From positions 136,183 through 200,182 of the forward strand of contig CAVPXI010000005.1 in NCBI GenBank assembly GCA_963709585.1: a DNA stretch of 64,000 nucleotides, written 5' to 3'. Shown one piece after another: positions 1-64,000 of the stretch. Origin of the DNA: Candidatus Dormiibacterota bacterium. Lineage in GTDB: Bacteria; Chloroflexota; Dormibacteria; Aeolococcales; Aeolococcaceae. Within the stretch, counting starts at the first letter, position 1, and each line of letters opens with the position of its first letter. Made by a program: the position numbers and the translations under genes. The notes beneath the pieces were generated by a model that saw only the letters and a program-made list of their open reading frames with translations, did no database searches and was not told the DNA's origin.

Positions 1-358
1 CGCGCCGGAAAACTTCCAGTTTGCGGTATCGGTCACCGTGCTGAGCACGGTGGTGCTCGGCGGCATCGGCAACATCGCCGGGGTGGCGGTGGGTGCGATA
101 CTCATCGCCTTTCTCATCAACTGGGTGCTGCCGTACATGACGGAGTGGACCACGACGCTCTCTCGTGTGACTGGCGCCACGCAGCTTGCAGGCGTTGACT
201 TTAGCCGCTACCAGTACATGTTCTACGGCTTGGTCCTCATCGGGATCATGCTGCTTCGACCGGCCGGGTTGCTGCCAAGTCGCGCTCGTAAGGTGGAGCT
301 GGTCGCGCCGTCGGAGTCGGAGACGGAATCGCTTGCTGCGTTACAGGGAAAGGCGTGA
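1..358 (+). CDS. livM: Branched-chain amino acid ABC transporter permease (5' truncated by window edge)
   Basis: Hydrophobic VVLGGIGN...GLVLIGIMLLRPAGL C-terminus; overlaps the following ATPase gene. Confidence 0.85.
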   Translation, partial: APENFQFAVSVTVLSTVVLGGIGNIAGVAVGAILIAFLINWVLPYMTEWTTTLSRVTGATQLAGVDFSRYQYMFYGLVLIGIMLLRPAGLLPSRARKVELVAPSESETESLAALQGKA

Positions 359-1137
359 GCGCGCTCCTGGAGATCGACGGCATCACCAAGGTTTTCGGCG
401 GCCTCAGCGCGGTCTCGAACGTGAGCTTCGAGGTGGAGGAGGGCGCGATCATCTCGATGATCGGACCGAATGGCGCAGGGAAAACGACGGCATTCAACTG
501 CATCACCGGACTCTACCCTCTGAGCAGCGGCAACATTCGTTTCAAGGGCAAGAAGATCGCCGGCATGCCCCCGCATCGCATCACGCGGCTCGGCATCACA
601 CGGACATTCCAGAACATTCGCCTCTTCTCCTTCATGACTGCGGTCGACAACGTGATGGTGGGCGAGCATTCCCGCATGCACGCCAAGGTCTGGGACGCGG
701 TCTTTCGAACGCCCAGCGAACGGCGTGAAGAGCGCGACGTCGAACAGCGGGCGCTCACCACGCTGCGCCGGCTGGGGATCGAGCGCTATGCCGATGCCTA
801 CGCGCGCAACCTTCCCTACGGCCTGCAGCGCCGCCTCGAGATCGCGCGCGCACTGGCCAGCGGCCCGAGTCTCCTCCTCCTCGACGAACCCGCCGCGGGA
901 CTCAATCAACGCGAGAAACGCGAGTTGATGGAGCTGATCGGCGAGCTCCGTGCAGGCGGCCTCACGATCTTTCTCATCGAGCACGACATGCGCGTGGTCA
1001 TGGGGATCAGCGACCGGATCGTGGTCCTGGATCATGGCGAGAAGATCGCCGAGGGTCCCCCGCAGGCGGTGCGCGAGAATCCCCGCGTCATCGAGGCGTA
1101 CCTCGGAAGCGGAGCGAGTGAGATGCAGGTCTCATGA
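355..1137 (+). CDS. livG: Branched-chain amino acid ABC ATPase
   Basis: Walker A GPNGAGKT, LPYG signature, LLLLDEP, C-terminal VIEAYLG. Confidence 0.93.
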   Translation: MSALLEIDGITKVFGGLSAVSNVSFEVEEGAIISMIGPNGAGKTTAFNCITGLYPLSSGNIRFKGKKIAGMPPHRITRLGITRTFQNIRLFSFMTAVDNVMVGEHSRMHAKVWDAVFRTPSERREERDVEQRALTTLRRLGIERYADAYARNLPYGLQRRLEIARALASGPSLLLLDEPAAGLNQREKRELMELIGELRAGGLTIFLIEHDMRVVMGISDRIVVLDHGEKIAEGPPQAVRENPRVIEAYLGSGASEMQVS

Positions 1138-1898
1138 CAGTGACCGCAACGCCGCCGGCGCACGAGAACGTCGGTCCGGCTTCGGCTGAACCGCTCCTCG
1201 AGCTGCGCGATCTCGACGTTTTCTACGGCCGTGTCCAGGTGCTGCACGGTGTGTCCCTCACCGTGGGCCAGGGCGAGATCGTGGCGCTCATCGGCAGCAA
1301 CGGCGCGGGGAAGACAACAACTCTGCGCACCATCAGCGGCCTGGTGCGCCCTGCGAAGGGCGAGGTGCGGCTCCGCGGCGCGCCGGTCCACACGCTGGGC
1401 GCCGAGCAGATAGCACGCCTCGGCGTGGCGCACGCTCCCGAGGGCCGCCGGCTCTTCTCGCGGATGACAGTTCGCGAGAACCTCGAGATGGGCGCTTACA
1501 GCAGGCGCGACAGACCAGGCATCCGCGAGGACATGGATCGCGTATTCAATCTCTTCCCCCGCCTCAGCGAACGGTCGACCCAGCTGTCCGGCAGCCTGAG
1601 CGGGGGCGAGCAGCAGATGGTGGCCATCGGGAGGGCGCTGATGGGCCGGCCCTCGATCCTGTTGCTCGACGAGCCGTCGCTCGGTCTTGCCCCAGTGCTG
1701 GTCGACGCCATCTTCGAGGTGATCCGTGAGGTGAGCGCTAACGGGACAACGATCCTGCTCATCGAGCAGAACGCCCTGCTCGCACTCAAGACCGCAAGCC
1801 GCGGTTATGTGCTCGAAACGGGGAACGTCGTGCTCTCGGGTCCATCGTCGGAGCTCATTGCGTCGCCCGATATCCAAAGAGCCTATCTCGGTATGTAA
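1134..1898 (+). CDS. livF: Branched-chain amino acid ABC ATPase
   Basis: GSNGAGKT, PEGRRLF, LSGGEQQM, DEPSLGLAP, AYLG. Confidence 0.93.
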   Translation: MTVTATPPAHENVGPASAEPLLELRDLDVFYGRVQVLHGVSLTVGQGEIVALIGSNGAGKTTTLRTISGLVRPAKGEVRLRGAPVHTLGAEQIARLGVAHAPEGRRLFSRMTVRENLEMGAYSRRDRPGIREDMDRVFNLFPRLSERSTQLSGSLSGGEQQMVAIGRALMGRPSILLLDEPSLGLAPVLVDAIFEVIREVSANGTTILLIEQNALLALKTASRGYVLETGNVVLSGPSSELIASPDIQRAYLGM

Positions 1899-1948
1899 TC
1901 CTCTCTGGAGGGAAACCAACCAGACTTGGTTGACGTCAGAGGGAAGTG

Positions 1949-2720
1949 ATGCCATCGATCGGCGAGACGACGCCGGCTTCCGGAGGTCCGAGCACCAGCC
2001 TCGACTCGTTGACGCCTCCGCCCGAAGAGACGCCAACCCGCGATTTCGTGGGATGGACCGCGCAGCCGGAACTTCGGAACAGCCGGCGGCTTTCGGTCGA
2101 GGTCACGCGCAAGGTATTGGCCACGGCGCTCGGGCTCGAGCCCGAGGTGCTCGCACACCTCGACGCCGCTCAGCTCCGAACAGCGCTCGACCGTCTCCGT
2201 GCTATGGCCGCGTACACCCACAAGCTCGCCGAGGTCGCTGCCACCGACGACCTCACCGGCGCGCTCCGGCGGAGTGCGGGACTTGCCGCCCTGCAGCGCG
2301 AGATCGACCGGTCCCGCCGCGTCGGCGGCAAGGGCATCGCGGTCATCTTCCTCGACGTCGACCGCCTCAAGCACGTGAACGACACCGAGGGTCACGCGGC
2401 CGGAGACCATGTTCTCGTCGAGGCCGTCGCCGCGATCCGCAAACGGGTTCGCTCGTACGACCTGGTCATCCGCTACGGTGGCGACGAGTTCCTGTGCGCC
2501 CTCGTCGACGTGGACCCCGCAGACGCCGAGAGCACGCTGGCTGACATCCGCCTCCAGTACACCGCGACGACCGGCCATTCCGTGAGCGTTGGTATGACCA
2601 CCGTCGGCGACGCGGACACCGCTGAACTCGGTGATCGCGAGGGCCGACGCAGCCCTGTATGCGGAACGGCGCAAACTCGAACGGCAAAGTCCGAGCCCCG
2701 CCGATCCAACACATTCCTGA
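1949..2720 (+). CDS. GGDEF diguanylate cyclase (apparent +1 frameshift at about 2626)
   Basis: DDLTG, FLDVDRLKHVND, RSYD I-site, GGDEF; removing one A at GAACTC (2624-2629) restores the typical ARADAALY end and a stop at 2718-2720. Confidence 0.85.
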
Positions 2721-2789
2721 GAGCCTGCCGCGCCAGGATTCGAGCCCCGAACTCGCGGGTACCATGGCCTTCAGTAAGGAGCTTGAACG

Positions 2790-3017
2790 ATGGCGATAGA
2801 CGTGGTCGGCAAGCTGGCGAGAGTGACTGCCGACATTACCCCGGGACATCTCGGCGAGGTGCTCATCGAGGTCCGCGCGGGCACCGAACGCTTCCTTGCG
2901 TGCGCCTCGGACAAGGCAGCGACGATCACAAAGCATTCCCAGGTCCTTGTGGTGGGTAGCCTGGGCGGTCGCACCGTTGAGGTGGCGCCGACAGACACCA
3001 TGAGGTTGCCACGATGA
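2790..3017 (+). CDS. NfeD-like C-terminal OB-fold protein
   Basis: 75 aa, GEVLIEVRAG, AAGGAG SD, ATGA overlap with the flotillin gene. Confidence 0.7.
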   Translation: MAIDVVGKLARVTADITPGHLGEVLIEVRAGTERFLACASDKAATITKHSQVLVVGSLGGRTVEVAPTDTMRLPR

Positions 3018-4588
3018 CAACGCTGGCCTACGTGATCTTGGGGATCATCATCGGCGGGCTGCTGGTGTTGGTGCTGCTGTTTCGCGCAGCCTGGCGCGTC
3101 GCCGAGCCGGACGAAGCGCTGATCATCTCGGGCTTCCGCACCAGCGAGCGTCCCGGCGGTGTGGGCGAGAGCATGGGATTCCGCATCGTCACCGGGCGTG
3201 GATGCCTGGTCGCTCCCGGCATCACCAGGGTGCGCCGCCTCTCCCTCGAAGCTCATGAGAGCGAGATCGGGGTTCCGTGCGTGTCGCAGCAGAAGATCCG
3301 CGTCGACCTGCGCGGCGTGATCGTCTACAAGGTCGGCGACGACTACCGGTCGATCGCCAACGCGGCCCGTCGCTTCCTCGACCGGCCCGCGCAGGAGCTC
3401 GAGACCAAGGTGCAGAACGTGTTCGTCGGCCATCTGCGCGCGATCGCCGGCTCCATGACCGTCGAGGACATGATCAGCGACCAGGACAAGTTCGCCCAGC
3501 AGGTGCGCGATCGCTGCTCGCAGGAGATGGAGTCCTTCGGGCTGGTCATCGACAGCTTCCAGATTCAGTCGATCACGAGTCCCTCGAACTACATCGAGAA
3601 CCTCGCAGCGCCACACCAGGCCGAGGTGGAGCAGAACGCTCGGATCGCGCGTGCCAATGCCGAGCGGGCGGCGGTCAGCCAGGAGCAGATCGCCCAGGCG
3701 CAGATGGCCGAGTCTCAGCGCGACACCAACATCAAGAAGGCCGGCTACCAGGCGGAGGTCGACACCGCCACCCAGCTCGCTGGTCAGCAGGGGCCGCTGT
3801 CCGAGGCCAAGGCGCACCAGGCGGTGGTCTCCGAACAGACGCGCGTCGCCGAGTTGCAGGCGGAGCAGAAGGAGCAGCAGCTCCAGGTCGATGTCCGCCG
3901 TCCTGCCGACGCCGAGGCGTACCGCCAGACCACGCTCGCGGCCGCGGGACGCGACGTGCGCATCCGTCAGGCCGAGGCTGAAGCGCAGGAGACCCGCCTC
4001 CGCGCCGAGGCTGTCGCCACGCAGACCAAGGTCCAGGCGGAGGCGTTGGCCGCCGCGCTCAAGATGCAGGCGACCGCCCAGGCAGAGGCGACCCGGCTCA
4101 CCGGTCAGGCCGAGGCTGACGCTATCAAGGCCAGGGGACTCGCCGAGGCGGACGCCGTCCGCGCCCGCATGGAGGCCGAGGCCGCCGGGATCGAGCGGAG
4201 AGCCGCGGCGCTGAGCCAGAACCAGGAGGCGGTCATCGCCCAGCAGATCGCCGAGAAGCTGCCCGAGATCGTTGCCGCGGCGGCCGCGCCCTTCGAGCAC
4301 GTCGATCAATTCACCGTGCTCAACGGCGCTCAGGGCGTGACCGGCGCGCTTGCCGAGATCATCCAGCAGGCGGGAGCGCTCACCGGCCTGGCACGGCAGT
4401 CATTGCTCCCCGCGATCACGAAGGCCGCGTCTGCAGCGCCGGACACGCAGCACCTCAACGGTGCCGCTAACCGCACCGGGTACGAGAACGGCGACCGCAA
4501 CGGGCGGCGCAAGCGGCAGATTCCTGTCACGATCACCGACCCGGCGTCCGCCGGGACGGACGGCAGCGAGGAGCACGTGACCCAGTGA
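3014..4588 (+). CDS. Flotillin/SPFH family protein
   Basis: N-terminal TM helix, PDEALIISG, GHLRAI, long AEA-rich coiled coil. Confidence 0.92.
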   Translation: MTTLAYVILGIIIGGLLVLVLLFRAAWRVAEPDEALIISGFRTSERPGGVGESMGFRIVTGRGCLVAPGITRVRRLSLEAHESEIGVPCVSQQKIRVDLRGVIVYKVGDDYRSIANAARRFLDRPAQELETKVQNVFVGHLRAIAGSMTVEDMISDQDKFAQQVRDRCSQEMESFGLVIDSFQIQSITSPSNYIENLAAPHQAEVEQNARIARANAERAAVSQEQIAQAQMAESQRDTNIKKAGYQAEVDTATQLAGQQGPLSEAKAHQAVVSEQTRVAELQAEQKEQQLQVDVRRPADAEAYRQTTLAAAGRDVRIRQAEAEAQETRLRAEAVATQTKVQAEALAAALKMQATAQAEATRLTGQAEADAIKARGLAEADAVRARMEAEAAGIERRAAALSQNQEAVIAQQIAEKLPEIVAAAAAPFEHVDQFTVLNGAQGVTGALAEIIQQAGALTGLARQSLLPAITKAASAAPDTQHLNGAANRTGYENGDRNGRRKRQIPVTITDPASAGTDGSEEHVTQ

Positions 4589-5788
4589 CCGCAGACCTTC
4601 CCGAGCTCTCCCTCTCGGCGCCTGACGCCGCCACGACGGTGGCACCCGCCGAGGCCGAGCGCGAGGTGACCATCGCCCCGGAAGCAGCCAAACGGATCGA
4701 CGACCTGGTGGCCACGTTCGTGGGAGGCCTCCGATCGATCGACGTCCACGGCGACGACTACCGCAGACGCGTCGACGATATCGACACCCTCGCCGACCGC
4801 GAGATCAGGTCGACCTCCGATATGAGCAACCGCCTGCTCGACCGTCCGACCCGAGCGATGCGTGGGCTCGGCCAGAACGACGCGCCGATCGCCAAGAGCC
4901 TTCTCGATCTGCGTCGATCCGTCGAGGAGCTCAACCCGGCAAAGCACGATCTCACCCAGGGTGGTCCCCGGAAGCTCCTCGGCGTCGTCCCGTTCGGGGA
5001 CCGCGTTCGTGCGTACTTCGCGAAATACCAGCGGTCGCAGAGCCACATCGAGGGCATCGTCGGCGCGCTGCGCGAAGGTGGCTCGGAGCTCGAGAAGGAC
5101 AATGCCGCGATCGGCCAGGAGCAGAAGGCGCTCTGGACGCAGATGGAGACCCTCCGCCAGTACACGTACATGGCCGAGAAGCTCGACACCGGCCTCGAGG
5201 CGCAGATCAACCACGTGGCCATCGGCGATCCGGAGCGTGGCAGGGTTCTCCAGGAGGACATCCTCTACCCCGTCCGTCGACGCCGCCAGGAGATCCTCAC
5301 CCAGCTCGCTGTCGCCGTCCAGGGGTACGCGGCGCTCCGTGTCGTCGAGGTCAACAACCGCGAGCTCATTCGGGCGGTTCGAACCGCAACCACCACCACG
5401 GTCGCCGCGCTTCGAACCGCGGTCATGGTCGCGCAGGCCCTCACCAACCAGAAACTGGTCAGCGAGCAGGTCAAGGCAGTGAACGAGACGACCAGCGCGA
5501 TGATCGAGAGCACCTCCTCGGTGCTTCGCGAACAGACAGCCACGGTGGAGAACTCAGGCAGCGAGCCCAGGGCTCGACATGGGCTCGCTGCAGCGCGCCT
5601 GGGACAACGTCTTCGCGGCCCTCGATCAGATCGACACCTACAAGTTGCGCGCTCTCGAGGCGATGAAGATCACGGTTCGTGACCTGTCCGACCAGGTCGA
5701 GAAGTCACACGCCCAGGTGGAGCGCCTCCATTCCGCCGACGCGACGGCGCCACGGGTCGCGACCGGGCAGAGCCTCCGCCTCTCCTGA
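4585..5788 (+). CDS. Toxic anion resistance protein TelA family (apparent frameshift at about 5552)
   Basis: KLLGVVPFG..YFAKYQ..QSHI, TTTVAALRTAVMVAQAL; removing one A at 5550-5555 joins it to ORF 5579..5788. Confidence 0.85.
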
Positions 5789-5805
5789 CCCACGCTGGGC
5801 GCCGC

Positions 5806-6667
5806 TCAGAAGTGAGCGGTGTTGCTCCAGATCGCCCCGACAATCGCGGCGATGACGAACACCGCGTATTCGACAACGAGCCCTCGGTGTCGTCGCGGCG
5901 TGCCCAGGGCGCCGGCGACACCGCGAGCGCCGTACCAGAGGACCAGCAGGATCGCCGCCCGCAACCCCGTGTGAGCATTGTTCGCCCCGACGATGGCGGC
6001 GCCTCCGATCACGATGGCGGCAACCACGAGAGCACAGAGAATCGTCGACGGAATCGAGAGGCGCTCGGTTCGGAGCCCGTCGAGGCTCACCAGGAACACG
6101 ACGGCGAACACCGCGGCGAGGCGGAGACGCAGCGGCAGGGTGGGTGACACCCCGCCGAGCAGGACCGGCGCCAGAACGGCAATGCCCGAGGCGTCCCTGA
6201 CCAGGCGGATGAACCAACCCTCCTTGCCCAGCGCGCGCCGGCCCGCCAGCTGTGGGACGCCGCCGATGACGACTGCGGCGATGACGCCGCCTCCGATCCG
6301 GATCGGCAGCGGCAGCACCGCGATCGCAAGCAGGGTCCCGAAGGAGAGGACCGCCGCCATCGGCAGCGCGATTCCGACCGGCCCAGGCCGCGAGTTCGGA
6401 CGGATAGATCAGAAAGTCGTAGGCGACCAGGATCAGGCCGGTGAGGATGGCCAGGCCCGTATCGGCCGCGGCACTCCGATACAGACCGACCGCCTCGGGT
6501 CGCAGCAGCACCTCGGCAGCGGCGATCGCGAGCCCGAAGGCCGTGTGCACCATGGGGAGCGGGATCTCCGCGAGCACCCGAACCTCGCCGGTGATGCCCA
6601 GGGCGCTCCTCGCCTGGTCGGCGAGATAGCCGTGACCGCGACGGCGAAAACCTGTTCGATTATCCAC
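5806..6667 (-). CDS. Multi-pass membrane protein, unknown function (apparent frameshift at about 6394)
   Basis: Two hydrophobic ORF halves join as IYPSDSRPGPVGIALPMAAV after removing one base at GAGTTC 6392-6397. Confidence 0.65.
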
Positions 6668-6692
6668 GTCGACCTGTGGAAACGGTGGACAA
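6660..6692. promoter_or_regulatory. Cluster of three DnaA-box-like 9-mers
   Basis: TTATCCACG 6660-6668, TGTGGAAAC 6675-6683, GGTGGACAA 6684-6692. Confidence 0.4.
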
Positions 6693-6709
6693 CTCGGCAG
6701 GATCCGACT

Positions 6710-7111
6710 TCACGGAGCCGAGGTGCCGGCCCGTCCGTAGCTGTCCTCGAGGCGCACGACGTCGTCGATCTCCGGGGATGACACCTCGAAAAGATCGGTG
6801 TCCTCGACCGCGATGAATCGATGCCTGCGACCCGGGCGGATGTGCGCGCTCATCCCCGCGGTCACGCGGTGGGTCTCGATCTCGCCGTTGTCGCTCTCGA
6901 GTTGGAGGTCCATCACGCCCGCGACGACGTGAATCGACTCCTCCTTCTGGACGTGGTACTGGAGGCTCAGCCGGTGACCACGCTCGACGTGGATCAGCTT
7001 CCCCGCGTACCGCTCGGTGACCGCCCAGCGCACCTCGTAGCCCCAGGGCTTGTCGACTCGCCCCGACCCCTCGGCGCTGATCGGACCGAGCGCGGCCGCG
7101 ACCTTGGTCAT
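6710..7111 (-). CDS. Cupin, type II mannose-6-phosphate isomerase-like
   Basis: KPWG, RLSLQYH..KEE, DDVVRLEDSYGR; ATGA overlap with the PMM stop. Confidence 0.85.
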   Translation of the reverse strand: MTKVAAALGPISAEGSGRVDKPWGYEVRWAVTERYAGKLIHVERGHRLSLQYHVQKEESIHVVAGVMDLQLESDNGEIETHRVTAGMSAHIRPGRRHRFIAVEDTDLFEVSSPEIDDVVRLEDSYGRAGTSAP

Positions 7112-8565
7112 TCCGATGCGCCCACGGCGATGCGAGCATTGACCCCACTCTGATTCTCGAGTGCCGAGATCAGCTGCTCGACGCGCTCTTGGGTCGCCGC
7201 CTCGGCGTACACGCGCATCAACGGCTCGGTGCCGCTCATGCGCATCAGCACCCACGAACCGTCGTCCAGGTAGAACTTGTACCCGTCGTCGGTACGGGTT
7301 CGGACCACCTTGCTCCCGGCGAGGTTGTCGGGCTGGTTCTGTTGCATGCGCGCGTAGATCTGCTCCTTCCGTTCCTCGTAGCCGTCTCGCGGAAAGCGAA
7401 TGTCGTGGCGGTCGTATGCGTGCGGGCCGACCAGCTCCTCGAGGTGGGCGAGGATGGCGGAGAGCGGCTGACCGTAGTCCACGATCATCGCCGCCATCAT
7501 CAGCCCGGACAGGATCCCGTCGCGCTCGGGGATGTGACCCCGGAACGCGTAGCCACCAGATTCCTCGCCGCCGAGGATTGCGTCCGTCTCCATCATCTTG
7601 GTGCCGATGTACTTGAAGCCGACCGGCATCTCGTGCACGGTCACACCGAACCGCTTGCCCAGCGCGTCCAGCATGCCCGACGTCGTGACCGAGCGAACAA
7701 TGTCGCCGCGAAGCCCGCGCTTCTCGAGCAGGTACATCGCGAACAGCGCCATCACCTGGAGTTGATTGATGTAGCAGCCGGTCTCGTCGATGATGCCGAC
7801 GCGATCTGCGTCACCGTCATTGGCGATTCCAAGATCGAAGCCACCCGACCGCATCCGCTCCATCGCCTCCGGCATGTAGCGATCGATGGGCTCGGGATGC
7901 ATGCCGCCGAACCCCGGATTGCGCTCGCCGTGCAACTCCAGGACGGTGGTGGATCCTCCGCCGAGCGCGCGAGCGATGAGGCCCATGCCGGCGCCGTACA
8001 TGGCTTCGTGGAGCACGCGCAGGCCGTGTCCGCGCAGCCTGTCGAGATCGACCATCCTGCTCAGCTGCAGGAGGAAATCCGGGAGCGGATCCAGGGTTTT
8101 CAACCTGCCGGTGGCAGCGGCTTCGTCGTAGGGCATCTCGGTGACGCCCGCCTCGAGGGCTTCCGCGGTATGGCGCTCGATCTCGGCAACGATCTCGGGA
8201 GGCGCCGAGCCCCCGAAGTCCGGCTTGTACTTGATCCCGTTGAACTCCGCCGAGTTATGGCTCGCGGTCACGACGATGCCACCCGCAGCGTGCTGCTGGG
8301 TGATGGCCCACGACACCGCCGGCGTCGGGGTCACCCGGTCGAGCAGGATGACCTGCAGCCCGTTCGCGACCAGGACTCGAGCGACCTCGCGGGCGAAGAG
8401 CTCCGCGCAATACCGCGAGTCATGTCCCACGACCACAGGGCGAGATTCGCTGCCAAGGTATGCCGCGACACCCTGAGCAACGGCGCGCACGTTCGCATAG
8501 GTGAAGTCATCCGCGACCACGGCTCGCCATCCGTCGGTCCCGAACCTGATCGGGCTCGGCTTCAT
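7108..8565 (-). CDS. Phosphoglucomutase/phosphomannomutase
   Basis: IRFGTDGWR, TASHN, DGDADR, GGEESGG, RMSGTEP. Confidence 0.95.
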   Translation of the reverse strand: MKPSPIRFGTDGWRAVVADDFTYANVRAVAQGVAAYLGSESRPVVVGHDSRYCAELFAREVARVLVANGLQVILLDRVTPTPAVSWAITQQHAAGGIVVTASHNSAEFNGIKYKPDFGGSAPPEIVAEIERHTAEALEAGVTEMPYDEAAATGRLKTLDPLPDFLLQLSRMVDLDRLRGHGLRVLHEAMYGAGMGLIARALGGGSTTVLELHGERNPGFGGMHPEPIDRYMPEAMERMRSGGFDLGIANDGDADRVGIIDETGCYINQLQVMALFAMYLLEKRGLRGDIVRSVTTSGMLDALGKRFGVTVHEMPVGFKYIGTKMMETDAILGGEESGGYAFRGHIPERDGILSGLMMAAMIVDYGQPLSAILAHLEELVGPHAYDRHDIRFPRDGYEERKEQIYARMQQNQPDNLAGSKVVRTRTDDGYKFYLDDGSWVLMRMSGTEPLMRVYAEAATQERVEQLISALENQSGVNARIAVGASE

Positions 8566-8606
8566 CGCCATCATTCTATGCGCACCAGTGCGCCCTTCTC
8601 GCAGGG

Positions 8607-9746
8607 CTAAAGGAGTTCGTCGCGCCCCGAGGCATCGAGCTGATCGACGATCGCTTTGACCAGCTGCGATCGCTCCGATGGGACGACCAGCACGGCGTCG
8701 GGCGTGTCGATCACGACGAGGCCGTCGACACCGGCGACCGCGACGATCCGCCCGGAGCGCGACACGACGGTGCACCGATGCGCCGAGGTCGTGATCACGT
8801 CCCCTTCGACGACGTTGCCGTCGTTGTCGACGTCGCCGTCCGCCGCGCGGGACTGGCCGACGTCGAGCCACGAGCCCAGGTCGGACCAGCCGAACGATGC
8901 CTGGACGACGGTGAGCCGGTGCGTCCGCTCGAGGACGAGGGGCTCGACCGGTCGCAGTGGCAGTGCCGCGTAGACGCGCGTGGCCAGGTCGTCGTCGCCG
9001 ACCAGGCGCGCGTCGACGACCCTGTCGATGGTTGCCGCGAGCTCTGGGTCCGCGGCCTCAAGCTCAGCCCGGAAGCGGCGCGCCGTCCACGAGAAGAGCC
9101 CGAGATTCCAGAGGTGCCGCCCATCGGCGACGTAGCGCTGCGCAACCTCCGCCGAGGGCTTCTCCTTGAATCCCGCGGACTCGAACGCCAGGAGCGCGCC
9201 CGCCGCCGCAGCGATCTCCGCCAGGGTTCCCACCGGGGGGCGCCAGGCCCCCGGGTCTTTCGCGGAGGCTACCTCGATGTATCCGAATCCGGTGACCGGG
9301 GCCGCCGGGACGAGCCCGACCGTGGCCAGACCGTCAGTCGCGGCTGCCCACCCGGCGGATGCAATCACCGCGGCACGGTAGGCGTCGCGATCGCTGACGC
9401 GATGATCGGCGTGGACACTCGCTATCAGCGCGCCCGGATCCTCGCGCTCGATCAGCCCGACGGCGAGGGCAAGCGCCGGGCCCGTCCCACGAGCTTCCGG
9501 CTCCTCGATGATCATGTCGTCGGCAAGGCCGAGCCCGACCAGGGCGGTTCGGCACCCCTCCGCCTGGTTGGCCGCGGTGACCACGCGAACGCTCTCGCCG
9601 AGACCGATGACCCGCTCCACGGTCGATCGGAGCAAGGTCTCGCCGCCCGGGGCGAGGGGCAGCAGGTGTTTCGGGGTCGACCTGCGACTCAGCGGCCACA
9701 GGCGAGTCCCACTGCCACCTGCCAGCACGAGGATGTGCAAGCCCAC
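8607..9746 (-). CDS. manC: Mannose-1-phosphate guanylyltransferase
   Basis: ILVLAGGSGTRLWPLSR..PK, FKEKP, WSDLGSW; start inferred at GTG 9746. Confidence 0.9.
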   Translation of the reverse strand: MGLHILVLAGGSGTRLWPLSRRSTPKHLLPLAPGGETLLRSTVERVIGLGESVRVVTAANQAEGCRTALVGLGLADDMIIEEPEARGTGPALALAVGLIEREDPGALIASVHADHRVSDRDAYRAAVIASAGWAAATDGLATVGLVPAAPVTGFGYIEVASAKDPGAWRPPVGTLAEIAAAAGALLAFESAGFKEKPSAEVAQRYVADGRHLWNLGLFSWTARRFRAELEAADPELAATIDRVVDARLVGDDDLATRVYAALPLRPVEPLVLERTHRLTVVQASFGWSDLGSWLDVGQSRAADGDVDNDGNVVEGDVITTSAHRCTVVSRSGRIVAVAGVDGLVVIDTPDAVLVVPSERSQLVKAIVDQLDASGRDELL

Positions 9747-9772
9747 GCGCTGCTGCCTCGCCTCCGCCGAAA

Positions 9773-10957
9773 CTAGGCGGTGGCGGCCGCAACGAGGAGT
9801 GGCTCGGTGCCGGCATCCTCCGCCCATTGCTCGGCGAGGGTGGTGCGCTCCCATGGAAGGTCGAGATCGCTCCGGCCGAAGTGGCCGTAGGCGGCGACCT
9901 GGCGGTAGATGGGACGGCGCAGTTCGAGGGCGCTCATGATCCCGAAGGGCGAAAGATCGATGTACTCATCAATGAGTGACGCGATCATGTCGGTCGGGAC
10001 CTTCTCCGTCCCGAAGGTCTCGACGAGTACCGAGACAGGCTTGGCAACGCCGATCGCGTAGGCGACCTGGATCTCGCATTTGGTCGCGAGCCCGGCCGCG
10101 ACGGCGTTCTTGGCCGCCCACCGCGCCCCGTAGGCTGCGCTGCGATCGACCTTCGAGGGATCCTTCCCGCTGAACGCCCCTCCGCCGTGGCGTGCGTATC
10201 CGCCATAGGTGTCGACGATGATCTTGCGACCGGTGAGCCCCGCGTCCGCCTGGGGGCCGCCGATAACGAAGCGTCCGGTCGGGTTCACGTAGCGCTTGGT
10301 GTTGGTATCGAGCCACTCAGCGGGGATGACCTTTCCGACCACGTGGTGCTGGACGTCCTCGAAGATCTGCTCCTGGGTCACCTCCTCGCCGTGCTGCACG
10401 CTCACCAGGACCGTGTCGACCCGCCGCGGGCGGCCGTCGCCGTCGTATTCGATGGTCACCTGGGTCTTGCCGTCGGGCCGAGCCCAGCGCAGCGTCCCGT
10501 CGCGACGCAGGACCGCAAGCTGCCTGGCGAGCTGGTGGGCCATCTGAATCGGCGCCGGCATCAGCTCCGGGGTCTCGTCACACGCGAAGCCGAACATCAT
10601 CCCCTGGTCGCCGGCGCCACCATGGTTGACACCCTGTGAGATGTCGGGCGATTGCTCGTCGATGCCGACCAGCACTCCGCACGTCTCCCAGTCGATGCCG
10701 TATTTCGCGCGGGTATAGCCGATCTCCTTGATCGTCTGGCGAACCAGACCGGCGATATCGACGTAGGCCTCGGTGGTGATCTCGCCGAATACCAGGACGG
10801 TCCCGGTGCTCAGCGCGGTCTCGCACGCAACCCGGCCGAGCGGGTCCTTGCTGAGCACCGCGTCCAGAACCGCGTCACTGATCTGGTCTGCGACCTTGTC
10901 GGGATGTCCCTCGGTGACCGACTCGGAGGTGAAAAGGCGATGGCGCACTGCGGGCAT
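9773..10957 (-). CDS. metK: S-adenosylmethionine synthetase
   Basis: [28 protein letters not shown]. Confidence 0.98.
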
Positions 10958-11177
10958 TGGAGCTTGCCTCCCTCCCCACCGGCAGCCACCGAGCCGCCCT
11001 GTGCGACTCCGGCCTGCTCCTGTCCAGGGATCGCACGATCGTAACAGCGCGATGGAAAGCCTGGGCTGTCACGGATTTGTCCGTTTGCGGGGACCCTCTC
11101 GACCGTGTACTGTTACCCGGTAACTATCACCAACCCGGGCGCCGTATCACAACGCGCCGGACGGAGGAACAAGGCGC

Positions 11178-11513
11178 GTGTCGGTAGACCAGACTTTACG
11201 TTGCCGCGATTGCGGCGTCGATTTCATTTGGACTGAGGGCGAGCAGGACTTTTTTGCCTCTCGTGGCCTCACAAACCCCCCTTCTCGCTGCCCCAGCTGC
11301 AGAGCGGCACGTCGCCAGAGCGGCGGTGGTGGTGGCGGCGGCGGCTTTGGCGGTAGTGGTGGTGGCGGCGGTGGTGGATACCGCAGCAACGGCCCTCGCC
11401 AGATGTACGAGGTCCCCTGTGCTGGGTGTGGCGGCGTGGCGCGCGTCCCCTTCCAGCCTCGCGGCGACAAGCCCGTTTACTGCAGCGACTGCTTCCGCGC
11501 CGCGCCTCGGTGA
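11178..11513 (+). CDS. Zinc-ribbon protein with Gly-rich linker and CxxC-x17-CxxC domain
   Basis: CRDC..FxxGEQDFF..RCPSC and VPFQPRGDKPVYCSDCF; GGAGG SD. Confidence 0.88.
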   Translation: MSVDQTLRCRDCGVDFIWTEGEQDFFASRGLTNPPSRCPSCRAARRQSGGGGGGGGFGGSGGGGGGGYRSNGPRQMYEVPCAGCGGVARVPFQPRGDKPVYCSDCFRAAPR

Positions 11514-11782
11514 GTGACAGCGGCCCCATCGCGGTGGGGACGAGGGTCAGTTTCCCCTACGGCGGCAGCCGGCGCACGGGCACGGTGCATGAGGTGTCGA
11601 TGATCCCCGACCAGTCGGGGGGGAGTTCGCTCGCCTACATCATCGACGTCGGCTCAAAGAAGGTGTTCGTCCAGGGCGGAGAAGGCATCACCCCGGCCTC
11701 CGGGCCGGGGGTGGCCTTCGACCCCGTCGCCGAGGGCGTCGCCTACGGGCGTAAGCGTCCTCGGAATCCGCGCAACCGATAG
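11510..11782 (+). CDS. Hypothetical protein, SH3/KOW-like beta pattern
   Basis: GTGA overlap with previous stop; GTRVSFPYGG..GTV. Confidence 0.5.
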   Translation: MSDSGPIAVGTRVSFPYGGSRRTGTVHEVSMIPDQSGGSSLAYIIDVGSKKVFVQGGEGITPASGPGVAFDPVAEGVAYGRKRPRNPRNR

Positions 11783-11856
11783 TCACGATCGGGGGGCGAT
11801 GTCCCGTGGCTCGGGCGTGACCGCGTGAGCACGGGATGCTGGCTATTCTGTGAGTG

Positions 11857-12573
11857 ATGGCTTCTGATCTCACCGCGGATACGGCGCATCCGTCGCTCAA
11901 GCACGCGCGCAAGCGGATCCGTCTCTGGATGGTGCTGCTCGCGGTTGGCGTCGCATCCATCCTCGCGGGTGGCGCGTTGATCGCCGGCCCGATCATCGGC
12001 GTCCTGCAGCGCGGAGCCGCTGACTTGACGGCGCTCAAGCACTGGAAGGTCAGCCCCGCGCATCCCGCCGCCCCCGCCCCCGCACCGGTGGCCTCAGCGT
12101 CGCCCGCGTGCGGGACGAGCTCGCCGACGGACTTCGCGCTCGTGAGCTTCGAGGCCCCCGCTCAATACCACTACGCTGCGGTCGCCGGCAACGGCACCTG
12201 GGCGCTCCTGGATTCGCGGTCAATGGTTCATTACTCGGGAACGCCCAGTCCCGGTCAGCAGGGGAACGTGATCGTCGCCTTCCATCGGGAACCGGACTTC
12301 CAGCACATCGACGAGCTCAAGGTCGGCGACACCATCTCGATACAGAATCGCACCTGTCAGACCTTCGTCTACAGGGTCACCAACCGCTGGGATCTCGCCC
12401 CCAGCCGCGTGACGCAGCTCAGCCCCACCTCCGGACACGAGCTCACCCTGATCACGTGCGATCCCTGGTGGCAGGACTACAACCGCTTGGTCTGGCGCGC
12501 CGAGTTGATCTCCGCGCCGGCGCCGAGCTCACCGGGATCGACGGGCGGATCGGTGGCCAACCCCGCCTTCTGA
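11857..12573 (+). CDS. Sortase (class D/E-like)
   Basis: N-terminal TM, GNVIVAFH, LTLITC, downstream Arg. Confidence 0.9.
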   Translation: MASDLTADTAHPSLKHARKRIRLWMVLLAVGVASILAGGALIAGPIIGVLQRGAADLTALKHWKVSPAHPAAPAPAPVASASPACGTSSPTDFALVSFEAPAQYHYAAVAGNGTWALLDSRSMVHYSGTPSPGQQGNVIVAFHREPDFQHIDELKVGDTISIQNRTCQTFVYRVTNRWDLAPSRVTQLSPTSGHELTLITCDPWWQDYNRLVWRAELISAPAPSSPGSTGGSVANPAF

Positions 12574-12588
12574 GGCAGCCGGGAGTCG

Positions 12589-13233
12589 CTACTTCGTGAA
12601 ACCCTCGAGGGGACCGGGTAGAGCAGCTTCGGCGACCGCCTCGAGGCGCTTGATGTTCATGCGCACGAAGACCGCGCCGGCCACGATCACCACGACGGCG
12701 AGAGCTCCGAGCCCGAGCGCGACCGGCGTGCTCAGCGTCGCGATCACCCCACTTGCCAGATACGCGCCCACGCCGTAAAGCGTCGCCCACACGATTCCGC
12801 CCAGGGCATTGGCGACGAGAAAACGCGTCCAGTGCATCCGGTTGGTGCCGGCGAGAAAGGCTGCATACGTGCGCAGCACGGAGACGAACCGTCCGAAGAA
12901 GACAACCTTGGCGCCGTGGCGCATGAAGATGTACCGCCCCACCTTCAGCTTGGCCTCGTCGAGTCGGATGTACCTGCCGAAGCGGCGCAGGAGCGGATAG
13001 CCGCCATACCAGCCGATGCCGAAGCCGATGTTGTCTCCGACCACGGCGCCGATGATCGCCGCCGCGATGATCCCGACGATCGACAACTGATGCGTCGTGG
13101 CAGCGAACACCGCGGCGGTGATCAGCATCGTCTCCCCCGGGAGCGGGACCCCCAGGCTCTCGACACCCACGAAAAGCGCTACGGCGAAGTAGCCAATGCT
13201 CTGCAGCCAGCCGTAGAGACCCTGTGCCGCCAT
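12589..13233 (-). CDS. DedA family membrane protein
   Basis: ESLGVPLPGE, GDNIGF, FFGRFV. Confidence 0.93.
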   Translation of the reverse strand: MAAQGLYGWLQSIGYFAVALFVGVESLGVPLPGETMLITAAVFAATTHQLSIVGIIAAAIIGAVVGDNIGFGIGWYGGYPLLRRFGRYIRLDEAKLKVGRYIFMRHGAKVVFFGRFVSVLRTYAAFLAGTNRMHWTRFLVANALGGIVWATLYGVGAYLASGVIATLSTPVALGLGALAVVVIVAGAVFVRMNIKRLEAVAEAALPGPLEGFTK

Positions 13234-13238
13234 CCTGC

Positions 13239-14801
13239 TCAGACAGGCGGAACAGGATGGTGCCGCGAGACGTCCGCCCGATCTCTCGACCGGTAAGCGG
13301 CGAAGCGGCGGACCAACTCCGCGCGCAGTTCGGCCGGAAGGACCACGGCGTCGACGACGAGTTCCGACGCGAGCCGGAAGATGTCGATGTCATCGCGGTA
13401 CTCGTCCTCGAGTCGTTTGACGAAGGCGGCCCGATCGTCTTCCGGCGTGTCCTGGATCTTGTTGTAGTAGACGGCGTTGATCGCTGCCTCCGGGCCCATC
13501 ACCGCGATCTGCGCGCTGGGCAGAGCGAGGGTGCAGTCGGGTTCGAACGCCGGTCCGCTCATGGCGTACAGCCCGGCGCCGTACGCCTTGCGCAGGATCA
13601 CCGAGACGCGCGGCACCTGCGCCTGCGCAAGCGCGGCGATCATCTTGGCGCCATGCCGGATGATCCCCTGGCGCTCGACGGCGGTTCCGATCATGAACCC
13701 GGGGACATCGGCGAGAAACAAGAGAGGGACGTTGAACGCGTCGCAGCACGTGATGAAGCGCGTCGCCTTGTCCGCGGAATCCACGAAGAGCACGCCGCCC
13801 TTGAAGCGAGGCTGAGAGGCGAGGACTCCAACCGAGCGACCGTCGATTCGGGCGAAGCCGCAGACGATCTCACGCGCAAACAGGCGCTTGATCTCGAAGA
13901 ATGACCCCTCGTCGATGACCCCGTCGATGAACGCCATGACGTCGTAGCCTTTCGACGCCTCGGCAGGAATCACGTTGCTGATGTCCTCGCTTCCCGGCGC
14001 AACGTCGAGGGATGGCGCGACCGGTGGTGCATCCCGCCAGGACTGCGGCAGATATTCGAGGTAGCGCCGCGCCGCCACGATGGCCGCGTCCTCGTCGGCG
14101 ACCAGCACGTCGCCGCAGCCGCTCACCGTGCAGTGCATGCGCGCGCCGCCCATCTCCTCGAGCGTCACATTCTCGCCGACGACCACTTCGGCCATGCGCG
14201 GCGAGCCAAGGTACATCGAGGCATTGCCCTCCACCATGATCACGATGTCGCAGAACGCCGGGATGTAGGCGCCGCCCGCGGCGCTCGGCCCGAAGAGCAC
14301 GCACACCTGCGGGACCTGACCGGAAAGTCGAACCTGCATATGGAAGATGCGGCCCGCATGGCGTCGCCCTGGGAACATCGCCACCTGTTCGGTGATGCGC
14401 GCCCCCGCTGAGTCGACGAGGTACACGAGTGGAATCTGCAGTCGCTCTGCGGTCTCCTGAATGCGGATGATCTTCTCGACGGTGCGCGGACCCCACGATC
14501 CGGCTTTGACCGTCGGGTCGTTGGCCATCACCGCACACGCCCTGCCGTGCATCACGCCGATACCGGTGACGACCCCCTCAGCCGCCAGTTCCGGATTCTC
14601 CGTGCCCGCGAGGAGCCCATCCTCGATGAACTCCGCACCCAGGTCGAAGACACGCGCGATCCGTTCGCGGGGCATCAACTTGTTCTGGGTCGCCAGTTTG
14701 TCTCGATGCCGTTGCGGGCCACCGGCTCGCGCTCGTTCCAGCCGCTCGGGGACAGCCTCAGCCAACGCTCGTCTCCGCGACCGTCTCCTGGGGCTCGCCA
14801 C
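13239..14801 (-). CDS. Acyl-CoA carboxylase beta subunit (methylcrotonyl-CoA carboxylase-like)
   Basis: LVDSAGAR, GGAYIPAF, DVPGFMIG, KAYGAG; adjacent to HMG-CoA lyase. Confidence 0.9.
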   Translation of the reverse strand: MASPRRRSRRRALAEAVPERLERARAGGPQRHRDKLATQNKLMPRERIARVFDLGAEFIEDGLLAGTENPELAAEGVVTGIGVMHGRACAVMANDPTVKAGSWGPRTVEKIIRIQETAERLQIPLVYLVDSAGARITEQVAMFPGRRHAGRIFHMQVRLSGQVPQVCVLFGPSAAGGAYIPAFCDIVIMVEGNASMYLGSPRMAEVVVGENVTLEEMGGARMHCTVSGCGDVLVADEDAAIVAARRYLEYLPQSWRDAPPVAPSLDVAPGSEDISNVIPAEASKGYDVMAFIDGVIDEGSFFEIKRLFAREIVCGFARIDGRSVGVLASQPRFKGGVLFVDSADKATRFITCCDAFNVPLLFLADVPGFMIGTAVERQGIIRHGAKMIAALAQAQVPRVSVILRKAYGAGLYAMSGPAFEPDCTLALPSAQIAVMGPEAAINAVYYNKIQDTPEDDRAAFVKRLEDEYRDDIDIFRLASELVVDAVVLPAELRAELVRRFAAYRSRDRADVSRHHPVPPV

Positions 14802-15684
14802 TCCAGATTCCCGCGCGGTAGAGCTTGCCCGGAAGGTCGCGGCGGAGATCGGACGCGAGCATCTCCGCCACCGCGCACATCGCGGCGAGGTCGATGCCGG
14901 TCACGGCTCCGAGTGCATGCAGCGCCTGCAGCGCGTCCTCGGTGCAGACGTTGCCGGTCGAGCGCGGCGCGAAGGGGCAACCACCGACACCACCAACCGA
15001 ACCGTCGAAACGGCGAACCCCGGAGTCGAATGCGGCGATCACGTTGGCAACGCCGAGCCCGCGCGTGTCGTGCACGTGCAGCGACAGCCGGTCGATCGGC
15101 ACGGACATGGCTGCGAGCGCGCACATCGCGGTGACATCGACAGGAGTTGCCACGCCGATCGTGTCGGCGACACCCACCTCCGCGGCACCGCGCGCAACCA
15201 GATCCGCGCACAACTCGACGACCCGCGCCGGCGCGACCCTTCCCTCGAATGGACAGCCGAAACTCACCGAAACGGCGACGTCGACGATGCAGGCGCGCTC
15301 GCCGGCGAGCTCGACGATGTGCGAGATCTCGTCGAGCGACTCGTTCACACTGCGATTGACGTTGCGCCGATTGAACGAGTTGGTCGCGGCGATGGTGACG
15401 AGCACATTTCGCACCCCGTGCGCGAGCGCAAGCTCGAGGCCGCGGAGGTTGGGGATAAGCACGCGCAGCCGCGCAAGCTCACCCTGCAGTCCGGCGATCA
15501 CCGCGGGTGCATCCGCCAGTTGCGGGACCCAGCTCGGCGAAACGAACGACGTTGCCTCGACACGCGGCACACCTGCATCGAGCAGCCCGCGAACCAGCCG
15601 GATCTTCGCTTCGGTGCTCAGGGTGTCGGCGATGTTCTGGAGGCCGTCACGAGGAGCGACGTCGGTCCAGAGCACCTCGTTCAC
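14758..15684 (-). CDS. Hydroxymethylglutaryl-CoA lyase
   Basis: PRDGLQN, HVHDTRG, GGCPFAP..TGNV. Confidence 0.93.
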   Translation of the reverse strand: MNEVLWTDVAPRDGLQNIADTLSTEAKIRLVRGLLDAGVPRVEATSFVSPSWVPQLADAPAVIAGLQGELARLRVLIPNLRGLELALAHGVRNVLVTIAATNSFNRRNVNRSVNESLDEISHIVELAGERACIVDVAVSVSFGCPFEGRVAPARVVELCADLVARGAAEVGVADTIGVATPVDVTAMCALAAMSVPIDRLSLHVHDTRGLGVANVIAAFDSGVRRFDGSVGGVGGCPFAPRSTGNVCTEDALQALHALGAVTGIDLAAMCAVAEMLASDLRRDLPGKLYRAGIWSGEPQETVAETSVG

Positions 15685-15758
15685 GCGGTATGGCCTCCCA
15701 GGGATGAGCGCTGCCCCTTCACCGTAGCAAACCCGAGGGCTACACTCTCGCCAAGCCG

Positions 15759-16436
15759 ATGCCGCGGTTCCGCGTTCCCGACTACATCCGAACCACCTTC
15801 GCGGTCAGCGATTGGCGCGCTTTCCGCCTGTGCGGCATGGACGAGGTCGGTCGCGGCGCGTATGCCGGCCCGCTGGTTGCCGCCGCGGTGGTGCTGCCAC
15901 AGCGCTTCCGTCACCCGTTGCTCCGCGACAGCAAGTTGCTGACCGCAAAGCAGCGCGAGCTGGTTGGAGCGGTGCTTCGGGAGCGGGCGGTGGCCTGGGC
16001 GGTCGCCGAGGTGAGCGTGGACGACATCAACGCGCGCGGTCTCGGGTGGGCGAACGTCGAGATCTTCCGGAGGCTGGTCGACGCCGTCGACGCCGACGGG
16101 TACTGCTGTGACGGCAACCTGCGCATCCCGGTGTCGCGTCCGCTTCACTCACTGGTCGCCGGCGACCGCAAGGTGCCGGCGGTCTCGGCTGCGTCGATCA
16201 TCGCCAAGGTCCATCGCGACGCGCTGATGACCCGCATGCACGACGACGCGCCTCACTACAACTGGGCGAGCAACAAGGGGTATGGCGCCCCCGAGCACCG
16301 AGCGGCAATCCGAGAATACGGTCCACACCCAGCGCACCGGCGCGTCTTCCTCGCGTCAGTCATGCAGACCGAGCTCGACCTGACGGGAGCCGTTGCTCAG
16401 TGCGCCGTCTCAGCCCCCGGAGTGGGAGCCGGCTGA
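15759..16436 (+). CDS. rnhB: Ribonuclease HII
   Basis: DEVGRG, DSKLL, AASIIAKV.RD, NKGYG, HRR. Confidence 0.95.
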   Translation: MPRFRVPDYIRTTFAVSDWRAFRLCGMDEVGRGAYAGPLVAAAVVLPQRFRHPLLRDSKLLTAKQRELVGAVLRERAVAWAVAEVSVDDINARGLGWANVEIFRRLVDAVDADGYCCDGNLRIPVSRPLHSLVAGDRKVPAVSAASIIAKVHRDALMTRMHDDAPHYNWASNKGYGAPEHRAAIREYGPHPAHRRVFLASVMQTELDLTGAVAQCAVSAPGVGAG

Positions 16437-16443
16437 CCCTCGG

Positions 16444-16671
16444 TCAGTTGGCGCCGCAGCCGCAGCTGCCGCCGCAGCAACCGCCACCGCCGCTCACCCC
16501 GGGGGAATCGTCCGACCCGGAGCCGGCGTGGACCGCCACCCGGCTGATGAGCGGCATGCTGGCCCGGCTCTCGCAGCTCGGACAGACGGCGGCGACTTCA
16601 CGATCGGCCATCGGGCGGAGCAGCTCGAACACGGCCGAGCAGTCGTTGCAGCGGTATTCGTACAGAGGCAT
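16444..16671 (-). CDS. FmdB family zinc-ribbon protein
   Basis: MPLYEYRCNDC...CPSC, Cys/Gly-rich tail. Confidence 0.88.
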   Translation of the reverse strand: MPLYEYRCNDCSAVFELLRPMADREVAAVCPSCESRASMPLISRVAVHAGSGSDDSPGVSGGGGCCGGSCGCGAN

Positions 16672-16701
16672 TGGCACAAGCGTACGCACGATCACGACGA
16701 T

Positions 16702-16731
16702 TTGACAAGTCGAACATCCGTTCGGTACACT
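16702..16731 (+). promoter_or_regulatory. Sigma70-type promoter containing a LexA (SOS) box
   Basis: TTGACA 16702-16707, CGAAC-ATCC-GTTCG 16711-16724, TACACT 16726-16731, ATG 6 nt later. Confidence 0.8.
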
Positions 16732-16737
16732 CGACCC

Positions 16738-17052
16738 ATGCCCATCCGCACCATCGAGCTTCAACTCCCGCTCGACGCCGATGAGGCCGGATCGCTCGCT
16801 CGGCGTCGCGTCACCCATCTCGCGACGGTCGACGGGCTCGATCCGGCCGCCTTCGTCAAGTTGATCCGATTCTTTCCGTCACTGCGGGCAATCTACGGCG
16901 CATCCGAGGCTGAGCTGGCCCGGCTCGTCGGGCCTGTGGCAGCCGCACGCATCAGATGGTTTCTCGACGCACCGCTGGACACGGCGCTTGCTCGCGAGGC
17001 CTCACCGATCAACCTTCGAGACATCGCGCCCCCGCTTTCCTCCGCCGCCTGA
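16738..17052 (+). CDS. Small tandem helix-hairpin-helix-like protein
   Basis: LATVDGLD..KLIRFFPSLRAIYGASEAELARLVGPVAAARI resembles UvrC/XPF C-terminal (HhH)2. Confidence 0.65.
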   Translation: MPIRTIELQLPLDADEAGSLARRRVTHLATVDGLDPAAFVKLIRFFPSLRAIYGASEAELARLVGPVAAARIRWFLDAPLDTALAREASPINLRDIAPPLSSAA

Positions 17053-17174
17053 CCTGTCACCGGCCCTGCGTATACGGAGCGTTGAACAGTGCAGGCGACG
17101 TAGAATCAATCTTTTGGTGCCATATCAATCGCTTGGCGCCATACGTCGCAGGTGAGAACGGAGGTTGTTGCAGC

Positions 17175-17799
17175 ATGCGGAGTCGACGTTCGAGAGCCGC
17201 CCTGCTTGACCGCGGTCGCGCGGCAGATACGATCAGTGATCTTGCCGATCACGCGGTGACACTGGCGCGCGGTGCAGGGAGCGCGGCGCTTCCGACTGTG
17301 CAGCGCGGCGCGGAAGGATTGAGCCAGGTCCTCCAGACGGCGGCCGGTACCCTGGCGGATACCGCCGGGCAGATCGCCTCAGACGAGAAGGTCGTCGCGG
17401 CGAGCAACGCCGCTCGTGAACGGATCGCAGACGTGTCAGGCAAGCTGAGCAGCGCCGTCCGCCCGAAGAAGAAGACACATCGCGTGCGCAATCTCCTGAT
17501 CGGAGCGGCCGTGGTCGGCGGAGTGTTCGCGCTCATCCAGTCGCCGCTCCGCGCCAAGATCCAGGAGCGCCTCTTCGGCCCGCCGCCATCCGATGATGAC
17601 GATCTTCCGCAGATCACCCTGCCCGACGATGATCCTCATGTCGAGATCACCGATCTGACCAAGGCATCGAAGTCCGAGGCCGACGCGGCAACCGACGTCG
17701 TCGGTACCCCGGTGGTCGCCGAGTTCGACGTCGCGCGCCGGACGAGGCCACGGTCACAACCACGACGAACCCACCGACAACCAGGAGACCAATGCCTGA
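17175..17799 (+). CDS. Hypothetical membrane-anchored protein (apparent frameshift at about 17723)
   Basis: Ala-rich helical N-terminus, one TM helix; removing one T at GAGTTC gives a stop at 17797-17799 overlapping the next ATG. Confidence 0.6.
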
Positions 17800-18409
17800 C
17801 GACCGCCCCTATCAGGGTCGTCCATCTTCGGACCGTCCCTCGTTCTCCGGCCCCCGGCAGTTCTCGGGCCCTCGACCCAATTTCAACAACAACGATTCCC
17901 GCCCGCCCTACCGACCGGCGCCGCGGGTCGAGGTTCCAGCCGCGCCGATCGCCCACTCGCTGCGGCTTCGCGACGGTGAGCGCGAGATCGAAGTGAGTGG
18001 ATCAGCGGCGTTCGTCCGCCAGGTCCTCGACGACCTTCCCGCGATGTGGACGCGCCTGCACGGCGAAGGGTCGACGCGGCCCGCTCGGATCGACCTCCCC
18101 GCACGCAGTGAGGCCCCCGCTCCTGCGCCGGCAGAGCATCGCAATCACGTGCCCGAGAGTGCGCCCGAGCCGGCGAGGACGGCGGTGTCCGCTGCCCCTT
18201 CAAACGGCAAGCACACGGCAACTCGCAGCACCCCGGATGACAAGGTGCTGGCGGTCCTCAAGGACTCGACGCGGCCCCTCGCCGTCGCCGCCATCCGGAA
18301 GCGTCTCGGTGGCAGCTTCACGCCCCAGCAGGTCCGCCGCATCCTCGAGCGGAACGCGCCGAAGGTGTCGGTCACGGACGAGCGGCCGGCCACCTACCGT
18401 CTGCGCTGA
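17792..18409 (+). CDS. Hypothetical protein with possible C-terminal winged HTH
   Basis: AGGAG SD; EREIEVSGSAAFV domain; KVLAVLK..RPLAVAAIRKRL...ATYRL. Confidence 0.6.
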   Translation: MPDDRPYQGRPSSDRPSFSGPRQFSGPRPNFNNNDSRPPYRPAPRVEVPAAPIAHSLRLRDGEREIEVSGSAAFVRQVLDDLPAMWTRLHGEGSTRPARIDLPARSEAPAPAPAEHRNHVPESAPEPARTAVSAAPSNGKHTATRSTPDDKVLAVLKDSTRPLAVAAIRKRLGGSFTPQQVRRILERNAPKVSVTDERPATYRLR

Positions 18410-18497
18410 CGTCGCAGCGGCCTGAGCCGGTACGCTTCAGGCCCGGGCTCGAGGTTTCCTGCCGTGCTCATAATTGAGCGGGCAGGGAACTGAAATC

Positions 18498-18965
18498 ATG
18501 CGCTGTCCACTCCGCGTCCTCATGATCGTGCTGCTCGTCTGCATGACCGCCTGCGGATCGGCTGCGGCCGACGGAGGCCCGACCGGCTCGGGCAGCCCGG
18601 CGCCCACTCCATACCCCACCCCGGTCGGCGGCCTCGGCCACCGTCCATCGACGCCGGTGAGGATCACCCTGCTCGCCCCCACAAATCGGGAGGTCGTCCG
18701 TGGCACCACGCTGGTCGTCAAGGTGTCGGTCACCGGCGGGGTGGTGACCACGGTGACCACCGGCGACATCACCCCCACCAAGGGTCACGTCCACCTCTAC
18801 CTGAACAACCAGCTCATCCTCATGAGCTACACCCTGTCGCAGCCGATCACCGTCAAGCCCGGCCTCGAGTACTCGATGTACGCGGAGTTCGTCGCCCAGG
18901 ACCACTTCCCGTTCGAACCCCGGGATGTCACCCCGACGATCTTCTTCACCGTCGCGCCGGGCTGA
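18498..18965 (+). CDS. Putative lipoprotein, Ig-like fold with GHVHLYL motif
   Basis: Signal peptide with lipobox MTAC; beta-rich body. Confidence 0.7.
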   Translation: MRCPLRVLMIVLLVCMTACGSAAADGGPTGSGSPAPTPYPTPVGGLGHRPSTPVRITLLAPTNREVVRGTTLVVKVSVTGGVVTTVTTGDITPTKGHVHLYLNNQLILMSYTLSQPITVKPGLEYSMYAEFVAQDHFPFEPRDVTPTIFFTVAPG

Positions 18966-18977
18966 CCGAGAGCGGCG

Positions 18978-19493
18978 TTGATCGCGCACATCGTCGGCAG
19001 CCTCCCGCTGCCGCTGCAATGGGCGCTGGCGCTGCTGATCTTCGGTGGCGGCCTCCTGGTCTTCGCGGTGCGGCGGAGCGCGCTCCGGATCGCCGGAGGC
19101 GCGGCCGCCGTCTGTGGCGCCGGCGGCCTGCTCGCAAGCTGGGTGCTCAGCCCCGCGCTGCTGGCGGCGGCACCGTACGCTGTGCGCATCGTGTCGCCCG
19201 CACCCGGAGCCGAAGTCGGCGCGCCGCTGACGCTCACGGTGTGCGGAGTGCCGGCGTCCGGCGGGCTGGTTCCGGCCACGTCCGCCCAGTACTACCTCGC
19301 GATCATCGTCGACGGCGTCCAGGCGCCGACCGTGGATGTCTGGCACGTCCCCGTCGAACTCTCCTCCGGGCGGCACACCGTCGAGGTGGAGCTCGTATCG
19401 CCCAACCATCAGGCGTTCAATCCACCGGCGACCTTCAAGGAGACCATCACCGTGGTTGCGGGCGCGGCTGCCGCCGGACCGGGTTCCTGTTGA
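18978..19493 (+). CDS. Membrane-anchored exported protein, paralogous to the upstream lipoprotein
   Basis: Two TM helices then VRIVSPAPG...GRHTVEVELVSPNH. Confidence 0.65.
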   Translation: MIAHIVGSLPLPLQWALALLIFGGGLLVFAVRRSALRIAGGAAAVCGAGGLLASWVLSPALLAAAPYAVRIVSPAPGAEVGAPLTLTVCGVPASGGLVPATSAQYYLAIIVDGVQAPTVDVWHVPVELSSGRHTVEVELVSPNHQAFNPPATFKETITVVAGAAAAGPGSC

Positions 19494-20191
19494 CGGACGA
19501 CCGCCACGCGCACATCCTCGTCGTCGAAGACGACACGGCGCTGCGCGAGATCCTCGCCGGCGCCCTCAACGCGGCCGGGTATGAGACATCCCTCGCCGCC
19601 CACGGCATCACTGCGTCGCAGATGCTCCGCGACGCCGGCACGATCGACATCGTCCTGCTCGATATCGGCCTTCCCTTCGTCGACGGCTGGCAGATCCTCG
19701 AACAGATGGACAGTCACCAGCGCCCCGCGGTCATCGTGATCAGCGCTCGAGGCGAGGAGACCGACAAAGTTCGCGCCCTCGACCTCGGAGCGGACGACTA
19801 CCTTGCCAAGCCCTTCGGGGCGGACGAATTGCTCGCCCGGGTACGCGCTGTGCTGCGCAGGGTCAGACCGCCAGACAGCGCTGGGGGCATCGTCGTCCAG
19901 GGCAGTGTCCGCATCGACCTCGGCGCGCGCTCGGTAACCCGCGGCGGCTTGGAGGTGCGACTTTCCCCAACCGAGTGGCGGCTGCTCGCAGAGCTGGCCC
20001 GCAACGCAGGGGCCACGATCGACCACCGCACGCTGCTCCAGCACGTCTGGGGACCGCAGCACGCGGACGAGTTGAACTACCTCCGCACATTCGCGCAGCG
20101 CCTCCGGGTCAAGCTCGAGGAGGATCCGGCGCACCCCGAGATCGTGGTGACGGTTGGACGCCAGGGGTACCGATTCGGGCCACCTCGTTGA
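19490..20191 (+). CDS. kdpE: OmpR-family response regulator, KdpE-like
   Basis: ILVVEDD, LLDIGLP, KVRALDLGADDYLAKPF, LRVKLEEDPAHP; located in the kdp locus. Confidence 0.85.
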   Translation: MTDDRHAHILVVEDDTALREILAGALNAAGYETSLAAHGITASQMLRDAGTIDIVLLDIGLPFVDGWQILEQMDSHQRPAVIVISARGEETDKVRALDLGADDYLAKPFGADELLARVRAVLRRVRPPDSAGGIVVQGSVRIDLGARSVTRGGLEVRLSPTEWRLLAELARNAGATIDHRTLLQHVWGPQHADELNYLRTFAQRLRVKLEEDPAHPEIVVTVGRQGYRFGPPR

Positions 20192-20216
20192 TGCTCCGTT
20201 GACGGCGTCATTGAGA
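20188..20216 (+). promoter_or_regulatory. TTGA-core direct repeats, candidate KdpE site
   Basis: TTGATG 20188, TTGACG 20199, TTGAGA 20211. Confidence 0.4.
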
Positions 20217-20303
20217 TCATGGCGTGCGATGGCGTCGAATCTGTCCAGCGGAGCTTGAAGTGCGGTTGTCGAACGGCCGTATAGAGGCGGCATCGAGCCC
20301 CTC

Positions 20304-21116
20304 GTGGTGACGATGCGCCCGAGCGCGACGCCCTCCAACCGCAGCGGTCCCCGCCGGGCGATTGCCGCCACGATCCTGTCGGCGGCGGTGCTCGTCGCTG
20401 CGGTCGCTGTGCCCGTCGCACTCGCACTCGCACTCCTCCCGTTCCGCAGCCAGGCGCCCGCCGCCACCGTTGCGCTCGGCTTTGCCGTCCTCGTGTCGTT
20501 GCTTGCGGCCGCCGGGACGCGTCTCTCAGGACTTATCGCTGCTGTGTCAGCGGCCCTCTGCTACGACATCGGCTTCACCCAGCCGTATGGATCACTGGTG
20601 ATCTCGCATCCGCAGGACATCGAGACGACAGCTCTCCTGCTCGTCGGTGGCCTCATCGTCAGCCAGCTCTCGGCGCGAAATCGCTCACACCGAAGACTCG
20701 CCGTGCAGCAGCGCGAGGACCTTGCGCACGTCCAGGCAATCGCGGAGCTGATGGCTGCCGGCGCCGGACCGGACGAGGTTGTCGTAGCCGTCGCCGACGA
20801 GCTGCGCAGCCTGCTCGGTTTGCGCGAGTGCTGGTTCGACACGTCGCTACCGGAGCGACCAGGTCCAACCATCGACCGGAACGGCAACGTGAGCTGGGGG
20901 CGGATCTGGTGGGGCGTTGACACGCTCGGACTCCCCGGCAAGGAGATCACAATCGAGGTCGAGCACGATGTGCGACGCCTCGGCCGTTACGTGCTGGTTG
21001 CCGAGGCCGGCACCAAGGTGCGGCGCGATCAACTTCTGGCCGCTGTCACCCTGGCCGACCAGGCCGGAGCGGCGCTGGGAGCCGGTGCTTCATCTGTGGC
21101 CCTCGCGCATCGCTGA
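20304..21116 (+). CDS. Stand-alone KdpD-type transmembrane sensor domain (DUF4118) plus GAF-like region, no kinase domain
   Basis: Four TM helices with YDIGFTQPYGSL; no H-box or ATPase motifs. Confidence 0.75.
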   Translation: MVTMRPSATPSNRSGPRRAIAATILSAAVLVAAVAVPVALALALLPFRSQAPAATVALGFAVLVSLLAAAGTRLSGLIAAVSAALCYDIGFTQPYGSLVISHPQDIETTALLLVGGLIVSQLSARNRSHRRLAVQQREDLAHVQAIAELMAAGAGPDEVVVAVADELRSLLGLRECWFDTSLPERPGPTIDRNGNVSWGRIWWGVDTLGLPGKEITIEVEHDVRRLGRYVLVAEAGTKVRRDQLLAAVTLADQAGAALGAGASSVALAHR

Positions 21117-21134
21117 GTTGGTTCAACGAATTCA

Positions 21135-21162
21135 TTGACGGGTTGTTGACGCTGCGTTGACG
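21135..21162 (+). promoter_or_regulatory. Three TTGACG direct repeats at 11-bp spacing upstream of the kdp operon
   Basis: TTGACG at 21135, 21146 and 21157. Confidence 0.65.
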
Positions 21163-21186
21163 CAACCGATTGAATACTTGTATCCC

Positions 21187-21273
21187 ATGCCACTCGATCT
21201 GCTCGTCCTTCTGTGCTTCATCGGGATGATCGTCGCGGCATATCTGTTCACGGACGGTATGCGGAGGATCTGA
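21187..21273 (+). CDS. 28-aa hydrophobic peptide upstream of kdpF (KdpZ-like)
   Basis: MPLDLLVLLCFIGMIVAAYLFTDGMRRI; read directly, not in the ORF track. Confidence 0.65.
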   Translation: MPLDLLVLLCFIGMIVAAYLFTDGMRRI

Positions 21274-21274
21274 C

Positions 21275-21373
21275 GTGGCGTCCGCCCTCACCGGCTACAT
21301 CGTCTCCGCCGTCATCGCATTGCTGGCAGCGATCTACCTGGTTATCGCGCTCGTCGCGCCGGAACGTTTCTGA
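21275..21373 (+). CDS. kdpF: K+-transporting ATPase subunit F
   Basis: MASALTGYIVSAVIALLAAIYLVIALVAPERF with the diagnostic YL..AL..PERF end; GGAGG SD; TGATG overlap with kdpA. Confidence 0.9.
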   Translation: MASALTGYIVSAVIALLAAIYLVIALVAPERF

Positions 21374-23100
21374 TGATTGCTCTCGACATCATCGCGGCGG
21401 TGATCACCTACGCCGCCGTCGGCGTCGGTGCATGGTTCATCGGCGGGTATATGGTCAAGGTGTACAAGGGGGAGCGGGTCTGGCTCAGCCGCGTCATCCG
21501 CCCGGTCGAGCGCGCCACCTACAAGATCATCGGCGTAGACGAGCAGCACGAGCAGGGCTGGCTCCCGTACCTCGTCTCTTTGCTTGCCGCAACAGTCGTG
21601 AGCATCGTATTCACCTACGTTGTGCTCCGCTTTCAGGATCATCTGCCACTCAACCCCGAGAATCTGCCCGGCGTACCGGGCCCGCTCGCGTTCAACACGG
21701 CGATGAGCTTCGCGACGAACACAAACTGGCAGAACTACTCGGGCGAGACCACGATGAGCTACTTCTCCCAGATCGTGGCGCTCGTGATCCATCAGTTTCT
21801 CAGCGCTGCGGTGGGTATGGCGGTGGCGATCGTGGTCATCCGAGCGATCGCACGTCGAACCATGAGCACACTCGGCAACTTCTGGGTGGATATCGTGCGC
21901 GGGATCCTCTACATTCTGCTGCCGATCAGCGTGGTGCTCGCGCTTGTGCTCGTGGCCAACGGGTCGATCCAGAACTTCAACAACTACTCGGTGGTGCACA
22001 CCCTCACCAACGGTGTACAAACGATCGCGCAAGGCCCGGTCGCATCCATGGAAGCGATCAAAGATCTCGGCACCAATGGCGGGGGCTTCTTCAACGCGAA
22101 CGCGGCGCATCCGTTTGAGAACCCCAACGGATTCACGAATTCGCTCGAGATCTTCATCTGCCTGCTGATCCCATTTGGGCTGGCCATCACGTTCGGGAAA
22201 TGGGTCGGTCATGTAAGGCAGGGAATCGCGCTCGGGGCCGTAATGGGAATCATCCTCATCGGCGGCTTCGGGGTCATGGCGTGGCAGGAGCAGCAGGGCA
22301 ACCCGGCGCTCGTCAGCACAGGCGCGAGCCAGGTCTCGACCGCCACGCTTGCCGGTGGCAACATGGAAGGCAAGTCGGCTCGATTCGGTCCGATCCAGTC
22401 GGCGCTGTACAACTCTTCGACCACCGGAACGAGCACTGGCTCTGTCGATGCCTCACAGGACAGCATGACGCCGATCGGAGGGTTGGTGTCGCTGGTGTTC
22501 ATCAAACTTGGTGAGATCACCCCGGGCGATGTCGGTTCGGGCCTCTATGGGATGGTCGTCTTCGCAATCGTCGCCGTGTTCATCGCGGGGCTCATGGTGG
22601 GGAGAACCCCGGAGTACCTGGGCAAGAAGATCGAGGCGCGAGACGTCAAGTACGCTGCGATCGCGATCCTGGTCCTGCCGGCGTCGATACTCGGCTTCTC
22701 AGCGATCGCTGTCCTGACGACCGCAGGTCAGGCGGGTCCGATCGCGACCCAGGGCACGCCGCACATGTTGTCGGAGATTCTGTACGCGTTCGCGTCGGCG
22801 ACCGGCAATAACGGAAGCGCCTTCGCGGGTCTCTCCGGCAACACCAACTTCTACAACCTGATGCTCGCCGGCGCGATGTGGGCGGGCCGCTATCTCTTCC
22901 TGATCCCTGTGATGGCGATGGCCGGCAACCTCGTGAAGAAGAAAATCGTCCCCGCAAGCGCCGGAACGTTTCCCACCGACGGATCGCTGTTCGTCGCGCT
23001 GCTGATCGGCACGATCATCATCGTTGCCGCGCTGACGTTCTTCCCGGCAGTCTCGCTCGGACCGATTCTCGAGCACTTCAAGCTCATAGCGGCATTCTGA
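21373..23100 (+). CDS. kdpA: K+-transporting ATPase subunit A
   Basis: [28 protein letters not shown]. Confidence 0.98.
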
Positions 23101-23101
23101 A

Positions 23102-25162
23102 ATGGCAATCGCAACCACACATCACACCAAGCGCCGGCGCACCAGCGTGACGGACCCGGAGCTGTTGATCCCGGCGATCGGCCAAAGCTTCGTGAAGCTC
23201 GACCCCCGTCTCATGGTTCGCAACCCGGTCATGTTCATCGTGGAGATCGGTGCTGTGATGACGACGTATGGATTCGTCGCCGGCGTCATCAGCAGCAGCA
23301 GCGACACCAGCTTCGTTGGCCAGATCGCGCTCTGGCTCTGGTTCACCGTGCTGTTCGCCAACTTCGCCGAGGCGATCGCGGAGGGACGTGGCAAGGCTCA
23401 GGCGCAGGCGCTGCGCCGGACGCGGACCGAGACCATCGCCCGCAAGTTGCAGGGCGGTGTCGGCGGCAAGGAGGCGGCCGTGGCGGCCATCGACCTTCGC
23501 AAGGGCGACATCGTCGTCTGCGAAGCCGGCGACGTGATTCCGAGCGACGGCACCATCGTGGAAGGCATCGCGAGCGTCGACAAGTCGGCGATCACCGGTG
23601 AATCCGCGCCGGTCATTCGCGAGGCCGGCGGCGACCGCAGCGCTGTCACCGGAGGCACGCGGGTCCTGAGCGACCGCATCGTCATCGAGATCACGCAGAA
23701 CCCTGGCGAGACCTTTCTCGACCGGATGATCTCGCTGGTCGAGAGCGCCTCCCGCCAGAAGACACCCAACGAGATCGCGCTCAACATCCTGCTTGCCAGC
23801 CTGACTCTCATCTTTCTCATCGCGGTTGTGACCCTGCAGCCCTATGCGATCTTCTCCGGCGCCTCCATCTCGGTCCCCGTGCTGATCGCCCTGCTGGTCT
23901 GCCTGATCCCCACCACCATCGGCGGCCTGCTCAGCGCCATCGGGATCGCAGGGATCGATCGCCTCCTCCAGAAGAACGTCCTCGCCATGTCGGGACGCGC
24001 CGTCGAGGCCGCCGGTGATGTCGACACCCTGCTGCTCGACAAGACGGGCACCATCACGCTCGGCAACCGGCAGGCGACCGAGTTTCTCCCCGCCCCCGGC
24101 ATCACGATGGAGAGGCTGGTGCGCGCAGCCGACCTGGCGAGCCGCGCGGACGAAACCCCCGAGGGACGGTCGATCGTGGCCCTGGCGCGCCGGTTCGGCG
24201 CCCCTGAGGGAACCGAGGGTGGCGAATGGACCTTCGTGCCATTCACTGCAGAAACCCGCATGAGCGGCGTGGACCGCGGCAGTGACAGCATCCGCAAGGG
24301 AGCCGGTGACTCCGTCGCCGCGTGGTCGGGCGAGAATACGGTCCCGAACCAGGTCAACGAGCAGGTCGAGGTCATCGCCCGCAGTGGCGGGACACCGCTG
24401 CTCGTGGCGGAGAACCACGTCGTCTTCGGCACCATCCACCTCAAGGACATCGTCAAGCCGGGTATCGCGGAACGCTTCGCGGAGCTGCGCAGGATGGGGC
24501 TGCGCACCGTGATGATCACCGGGGACAATCCGCTCACGGCCGCGGCCATCGCGGCAGAGGCCGGAGTTGACGACTTCCTGGCTCAGGCAACGCCCGAGAA
24601 CAAGCTCGACCTGATCCGTCAGGAGCAGGCCGGCGGCAAGCTCGTTGCGATGACTGGTGACGGGACCAACGATGCGCCCGCGCTCGCCCAGGCTGACGTC
24701 GGCGTGGCCATGAACAGTGGCACCCAGGCCGCCAAGGAGGCGGGCAACCTCGTCGATCTCGACAGCGACCCGACCAAGCTCATCGAGATCGTGGAGACCG
24801 GCAAACAGATGCTGATCACGCGAGGCGCTCTGACGACCTTCAGCATCGCCAACGACGTCGCCAAGTACTTCGCGATCATCCCGGCCATGTTCACGGCGTA
24901 CTCGGCGCTCAAGCCGCTCTCCGTGCTCAACGTCATGGGCCTGCACTCGGCGCACAGCGCGATCCTCAGCGCCGTCATCTTCAACGCGCTGATCATCATC
25001 GCGCTCGTCCCGCTCGCGCTCCGCGGCGTGCGTTTCCGCGCTGTCGGCGCCGCAGCATTGCTCCGTCGCAACCTGCTCATCTACGGCCTTGGCGGCATCA
25101 TCGCGCCCTTCATCGGCATCAAGATCATCGACGTGATCATCACCGCGATTCACCTGGTCTAG
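23102..25162 (+). CDS. kdpB: K+-transporting ATPase subunit B
   Basis: TGES, DKTGT, GDGTND. Confidence 0.98.
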
Positions 25163-25174
25163 GCAACAAACACC

Positions 25175-25822
25175 ATGGGCAACCTCTCCAAGCAACTCCT
25201 GATCGGCCTCCGGCTCACCGTCTTCATTGCGGCGCTCGCGCTTGTCTACACGTTCGTCATCACCGGTATCTCGCAGGTCGCCTTCAACAGCAACGCCAAC
25301 GGCAGCCTCGTGACCGTCAACGGCAAGGTCGTCGGATCGACGCTGATCGGCCAGAGCTGCCCGCAGGAGACCGTTGCCAAGGACGGGAGCCTGAAGATCA
25401 CGATCAACAAGATGTACTTCCAGGGACGTGTCTCGTACACGACCAACGCGAGCACCGGTACCCTCCAGCCGTGCAACGCAGCGAACTCTGCGGGCAGCAA
25501 CCTGGGCCCGTCCAACCCGGTGCTCAAGGAGACGATCAGCGCCGCAGTCGCCGCCTACGAAGCAGCGGGCGTTTCCACCCCGGTGCCCATTGACCTGGTC
25601 ACGTCGGACTTCACGGGGTTCGATCCGGACATCAGCGAGGCAGCGGCTCTCGCCCAGGTGAACATGGTTGCGAGCGCTCGCGGGTTCAATCGATCCAAGG
25701 TCCATGCACTGGTCGAATCTCAAGTCCAGGGCCGCATTCTCTGGGTGTTCGGCGAGCCGGTCGTCAACGTGCTTCAGCTCAACCTCGCGCTCGACGCCCA
25801 GCAGGCCAGCCTCACCGGCTGA
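25175..25822 (+). CDS. kdpC: K+-transporting ATPase subunit C
   Basis: GSTLIGQ, SNLGPSN, DPDIS, GEPVVNVLQLNLALD. Confidence 0.95.
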   Translation: MGNLSKQLLIGLRLTVFIAALALVYTFVITGISQVAFNSNANGSLVTVNGKVVGSTLIGQSCPQETVAKDGSLKITINKMYFQGRVSYTTNASTGTLQPCNAANSAGSNLGPSNPVLKETISAAVAAYEAAGVSTPVPIDLVTSDFTGFDPDISEAAALAQVNMVASARGFNRSKVHALVESQVQGRILWVFGEPVVNVLQLNLALDAQQASLTG

Positions 25823-25861
25823 CGCGTTTAGCAGGCTGCGAGCGCGCGCATCATTATCCTT

Positions 25862-28070
25862 ATGACCGACACGCTCGCGACCGGCACGGTGGCCGCCCCG
25901 ACGACGACTTCTCGTGGCCATCTACGGGTCTTCCTCGGCGCCACGCCCGGGAGTGGCAAGACCTTCGCGATGCTCCGCGAGGCGCACGACCGGCGCTCCC
26001 AGGGAGAGGACGTCGTCATCGGCTTCGTCGAGACACATGGCCGCAAGCTCACCGAGCAGGCGATCGGCAGCCTCGAGGTCATTCCCCGCCTTCAGGCCGA
26101 GTATCACGGCAAGCTCATGGAGGAGATGGACCTGGACGCGATCCTGGCGCGACGTCCGCAGGTCGTTCTCGTCGACGAGCTTGCTCACACCAACGTCCCA
26201 GGCGTCCGCCACGCCAAGCGTTACGAGGACGTCGAGGAGATCCTCATGGCGGGAATCGACGTGGTCACGACGGTCAACGTGCAGCACCTCGAGTCGGTCA
26301 AGGACCTCGCTGAGCGCATCACCGGCATCCCGGTCCGCGAGACCCTACCCGATCGCGTTCTGGACGATGCTGACGAGATCCAGTTCATCGACATCTCCCC
26401 GGAGGCGCTGCGCAAGCGGATGCGCCACGGCAACATCTACGCCCCCGAGAAGATCGACACCGCGCTCGCCAACTTCTTCCGGCCTGGAAACCTCGCTGCG
26501 CTGCGCGAGATCGCGCTTCGCCTGGTGGCGCAGACCGTCGGTCGCGCCCGCGGCGCCGTCCGGCCTGCTCCACAATCGGTTCTCGTCGCCGTCAGCGGCC
26601 GTCAGAGCAGCGGGCCGCTGATCCGCCGGGCGAGCCGTTTGGCGAGACGATTCGGCGGATTCTGCACCGTGCTCGTGGTGCTGGGCCGGCACGACGACGA
26701 AACCGATCGGGGCAGAGCCAAGTCGAAGGAGCTCGCCGAGCTACTGCAGTGCGGATTCATCGAGCGCGAGGGCAAAGTTGCCGACACGGTCATCGCGGTC
26801 GCGCAGGAGCTGGTGGTGCAGCACCTCGTGGTCGGTGAGGCGGCGCACCCTGGAGTGCGCGGCCGCCTGCATCGGGGGCTGGTCGACCACCTCATCGCCG
26901 AGCTCCCGGATGTGAGCGTGCATGTCGTTGCGCGTCCTGCCGAGGTGACCCGCGACGTACCCCTTGCCGCCAGCGACCAGCGACCCGAACTCGGAGATGC
27001 TGCTCCGAGCGCTCCACGCGAGCGCGAGCCGCTCCGGACTACGGGTCTACCTCGGATACGCCCGCGGCTGCGGCACGACGGTGGCGATGCTCGACGAGGC
27101 GAACCGGCGCCACCAGCGCGGCACCGATGTCGTCGTCGCCGCTGTGAAGACGGACGGACGTAGCCGCTGCGAAATCGCGCTCGGCGACTTGGAGATGCTC
27201 GGGGGACGGAGTTCGCCAGCGCGTGACGGGATCGTCGACGTCGAGGCGCTGCTTCGGCGCAACCCCGAGGTGGCGTGCCTCGACGACCTTGCGGGCGTGG
27301 ATACGCAGGGTCGCCCGATCACCGACGCCGTACCCCGTTTGCTGCGTGCCGGGATGATGCTGATCGCAACCCTGCACCTCACCGATCTCCGCAGCACGGT
27401 TGAAGGCATGGGCGCAATGCTCGGGGCCCGTCCAGAGCACGTCGTCGATGACGCCTTCCTCGACGATGTGACCGAGCTCGAGATCGTCGACATCACGCCT
27501 TCCCTCCTGGACGAACGCCTCCGCCGCGGTGAGATCGTTCCGGCGAGCGAGGCCGCTCAGGCTCGTGCTCGCGCCTTCCGGCCCGAGGTCCTGGCGTCGC
27601 TCCGAGAGATGGCGTTCCGGATCCTCGCGGAGCACACCGATCGGCGCCTCGTTGCGTACATGCGCGACCGCGGAATCGAGACGCCGTGGGAGGTGAAGCC
27701 GCGGGTCATGTTGTGCGTCCCGCCCCGTCCCGGAATGGAGGACGTCATCGCCAGCACGGCGGCCCTTGCGGCTCGACTGGACGGCAAGATGACTGCGGTC
27801 ACGGTCCGTGACCGCAAGCGTTCGGAGCAGGAGATGCAACTCCTCGGCACCTACGCCGCCCTCACCCATCAGGCGGACGGTAGCTTCGTGACACTGTACG
27901 ACCGGGACCCGGCGAGCGCTCTCACACACTACGCGCGCAAGATTCTCGCCACCGAGATCGTGGTCACGCGCGGCCGCGGGCGCCGCGGGACGCTCCGCAA
28001 GCTCATCGAACTGCTCACGGACGTGGACGTCCACATCCTTCCCACGCCCCACCGGGACACGGCCGCCTAA
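25862..28070 (+). CDS. kdpD: Cytoplasmic KdpD N-terminal protein, tandem (KdpD-Usp)x2 (apparent frameshift at about 26989)
   Basis: First repeat FLGATPGSGKT...LVDELAHTN...FFRPGNLAALRE; second repeat YLGYARGCGTT...CLDDLA...FRPEVLASLRE; halves join as RPDSEMLL. Confidence 0.8.
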
Positions 28071-29269
28071 GAGCCCGTCGCGGGGCCTGCGGCGCGCTCA
28101 GTTTCGGCCGGCTCGGCCGGAGCGGCTGGGAGGGTGAACGCGAAGACCGCCCCGCCACCACTGTCCGGGTCGTCCAGCCAGACGCGTCCCGCGTGTGCCT
28201 CGATGATCCCCCGAACAATCGCGAGACCCAGACCAGTGCCCTCCGCACCCGGCTCCTCGTTACGGACGAAGCGCTCGAAGATGCGGTCCTTCATGCTCAC
28301 CGGGACACCGGGGCCATGGTCGATCACGCGGGTCACGATAGTTCCGCGCGCACCCGTGGCGACGTGAATCTCGATCGGCGATGTTGGCGGCGCGTAACGA
28401 TCGGCATTCACGAGCAGGTTGTCGAGCACCTGTCCGAGCCGCTCCCAGTCGGCGATCGCCTCCAGCGATCCCGGCTCGATCACCACGCGCACGGTTCGGG
28501 AAGGGCGCGTCTGTCGAAGCCGGGCGGCTGCCGCCTCAGCCGCCGCGCCGACATCCGTCGGCTCGAGACGCAGCTCGAGTGCGTGACCCTCGATGCGAGC
28601 CAGGTCCAGCATGTCGCCAACCAGCCGGTCGAGCCTGCGCGATTGCGTAACGATACCGGCAAGGCCGTCGCGAACGGGGTCACTGACGTCGGACCGGCCG
28701 AGCAGCACGGTGGCGCCGGTGAGGATGCTCGCCAGCGGTGTGCGCAGTTCGTGGCTCACGTTCTGGAGGAGCTCACGCCGGATGCGGTCCGCGTCGCGCA
28801 GCGCCGAGACCTGCTGCTGCGTCTGGGCGAGCCGTACGGCCGTGCGCGCCGAGGCTGCCTGCTCTCGATACAACCGTTCCATCTCGGTGTTCGCGGCCAC
28901 GAGCGTTCGCGAGAGTGATCGCGCTTCGTCGATCGCTCGGCGTCGAAGGGCTGCGACGCCCCCAACGGCCCCGGCGGTCGCGAAGAAGATCAGCAGGTAC
29001 AGGAGGTCGCCCGGGTTGGCGAGGCTGAGGCTGTAGAAGGGTGGAAACAAGAAGTAGTCCGCCAGGACCGATGACATCGCTGCGGCGACGACTGCGGGGA
29101 TGAGCCCGGCCAGGAGCCCGAGCGAGGCGACGATCCCCAGGTAGAGGAAGACGTATGCGCGAGCTTGCGGAGCTGGCAGGTGCGCCAGCACCAGGGTCAG
29201 CAGCGGCGGACTCACCAACGCGATGGCGATTCCGGCGACCAGCACTCGATCGGTGCGCGGGTGCGTCAC
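28067..29269 (-). CDS. Sensor histidine kinase with KdpD-type TM domain (DUF4118-HisKA-HATPase)
   Basis: DYFLFPPFYSL, SHELRTPL, DHGPG, GTGLGL. Confidence 0.88.
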   Translation of the reverse strand: MTHPRTDRVLVAGIAIALVSPPLLTLVLAHLPAPQARAYVFLYLGIVASLGLLAGLIPAVVAAAMSSVLADYFLFPPFYSLSLANPGDLLYLLIFFATAGAVGGVAALRRRAIDEARSLSRTLVAANTEMERLYREQAASARTAVRLAQTQQQVSALRDADRIRRELLQNVSHELRTPLASILTGATVLLGRSDVSDPVRDGLAGIVTQSRRLDRLVGDMLDLARIEGHALELRLEPTDVGAAAEAAAARLRQTRPSRTVRVVIEPGSLEAIADWERLGQVLDNLLVNADRYAPPTSPIEIHVATGARGTIVTRVIDHGPGVPVSMKDRIFERFVRNEEPGAEGTGLGLAIVRGIIEAHAGRVWLDDPDSGGGAVFAFTLPAAPAEPAETERAAGPATGS

Positions 29270-29270
29270 G

Positions 29271-30134
29271 TCAGGATTCGCGCAGCTGCTCGCTCAGCGC
29301 GTCGACGAGACGGCTCGACGCCGCCTGCAGCCCGTAGTCCGCCATCAGCCTGTTGAGCGCCTGCGGGTCTGCCGGGTAGCGCTCCCTGCTCCCCCGCGGG
29401 AGCTCCGCGGGCAGGTCGGCCACCGGAGGGACCACCTTCATCGCGCGGGTCAGGTAGTCCTGATCGTGCTCACTCAGCCTGCCCGCTTGGAGAATCGCGG
29501 GCACGCCACCGAGCTGGCGGATCATCGACGCTGCGGCCACCGCGCCCACGCCCTTCAGCCCCGGCAATCCGTCTGACGGATCACCGCGGAGCATCGCGAA
29601 ATCCGCGTAGCGCCGCCCCGGAATCCCGTATCGCCGGGTGACCTCGGTCTCGTCGACGACGGCCCACCCACCCTTCTCCGGGTAGAGCACCGTGACCCGT
29701 GGATCCTCGACGAGCGCGAACAGATCCCGATCCCCACTGACGATCTCGACCGTGCCGCCGGCCTTGGCCGTCCAGGTGGCGATCACGTCCTCCGCTTCGT
29801 ACCCGGACACGCCGAGCGCGTCGACACCGATCGCCTCCAGGAATGCGTCGATGATCGGCATCTGCGGGATGAGCGCCGGAGGTATCGGCTCCGCCACCCG
29901 TTGCGCCTTGTAGCCGGGAATCAAGGCCACACGCCAGTCCGGGCGCCAGTCGGCGTCGCTCGCGACGGCGAGGTGGTGAGGTTGCCTGGTGCCGAGCAGC
30001 CGCGTCAGGGTTTCGAGGAAGCCACGTGCTGCGTTGATCAGCCTTCCATCCGGAGACGTGACCGTCTTGGGGACGCCGTAAAAGGCGCGGAAGATGAGGC
30101 TGGACCCGTCGACGAACAGCCAGTCGCAGGACAT
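29271..30134 (-). CDS. 5'-3' exonuclease (stand-alone flap endonuclease)
   Basis: VDGSSLIFRAFY, YKAQR, EAEDVI, SGDRDL, GDPSD. Confidence 0.92.
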   Translation of the reverse strand: MSCDWLFVDGSSLIFRAFYGVPKTVTSPDGRLINAARGFLETLTRLLGTRQPHHLAVASDADWRPDWRVALIPGYKAQRVAEPIPPALIPQMPIIDAFLEAIGVDALGVSGYEAEDVIATWTAKAGGTVEIVSGDRDLFALVEDPRVTVLYPEKGGWAVVDETEVTRRYGIPGRRYADFAMLRGDPSDGLPGLKGVGAVAAASMIRQLGGVPAILQAGRLSEHDQDYLTRAMKVVPPVADLPAELPRGSRERYPADPQALNRLMADYGLQAASSRLVDALSEQLRES

Positions 30135-30223
30135 GGATCGGCTACCGGCACGCGTTCATGAGCGCGGCCATCGTAGCGTCCGCGATCGCGCCACTCGGGG
30201 CTCATCTGCGACGCTGGTGGACG

Positions 30224-30817
30224 ATGGCAGCAGACATCCCGGAGCTGATCGTCGCGGACGCGGCGGCGTGGCGCCTCTGGCTCGGAGAGCACCACGCGAG
30301 CCGCGACGGCGTGTGGCTCGTGCTCGCCAAGAAGGGCGTGGCCCAGCCCACCAGCCTCACATATGCGCAGGCGCTCGAGGAGGCGCTCTGTCACGGCTGG
30401 ATCGACGGCCAGGCAGCGCCCGGTGACAGCGCGACGTATCGTCAGCGCTTCACGCCTCGGCGATCGCGCAGCAGGTGGTCGGCGCGCAATGTCGGGATCA
30501 TCGGCCGGCTGCGAACCGAGGGTCGGATGCACCCCGCCGGCGAGGCCGAGGTCGAGCGCGCCCAGGCCGACGGCCGCTGGGACGCGGCGTACGGGGGCGC
30601 GGCTTTCAGCGCAGTGCCGCGGGATCTTGCCGCGGCGTTGCGCGCACAACCGCGCGCGCAGGCGATGTTCGACATCCTGACCAGCCAGAACCGCTACTCG
30701 ATCCTCTTCCGCATCGGCGGGGCCAAACAGGCGTCGACCCGCGCCCGCCGCATCGACCAGTTCGTCACCATGCTCGCCCGCGGCGAGACCGTGCATCCGC
30801 AGAAGCGCACGCTCTGA
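30224..30817 (+). CDS. YdeI/OmpD-associated family protein
   Basis: ALCHGWIDG, RFTPRR..S.WS, DGRWDAAY. Confidence 0.9.
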   Translation: MAADIPELIVADAAAWRLWLGEHHASRDGVWLVLAKKGVAQPTSLTYAQALEEALCHGWIDGQAAPGDSATYRQRFTPRRSRSRWSARNVGIIGRLRTEGRMHPAGEAEVERAQADGRWDAAYGGAAFSAVPRDLAAALRAQPRAQAMFDILTSQNRYSILFRIGGAKQASTRARRIDQFVTMLARGETVHPQKRTL

Positions 30818-30958
30818 GGCGCCGCGTCCGCCACGCGAACGGGCGCGGCGCTCCTTAGCCGGGACATCGCAATCCGTTACCGGATGCACAAAGCGGCCTT
30901 AACCACGCCTCGATCATCTTGGGCTCCGAGAAGGCCCGAGTTTCGTTGAGGAGGAGCC

Positions 30959-32485
30959 ATGACCAGACGACCACTGATCACGCTGGCGTTGGCGGGGACG
31001 GCCACGATCGCCAGCGCATCGCTGACCATCGCACCGAGGGTGAGCCTCGCATCGACGGTGAACCACAGCGCGACGACATCGCCGATCAAGCACGTCGTCG
31101 TCCTGTTTCAGGAGAACGTGTCCTTCGACCACTACTTCGGGACCTACCCGAATGCGACCAACACCGACGGACAGCCCTTCACCGCGAAGGCGGGCACGCC
31201 CGCCGTGAACGGGCTGACCCCGGAGCTGCTGACCGCGAATCCGAACGGGGTGAACCCGCAGCGGCTCGGCTCGGCCAACATCCTCACCTGCGACCAGAAT
31301 CACAACTACACCCCGGAGCAGCAGGCGCTGGATGGCGGCTTGATGGACAAGTTCCCGGTGTACACGCAGGTCGAGAGCTGCTCGCCGCCCGACACAGCAC
31401 CTCCCGGCCTGGTTATGGACTACTACGACGGCAACACCGTCACCGCGCTCTGGAACTATGCGCAACACTTCGCGATGAGCGACAACAACTTCGACACGAC
31501 CTTCGGGCCGTCCACACCCGGCGTGCTCAGTCTCGTTTCGGGCCAAACGCACCGTGCGACACCGGCCGTGCTCGCCGGCGTGACCGACAACGGCACCATC
31601 TACGGTGACGCTGACCCGACCTACGACCAGTGCTCGGCAGGCTCAACCGTCGCCATGTCCGGTACCAACATCGGCAACGAGCTGAATGCACGGCAGATCA
31701 CGTGGGGATGGTTCCAGGGCGGGTTCGCTCCGACCGGGCAGAGCAACGGGAAGGTCGTGTGCGGCGCGAGTCACACCAACGTCGGCGGTGCCGCGGTCAC
31801 CGACTACAGCGCGCACCACGATCCATTCCAGTACTACGCCAGCACCGCCAATCCTGCGCACCTCGCGCCGGTCAACGAGGCCGAGATCGGTAACAACGGA
31901 CAGGCGAACCACCAGTACGACCTCAGCTCCTTCTATCAGAGCCTGACCGACGGCAACCTGCCGGCGGTGAGCTTCGTCAAGGCGGCCCGTTATCAGGACG
32001 GCCACGCCGGCTACTCGGATCCGATCGACGAGCAGGCCTACCTGGTCAACACGATCAATGCGATCGAGCAGTCGCGGTTCTGGAAGTCGACCGCGATCAT
32101 CATCGCCTACGACAACTCGGATGGCTGGTACGACCATGTGATGCCGCCGATCGTCAACCCCTCGACCTCTGCCGAGGATGCTTTGTCGGGCACCGGCCAG
32201 TGCGGCAACGGGATCCCGGCCGGCGGGTTCGAGGATCGCTGCGGCTACGGACAGCGCCTGCCGCTGCTCGTGATCTCGCCGTACGCGCGCCAGAACTCCG
32301 TTGACAACGCGATCATCGACACGACCTCGATCCTCAGCTTCATCGAGGACAACTGGTCGCTGCCACGCATCGGTGGCGGGTCATTCGATGCGCTCGCCGG
32401 CAGCATCGACGGCATGTTCAACTTCTCTCACCCAGTCGCGAGTCGGTTGATTCTCAATCCTGCGACGGGAGAACCGGCAGCCTGA
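30959..32485 (+). CDS. Secreted phosphoesterase (phospholipase C/acid phosphatase family)
   Basis: Signal peptide, IKHVVVLFQENVSFDHYFG, DGWYDHV. Confidence 0.92.
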   Translation: MTRRPLITLALAGTATIASASLTIAPRVSLASTVNHSATTSPIKHVVVLFQENVSFDHYFGTYPNATNTDGQPFTAKAGTPAVNGLTPELLTANPNGVNPQRLGSANILTCDQNHNYTPEQQALDGGLMDKFPVYTQVESCSPPDTAPPGLVMDYYDGNTVTALWNYAQHFAMSDNNFDTTFGPSTPGVLSLVSGQTHRATPAVLAGVTDNGTIYGDADPTYDQCSAGSTVAMSGTNIGNELNARQITWGWFQGGFAPTGQSNGKVVCGASHTNVGGAAVTDYSAHHDPFQYYASTANPAHLAPVNEAEIGNNGQANHQYDLSSFYQSLTDGNLPAVSFVKAARYQDGHAGYSDPIDEQAYLVNTINAIEQSRFWKSTAIIIAYDNSDGWYDHVMPPIVNPSTSAEDALSGTGQCGNGIPAGGFEDRCGYGQRLPLLVISPYARQNSVDNAIIDTTSILSFIEDNWSLPRIGGGSFDALAGSIDGMFNFSHPVASRLILNPATGEPAA

Positions 32486-32510
32486 TTCTCGCTGCGATTC
32501 ATCCTCTTCC

Positions 32511-32540
32511 GAGAGCGGGGCGCTCAGGTGCCCCGCTCTC
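32511..32540. terminator. Probable bidirectional terminator hairpin
   Basis: GAGAGCGGGGCGC/GTGCCCCGCTCTC stem between convergent genes. Confidence 0.7.
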
Positions 32541-32541
32541 T

Positions 32542-33617
32542 CTAGCCGAGCGGTACCCAAGCGACGCCGTCCCAGTACCAGACCTGAACCGGCTGCGGCG
32601 ACCCCTCCGTCGGAGACACAGCCGAACCGAAGATCAATATCTGATCACGGTCAACATCTTCAATCTCCGCCGCGATCGTGTCCGGCGGGGCCGCGCCCGG
32701 ACTTCGGTATCCAGTCTCTGCCGGTCCACTGCCAGACCTCGGACTGCACGGCGAACGCACTCGAGTAGGTTTTTGCGCCGACCAGCACCAGGCCGCCGGA
32801 TTGAGGGTCCAGCGCCAGGCCGGCGATGGCGGGTCCGCCGCTGATGACGGTTCGCCAGGCTGTCCCGCTCCAGCGCAGCGTCGATGTGTGCGCACCGTCG
32901 GGCGGTTCGGGGTTGACCAGAAGCAGCGAGCGCGAAATGGGGTCGTACGACATTGCACCGCCGAACGGCGCGAGCGTCAGATCGCCGCCACCGGCACGCG
33001 TCCAATGGCTCGAAGCCCAGGTCCAGGTCTCACCACCTCCAGTCACCGGTGAAGGGGCAACCAGAACCATCTCGGCTCGGCTGTCGTCCCACGCCATCTG
33101 CGCGCCCTCGCCCGGTGGTGGCCCGTCCAGCCCGGTATCGAGCTCGCGCCAGGTGGTCCCGTCCCATCCCCACGTGTCGTCTTCGACGATGCCCTGTCCA
33201 GAGTCTCCCTCCGAACAGCATGACCATGCGGCTCGCGGGGTCATATGCGATCGCGGCGCCGAATCGACCTGGGGGGCTGGTACGCGGCTTGGCCAATGTC
33301 CATCGCAGGCCGTTCCAGAGCCACGTGGTGTCGTAGCTGTCGACCCCGCCGAAGACGACGACCTGATGGGTCGCCGGATCGTCCGCGACACTGAACCCGA
33401 ACCCAAGGACCGGGCCGCGTGGAACGGGCGTCGGAGCGCTTGTCGGGAATACGAACGGCGTCGAAGATGGCGTCGGTCCTGGCGGCGACGTGGTGGGCGG
33501 GCGCTGCAAGAGGGCCACGGCCACCCCGGCAGCAGCGGTGGCCGCGATCAGCGCCACAAGGATCGCCACCGTCATCCATTTGCTTCTGGGTGCCTGCCCG
33601 GCCGGCTCGCCTCCCAT
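32542..33617 (-). CDS. Membrane-anchored Kelch-like beta-propeller protein (two apparent frameshifts, about 32702 and 33200)
   Basis: Repeats of YDP..LFGG...TW.WDG.W spread over three ORF pieces. Confidence 0.75.
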
Positions 33618-33787
33618 AACTCGCAGGATGATGCGCGTGGCAGGTGCGGAACGGGTGACAACCAGCTGGCGTCACCCGCGATGAGTTTCCGCGCCGTTTG
33701 AAGTCTTATTACTTGATTGACCACGGTAGCTAGCGGTCGGCGGTACAACTGTCCCGCCGGGAGCGAAACTCGAATGGAGGAGCCGAG

Positions 33788-34525
33788 ATGCCCGAGCACA
33801 AGATTGGAACCCGCGAGGAATGGCAGGCAGCACGGGACGAGCTCGCCAAGCTCGAGGCCGAGCAGGCGGAGCGCAACGAGGAGATCAAGCGGAAGCGTCT
33901 CGATCTCCCGTGGGTTCCGGTCGAGAAGGAGTATGTGTTCGACAGCGACGACGGCAAGAAGACGCTTGCCCAACTCTTCGACGGCCGCTCGCAGCTCCTC
34001 GCCTACAACATCATGTTCGGCCCTGACTACACGGTCGGTGCCTGCCCAGGCTGCACGAGCCTCGCGGACGGGCTCGACGGCTCGCTCGTCCACCTGAACC
34101 ACCGCGACGTGACAATGATCTGCTTCTCGCGGGCGCCGATCGAGCGGCTGACCGCCTACAAGCACCGGATGGGCTGGCAGTTCCCCTACGTCTCCACCTA
34201 CGACACCGAGTTTCCCTTCGACTTCGGCCTTGCGATAACCGAGCAACAGGCACAGCAAACTCCCGAGATCACGGAGATACTCGACAACCCACCGGACTTT
34301 CTCCAGGAATGGTCACGCCAAATCGGTGCTGAGCTCAAGGACGGCCTGCGCGAGAGCCCCGGCTGGATCGCCTTCGCGCGCGAGAACGGGACTGTCTACC
34401 ACACCTACACGGTGACGGCACCCGACCCGTTCGTCGCGCCGTACTTCGGCTTCCTGCTCGACCGAACGCCGAAGCCGCAACCTGCCGAGCCCCGCGGGTG
34501 GCGCAAGGACGAGTACCCGGACTGA
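33788..34525 (+). CDS. DUF899 family thioredoxin-like protein
   Basis: EW..AR..L, LPWVPV.KEY, LFDGRSQL, CPGC. Confidence 0.9.
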   Translation: MPEHKIGTREEWQAARDELAKLEAEQAERNEEIKRKRLDLPWVPVEKEYVFDSDDGKKTLAQLFDGRSQLLAYNIMFGPDYTVGACPGCTSLADGLDGSLVHLNHRDVTMICFSRAPIERLTAYKHRMGWQFPYVSTYDTEFPFDFGLAITEQQAQQTPEITEILDNPPDFLQEWSRQIGAELKDGLRESPGWIAFARENGTVYHTYTVTAPDPFVAPYFGFLLDRTPKPQPAEPRGWRKDEYPD

Positions 34526-34620
34526 GTCAACGCGGGTACTCAAGACGCCGCCGCCGCCGTCGGTACGCTACTGACGCGCCGGCTTGAAGTAGTCGTTGGA
34601 ACACCGTAAAAGGCTCAGCC

Positions 34621-34950
34621 ATGAACTTGACGCTTGAAGTTGTTCCCGTGCCTGTTAGTGACACGGACTGGGCGATAGACTTTTACAAGAGGCTGGGTTT
34701 CAACGTTGACATGGATCAGCGCATGAGTGATGAGCTGCCCTTTGTGCAACTCACACCGCCGGGCTCCGGCTGTTCCATACACATTGGCGAAGGCACTTCA
34801 ACCATGCAACCGGGCACCATCAAGGGACTGATCCTAATGGTGGAGAGCGCCGCAGCAGCCAAGGCGGAGTTGGACAGGCGTGGCATGGAGACGAGCGATG
34901 TCGAATCCCAGCCGTGGGGCAAGCATGCGAGGAGCCGGAGTGCACGCTGA
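34621..34950 (+). pseudogene. VOC/glyoxalase family protein, C-terminally truncated
   Basis: PVSD.D.A..FY, VQLTPPGSGCSI; lacks the terminal DPDGN motif; AT-richer codons. Confidence 0.65.
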
Positions 34951-35011
34951 GCCGTAGTTCTCGAGTTTGGGTGACGACCTGAAATCTCGCCTGAACCGCG
35001 GAGTGCCTTCC

Positions 35012-36220
35012 TCAGGGTGGCGGCTCCACGACGGCAATTCCGTCTGCGATGTGGATGCGCCAACGCTGCTCATGCACCGCGCGGTGGTGCGGCCGGCACA
35101 AGGAGACCAGGTTATCGAGCTCGGTGGGACCGTCCGGCCAGTGGATGATGTGGTGGCCATCGGTCCACGCGGGCGGGCGGTCGCACCCCGGAAAACGGCA
35201 GCCCTGGTCGCGGAGGTTCAGCGCGGTGCGGATGTGCGCCGGGATCGTGCGCGTGGCCCGGCCGACCGAGAGCGGCTTCACACTCGTGCTCCTTGCCGTC
35301 CACGACGAACCGGCAGCACGCGGCGCAACTGTCACCACCGTCCGCACCGCGTCGCAGGCGAGGCGGCGCGCGGTCTCGGGATGGATCGGACCCACGCCGC
35401 TCAATGCGGCTGGCTCTGCATCGACGCCAGAGCGCAGGGTTTCGGCGCTGACCGTGACCGTGAGATGCGGCCGCTGCCCGTGCACGTCGCGGTGGTCACC
35501 ACAGCGCAGCTGCGTGGCGGCAAGATCGACCAACGCGTCGGCACGGCGCTGCGACGCCAACCGCGTTTCTCCACAACTCATCCCGTGACTGAGCGCATCG
35601 ATCGCGGTCTTCACCAGGGCGCCGCCTTCAGCGTCGAGCTCACCACGGAGGACGAACACGCCCCCATAGGTCTGCTCGCACTCGAACCAGCGACGCTCGT
35701 GGGCGCGGTTGTCATCGGCGAGGACGCCATCGGGGTCGATCCGCAGCCGAGTCGCCTGGGTGAGGGTGCGCATGGCACCAGGCCCGAGCGTCTCGGCCGC
35801 TCCGACTAGGATGGTCTCGAGCGGCGCCACCTGCTCGACGCCGACATCCTCGGCGAGGTGGGCGATCATGGTCACGTTGCTGAAGGAGGCGCGACCGGCA
35901 CGGGCACTGTCGAGCGTGGCCGGCAGATCGCCGAGCGTCCGCGCCAGGTGGACACGGTAGGCGGCCGCCTTGGCTGTCATGCCGCAGCGTCGCAGCCAGG
36001 ACACCGTGCTCCCTCCGCCGTCGGCCTGTGCTCCGCGAGCGCAATGGAAGCGATGCAAACGGCGGATGAACTCGGCTTCGAGCCGATCGATCGACCGCCG
36101 GATGTCGATCAGATCCTCGGCCAGAGCGTGTGTCGAGGTATCGTCGATGAACTCGTCGACGAGCGTATCGACAGCCTCATCCAGACGCTCTCGCGCATCC
36201 GGTAGCGCGAACGCTTCCAT
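35012..36220 (-). CDS. DUF222 + HNH endonuclease (13E12-repeat family)
   Basis: QRRADAL, RRLACDA, RDQGCRFPGC...HH..HW..GPT.LDNL..LC..HH. Confidence 0.92.
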   Translation of the reverse strand: MEAFALPDARERLDEAVDTLVDEFIDDTSTHALAEDLIDIRRSIDRLEAEFIRRLHRFHCARGAQADGGGSTVSWLRRCGMTAKAAAYRVHLARTLGDLPATLDSARAGRASFSNVTMIAHLAEDVGVEQVAPLETILVGAAETLGPGAMRTLTQATRLRIDPDGVLADDNRAHERRWFECEQTYGGVFVLRGELDAEGGALVKTAIDALSHGMSCGETRLASQRRADALVDLAATQLRCGDHRDVHGQRPHLTVTVSAETLRSGVDAEPAALSGVGPIHPETARRLACDAVRTVVTVAPRAAGSSWTARSTSVKPLSVGRATRTIPAHIRTALNLRDQGCRFPGCDRPPAWTDGHHIIHWPDGPTELDNLVSLCRPHHRAVHEQRWRIHIADGIAVVEPPP

Positions 36221-36226
36221 TGGCAC

Positions 36227-36256
36227 ATTGTACCAAACATCCGTTCGCCACAGCAA
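36227..36256 (-). promoter_or_regulatory. Promoter with LexA box for the DUF222-HNH gene
   Basis: Minus strand TTGCTG-18 nt-TACAAT-6 nt-ATG, with CGAAC-GGAT-GTTTG in the spacer. Confidence 0.7.
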
Positions 36257-37033
36257 CGCGCAATGTGGTCCCGATATAGGTTATAGCCATGTCCGGCATT
36301 AACCGTCGGCACGCGGCCAGCCGATGCCAAAGCCGGGATCCTTCAGCTGCGCCGCGACTTGGAGGACAGCGACCCCATAACCCGCCTTTATCAGCAACGC
36401 AGCGCGGCCAGCGCATCGAGGACGGCGACGGCTGATGGCCGAGGGTGTCCGGGGCCGGGCTAAGACCCTTCCGTCCCCACGTGATTGTCAAGTGACTCTG
36501 ATACGGGCGTATGACTATCCCGAATACGATCGGCAATGCCGGCGGCGATGCGGACTGGACCGCCTCGTGCTACGGCTGAATCCAGCCTGGCACCCGCGTT
36601 CACCGCGGTTAGCTGCGCCCTTACCTGGTGACGCTGGCGCGCCGAGTCGGATCAGGAGCATTGCGGCGCAGGCAGGACGCCATTTGAACTTTCTGGCCGA
36701 ACTCGAACCGCACTTTCGTTACGCGCCCAAGCCGCTCGCGTCGACCTGCTACTGCATCAGTACTTTGGGCGCTGCGCCTCACCAGCCGGCAACGTCCGGC
36801 CATACTGCACCCGTGGCGAAGGTCACGATCCCCATTGCCCGACGATCTTATCGAGGCGGTAGTGTGGAGGCCGGGCGCCGCGGGACGTCCGCAAGCGGGC
36901 TGCTTCGGACTATTGCTGATGAGACCCTGTACGCACAAAGCGCCCGTCGCGATACCGTGGCGCGGTCTGATGCGATCTCCCGGCTCTCAGGGCTTCGGTC
37001 GACAGCAATCGCTACCGTCACCGCCCAGAGGCC

Positions 37034-40000
37034 ATGAGCTGTCGCAAGTGCGGCCACGCCGTGACCTCCGCGGCGAAGTTCTGCGACAACTGCGGCTCAG
37101 CCCTCCCCATCTCGTGCCCACGTTGCGGTGCGGAGGTGGTGGCGGCGGCGAAGTTCTGCGGCCAGTGTGGCGCGCCGCTGACACCAGCCCGGCGCGAGAC
37201 GCCTGAGCACCTGGTCGCCGAGCCACCCCCCTCAGGGGCGTCCTTGGAGGGCGAGCACAAGCAGATCACGGTGCTGTTCGCCGACGTCGTGGGATCGATG
37301 GACCTGCAGGAGCATCTGGGTGACGAGGCCTGGCACTCCATTATCGACCGCTTCACCAAGATCCTGAGCGAGGCCGTCCACCGCTTCGAGGGCACCGTCC
37401 ATCAGTTCACCGGAGATGGCGTGATGGCCTTCTTTGGGGCGCCGGTCGCCCACGAGGACCACGCCCGGCGCGCCTGCTATTGCGCACTCCAGATGGTGGA
37501 GGCGATCCGCCGCTATGCCGAGGAGCTGAAGCGCACCGAGGGCCTCGGCTTCCACGTCCGCATCGGCATCAATTCCGGCGAGGTCGTGGTGGCGACGATT
37601 GGCAATGACGCGCACATGGAGTACACCGCGGTCGGCCACGCGGTCGGGCTGGCCAAGAGGATGGAGAGCCTGGCCGAGCCCGGCCACCCATATTTGACCT
37701 CGCATACTGCCAGACTGGTCGAAGGCTTCCTCCAGCTGAAGAGCCTAGGCGAGTTCAGCGTAAAGGGCGTCGACCGTGCGGTCACTGTCTTCGAGCTTTT
37801 GGGAGTCGGTCCGCTGCGCACGCCGATCCAGGTGTCGCAGGGGCGCGGTTTCTCCACGTTCGTCGGGCGTGACAGGGAGACGGCCATCCTGGAGGACGCC
37901 CTCGTGCAGGCTTCCCAGGGGCAGGCCCAAGTGATCGGGGTGGCGGGGGAGCCCGGGGTCGGCAAGAGCGGGCTCTGCGCCGAGTTCGCCGCCCAATGCA
38001 GTGCCAAACGGCTAACCGTTTTCCGCGCCCACGGCGTCTCCCACGGCATGGCGATCCCCTTCCTGCCCATTCTGGAGCTGCTTCGCGACTATTTCGGCAT
38101 CTTGGACAACAACTCGCCTGGCAAGGCGCGCGAGAAGATCGCCGGCCAGCTGCTCAGCATGGACGCGACACTCTTGGATGGACTGCCGCTCTTCTTCGAC
38201 TTCCTGGAGGTCGCCGACCCGGACCGACCACCCCCCGCACTGCAGCGCGAGGCCCGCATGCGGCGGCTCTTCGATTTCATCCGCAGGGTGATTGAGCGCC
38301 GGAGCGCGAGCGAGGGGCTGACCGTATTCCTGTTGGAGGACCTGCACTGGTTCGACCCCGCGAGCTCCGAGTTCTTGGAGCAGCTGATCGAATCGTGGGC
38401 CGGCTCGCGCTCCCTGGTGCTGACCAACTTCCGGCCTGGCTTCAGTGCCTCCTGGACTCGGCACTCCTACTACCGGCAGATACCGCTGGCGCCCCTCAGC
38501 CCCGAGGCGGTGAAGCAGATGCTCCAGGAAGCGCTCGGTCTTGATGGTTCCTTGGGTGGGTTGCACGATTTCATCCTCGATCGCACCCGCGGCAACCCCT
38601 TCTTCGTCGAGGAGACAGTTCGCTCACTGATCGAGCAGGGGACGCTGGAGGGCGACCGTGGTGGCTACCGGCTGGTAACCGAGCTCTCTGAACTTGCGGT
38701 GCCGGCCACGGTGCAGGCTCTGCTGTCAGCCCGGATCGACCGCGTAGAGGCGCGCGAAAAGTCGCTGCTGCAGAAGGCCTCCGTCATCGGCCGCATATTC
38801 ACAGAGCCCGTGCTTGGCTTGGTCACCGAACTCTCTAATGAGGAACTGTCCGCATCGCTCCACAGTCTGTGCTCGGCTGAGTTCCTGCAGCAGCAGTCGC
38901 TATACCCCGTTGCCGAATACCGATTCTGGCACCCGCTCACCCAAGAAGTCGCCTACGGCTCGCTCTTGAGGGAAAACCGAGCACGCATCCATGCGGCCGT
39001 GGCCAAAGCAGTCGCCGAGCTTGAGCCCGAAAGCCTGGATGAGCACGCGGCGCTTTTGGCTCAGCACTGGGAGGCTGCCGGCGAGCCGCTGGAGGCCGCT
39101 CGCTGGCACCTCCGCGCCGCCATCCACTACGGCTGGCGGGACGTGCATGAGCAGAAGCGTCATCTCAGCGCGATAATCGGGCTCCTCGCCAAAGTAATAG
39201 AGTCCGACGAGAGCTTCGATCTCGGCTGGACCGCCCGTTTCCGGCTAATGCGTATCGCCGTCCGCCTCGGCGCCGAGCAGGGGGAAGTGGATCGGCTCGG
39301 GGACGAAGCGCGCGACCTCGCGGAGCGCCGCGGGGACCAACTGAGGGTTGCGCTGACGTACTACGCAAAGGGCTTTGCCGAGTTGGGAGCAGGCCAGCTC
39401 GATAGGGCACTGGCCGACGTTCGGGCTGGGATTGACATCGGTGCGCAGATCGCCCGGAAAGAAGTCGCCCTGACTTCGCGTCGTAGTCGGTTTCATCTTG
39501 GCCTCGAGAGGTCCGCTGCCAGAAGCTCTGCCAGAGTTCGAACTTGCGGTGAAAGCCTCCGAGGGCGATGTCGACTTCGGCCTCCGATTGTTCGGCATCA
39601 GCATGGTGAGATACAGGTGGTTCTTTCGGTCCTTGGTGATGTGGCGTATGGGACGCCTCGTCGATGCGGCTGCCGACGCCGAGCGGGCGTTGGAATTCGG
39701 CCGGCAAAGCCGCGAGCCTGAGATGGTGTTGTTTGGCAAATCCGTTCACCTCATGGTGAGCTTCGTACGAGGTGAGGGTAAGGAGGGCGTGTCAGAAGCT
39801 CGCCAGACGGCGCGGACAGCGAACGAAACGAGCCCGATTTCAGCCGTTTACACCCACTGGGCCCTGGGAGCGATCTGTCTCGACGCCGAGCTCTACCTGG
39901 AGGCTCAGGATGCCCTCGGCGATGGATTGCAGTTAGCCCGAAGACATTCCGTCGGCCTCATGGAGGAGGCCACTCTGCTGGCCTTTCTCGCGGACGTTCA

Positions 40001-40376
40001 CCGGGCGATGGGCGATGCGGCAGCCGCGGCCGAAACCGCCCAGGAGGCAGTCGAGGTCGCCTGCAAGCAGAACGCCCGTGTTCACGAGTGTCGTGCTCTG
40101 ATCAGCCGCGCGGCGGCGCGGCGCGCGCTTAGCGGACTGGATGCACGTGACACGATCCTGGCCGACCTCGATCACGCGGATGCCCTGATTGCAGAGGTGG
40201 GCGCCCATGTCTGGTCGCCATTCGTGCACGTCGAGCGGGCCGAACTCGCCCAGCTCGACGGCGACAGGGAGGCCCGCATCGGTGAGCTAAAAGAGGCTCT
40301 CAGTTTGTTTCAGGAGATGGGGGCTTCCGGTCGGGCTGCGCGTATAGAGCAGGCGATATCGGCCACGGCTGTTTAG
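37034..40376 (+). CDS. Double zinc ribbon + class III adenylate/guanylate cyclase + AAA (STAND-type) + TPR protein (apparent frameshift at about 39474)
   Basis: CxxC repeats, VLFADVVGS, GDGVMA, GEPGVGKS, LEDLHW, GNPFF; joins 39498..40376 after removing one T. Confidence 0.88.
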
Positions 40377-40451
40377 CGGGAGATGGCTTTGCCCCGCTGT
40401 CAGGGAACGATCGAGAAACTGCCGCCCTGCAGGGCTTCTGGCGCGCGCCGC

Positions 40452-41201
40452 TCAAGCCCCGGGGACCTTCTCCTTGAGAAAGCGGTCGATGCGTTCGGCG
40501 ACCCGCTCCCAGGCCGGCTCCAGCATGAGGTCGTGCGACTGCCCGGCGAATTGCTCCACCTCCGCTCCGTAAGCCTTCGCGGTCGCCTCCACGTCCTTGC
40601 GAGGGATGAGCCAGTCCAGCTCGGCTCCCACAGCGAGGATGGGTGTGCGGCGCACCTTCTCGCGGTCCGGGCGCACGAAGAAGAGCATTTCAAGGTAGGC
40701 CAGGTAGGCATCGTCGGTCATCATCGCCTGGTAGCGGGCGACCTCCTCCTCGGGGAGGCCGGGTCCGAAGAGCACCTCGCGCGCCCGCGCGGGCGTGCTC
40801 ACGAGCCTGTAGGAACTCCAGGTCAGGTTGACAGCGAGAAGGCGTAGCGGATGGCGGGCGGCGATTGCCAGTGTCGCCTGCAGGGCGCCGGTCGGGGGGA
40901 TGGAGGCGACCAGCACCGCAGCCGGGGCCGGATGCTCCTCCAAGTACTTCTGCGTTATGAAGCCGCCCATGGAGTGGCCGACCACCACCGGCGGCCTGGG
41001 CATCTCCGCCGCGGCGGCAGCCACGTCGGCGACATAGTCGCGGATCCGCGTCAGCCGCAGGCCGGGCGCGTGACGCTGATCGTGACGGCGGAGCGTGAGG
41101 GCGCGGGCGTCGTAGCCATGGTCGCGGAACCAGGGCAGGAAGCGCTCTTCCCAGCACCAGGCGCCATGCCAGGTTCCGTGCACGAATAGGACTGGCTGCA
41201 A
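40452..41201 (-). CDS. Alpha/beta hydrolase
   Basis: HGTWHGAWCW, GHSMGG, SHDLML. Confidence 0.9.
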   Translation of the reverse strand: MQPVLFVHGTWHGAWCWEERFLPWFRDHGYDARALTLRRHDQRHAPGLRLTRIRDYVADVAAAAAEMPRPPVVVGHSMGGFITQKYLEEHPAPAAVLVASIPPTGALQATLAIAARHPLRLLAVNLTWSSYRLVSTPARAREVLFGPGLPEEEVARYQAMMTDDAYLAYLEMLFFVRPDREKVRRTPILAVGAELDWLIPRKDVEATAKAYGAEVEQFAGQSHDLMLEPAWERVAERIDRFLKEKVPGA

Positions 41202-41293
41202 CGTGGCAGCAATATAGCGCAGCGGGCTCGTCGCATCACAAACGCTCGAGGGGAATGAGAGAGCGGCCGCCGGAGACGGCGAGCTCGGGTCTG

Positions 41294-41317
41294 CGTTGGG
41301 GTCAACGTTGGGTCAAA
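41294..41317. repeat. Tandem (C)GTTGGG(G)TCAA repeat, integrase arm-site-like
   Basis: CGTTGGGGTCAA CGTTGGGTCAAA about 60 nt past the tRNA 3' end. Confidence 0.45.
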
Positions 41318-41376
41318 CACCAAACGCGTCACCAAGTTGAAACGCGAATCACCAGCGATTCGAATTCAAAACGGGG

Positions 41377-41450
41377 TGGGCGGGCCAGGATTCGAACCTG
41401 GGACCGTGGGGTTATGAGCCCCCTGCTCTAACCGGCTGAGCTACCCGCCC
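41377..41450 (-). tRNA. tRNA with CAT anticodon, most likely tRNA-Ile2 (elongator Met not excluded); CCA not encoded
   Basis: GGGCGGGTAGCTCAGCCGGTTAGAGCAGGGGGCTCATAACCCCACGGTCCCAGGTTCGAATCCTGGCCCGCCCA folds to a cloverleaf. Confidence 0.93.
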
Positions 41451-41516
41451 CGGCGCAAACTGTAGCCCGCGGACGCCCGACGGCACGAACGTGCCGATCT
41501 CGGCCAATATGGAGCC

Positions 41517-42104
41517 ATGAGCGAGATCCCTCCCGTCGTGGCCGATTGCGACCGCGCGTTCACCGCCGTCCAGCGCCTGGTCGACGCCGTGCGCTCGGAT
41601 CAGTGGACGGCACCCACCCCGTGCACTGACTGGAACGTCCGTCAATTGCTCAACCACGTGGCCAACGGCAACGTGGTCTTCGCCGGCGTGGCGGACGGGA
41701 CACGCCCCTCAGGGCCGGTGACGCCGGAAGAGCGCGCCGTGGATCGCCTCGGCGATCATCCGGCGGCTGGTTTCCGCGCCACCGGTGAGCGGATGCACGA
41801 TGCCTTCCTCACCCCCGGTTTCATCGACGGCGCCGTCGAGACCCCGATGATGGGCGTGCAGCCAGGTTCGACCGTCGTGCACATGCGCATCAACGAACTG
41901 CTCATCCACGGATGGGACCTGGCTCGTGCGATCGGTCAACCGGACGGGCTTCCCGAGGATCTCGCCGAGGGCGCGCTGACGCTGTGGCAGACACGCCTGG
42001 CGGGCAGGCCTCGCGAAGGGATGCCGTTCGGAGTCCCTGAACCGGTCGCGGACGATGCGCCCGCGATCGATCGGCTCGCGGCCTTTCTGGGACGGAAGCC
42101 CTGA
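41517..42104 (+). CDS. TIGR03086 family (MDMPI-like) metal-binding protein
   Basis: PTPCTDWNVRQLLNH, ELLIHGWDLARA, RLAAFLGR. Confidence 0.9.
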   Translation: MSEIPPVVADCDRAFTAVQRLVDAVRSDQWTAPTPCTDWNVRQLLNHVANGNVVFAGVADGTRPSGPVTPEERAVDRLGDHPAAGFRATGERMHDAFLTPGFIDGAVETPMMGVQPGSTVVHMRINELLIHGWDLARAIGQPDGLPEDLAEGALTLWQTRLAGRPREGMPFGVPEPVADDAPAIDRLAAFLGRKP

Positions 42105-42646
42105 CCACCCCGGCACCGCACCGGCCAAGCAAGGATCAATACTTCCTGCTGATCGCCCTCGCAGCGCGCACGCGTGCCGACTGCCTCGGACGCAGGGTCG
42201 GCGCCGTCATCACCCGCGACGCACGAGTGCTGAGCACGGGATACAACGGAACTCCATTCGGTATGCCGAACTGCTCCGATGGGGGTTGCCACCGATGCTC
42301 ACGCCGCGACGACGACGGACTCCGCGGCGGTGCGTATGACATCTGCATCTGCGTGCACGCCGAGCAGAACGCACTGCTCACCGCGGCGCGATTCGGTCAG
42401 CAAACCCTCGGCGCGTCGATGACCACCACCACCCAACCCTGCTTCGGCTGCCTCAAGGAGATGTTGCAGGCGGGGATCAGCGAGGTGCGCTACCTCCATC
42501 CCTGGGATCCCATGGAGGCATACGACGACCGAGCGCTGGTGCAGCAGTACGCGGCGCTGCGCGCCCGATTCGACGCCTTCTCCCAGGTGGGCGATCCGGC
42601 GATGGACACTTCGGAACTCTTCGGAGCGTTTCTCGCGCAAAGCTGA
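42101..42646 (+). CDS. dCMP deaminase family protein (probable CTG start)
   Basis: RPSKDQYF...R..C..RRVGAV..STGYNG, HAEQNA, PCFGC. Confidence 0.88.
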   Translation: MTTPAPHRPSKDQYFLLIALAARTRADCLGRRVGAVITRDARVLSTGYNGTPFGMPNCSDGGCHRCSRRDDDGLRGGAYDICICVHAEQNALLTAARFGQQTLGASMTTTTQPCFGCLKEMLQAGISEVRYLHPWDPMEAYDDRALVQQYAALRARFDAFSQVGDPAMDTSELFGAFLAQS

Positions 42647-44311
42647 TCACGCGCCGGTCTGGTCGACGAGTTGCACCCGCTCGTGCTCGATCGCCATGGC
42701 AAGGTCGCGCACCCTCGACAGCGTGTCGATATCGGACGGGCCCTTGTCACGCCGCCATCGCGCAATCCGCGGAAAGCGCAAGGCGAACCCGGACTTGTGC
42801 CGCGACGACGACTGCACCGCGTCGAAGGCGATCTCGAGGACGATGCGCGGCTCGACGGTCCGGTAGTGCCCGTGGTCGGCGACGGTGATATCGAGCAGCA
42901 GCGCGGTCATCTCCGCGATCTCGGCGTCGGTGAGCCCGGTGTACGCCTTGCCGATGGTGGCCAGCTGGTCGCTGTCGTCGACTCGCACCGCGAAGGTCAC
43001 ATCGCTGAGGACGCCGCGCCGTTTGCCGTGACCCCACTCCGCGCCCACGACCACGACGTCGAGGGTGTCGAGCGCGCGTTTGAGCTTGAGCCAGTTCAGC
43101 CCGCGGCGCCCGGGTGTGTATGGCGACTCGGGTTGCTTGAGGAGCAGTCCCTCGTTCAACCGCGCTCGGGCGTCGTCGAACCGTCGATCGATCTCGGTCT
43201 CTCCGTGGACCCGCTCGAGGTGGGCGAGCGCGAGCGGGTGGGGCACCGCCAGCGCCTCGAGGCGCGCGCGCCGCTCGCGAAGCGGCAGGTCGATCAACAC
43301 CTCGTCATTCACCATCAGCACGTCCCAGGCCACGTAGATGACCGGCACCGCTTCCATCACCGCCGCGCCGGGCGAGACCCGGCCGAGCCGGGTCTGGAGC
43401 GCGTGAAACGGCATCACCCGGCCGTCGTGAAACGCGAGGATCTCACCGTCGAGCATCACGTCGGCGTGCAGGCGCACGACTGCATCGGTGATCTCCGGGA
43501 ACTGGGCCGAGATGTTCTTCAGGTCGCGGCTGTACAGCGCGACATCTGCGCCGCGGCGGTGCAGCTGGCACCTGATTCCGTCATATTTGTCTTCAACCCA
43601 GACGTCCTCGCCGAGTCGCGCCACTGCCTCGGCCGCGTCGGCCACCGGTGTGGCGAGCATGGATCGGAGTGGCACGAACCAGTGCGGAGCCGCGTCGTCA
43701 AGACGTCCCGCGCGCGCGAGGCGTGCGGTCTCACCGAGGTCGCCGGTGAGCATCACCGCGCGGCTCACGGCCGCCAGCTGCGCTCCGAAGGCGACCGCGA
43801 TCGCCTCCTCGACCAGTCCTTCGCGCAAGCCGATGCGCAACTCACCTGTGATCAGCTTGGCGATGTAGCGCGCCTCATCCGGGCTGGCGCGCCCGAGAAG
43901 CGCGCCGAGCAGCGAAGTACGCTCGCGCGCCACCCGCACCCCGGCGATCTCGGCAAACGCCGCGTCGAGGTCGTGGATCGACATCGGGATCGTCTGGCGC
44001 CCCGGGAGGCGGGAGAGCAAGTCGCCGGTGACATCGCCCGGGTCCGAGTGCCGCCGCCATGCCGCGCTGATCGCTGCGTCGTCGGCGCCGCTGACCTCGC
44101 GGAGGACCGTCGAGAACGCGGCACCGCCCACCTGCAGGGTGCGCTGATCGCCCGCGGGAAAGACGCTGCCACCGAAGTACCGCGCCGCCTGGGCCAGCTC
44201 ATCCTCTGCAGTCTCGGCGAGCAACTTCGCAAGCAGTCGCACCTTCTCCGACTTCGAGGAAGTCTGCGCGATCGCGTCGCCGGCTTTTGCCAGCTCGGAC
44301 AGCGTGGTCAC
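42647..44311 (-). CDS. ATP-dependent DNA ligase (LigB-like)
   Basis: EDKYDGIR, EGLLLK, Y.PGRR, WLKLK, ALRFPRI. Confidence 0.93.
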   Translation of the reverse strand: MTTLSELAKAGDAIAQTSSKSEKVRLLAKLLAETAEDELAQAARYFGGSVFPAGDQRTLQVGGAAFSTVLREVSGADDAAISAAWRRHSDPGDVTGDLLSRLPGRQTIPMSIHDLDAAFAEIAGVRVARERTSLLGALLGRASPDEARYIAKLITGELRIGLREGLVEEAIAVAFGAQLAAVSRAVMLTGDLGETARLARAGRLDDAAPHWFVPLRSMLATPVADAAEAVARLGEDVWVEDKYDGIRCQLHRRGADVALYSRDLKNISAQFPEITDAVVRLHADVMLDGEILAFHDGRVMPFHALQTRLGRVSPGAAVMEAVPVIYVAWDVLMVNDEVLIDLPLRERRARLEALAVPHPLALAHLERVHGETEIDRRFDDARARLNEGLLLKQPESPYTPGRRGLNWLKLKRALDTLDVVVVGAEWGHGKRRGVLSDVTFAVRVDDSDQLATIGKAYTGLTDAEIAEMTALLLDITVADHGHYRTVEPRIVLEIAFDAVQSSSRHKSGFALRFPRIARWRRDKGPSDIDTLSRVRDLAMAIEHERVQLVDQTGA

Positions 44312-44369
44312 CCGGGGATCATCGCCTCCGGCAGCGGGCGACCGTCGGCGCAGTCGCTCTCGAGGCTGG

Positions 44370-46200
44370 CTACCGGGCGGGCTTGAACACCGGCGGCGGG
44401 TGCGCGGCGCAACCGTCGCAGGCGGGCGACCACCAGAGGCTGCCGCCACTTCCCTGCCAGAACGCTGCGACGGCATTGCCATACCAGCTCACCGCCGAGA
44501 GCTGCGAGCTCGCCGCAACCTGGTTGAGCTGTTCGGGGCCGAACCAGCCGTTGATCGGGTCGTAGATGGCGGCGGCGAGGGTGCCGTTGGCGCGCTGCAT
44601 GACCACGGTCACCGCACTCGCGGCCGTTCCGGCAGCTGCGGGCCGTCCCATGCTCACCGCCGAGTCGACCTCCACCTGAGCCGGGCCGCCGTTGGGCGTG
44701 ACCGTCGCCGCCCACACCGATCCGGTCTCTGTCCGCCAGATTGCATCGACGGATCCCGGCCCCGCGGTCACCACGGTGGGATCGCTCGCGAGCCCTCCGG
44801 TTCCGATCGCGTGGGCGCCGAGCCAGCCGAAGGACGCGCCGAGGTCGCTCCAGAGGTTGCCCGCGGCGTCGCGCCACACGACGCCGACGGTGCCGTTGGA
44901 GGTGGCCACCGCGTCAGGATTGCCCAGGACGGCGCCGGAGTTGAGTGGCGTGGCGGCCGACCAGAAGCCATCAAATGTGTTGACCCAGAGCTGCCCGTCG
45001 AGCGCCTTCCAGATGACCTCCATCTCGCCGGTTGCTTGACTGACGGCCGTCGGAGCCGAACCGATCGCGAGCGCGCCCACCTGGAGCTCCTGCGGAGGGC
45101 TCCATGTCTCCGAGCCGAAGAACCCACTCTGGGACTGCACCTGCCAGAGGTTGCCCAAGGCGTCCTCCCAGAAGGCATCGACCTGACCCGCGACCGGCGA
45201 CACCACCGCAGGGTCCGACGCGACACCGGCCGGGCTGGTCGCCGCTACCGACTGCGACTGCCAGGTCTCGTTGCGATACGCGAGGTCGTGGAGCTTCGCG
45301 TCGCTGCCGCGCCAGATCACGTCGATATTCCCGGGCTGATCCGAGACGCTCTGCGGGGTGCCGGCAACGCTGGTCGCGGTCAGTTCGACCGGAGCCTGCT
45401 CGGTCTCGCGGAGCCAGCCGATGATCGGCGTGTACCCGTTGGCGGTCACCCGCGACCCGCCCAGCGGGAAGCGATCGGTGCCCGACGAGGTCGCGTTCTG
45501 CTCGACCACGTCGACGTACCCCGGACCAACATCGCGAACGATGGCAACGTGTCCCGAACCGTCCCAGTAACTGCCGAGCCAGCCGGGGGCGAAGATCATC
45601 AGATCGCCCTGCACCGGCGGAGTGCCGCCGCCGTTCGCGTATTGCGTGAGCGGGATCGGCAGCGCGGGGCCTGCCTGCCACATGGTGCTCGCCCCGCCGA
45701 CGGCGCCGTAGGGGTACCAGTTCGCCGGCTCTCCCCACGCGTAATAGGCGTAGCGATCGGCGAGCTCCTCGCACTGGAACTCAGGGCCGAAGCGGCAACC
45801 GTTCGGTGGCCCGCAGCCCACATTGCCGAAGCCGGACCCATTGCCGTATGCCGTCAGGTTCTGGCAGGCGGTCACCCAGGTCGCCCAGGCGCAGCCGCTG
45901 ATCAAGGGCTGGCCGTAGTTGCCGGTTCCGGCGACCTCGGCCGCGAGCATGCCGCGCGTGACCGTCGGCGCCGCCGGCGGCGCGCTGTTGATCGGCGCCG
46001 CGCTCGGCGTCTTCTTGATGGTTGTCGCCGCCGCGGCGGCGGTCAGGGCGACAACGGCGCCCACGCTCGTCGCAGCCGCAACGGGCGTGGCCGTGCCCGC
46101 CAGGCTCGGTGCTGCAGCCCCGGCGTTCAAGAGTGGGGCAAGAACTCGCGGACCCCGCCAGCAGAACGGCAAGCGTCAGTCGATGAAAGGACGTATGCAT
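44370..46200 (-). CDS. Secreted CHAP-domain protein with C-terminal beta-propeller repeats (apparent frameshift at about 46144)
   Basis: Signal peptide, FQCEELADRY and GHVAIV...VEQN, repeated D.FW.G...LW. Confidence 0.8.
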
Positions 46201-46299
46201 GCCGACTCAGACTGCCAGACGTCATCTGACGTTGCCGTCACGGCGTCGCAACGATCGAGTTCGCCCACCCATGACGGGCGGCGACCATCGGTCAGCCCT

Positions 46300-49200
46300 T
46301 TACTGGAACCAACCTTCGATGTCGACGACCGCGTTGACGCTGCCCGCGGCGTTGTACAGGTTGACGTCACCCCGATCAGCGCCTGACACCGGATCGAGTT
46401 GCACGACCGTCAGGTTGGGGAGCACCTCGCCAGCGCTCACATTGATGTCCGATGCCAGGGGCAGGCCGATATTCGACGGGTACATCGTGAGAAAGGTCGC
46501 CGCGGTCGGAGCGATCGCGGTCAGATTCGCAATCACCGCCACCGCCGTCGTTCCCGACGGAATCCCGCCCTGCCCGGCCGCGACGATCAGGCGGACACCT
46601 TTCGCGCTCAGTGCCGGGCCGGCACACCCCGGCCCTCCCGACCGTGTGTCGCAGATCCGGGTCGGCTGGATCCCCTGATACTGCGAGCCGGCCGCCGCCG
46701 AGACGCTTCCGAACCATCCGCCGGCGTCGATGATCACGTTGATGGTCCCAGCAGCGTTGTACACGCAGAGCGAGTTGGCATGCCCCCCAGGCGTGGACGG
46801 GCCGAGCGCCACCATGACACGGTTCGCCGCGACCAACCCGGCGGAGAGGTTGATCGTCGAGAACTTCGGTGCTGTGCTCCCGATGTACGGGCACTGCCCG
46901 TTCGAGTTGGTCGGCGAGAGGCTCAAGTAGGTCGGCGCGGTACCCGCGACACCGGTGAGGTTGACCACCGCGGCGGCTGCCGTGCCGTCTCCGGGGATCG
47001 CGTCCGCACCGGTACCGGTCACGTTGACGAGCAGCGCGCCACCCGCCCCGATCGCCCCGTGCTGCTTGCACAGTGGCGTCAGCGAGCCGCTTCGGGTGTC
47101 ACATACCCGCACCGGTGCGATCGGGTGGAACTCGCCCGCGACGACGCTCGACGACTTCGGCTCGAAGTACCCCTCCACGTCCGCGAGCACGTTGACCGTC
47201 CCCAGCGCGTTGTAAATGTTCACCGCTCCGCCCTGGCCGAGGGTCACGGTGACCAGGTTAGCGATCACCTTCCCGGGCGCGAAGTTCAGGTTGGAGGCCC
47301 GTGGCATCCCGGTACCGAAGGGGTAGACGGTCAGCAGACTGCCCGCGGTGCCCGCAACCTCGGTGACGTTGAGGACCACCGCGGTGGCATCGGTCGGGAT
47401 CGGATCGGCACCGATCGAGAGCCCGGTGACGCCGGTCAACTGCACCTTCCTGGTCGCGCCCGGCCCGAACGTCGGGTCGGCCGAGCATTGGACGCAGTTC
47501 GATGGGCGCGTGTCGAGGATTCGGAACGGGTTGAGCGGAAAGTAGTTCGCCAGGCCCACGTAGATGTAGCCCGAGCCGATGCCGGTCGCGCTGGTGCCGA
47601 GCGAGTCGTGGACCTGCGCCTGGACGAGGCCGGACGGACCCGGTGGTGTCGTGAACGTGAAGGAGTCGGGGGCGAGCGTGCCGGTAGTTGGCGCGACCGT
47701 GGCGCCGTTGAAGATGAGGATGCTGTCCGATGCGAAGTCGGAGCCGGTGACGGTCACAAGCTCTCCGCCGGATGCGGGTCCCGCGGCGGGCGACAGCGAC
47801 GAGATCGCCGGCCCGGCAAACGTGTACCTACCGATGAACGTGTCCCAGCACGTGTTCGCATTCGCGCAACCCGCCGTGCCGGTGTCGCCCTCCGACTCGG
47901 CCGACAGCACCCACACGTCGGATGGATGTGTGGAGTCCTGGACCGCCGCCGAATAGTCACCCCAGGTACAGTTCGAGCATCCGCCGGGTTGGTAGAAGGT
48001 CGCGCCCGGGCGGAGATTGATCAAGCTGCTCCACGTTCCGCCGGTGATCCCCGCGACCATCATCGATGCAAACATCGCGCTCGATGACTCGTTGAACGTG
48101 AGGATCGCGTCGCCGGAGACGTCGAGCGCGATGGCCGGGTCAAACAGGTACGCACCGGTGACGCTCTCAGCGGGAAACTGTACCGGCGCCCCCACCGCCC
48201 CGGCGGACGTTGCCGGTATCGACACGACGTTCAGGCACGAGCGCATGCTGTCTCCACTCGGTGTGCACACGGTATTGCCCGCGACCCACAGGTCGTTGCC
48301 TTGCCAGACAGCGCTCAGGAAACGATCGTCTCCTGTGGTCAGCGTCGCGGTCGTACCTTTCTGTACAGCAGGCGGCGGCGCGGACGTTGCCGAAACGCTC
48401 TTCGGGGTGCAGATCTGCGCGACGTTCCGGCCTTCCGGCGTTCCGGTGATCGCAAAGACCGCGATGCTTCCGGATGCTGCCGCGGTGCACGACGCGTTGT
48501 TGGCAACCTCGTACGCGACTGACTGGGCGCTCAACGCCATCGCCGGCTGCAAGCCGATCGGCCCATCCGCCAGGAAGCTGTAGCTGTTGACGCCGAGCGC
48601 TCCGGTGACCAGATCCGAACGTTGAATGATCGTGGTCTGACTCGCGACCGCGATACCGGTGGTGCAACTCTCGTAGTCACTCGAACTCGACCACCAGGTT
48701 TGCGCTGAGTCCCAGCGAGACGTTGGAAAGCTCCAGTCCACCCCCGAGCTCGGGATCGATGTTGATCGTGCCACGGCTCGTCCATGGGAACGCCGGGTTT
48801 GCCTGCGACACCATGACGGCCACCTGGCTGCCGCACCCTGAGAGCACCGGGTTGAACTGGAGCACGGTAAGGATGAACAGTCCCGACGTGGGGTCGAACA
48901 CCACGCGCGGGTAGCGAACGTTCCACCCGGACGTGTTCTTGATCATCGCGCTGATGTTCATGCGAACCGGACCGGCGCCCGTGCGTGTGGTGATCTGGAG
49001 GGCGCTGTTGACTGCCTCGACAACATCGTTGGGACCGACGGCGATGCTCGGGTCGGCCGGCGTGGTTACCGCCGCATTTCCGGATCCTGCGGCTCCGATC
49101 GCCTGCTGCTCGCTGAATCCGGCCTGACTTTGCAGCGCAGAGGGCGCGGTGCCTGGAGTGACCGTGGCGGCGCTCAGCGTGGCCAGATGGCTGTGACCCT

Positions 49201-49375
49201 GCGACAAGTTTTGCGACGTCTGTGATGTTGCTGTGCGCGCACCGTGCGACGCCGAAGCATCTGCAAACACGGGTGTCGCTAACCACGCAACTGAGAGCGC
49301 GACGAGCAGCATGGACGACGAGATGAACGTGCGGCGCACCACGTCGATTCTAGGAGTGAATTCCCGCAGTGACAC
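46300..49375 (-). CDS. Large secreted protein with IPT/TIG domain and C-terminal P.RI.DTR repeats (apparent frameshift at about 48685)
   Basis: Signal peptide, DPSIAVGP, WGDYS, ISSLSPAAGPASGG, three RxxDTR modules ending DxEG(Y/W)F. Confidence 0.78.
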
Positions 49376-49513
49376 GCCGCTGTGACAGTAATCACCGAGT
49401 CGTCACATCTGCTTGGCGGTCGCCTGACCACTGTCCGGGCGTCCGGCACCGGCGATGGCGATAAAATCGGCTCACCGGACAGCCGGCAGATCGCCCAGTT
49501 CAGGAGATCCTCG

Positions 49514-49600
49514 ATGACCGACCTACGCAGATGGAAGCCCGTTTCACTCGCCGATGACGACGACGAAGAAGAGGGTGACGACGGGGACGACGACGAGTAG
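49514..49600 (+). CDS. Putative 28-aa acidic peptide
   Basis: AGGAG SD; MTDLRRWKPVSLADDDDEEEGDDGDDDE. Confidence 0.35.
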   Translation: MTDLRRWKPVSLADDDDEEEGDDGDDDE

Positions 49601-50949
49601 CTCCCTCGGCGCGGCGGAGCGATTCCGGCAGGTCAACCTCATCGCTGATCCGCTCTATGGCTACATAGAGATCACCAAGGACCGGGCGGGCGAGGCGAGC
49701 GAGCGCCAGCTCCTCGACACGGTCTGGCTGCAGCGTCTCCGCCGCGTCCACCAGTTGCAGTCGGCGTGGTGGGTCTTTCCCAGCGCCGAGCATTCGCGAT
49801 TCACCCACCTGCTGGGGGCGATGCACCTCGCGAGCCTCTTCGCTCGGCGTGTCGACGCCTCGCTGCGGGATGCCTTCCCCGACGCACCGTCGCCGGCACT
49901 GGTCGAGGAGACACTCCGAATCGCAGGAACTCCTGCACGATGTCGGACATGGTCCGTTCGGGCATTTCTTCGACCACGAGGTGCTCGAGCAGTGGCACCT
50001 CGATCACGAGGTCGTCGGCCGCCACCTGGTGACCCACCAGCTCGCCGACATCATTGGATCGTTGCGCGCGAGCCCGAGCGATCGGTTCGCTGCCGGCGAG
50101 CACATCGACCCGATGTGGGTTGCGTGGGTGATGGCCGACGCGGACATCGAGGGCTACTCGCCACCGGGATGGCTGCATGCGCTGAAGCCGATCCTCTGCG
50201 GACCAGCGACCGTCGACAACCTCGACTACGTCCCGCGCGATGCGTACATGTGCGGCATCAGCCTCGGTGCCGTGGAGGTGCAACGGCTCATCCACTACAC
50301 GTTCGTCAGCGGGGACAGCATCGTTCTCCACGCGCACGCGGCAGGCGCGCTCGAGATGTTCCTCGCGTCGCGTCTCTACATGTACCTGCAGGTCTATCAC
50401 CACCGAACCGGCCGGCGGTTCGACCTGTCGATGCGCGAGATCTTCGCCGATACCATCGCGCAACTCCTGCATGGCAACCCGCTCGAGCACCTCGACGAGT
50501 ACGAGTTGCTCAATGACTGGTCGGTGCTGGTGGCCGTGCAGCGCTGGCTGCGCGAACCGCCTGGCAGCGAACGGCGCCGCCTTGCGGACGCATGGGCGCG
50601 TATCGCCGCGCGCGACCTTCCATGGCATCTCGCCTATGAGAGTGTCGTCCACATGGGGATCGACACCTCGACGCTGCAGGAACGGCTCAACACCCAACTG
50701 GCGTCCAAATCACTCGGTGCGCGCGTCGAGGTCGACGTCGCGATCGCGCGCATCGCTCCGCAGAACCCGATGACCGACGACGGCATGGTCAGGATCTACG
50801 ATCCGCTGAACGACACCATCGAAGCGGCTCGAGCCGCCGAGCTGGTTGCGCGATTGCCACAGCACAACCAGGTGATCCGCGTCTTCATCGACGACGTCTC
50901 GGCGCTCCGCACCGTGCGTGACGCGGTCGAAGCCGTCATCGCCGGCTGA
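49575..50949 (+). CDS. HD-domain phosphohydrolase, dNTPase/SAMHD1-like (apparent frameshift at about 49929; start uncertain)
   Basis: DPLYGYI, LQRLRR..QL, HSRF.H, restored AGLLHDVGHGPF, D..DY..RD, VYHH. Confidence 0.85.
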
Positions 50950-50958
50950 TAACCGTCC

Positions 50959-52068
50959 CTAGGGGGCGACGGGCAGACGCGGGCCGGACGGCATCACCGG
51001 GCCGGCGGCGGCGCTGAAGTTCTCCTGGCTCACCTGGGCCGCGATGTGCGAAGCGACATCGCGGAAGACCTCGCCGATCGGGCTCGAGGGTGCGGCAGCC
51101 ATGATCGGACGGCCGTCGCCGTCCGCGCCACGGATGCGCGGATCGAGCGGGATGGCTCCGAGAAAGGGCAGCTCGTAGCGGGCGGCGAGGTCGCGCCCAC
51201 CGCCGGATCCGAAGATGTCGGTGCGCTCGTTGCAGTGGGGGCAGATGAAGCCGCTCATGTTCTCGACCACGCCGAGCACCGGGACATTGAGCTTGCGGAA
51301 CATCTCGATGCCACGGCTCACGTCAGCGAGTGACACGTCCTGGGGCGTCGTGCAGATGACCGCGCCGGTCATGGGCATGCTCTGCGCGAGGCTCAACTGC
51401 ACATCACCCGTGCCCGGCGGCAGATCGATGACGAGATAGTCGAGCTCACCCCACGAGACTTCGTAGAGGAACTCGCGCAGCGCCTTGGCGAGCATCGGAC
51501 CGCGCCAGATCACCGGCTGACCGGGGTCGAGGATGGTGCCGAATGACACGACTTTGAGTCCATGCGCTTCCAGCGGCTGCATCTTTCCGTCTGGACCGGC
51601 GTGTGGACGATCACGAATCCCGAGCATGATCGGCACATTCGGTCCGTACACGTCCGCATCGAGCAACCCGACCCGCGCCCCAGCGAGTCGCAGCGCGATC
51701 GCGACATTCACCGCCACCGTGGTCTTGCCTACACCGCCCTTGCCCGCGCTGATGGCGAGCGCGTTGCGCACCCCGGCGATCTCCTGTCGCCCCGGCAGTC
51801 CCCGGGTGGTGCTCACGTCGGCGTCCCAGCGGATCTCGACGCGTGTGATCCCCGGAACCACGCCCAGCACCGCGGCGTCGATGTCCTCTCGGATTCGATC
51901 CTTCAGCGGGCAGGCGGGCGTCGTGAGCACGACACGAATCGATGCGACGCCGCCGTCGACGGCGAGATCACGCAACATGCCGAGCTGCAGCATCGGCTTG
52001 TGCAGCTCTGGATCGATGACGGTGGCAAGCGCGCGCTCGAGTGCGTCGAGCGCACCAGGATCACTCAT
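50959..52068 (-). CDS. mrp: Mrp/NBP35 (ApbC) Fe-S carrier ATPase
   Basis: DPEL, GKGGVGKT, DLPPGTGD, VENMS..CPHC. Confidence 0.94.
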   Translation of the reverse strand: MSDPGALDALERALATVIDPELHKPMLQLGMLRDLAVDGGVASIRVVLTTPACPLKDRIREDIDAAVLGVVPGITRVEIRWDADVSTTRGLPGRQEIAGVRNALAISAGKGGVGKTTVAVNVAIALRLAGARVGLLDADVYGPNVPIMLGIRDRPHAGPDGKMQPLEAHGLKVVSFGTILDPGQPVIWRGPMLAKALREFLYEVSWGELDYLVIDLPPGTGDVQLSLAQSMPMTGAVICTTPQDVSLADVSRGIEMFRKLNVPVLGVVENMSGFICPHCNERTDIFGSGGGRDLAARYELPFLGAIPLDPRIRGADGDGRPIMAAAPSSPIGEVFRDVASHIAAQVSQENFSAAAGPVMPSGPRLPVAP

Positions 52069-52186
52069 CTCGCGTCGAGTATACCCAGGGGTCCCCAAGC
52101 TCACGCTCAGGAGGCCCGAGCGCTCCAGCAGCGTGAAATGCAATGACGTGCGCCGGAATTGATGCGCTCTCTACAATGCGGCGGGC

Positions 52187-53611
52187 ATGCTCGATCGCCG
52201 CGTGATCCGCGATCTCGAGGGTCAAGTCGCTCCCTCACACGTCTACACACGTCCCGCGGATCTCGCCGCGTACGCCTATGACGCCTGGGGTGCCTCGGGC
52301 GAGCGGCACCTTCCGGATGCCGTGGTGTTCCCGGCCTCCACCGAGGAGGCCGCCGGGATCGTCAGCGTCTGCGCCGTCCACCGTGTTCCGATCGTCCCCC
52401 GGGGAGCCGGTACCGGCTACGCGGCTGGCGCGTCGCCGTCGCGCGGCGGTGTCATCCTCAGCCTCGCGCGTCTCAATCGGATCCTCGGCGTCGAATCCGA
52501 GGCCCTGCGCCTTCGCGCCCAGGCGGGTGCCATCACCGCAGGGGTTCACGCGCGTGCCACGGCAGCCGGCCTGTACTACCCGCCGGATCCGGGCTCGTCG
52601 TCGACCTGCACCATCGGCGGCAACGTCGCCTGCAACGCCGCAGGTCCACACACCGTGCGCTACGGCGTCACCGCCGACTTCGTCGCCGGGGTTACCGCCG
52701 TCCTGTCCGACGGCCGGATCGTCCGGATCGGCGAGGGCGGTGACACATCGGCGTCCGGGCTGCTCTCCCTGATGGTCGGCTCCGAGGGCACGCTCGGCGT
52801 GATCACCGAGGTGCTCCTGAGGCTGATCCCCGCCCCGAAGACCCGATCGACGCTCGCTGCGACCTTCACCGGCATGGAGCGTGCTGCCGCGGCGGTTGCA
52901 GCGATCAGCGAGGCCGGCATTGTCCCAGCCGCGCTCGAGTTCCTCGATGCCGGCGCGCTCGACGCGGTGCGCAGGGCAGGCGGCGGCAACGTCGGCGCCG
53001 GTGCAGCCGCGCTGCTCATCGTCGAGCTGGAGGGTGACCCGGCGACGGTCGGCGCGGACACCGAGGCGGCGTGCACGGCGATCACGCGCGCCGGCGCCTC
53101 ACAGCTCCAGCGCGCGACCGAGCCGGGTCAGGCCCAGCGTCTGTGGGCTGCTCGCAAGGCGGTCAGCGCCGCGGTCGCCAAGGTGCAGATCGGCAAGGTG
53201 AACGAGGACGTGGTCGTCCCTCGCGATCGGGTCGCCGAGCTGGTGGCTCACACGCGGGAGCTGGGGAGCAAGCACGAGCTCCCGGTCGTGAACTTCGGCC
53301 ACCTGGGCGACGGCAATGTCCACGCCACGTTCCTCATCGACCCGCGCATCGAGGGGGAACGGGCGCGCGCCGACGCCGCGGCCGGTGAGCTCTTCGAAAC
53401 CGTGCTCACCATGGGCGGATCGCTTTCCGGCGAACATGGGGTGGGTGCCGCCAAGCTGGACTATGTCGAGCGGCAGCTCGGGCCGGGGACCGTCGACTTG
53501 ATGCGCCGGATCAAGGCGGCGCTCGATCCGCACGACGTGCTCAACCCCGGGAAGAAGATCCCAGGACGTCAGTCCTCTGCGTCGAGCACCGCCAGCAACG
53601 AGGCGGCATAG
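52187..53611 (+). CDS. glcD: FAD-linked oxidase, glycolate oxidase GlcD-like
   Basis: PRGAGTG, PDPGS, GSEGTLG, GHLGDGNVH, GEHGVG. Confidence 0.85.
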   Translation: MLDRRVIRDLEGQVAPSHVYTRPADLAAYAYDAWGASGERHLPDAVVFPASTEEAAGIVSVCAVHRVPIVPRGAGTGYAAGASPSRGGVILSLARLNRILGVESEALRLRAQAGAITAGVHARATAAGLYYPPDPGSSSTCTIGGNVACNAAGPHTVRYGVTADFVAGVTAVLSDGRIVRIGEGGDTSASGLLSLMVGSEGTLGVITEVLLRLIPAPKTRSTLAATFTGMERAAAAVAAISEAGIVPAALEFLDAGALDAVRRAGGGNVGAGAAALLIVELEGDPATVGADTEAACTAITRAGASQLQRATEPGQAQRLWAARKAVSAAVAKVQIGKVNEDVVVPRDRVAELVAHTRELGSKHELPVVNFGHLGDGNVHATFLIDPRIEGERARADAAAGELFETVLTMGGSLSGEHGVGAAKLDYVERQLGPGTVDLMRRIKAALDPHDVLNPGKKIPGRQSSASSTASNEAA

Positions 53612-53946
53612 TCGGTTTCGTCGATACGCCTCGCGAGCTCGCGGCCATCGTCGACCGGCAGCTCCATGGATGCGTCGTACACGAAGCTGTACACATTGCC
53701 GAGCGTCCAGTCGCCGAATCCGAGTGACGCGAGCGCGTCCGGAAGCCGCGGCTCACTCAGGTCGGCTTCGAACGTGTCGGTCGCTGCCTTGTACAGAGAG
53801 CTGAGGTTGCGGTACTCGGTCTCGTACTCCTCGATCAGCGCCAAGTCCGCCTCCTCTTCGCGAAGTCGGGCGAGCGTCCGGCGCAACGACTGGATCTCCA
53901 GCTGGTACTCGTCCACCCTCGCGCGAGTGTAGAGGACGGAGGTCAC
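53569..53946 (-). CDS. Hypothetical protein
   Basis: 125-aa ORF with coding-like codon use; GTGA overlap with the upstream gene. Confidence 0.7.
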   Translation of the reverse strand: MTSVLYTRARVDEYQLEIQSLRRTLARLREEEADLALIEEYETEYRNLSSLYKAATDTFEADLSEPRLPDALASLGFGDWTLGNVYSFVYDASMELPVDDGRELARRIDETDYAASLLAVLDAED

Positions 53947-56175
53947 CTGTTCGCGCTGGGGGGAACCTCAGCCGGGTAGAGGCGGGCGAACCGGCGCCGT
54001 TCGAGCGCGAAGTACACCGCAGTTCCGGCCCCCGCGGTCAGCAGAGCGATCACCGCGCCAAGGCCGAACCAGCCGCCCGGGAAGCTCTTCAGGAAACCGC
54101 CGCTTGGGTCTCCCGCGAGGCCCGGCGAGGCCAGCGCGCAGACCGAGTACGTGAGGAACTTCGCATAGACACCATTCACGAAATCGGTCTGGTACTCCTG
54201 ACTGTTGACGAGTTTCTGCGCCACCGCCCCCTGCCACCCCCCGCCATGAGGCTGGATGTTGAGGTAGGCGGTTTCCTCGGTCTCGTTGCCGGCCCGCATG
54301 AGCAGCGTGGGGATCAGGTGGACGACGAACCTGGAGTCGGTGCCGCCTTCATCGGCGTAGAACTCAGCGGTGGCGACAATCGTCTCGATGAGCAACTCGT
54401 CCGGCGTCTGCAGCGACTTGATCGCGCCGCCGAGGATCCCCTGGCCGGCGTCGTTCTCGGTCGTGAACGGGGCCCTGAGCAGCAGTTGCTGGTAGTCCAG
54501 CGACACCAGGAGGTCCTGGTAGATGACCGATCCGGTCATGTCCTGGGCGAAGTTGAGATGGCCGGGCGCGTCGTTGGTGTACTTGTTCAGCGCCGCCTGC
54601 AGCTCAGCCTGGGTCGGCGCGCGCCCGATCAGATCCTGGTAGACGCCTTCGATGAGACCCGTCTGGGTGCTCCCGTGGTTCTGGTAGTACTGGGAGCTGC
54701 TGAGCACACCGGCGATGATGTACTCCTCCGTCTTCCCGTTCGCCAACTCGGTTATCGCAGCAGAGAGTTGAGCAGCAGTCGGCGTGGCGATGGTGCTCAC
54801 GCATTCCTGCGCGCGAAGCTCCTGGCAGGTCCGGTGCATGTAGTTGGCGAAGAACGATGTCACCTCGTCGACGCGGAACGCCGGGCCGGAGACCACGTTC
54901 ACAGCCGCGGTGAGCCTCGCCGCCGCGCTGCCGGCCTGGATCTGCGCCATGAGTGTGGCGTCGGCGGTGAGCTGGTCCGACGTCGGTGGCCCGTTGAGCA
55001 GATCCTGGTTCAGCTGGTTGATGAAACTCGAAGCCGTGCCCCCGACCAGCTTGTAGTACTCGGCGGAGCCAGCGATCTCTTCCACCATGGCGTTCCCGGA
55101 GAGGCCGGTGGTCCCAGGCCCCGAGAGCCGGTTGACCCAGAGCGCCAGGTCGGTGTTGCTGGGGTAGGTCTTCAGGAGTGCGTGAAACGCCTGGTCGACG
55201 CGAATCGCCCGTGCCTCGGGGCTCAGCACCACGGTCTGGACGAGCTGGAGCCGGCCGGCATCGCCTCCTCCCGTGACGATGGGGAGCGCGGTCGCAACCT
55301 CGACCGGCGTCGGATCGTGGCGGAGCACGTCGTCGTAGAGGCGGGTGACGAAACCGAGGTCGTTGCTGCCGGCGTCGCCGTAGTACTCGGCTGAGGCGAG
55401 CAGCTGGATCTCCACCGCGGTCGGATCCGCCCCAGCGGCGGCCAGCGCGGCGGTGTCGGCTTCGAGCTCACTCGGCGTGGGACTGCGTCCGAACCCGGCG
55501 GAACAGCCGGCGCCTCCCTGCGGGGAACCGCCACCCGATCCACCGCCCCCGCCACCTATGACGAACGGGGTAGGCGTGGGGAGCGGCGTGGGAGTTGGCT
55601 TCGGCGGTTTCGCGGCCGGCACAGTCGGCGCCGGCGCCGTTGTGAAGAACGGCTGCTGCGTCGGCGGCGGGGTCGGTCGAGGGGTCGGCGGCGGGGTCGG
55701 CCTGGGCGTCGGTCGCGGCGTCGGTACCGGAGTGGGTGTCGGAGTAGGAGCAGGAGTTACGGCGAAGGGTGATGTTGCGTTGGCTCCGCTGTTCGCAACC
55801 TGGTTCCCGGTGGTGTTGTCGAAGACCGCCGCGGACGGGAAGTGGTTGTCTCCCCGAGTTCGTGTCGTTGGGCACGATCCCGGTGACGAAGCCGGAGCAG
55901 TTCGAATCGGCTGTCCCCGAACCGATCATCTCCGAAGGATCCGGGCTGTCCCAGAACAGCTGGATGGTCAGACTATCGGTCGATACGCCGCAGTCGGTAG
56001 CGTTCCACGTGTACTGGTACACGACCGACGTCCCGGGCCCGCCGGACCCCGTACTGGGCGGGCCCAGCGTCGCGGCGGTGAACGCGGCAGCCGGTCGCGC
56101 GAACACGGTCGGCAGCGCGAGCGCGCATGCCAACGCGATCACGATGACTCCGGCCCCTCTGCGCATGAAACTCAC
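53943..56175 (-). CDS. Secreted, C-terminally anchored DUF4214-repeat surface protein with PT-rich linker (apparent frameshift at about 55858)
   Basis: Signal peptide, (PT)n linker, repeated FV..LY..LL.R.P...S.EY, C-terminal TM plus RRR. Confidence 0.75.
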
Positions 56176-56216
56176 TCCAACCCCACCTTCCGCTCCCCCG
56201 ATCGACGCGCAGTGCG

Positions 56217-56976
56217 TCAGCCCGTTCTCACATTCACCAGATTACCGACAATGTGCCCTACTCCGAATGCTACCCCAGCCGCGACCGTGGCGAAGGCCAG
56301 CTGGCGGAGCGCCGAGCGGACCCTTGAACGCCCGGTGAAGATCGCAACCGTCCAGCCCACGGCGAACACGGATATGGCGCCGAGCACGATCGACAGGAGG
56401 GCCGCGGTGGTTCCGCTGGCGAAGAACCAGGGGAACAGCGGGATGACCGCCCCGATCGCGAACATCACGAAAGAGGAGCCGGGCTGCCTGCCACGGGTTC
56501 CCGGTCTTGCCGGGCCGCAACCCGAGCTCTTCGCGAGCGTGGACCTCGAGGGCAACCTCGGGGTTCTTCATGATCGCCTCGGCTATCCGGCGTGCATCCG
56601 CCTCCTCGACCCCGCGCAGCCGATACGTGGCTGCCAGCTCCCGGGTCTCGTCCTCGGGGTGGCGCTCCAGCTCACGGCGTTCGATCTCCAGCTCGCGCTG
56701 CAGGAGCTCGGACTGCGCCGCCATCGACACGTACTCGCCGGCAGCCATCGAGAACGCCCCCGCGACCAGGCCCGCCAGTCCGGCGAGCAGGACCACGGAG
56801 GGAAGCGGATTCGCACCGGCGACACCGAGGATCAGCGAGATATTGGTGAGCAGGCCGTCGCTGATGCCGAACACCGCGGCGCGCGCGGCGCCACCCTGGA
56901 GATCGCGGTGGTGAGAACGTTCATGAGGCAGACGGTGCTCGCCGGCCCCGCCTACCGGGGCAACCCTTTGGGCCAT
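56217..56976 (-). CDS. VIT1/CCC1 family Fe/Mn transporter (apparent frameshift at about 56481)
   Basis: RAAVFGISDGL, SMAAGEYVS, REELG, NPWQAA/SSF. Confidence 0.88.
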
Positions 56977-57028
56977 AAAGACAGTATGCCGACGTCTTGA
57001 TCTTCGGCGTCACCAGGGTGGCGCGGAT

Positions 57029-59093
57029 CTAGAAGAAGATGTGGTGCAGCGCGATCGTCGGGATGGCGAGGATCGCGATGATATTCATCACCTTGATCAT
57101 CGGGTTGATCGCGGGGCCGGCGGTGTCCTTGCACGGATCGCCGACGGTGTCGCCGGTGACCGCGGCCGCGTGCGCGTCCGACCCCTTGCCGCCGTAGTTG
57201 CCCTCTTCGATGTACTTCTTGGCGTTGTCCCACGCCCCGCCGCCGGTGGTCATCTGCAAGGCGACGAACACGCCCACAACGATGGTGCCGAGCAGCATCG
57301 CGCCGAGCGCCTGGGCACCGAGCACGAAGCCGACGATGAGCGGAAAGATCACCGGCAGCAGACCCGGGATGATCATCTCGCGCTGCGCGGCGGCGGTCAC
57401 CAGCGCCACGGTTTTGCCGTATTCAGGCTTGGCGGTCCCCTCCATGATGCCGGGGATCTCGCGGAACTGCCGGCGCATCCTCGGTGACCACCGCGCCGGC
57501 GGCTCGTCCGACGGCGAGCATGGCCAGGGAGCCGAAGAGAAACGGCATGATCCCGCCGAGCAGGAGCCCAGCGATGACCGGCGGCGCGGTGAGGTCGAAG
57601 TTGATCGGAGGCAGGTGCGCGCTGAGCAGGGTTTTGTTGAGGATGTCCGTGTAGCTCGCGAACAGCACCAGCGCGGCGAGGCCCGCGGAACCGATCGCGT
57701 AGCCCTTGGTGACCGCCTTGGTGGTGTTGCCCACTGCATCGAGCGGATCGGTGACCTTGCGGACCGACTCGGGGAGGTCGGCCATCTCGGCGATGCCGCC
57801 GGCGTTGTCGGTGATCGGACCGTATGAGTCGATCGCGACCACGATGCCGGTCATGCTCAGCAGCGCCATCGCTGCGATACCGATGCCGTAGAGACCACCG
57901 AGCGCCGCTGACGCAAGGATGCCGACGGCGATGATCAGCACCGGGATCGCGGTTCCCTCCATGCCGATCGCCAGCCCGGCGATGATATTGGTGGCGTGCC
58001 CCGTCTGCGACGCCTTGGCGATGGTGCGCACCGGCCAGAACTGCGCACCGGTGAAGAACTCGGTGACGGCGACGATGAGCACGGTGATGACGATCCCGAT
58101 CACCGCGCACCAGAACAGGTTGAACACCGGGTGGTCGAAGTGGGAGAAGTAACCGCCGTTGTTCAGGAGCACGGTGAGGAGCAGGAACCCGGCGAGCGCG
58201 ACCACCGCCGAGACGATGAGCCCGCGATAGAGGGCACCCATGATCCAGGTCCCCTTGCCCATGCGCACGAAGAACGTGCCGATGATCGAAGCCACGATGC
58301 TGATCGCGCCGAGCATCAGCGGGTAGAACACGAAGACAAGGTCGGGCTGACCGCCGACCTTGTAGAGCAGGCTGCCGAGCAGCATCGTGGCGACCGCCGT
58401 GACCGCGTAGGTTTCGAACAGGTCGGCCGCCATGCCGGCGCAGTCGCCGACGTTGTCGCCCACGTTGTCGGCGATCACCGCAGGGTTGCGCGGGTCGTCC
58501 TCCGGGATGCCGGCCTTGAGCTTGCCGACCAGGTCGGCGCCGACGTCAGCTGCCTTGGTGTAGATGCCACCGCCGAGGCGGGCGAACACCGAGATCAGCG
58601 AGGCACCGAAGGCAAACCCGACCAGCGCATTGAAGTCCTGGAAGAGACCGTAGGCGAGGGCGACGCCGATGAGCCCGAACCCGACCACGAAGAACCCGGT
58701 GACCGCGCCGCCCCTGAACGCGAGCTGCAATGCGGGATTGATCCCGCCGCGTGCCGCCTCAGCGGTGCGCAGGTTGGAGCGCACCGAGATGTTCATCCCG
58801 ACGTACCCGGCCGCGCCGCTCAGCACCGCGCCGATCAGGAAGAGGACACCGGTCTTCCACCCCAGCGTGAAGGTCAGGAAGAGAAAGATGACCGCCCCGA
58901 TCCCGGCGATGATCGTGTACTGCCGGTTCAAGTACGCTTGGGCGCCTTCCTGGATTGCCTTGGCGATCTCCCGCATCCGGTCGTTGCCCTGCGGCTGGCG
59001 GATCACCCAGAAGATCAGATAGACCGCATAGAGGAGAGCGAGCAGCCCGGCTGCGCCGATCGGGAGCAGGATGGCGCGGTCGAGGGTCGGCAT
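57029..59093 (-). CDS. hppA: Membrane-bound H+-translocating pyrophosphatase, K+-independent type (apparent frameshift at about 57478)
   Basis: [38 protein letters not shown]. Confidence 0.93.
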
Positions 59094-59211
59094 GCGCTCA
59101 GGTCTCCTGAGGGAAGTGAGTGAGTGCCCGGCGGCTCTAATCCGCGCCACCCCGGGGCCGCCGCATTGTACCCGGCCCGTGATCCCGCACACCAACGCCT
59201 ATGCTGGGCTG

Positions 59212-59442
59212 GTGCCGAACGCCACCGGCCTGACCGCGATCGTGACGGTCGGCGATGAGATCCTCAGCGGCCACACGCAGGACACCAACTCGAGCCTGCT
59301 GGCGCGCCTCGCGTTCGCGTCGGGACGCCCCGTCTCTCACATCGAGGTGGTCGGCGACCAGCCCGAGGCGATCGTCGCGGCGATCCGGCGTGCGATCGAC
59401 GACCCGGAGATCTCGAGGATCGCAGTCTGCGGCGGCATCGGC
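59212..59442 (+). pseudogene. CinA/molybdopterin-binding domain N-terminus, cut off at the junction
   Basis: VGDEILSG...DTN...GGIG then loss of similarity (GGxGPTxDD expected). Confidence 0.8.
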
Positions 59443-61301
<1,859 letters not shown>

Positions 61302-61318
61302 GCAGCTCCCCAGCCGCT

Positions 61319-61800
61319 TCAAAAATAAAACCGGCTGAGCGTATCGGCCACACACACAGGCTTCGTCGACACCCTGCGCTTCCAGGTCACACGGATCATG
61401 ACCTGGACGCCGCCGGCACTCCCCACATCCTCCACCGCGAGGATCTCGGCGCGTGCGCGGAGCTGCGCCCCGGAGCGCACCACGGACGGAAATCGCACGC
61501 GATCACGCCGTATTGATGCCGTGCGGATGCCCTCGGCGCGCAGCCGAGTTGCGGCAGGAACAGGTTGACCAGAGACGAGCGTGAGATAGCCGTGCGCAAT
61601 AGTGCCACCGAAGGGACCGCTCGGCGGCGCGCTCGGGATCGACGTGGATCCACTGATGGTCGCCGGTCGCGTCCGCGAACTTGTCGATGCGCGCCTGGTC
61701 GATGACGCCAGCCACGCCGTTGGTCCGACCGAGCGGCCGACCGCGCTGCTGAGCATCCTCGGCCAGTAACGAAACACGCGGCGCTCATGGCTGTCCTCAT
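61319..61800 (-). CDS. MaoC-type dehydratase, frameshifted
   Basis: FADATGDHQWIHVDP, PFGGTIAHGYLTL, KPVCVA. Confidence 0.8.
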
Positions 61801-61809
61801 GGATTTCAA

Positions 61810-62632
61810 GCGCGCTGGCTGGACACGAGACAGCACTTCGCCGGTCATGTAGCTCGCCAGATCGCTCGAGAAACACGATGACATTGGCGGCGACTTCCCA
61901 CGTCTCGCGGTGCGCCCGAACGCCTCGCGGCGCTGGAGCCGACTAGCAGCTCATCACGAAGTGACGCTGATTTAGGAACGTGCGGCATGGCGATGCTCGG
62001 GCGCCACCGCGTCGATGCGCACGCCGTGCTCGGCCGCCTCCATCGCCGCACAGCGGGTGAAAGCCATGACCCCGGCCTTGGCCGCGGCGTAGTGCGCTTG
62101 CAGCGCCTGGGCGCGCCAACCCAGCACGAGGCGTTGTTGACGATTGCGCCGCGCCTCGGCGGTACATGTGCGGCAGCATGGCCCGGGTCATGCGGAATAC
62201 ACTGGTGAGCGAGACGTCCAGCACCTTGTGCCATTGCTCGTCGGTCATGTCGACCAGCCGCCGAGCCGCCAAGCCGCCGGTCTACACAAGCCACATCGAT
62301 ATGGCCGAGCGACTCCGATGGCGTCCTCGCGTACCAGCGCCTCGACGTCGCTCCTCACGGGTCACGTCGCACACTCCGCGCCTGCCCGTCTCCGCCCGTC
62401 CCGGCGCCGAGTAGCTGCGCGGCCGCCTCGGCCGAGGCGGCGCTCGTGCGCATCGCTCAAGAACACCCCGCCCGCTCCCTTCCTCGATACAGCGGCGCGC
62501 GGTGGTCGAAGCCGATCTCCGGTGCCTGCGGCCGCAGTCACCAGGTACGGTCTTTCCGGCGAGGAGGTTTCGCTCCCGGTAGGCGGTTGCGGGCGCGGGT
62601 GCGCGCAGTGAGTCCTGGCGGTGGAGGGTCAC
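61810..62632 (-). CDS. Short-chain dehydrogenase, IpdF-like, frameshifted
   Basis: NLLAGKTV, TARRCIEEG, VCDVT, DMTDEQW..VLDV. Confidence 0.7.
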
Positions 62633-63809
62633 TAGCCGCCGCGCGGCTCGCGCAGTCCGAGCGCCCGCTCGGCGATGAGATTGCGCTGGATCTGGTTGGT
62701 GCCGCCGTAGATGTGTCCGCGCGTGAGCCCAGGAACACCGTGGGCAGAGGTCCCCACTCGTAGGGCGCCGCGGCAGCGATCTCGCCCGCGGGTCCGAGCA
62801 CGTCGGCGGCGAGTTCACCGAGCTTCTTGCGCCAGCTGGCCCAGAAGATCTTGTAGTTAGGCCTCGTTGGAAAGGCGCCCCTCCTGGGCAATCGAGAAGC
62901 ATGCGCAATGCGCTGTAGCGCATCAGCTTCAGACCGATGTGCGCGTCGCAAGGCGCTGACGGATGAGCGCATCGTGGACAGCCCGTTGCCGCGCGCGGCC
63001 TCGATGATCGTTCAGCTCGTTCCTGAAGTTCATCTGCTGGCCGAGGGTCGAGACGCCGCGCTCGAAGGCGAGCGTCCCCATGGCCACGCGCCAGCCGTCG
63101 CCCCGGCACCCACCACGTGCTCCTCGGCGGTGCGCGCGTCGGCGAAGAAGGTCTCGTTGAACTCCGCCTCGCCGGTCATCTGACGGATAGGCCGCACCGT
63201 GACCCCCGCCTGACGCATGGGCACGAGCAGGTACGACAGGCCGCGGTGGCCGCGCGAGCCCTCCTCGGTCCGGCACACGACGAAGGCCCAGTCGGCGAAC
63301 TGCGCGAGCGAGGTCCAGATCTTCTGGCCGTTCACCACCCACTCCCGGCCCGTCGCCGCCGGCACAAGCGCGGCGCCGCGTGCGCACGTTGGCCAGATCC
63401 GAGCCCGCACTCGGGGTTCGCTGTAGCCCTGGCACCAGAGCTCCTCGCCGCGCGCGATCGGCGGCAGGAACCGCGCCTTTTGCGCCCCAGTCCCGAAGTG
63501 AGATAGGTCGGCCCGGCAAGTTCGATGCCCAGGTGTCCGATGCGCCCCGGGGACCGCTCGCGCGCGTATTCCTCGGCGAAGATCACCTGCTCGGCGAGCC
63601 TCGCGTTGCGCCCCCCGAACTGCTCCGGCCGGCCGATGAACTCCGGCGTGCCGCCCCCAGCGCACGCTCCCATTCCATGCGCCGCTCGACCGGCGGCTCA
63701 TGCAGGTCTCGCCGCGCAAGTCGCGAAACGGGCCTTGCAGCTGGGCGTTGAGCCAGGCCGCAGCCTCGCTGCGAAACTGCTCCTCGGCGGGCGTGAATCC
63801 AAGCTTCAT
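62632..63809 (-). CDS. Acyl-CoA dehydrogenase (FadE30/IpdE1-like), frameshifted
   Basis: WCQGYSEP, NGQKIWTSLA, RGLSYLLVPM, AEFNETFF. Confidence 0.8.
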
Positions 63810-63820
63810 AAGGCTCCCCC

Positions 63821-63960
63821 TTAAAGGCCGGTGCCGGGGCTTCGAGCCGAGCCCGACGCCAGCAGCGAGCGCTTCGCGCTGCCAGGAGGAGTGCCCATCA
63901 GCGTCGCGGTGGCGCGGGCGCGTTTGAAATACAGGTGCGCATCGTGCTCCCAGGCGGTGA
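63821..63960 (-). CDS. C-terminal fragment of a second acyl-CoA dehydrogenase
   Basis: Minus strand reads WEHDAHLYFKRA. Confidence 0.6.
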
Positions 63961-63966
63961 GCCGAT

Positions 63967-63977
63967 AGCAATACGTA
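63967..63977 (+). other. Oxford Nanopore ligation adapter remnant
   Basis: AGCAATACGTA is the reverse complement of the adapter end TACGTATTGCT; followed by low-GC junk. Confidence 0.7.
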
Positions 63978-64000
63978 CGGAGTCAAGCCATAACAAAACA

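Follow-up and report, generated by a model that had tools for sequence, protein, structure and literature searches.

The stretch of DNA analysed here (the window, 64,000 nucleotides) contains a member of an undescribed, family-restricted SOS gene family built on a known fold. Our preferred reading, to which we assign a probability of about 0.4, is that this LexA-boxed gene gives rise to an XPF-type dimer, perhaps docked on the β-clamp (DnaN) and likely cleared by ClpXP. With it, the SOS regulon of an uncultured soil lineage, Ca. Dormibacterota, gains a member that is undescribed and almost universal. The gene also suggests that an XPF-type dimerisation domain has been recruited in bacteria as a stand-alone, probably unstable regulator; the narrow taxonomic range limits the reach of the finding. 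Literature on Dormibacterota LexA, on Aeolococcus DNA repair, on SOS, clamp and HhH proteins and, by title, on Dormibacter genomes and DNA damage (supplementary tables apart) yielded no description of the gene, and the earlier note on this DNA, which had not recognised it as a described SOS gene, was right to that extent.

Locus, distribution and LexA box

The features of the locus, numbered from the first letter of the window, are as follows.

15759–16436, plus strand: rnhB (RNase HII), upstream of the SOS gene
16444–16671, minus strand: divergent FmdB-type zinc-ribbon gene (PF09723)
16702–16707, plus strand: −35 hexamer TTGACA (TTGAC-N in 57 of 77 homologous loci)
16711–16724, no strand: LexA (SOS) box CGAACATCCGTTCG between the two promoter hexamers, conserved across homologous loci
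16726–16731, plus strand: −10 hexamer TACACT (TANNNT downstream of the box in 75 of 77 loci)
16738–17052, plus strand: 104-residue ORF, a stand-alone XPF/ERCC4-type (HhH)2 protein, with stop codon TGA at 17050–17052
16756–16773, plus strand: N-terminal motif E7-L-Q-L-P-L12 (family form E-[LM]-x-L-P-[LF])
16777–16977, plus strand: (HhH)2 domain, residues 14–80, by profile, model, fold comparison and conservation
17044–17049, plus strand: C-terminal Ala-Ala after a variable tail

The spacer from TTGACA to TACACT is 18 nt long. The perfect palindrome CGAAC-N4-GTTCG, which the earlier note had placed between the two hexamers and ahead of the ORF, lies exactly there. The same note had the ORF starting with ELQLPLD; this heptamer is present, but as residues 7–13, and the ORF begins MPIRTIELQLPLD. 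The ATG at 16738 is 7 nt past TACACT, and an in-frame ATG or GTG stands 14–15 nt past the box core in 75 of the 77 loci. To judge from the sequence, the transcript is leaderless. No intrinsic terminator was found in 16400–17300. Four of 21 RNA runs were compared with the locus; one of them (X5) gave contigs across the ORF, which carry no strand, start or level and so do not demonstrate expression.

Synteny among the loci extends to rnhB upstream and to the divergent zinc-ribbon gene; the genes downstream vary. An operon with a repair gene was considered and rejected, none being evident from the neighbourhoods of the homologous loci. The zinc-ribbon gene, which starts 40 nt from the LexA box, has a promoter of its own (16679–16708, minus strand; TACGCT and TTGTCA) whose −35 element overlaps that of the SOS gene. 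It is apparently leaderless too, and adjoins the SOS gene in 44 of 77 loci.

How widely is the gene distributed? The family search returned 133 proteins, and the homologous loci are mostly from Ca. Dormibacterota, including Ca. Aeolococcus, Amunia and Changshengia. A survey of the class (251 Dormibacteria genomes) gave a match in 60 of the 63 genomes of the host's own family; that in G414 is only weak and lies in a long frame, which leaves 59 of 63, each with a single copy. Weak matches appeared in 6 of 187 class genomes outside the family, and both of those inspected (one in G267) are LigA. A phylum sample of 201 genomes gave seven strong matches, all within the family, and an exhaustive profile search found some 21 family representatives or fragments and then generic HhH proteins. 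Across the class and phylum samples and the profile search, then, the gene was not found outside one Dormibacteria family. These tallies take in some genomes that are flagged as unpublished (G168, G223, G267, G390 and others); just the naming of one outside match as LigA draws on one of them directly (G267), and no conclusion rests on them. A phage origin was rejected: viral contigs contained no relative, and a comparison with viral folds gave nothing at E ≤ 0.001.

The homologues share 16 invariant columns at 45–90% identity. Two are longer, one an rnhB read-through and the other an artefact of upstream extension; no real fusion of the (HhH)2 protein was found among them. With its single-copy conservation, and with the host's own uvrC intact, the gene is what it had been taken for from the sequence, a stand-alone gene and not a fragment of a known one.

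Is the box real? GAAC-N4-GTTC occurs once in the window, against a chance expectation of 0.70, and 55 of 100 shuffles had at least one copy. Since a lone box is not above chance, its reality rests on conservation among homologous loci. From 82 relatives found, 80 loci were kept and 77 parsed; L029, L045 and L068 were left out because the N-terminal motif could not be located in them. The core is perfect in 73 of the 77 and has at most one mismatch in all 77, compared with 4 of 3704 random 200-nt windows, so that box and homologue do occur together, a point on which the earlier note had staked its reading. In 33 of the loci there is no divergent zinc-ribbon gene within 700 nt, and all 33 retain the box (32 of them perfectly), which argues that it belongs to the (HhH)2 gene. 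The operator overlaps the promoter, an arrangement conserved across orthologues.

GAAC-N4-GTTC is a LexA box in Chloroflexota. For Firmicutes and Actinobacteria its use is documented (PMC3323433). The host genome has a full LexA gene with GAACATCCGTTT (one mismatch) in its own promoter. Boxes also precede imuA (perfect, ahead of an imuA-imuB-dnaE2-like cassette), uvrA (one mismatch), yebC-ruvC-ruvA (perfect core), lhr and a LysM gene, most SOS gene names in the host being assigned from translated sequence. In the same genome dinB, uvrB, polA and ssb showed no nearby box at one mismatch or fewer, and at the recA promoter no box is clear. The rank of the 16711–16724 site in a PWM scan is circular, the matrix having been built from the gene's own boxes.

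Full LexA is present in 57 of the 63 family genomes. Genus g4 (three small genomes: G087, G141, G388) lacks both the (HhH)2 gene and full LexA, a single co-loss event and possibly a loss of the SOS regulon. On this evidence LexA very probably represses the (HhH)2 gene, and induction by DNA damage is likely. The g4 genomes keep a UmuD-like gene beside umuC, a umuD-umuC-like pair (L253).

Other boxed genes of the host genome (G000) came to light. Several paralogous repeat-like genes, which we take to be DUF222/HNH-like, have promoters with a LexA box that is perfect or has one mismatch (C7:481905, C10:27225, C23:158624, C6:115618, C23:195586, C14:418950 and C21:94228); the downstream ORFs were read at five of these seven sites. 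About 1.5 kb from lexA, a small membrane-anchored LysM-like gene (C11:84131–84495) has two tandem boxes and resembles the YneA-type SOS division inhibitors. Sites resembling the box also precede short ORFs of unassigned function at C15:185749 (minus strand), C7:612951 (plus strand) and C6:153863, which are candidates for other lineage-specific SOS genes.

Fold and descent of the (HhH)2 protein

What kind of protein does the gene encode? The Pfam profile HHH_5 matches it at E 8e-4, under the curated cut-off for this protein and over it for its homologues P0034 and P0040. The AlphaFold model is helical over residues 14–88 (mean pLDDT 79, with values above 90 in the core and low ones at the termini), and profile and model agree on a pair of HhH motifs linked through a connector helix. 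Structural comparison of the model gave ERCC1 at Z 8.2 (rmsd 5.3, 79 aligned; a modest VIA value for a helical domain), FAAP24 at 7.7, XPF at 7.6 and Hef at 7.5, with UvrC at 6.9 and LigA at 6.0 among other enzymes. Foldseek against the PDB returned nothing at E ≤ 0.001, its best rows being XPF, ERCC1 and UvrC; a profile search of the PDB gave FAAP24 and Hef at E of about 0.001. NCBIfam has no match for P0001; of 80 members, 47 have a weak match to UvrC and 25 one to Hef, too low to name them. In the ESM Atlas the first match is probably the family's own cluster, which has 61 members and no name, and generic HhH clusters come next. No catalytic domain, ERCC4 nuclease or nuclease-like domain included, was found in the 104 residues. 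The tandem HhH protein without catalytic domain that had been read from the sequence thus stands, with a fold of the XPF/ERCC1/Hef type.

Residue and motif counts refer to 131 near-full-length homologues (P0001–P0121, P0124–P0132 and P0137), fragments and the two long forms excluded. Hairpin 1 reads G-h-[DE], position 35 being Asp or Glu in 122 of the 131 and Gly in two, and hairpin 2 is two residues short. G-X-G hairpins are described as necessary for binding duplex DNA (PMC6320978, PMC3905867), and since both are altered here canonical binding of double-stranded DNA is doubtful. R24, H27, Y53 and the run R71-x-R-W-F-L-D-A-P79 are near-invariant. The conserved positions cluster in the first helix, the connector, the last helix and the tail, and the DAPL tail aligns with TAPY of Hef. 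XPF-family domains dimerise through (HhH)2 (PMC6320978). Because the conserved elements are those that form XPF-family dimers, an XPF-like homodimer seems reasonably probable.

From what did the protein descend? Core-against-core profile scores were 65 for ERCC4-(HhH)2 nucleases (a set that descends from one match of the family profile), 46 for LigA and 42 for UvrC of the lineage. A tree on 60 columns, too low in resolution to place the family, gives a long-branched single clade outside those of LigA and UvrC. Descent from an ERCC4-type nuclease through loss of the catalytic domain is likely.

The same five-helix (HhH)2 fold is found in XPF, ERCC1 and FAAP24 and in archaeal Hef/XPF (PDB 1z00, 4bxo, 2kn7, 1x2i). 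FAAP24 and XPF share the shortened second hairpin; the aromatic at Y53 is conserved too, and the tail aligns with that of Hef. However, the Dormibacteria protein differs from XPF, ERCC1 and Hef in having no ERCC4 nuclease or helicase, in being bacterial and LexA-boxed, in its G-h-[DE] first hairpin and in its added Ala-Ala, and most of the genomes have no cognate ERCC4 partner. Having no ERCC4 domain, it falls outside the XPF/MUS81 (ERCC4) family. The C-terminal (HhH)2 of UvrC and the HhH of LigA are of the same fold, and the local UvrC has a similar deletion in the second hairpin; on the other hand, these are large enzymes that keep G-h-G and basic residues, score lower and form separate clades. 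An origin as a split-off UvrC C-terminus was rejected, the host's own UvrC retaining its (HhH)2.

Could the protein serve a local ERCC4 nuclease? The host genome (88.8% complete) has no ERCC4 domain, and of 52 family genomes 9 have one. Across the class such domains are sporadic (26 of 201 genomes; loci L192–L211), and the 19 matches listed are all without (HhH)2. Since ERCC4 is rare in the family and the listed class examples are without (HhH)2, a nuclease partner is unlikely, and we rejected a local one. Some of the class proteins with an ERCC4 domain terminate in an Lsr2-like tail.

The N-terminal motif and the β-clamp

The earlier note had read QL-P-L near the N-terminus as a pentapeptide that binds the clamp. 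The canonical clamp motifs are Q-φ-x-[LM]-[FL] and Q-φ-x-[LM]-x-[FL] (PMC11139829). Neither the pentamer nor the hexamer occurs in the N-terminal stretch of any of the 131 homologues; Q9 is kept in only 60 of them, and position 5 of the pentamer register is Asp or Gly. We therefore discarded QLPLD as a pentameric clamp motif. QLPLx motifs of a non-typical kind are described in some actinobacterial DnaE2 (PMC3919608), but those are Gln-based, whereas in the Dormibacteria protein the Gln is the variable position.

Conservation follows another register. E7 is found in 122 of the 131, L10 and P11 in all, and L12 in 125; E-[LM]-x-[LM]-P-[LFIM] fits 120. Since the shifted hexamer E-[LM]-x-L-P-[LF] is conserved, the protein may still bind the clamp. 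The hexamer is hydrophobic at positions 2, 4 and 6 and free at 3; the N-terminus in which it lies is modelled with low confidence, and its flank is often acidic. The hexameric clamp motifs of Hda and Pol IV are likewise hydrophobic at 2, 4 and 6 and variable at 3, and that of Hda also sits in a flexible N-terminus (PMC11139829). The Dormibacteria motif differs from them at position 1, where Gln defines the class: it has Glu in 122 of the 131 and never Gln, and its binding to the clamp is putative. In the consensus clamp peptide the change of Gln to Glu strongly cuts affinity, and Gln is not essential, as reported in the same source (PMC11139829). The host's other clamp-type motifs keep Gln (DinB QLDLF, ImuB QADLL, DnaE QTSLF, MutS QLTLSI), as does the tail of the neighbouring RNase HII, which counts against docking of the (HhH)2 protein.

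The motif has a second likeness. Between E-L-x-L-P-L and the Y-E-L-x-L linker of ERCC4-(HhH)2 nucleases the alignment needs no gap, and in view of this the motif may be an inherited structural element. An anchored test of the resemblance gave p 0.003–0.004, with the register picked after the alignment had been seen; compared locally and freely, the two showed no significant resemblance (26 of 150 shuffles).

Modelling with DnaN, which the earlier note had proposed, gave a signal of a kind. The co-fold of DnaN with two copies of the protein scored 0.47 against 0.02 for the best of three controls, at least 53% of contacts being shared between runs and partner pLDDT at least 84; it was rated weak, with no interface given. 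In calibration, 116 of 157 solved pairs passed the mark, as did 2 of 215 mismatched ones; of these, only 18 solved pairs and both mismatches lay at or below 0.60, a range rated more often wrong than right. The DnaN co-fold is unlike the calibration in having two copies and alignments of its own, and it may recall solved clamp–peptide complexes. Taken with the motif, the model makes clamp docking by the (HhH)2 protein a tentative proposal that we place somewhat short of even odds.

The DnaN used was from the same genus, the host's own dnaN being split over two frames (G000 C7:571927–573035). The same is true of ligA (C14:382547–384668), which runs in frame into uvrC. These splits are probably assembly errors, given that 39 of 40 relatives have dnaN as one unbroken match. 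Upstream of ligA-uvrC, a PcrA/UvrD helicase gene (G000 C14:384574–388116, minus strand) contains a long insertion that, judged by eye, resembles an intein carrying a homing endonuclease.

Turnover, mechanism and alternative readings

A conserved feature that the earlier reading of the sequence had missed is the C-terminal Ala-Ala, found at 75 of 77 loci and in 121 of the 131 proteins, against 76 of 2079 coding-like host ORFs (3.7%). The tail before it has low pLDDT and varies in sequence and in length (13–28 residues, with one outlier of 57). LAA is also the end of the host's tmRNA tag, and the genome has both clpX and clpP. A terminal Ala-Ala is given as the main ClpXP determinant (PMC7652416), and the Ala-Ala end is likely a ClpXP degron. 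ClpXP turnover of the protein is, we think, quite probable. The combination of a tight leaderless SOS promoter with a likely degron hints at a product whose persistence would do harm, for instance an inhibitor or a checkpoint factor.

There are partial precedents. SocB of Caulobacter binds the clamp. It is a ClpXP substrate (PMC5422525), and E. coli RecN is an SOS protein that is likewise degraded by ClpXP, through its C-terminal residues (PMC6856136). No sequence or fold relation of either to the Dormibacteria protein was found; moreover, SocB is a toxin with an antitoxin, whereas no partner gene is evident beside the Dormibacteria gene.

How, then, might the protein act? DNA damage would lift LexA repression of the gene, and its nuclease-less product would dimerise in the manner of XPF. 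The two weak Glu-type tails could then engage the two pockets of the dimeric clamp; since a dimer presents two low-affinity motifs, avidity would offset the change from Gln to Glu. So placed, the protein would be a transient brake at the time of damage, competing with Pol III and the Y-family polymerases at stalled forks, and ClpXP would clear it on recovery through the C-terminal Ala-Ala. In this full form, a chromosomal SOS replication brake holding both clamp pockets and timed by its degron, the proposal is unlikely. The small genome G004 keeps the gene and the box, with a copy that does not end in Ala-Ala and with no Y-family polymerase found; translesion polymerases are therefore unlikely to be an obligate partner.

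The earlier note had proposed a damage-inducible adaptor or inhibitor tethered to the clamp. Its inducible part is made likely by the conserved LexA box, its nuclease partner has become unlikely, canonical binding of double-stranded DNA is doubtful, and its clamp docking is left with a weak signal. If it does bind DnaN, the protein would count among the rare natural clamp ligands that lack Gln (the 2024 review consulted names only the δ subunit) and would be a candidate replication checkpoint, and its Glu-type motif would be one that Gln-based searches miss. If the brake is true, it would be for the replisome the counterpart of SulA in division.

A rather unlikely alternative to the clamp-docked dimer does away with the clamp. 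An SOS-induced XPF-like homodimer would sit on branched or single-stranded DNA and shield forks or repair intermediates, and the N-terminal motif would be the ERCC4 linker packed on the dimer, with E7 against an invariant Arg. The linker [YF]-[EA]-[LIV]-x-[LVMT] is indeed carried by 29 of 36 ERCC4-(HhH)2 proteins, R24, R71, R73 and W74 are near-invariant, and the XPF (HhH)2 homodimer, which has no canonical second hairpin, is described as binding single-stranded DNA (PMC6320978). However, the acidic residue that replaces the second Gly of hairpin 1 and the absence of the basic run of the lineage's UvrC speak against a DNA-binding role, the monomer model gives the motif no confident packing (pLDDT 57 over residues 1–10), and the weak DnaN signal points elsewhere.

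An improbable reading has the protein act as a decoy or adaptor, its (HhH)2 pairing with UvrC or with the HhH of LigA, or its RWFLDAP surface binding another SOS protein, so as to tune incision or ligation. UvrC is present in 15 of 15 family genomes, many of its copies share a two-residue deletion in the second hairpin, and XPF-family domains are known to form heterodimers (PMC6320978, PMC3905867). Yet UvrC of the lineage ends at the last helix, without an anchor tail, the family is not nested in the UvrC or LigA clades of the low-resolution tree, and ERCC4 partners have the scarcity noted above.

That the ORF is spurious or a decayed piece of a repair gene, with the box serving the zinc-ribbon gene, has a negligible probability: about one box per 64 kb is expected by chance and the divergent gene begins close by, but the ORF is conserved and single-copy, the box outlasts the divergent gene, the host's uvrC is intact with ligA elsewhere, and the two longer homologues are artefacts.

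The other neighbour, RNase HII, has a clamp-type motif at its own C-terminus (QTELDL; window 16365–16382, plus strand), with QLDLTF, QLDLSF and QMNLF in relatives; Q-x-x-[LM]-(x)-[LFI] is found at the tail in 56 of 58 loci (from loci L001–L075). The E. coli enzyme is said not to bind the clamp (PMC11253446). Unlike it, the RNase HII of this lineage may, given the conserved tail motif, tether ribonucleotide repair to DnaN.
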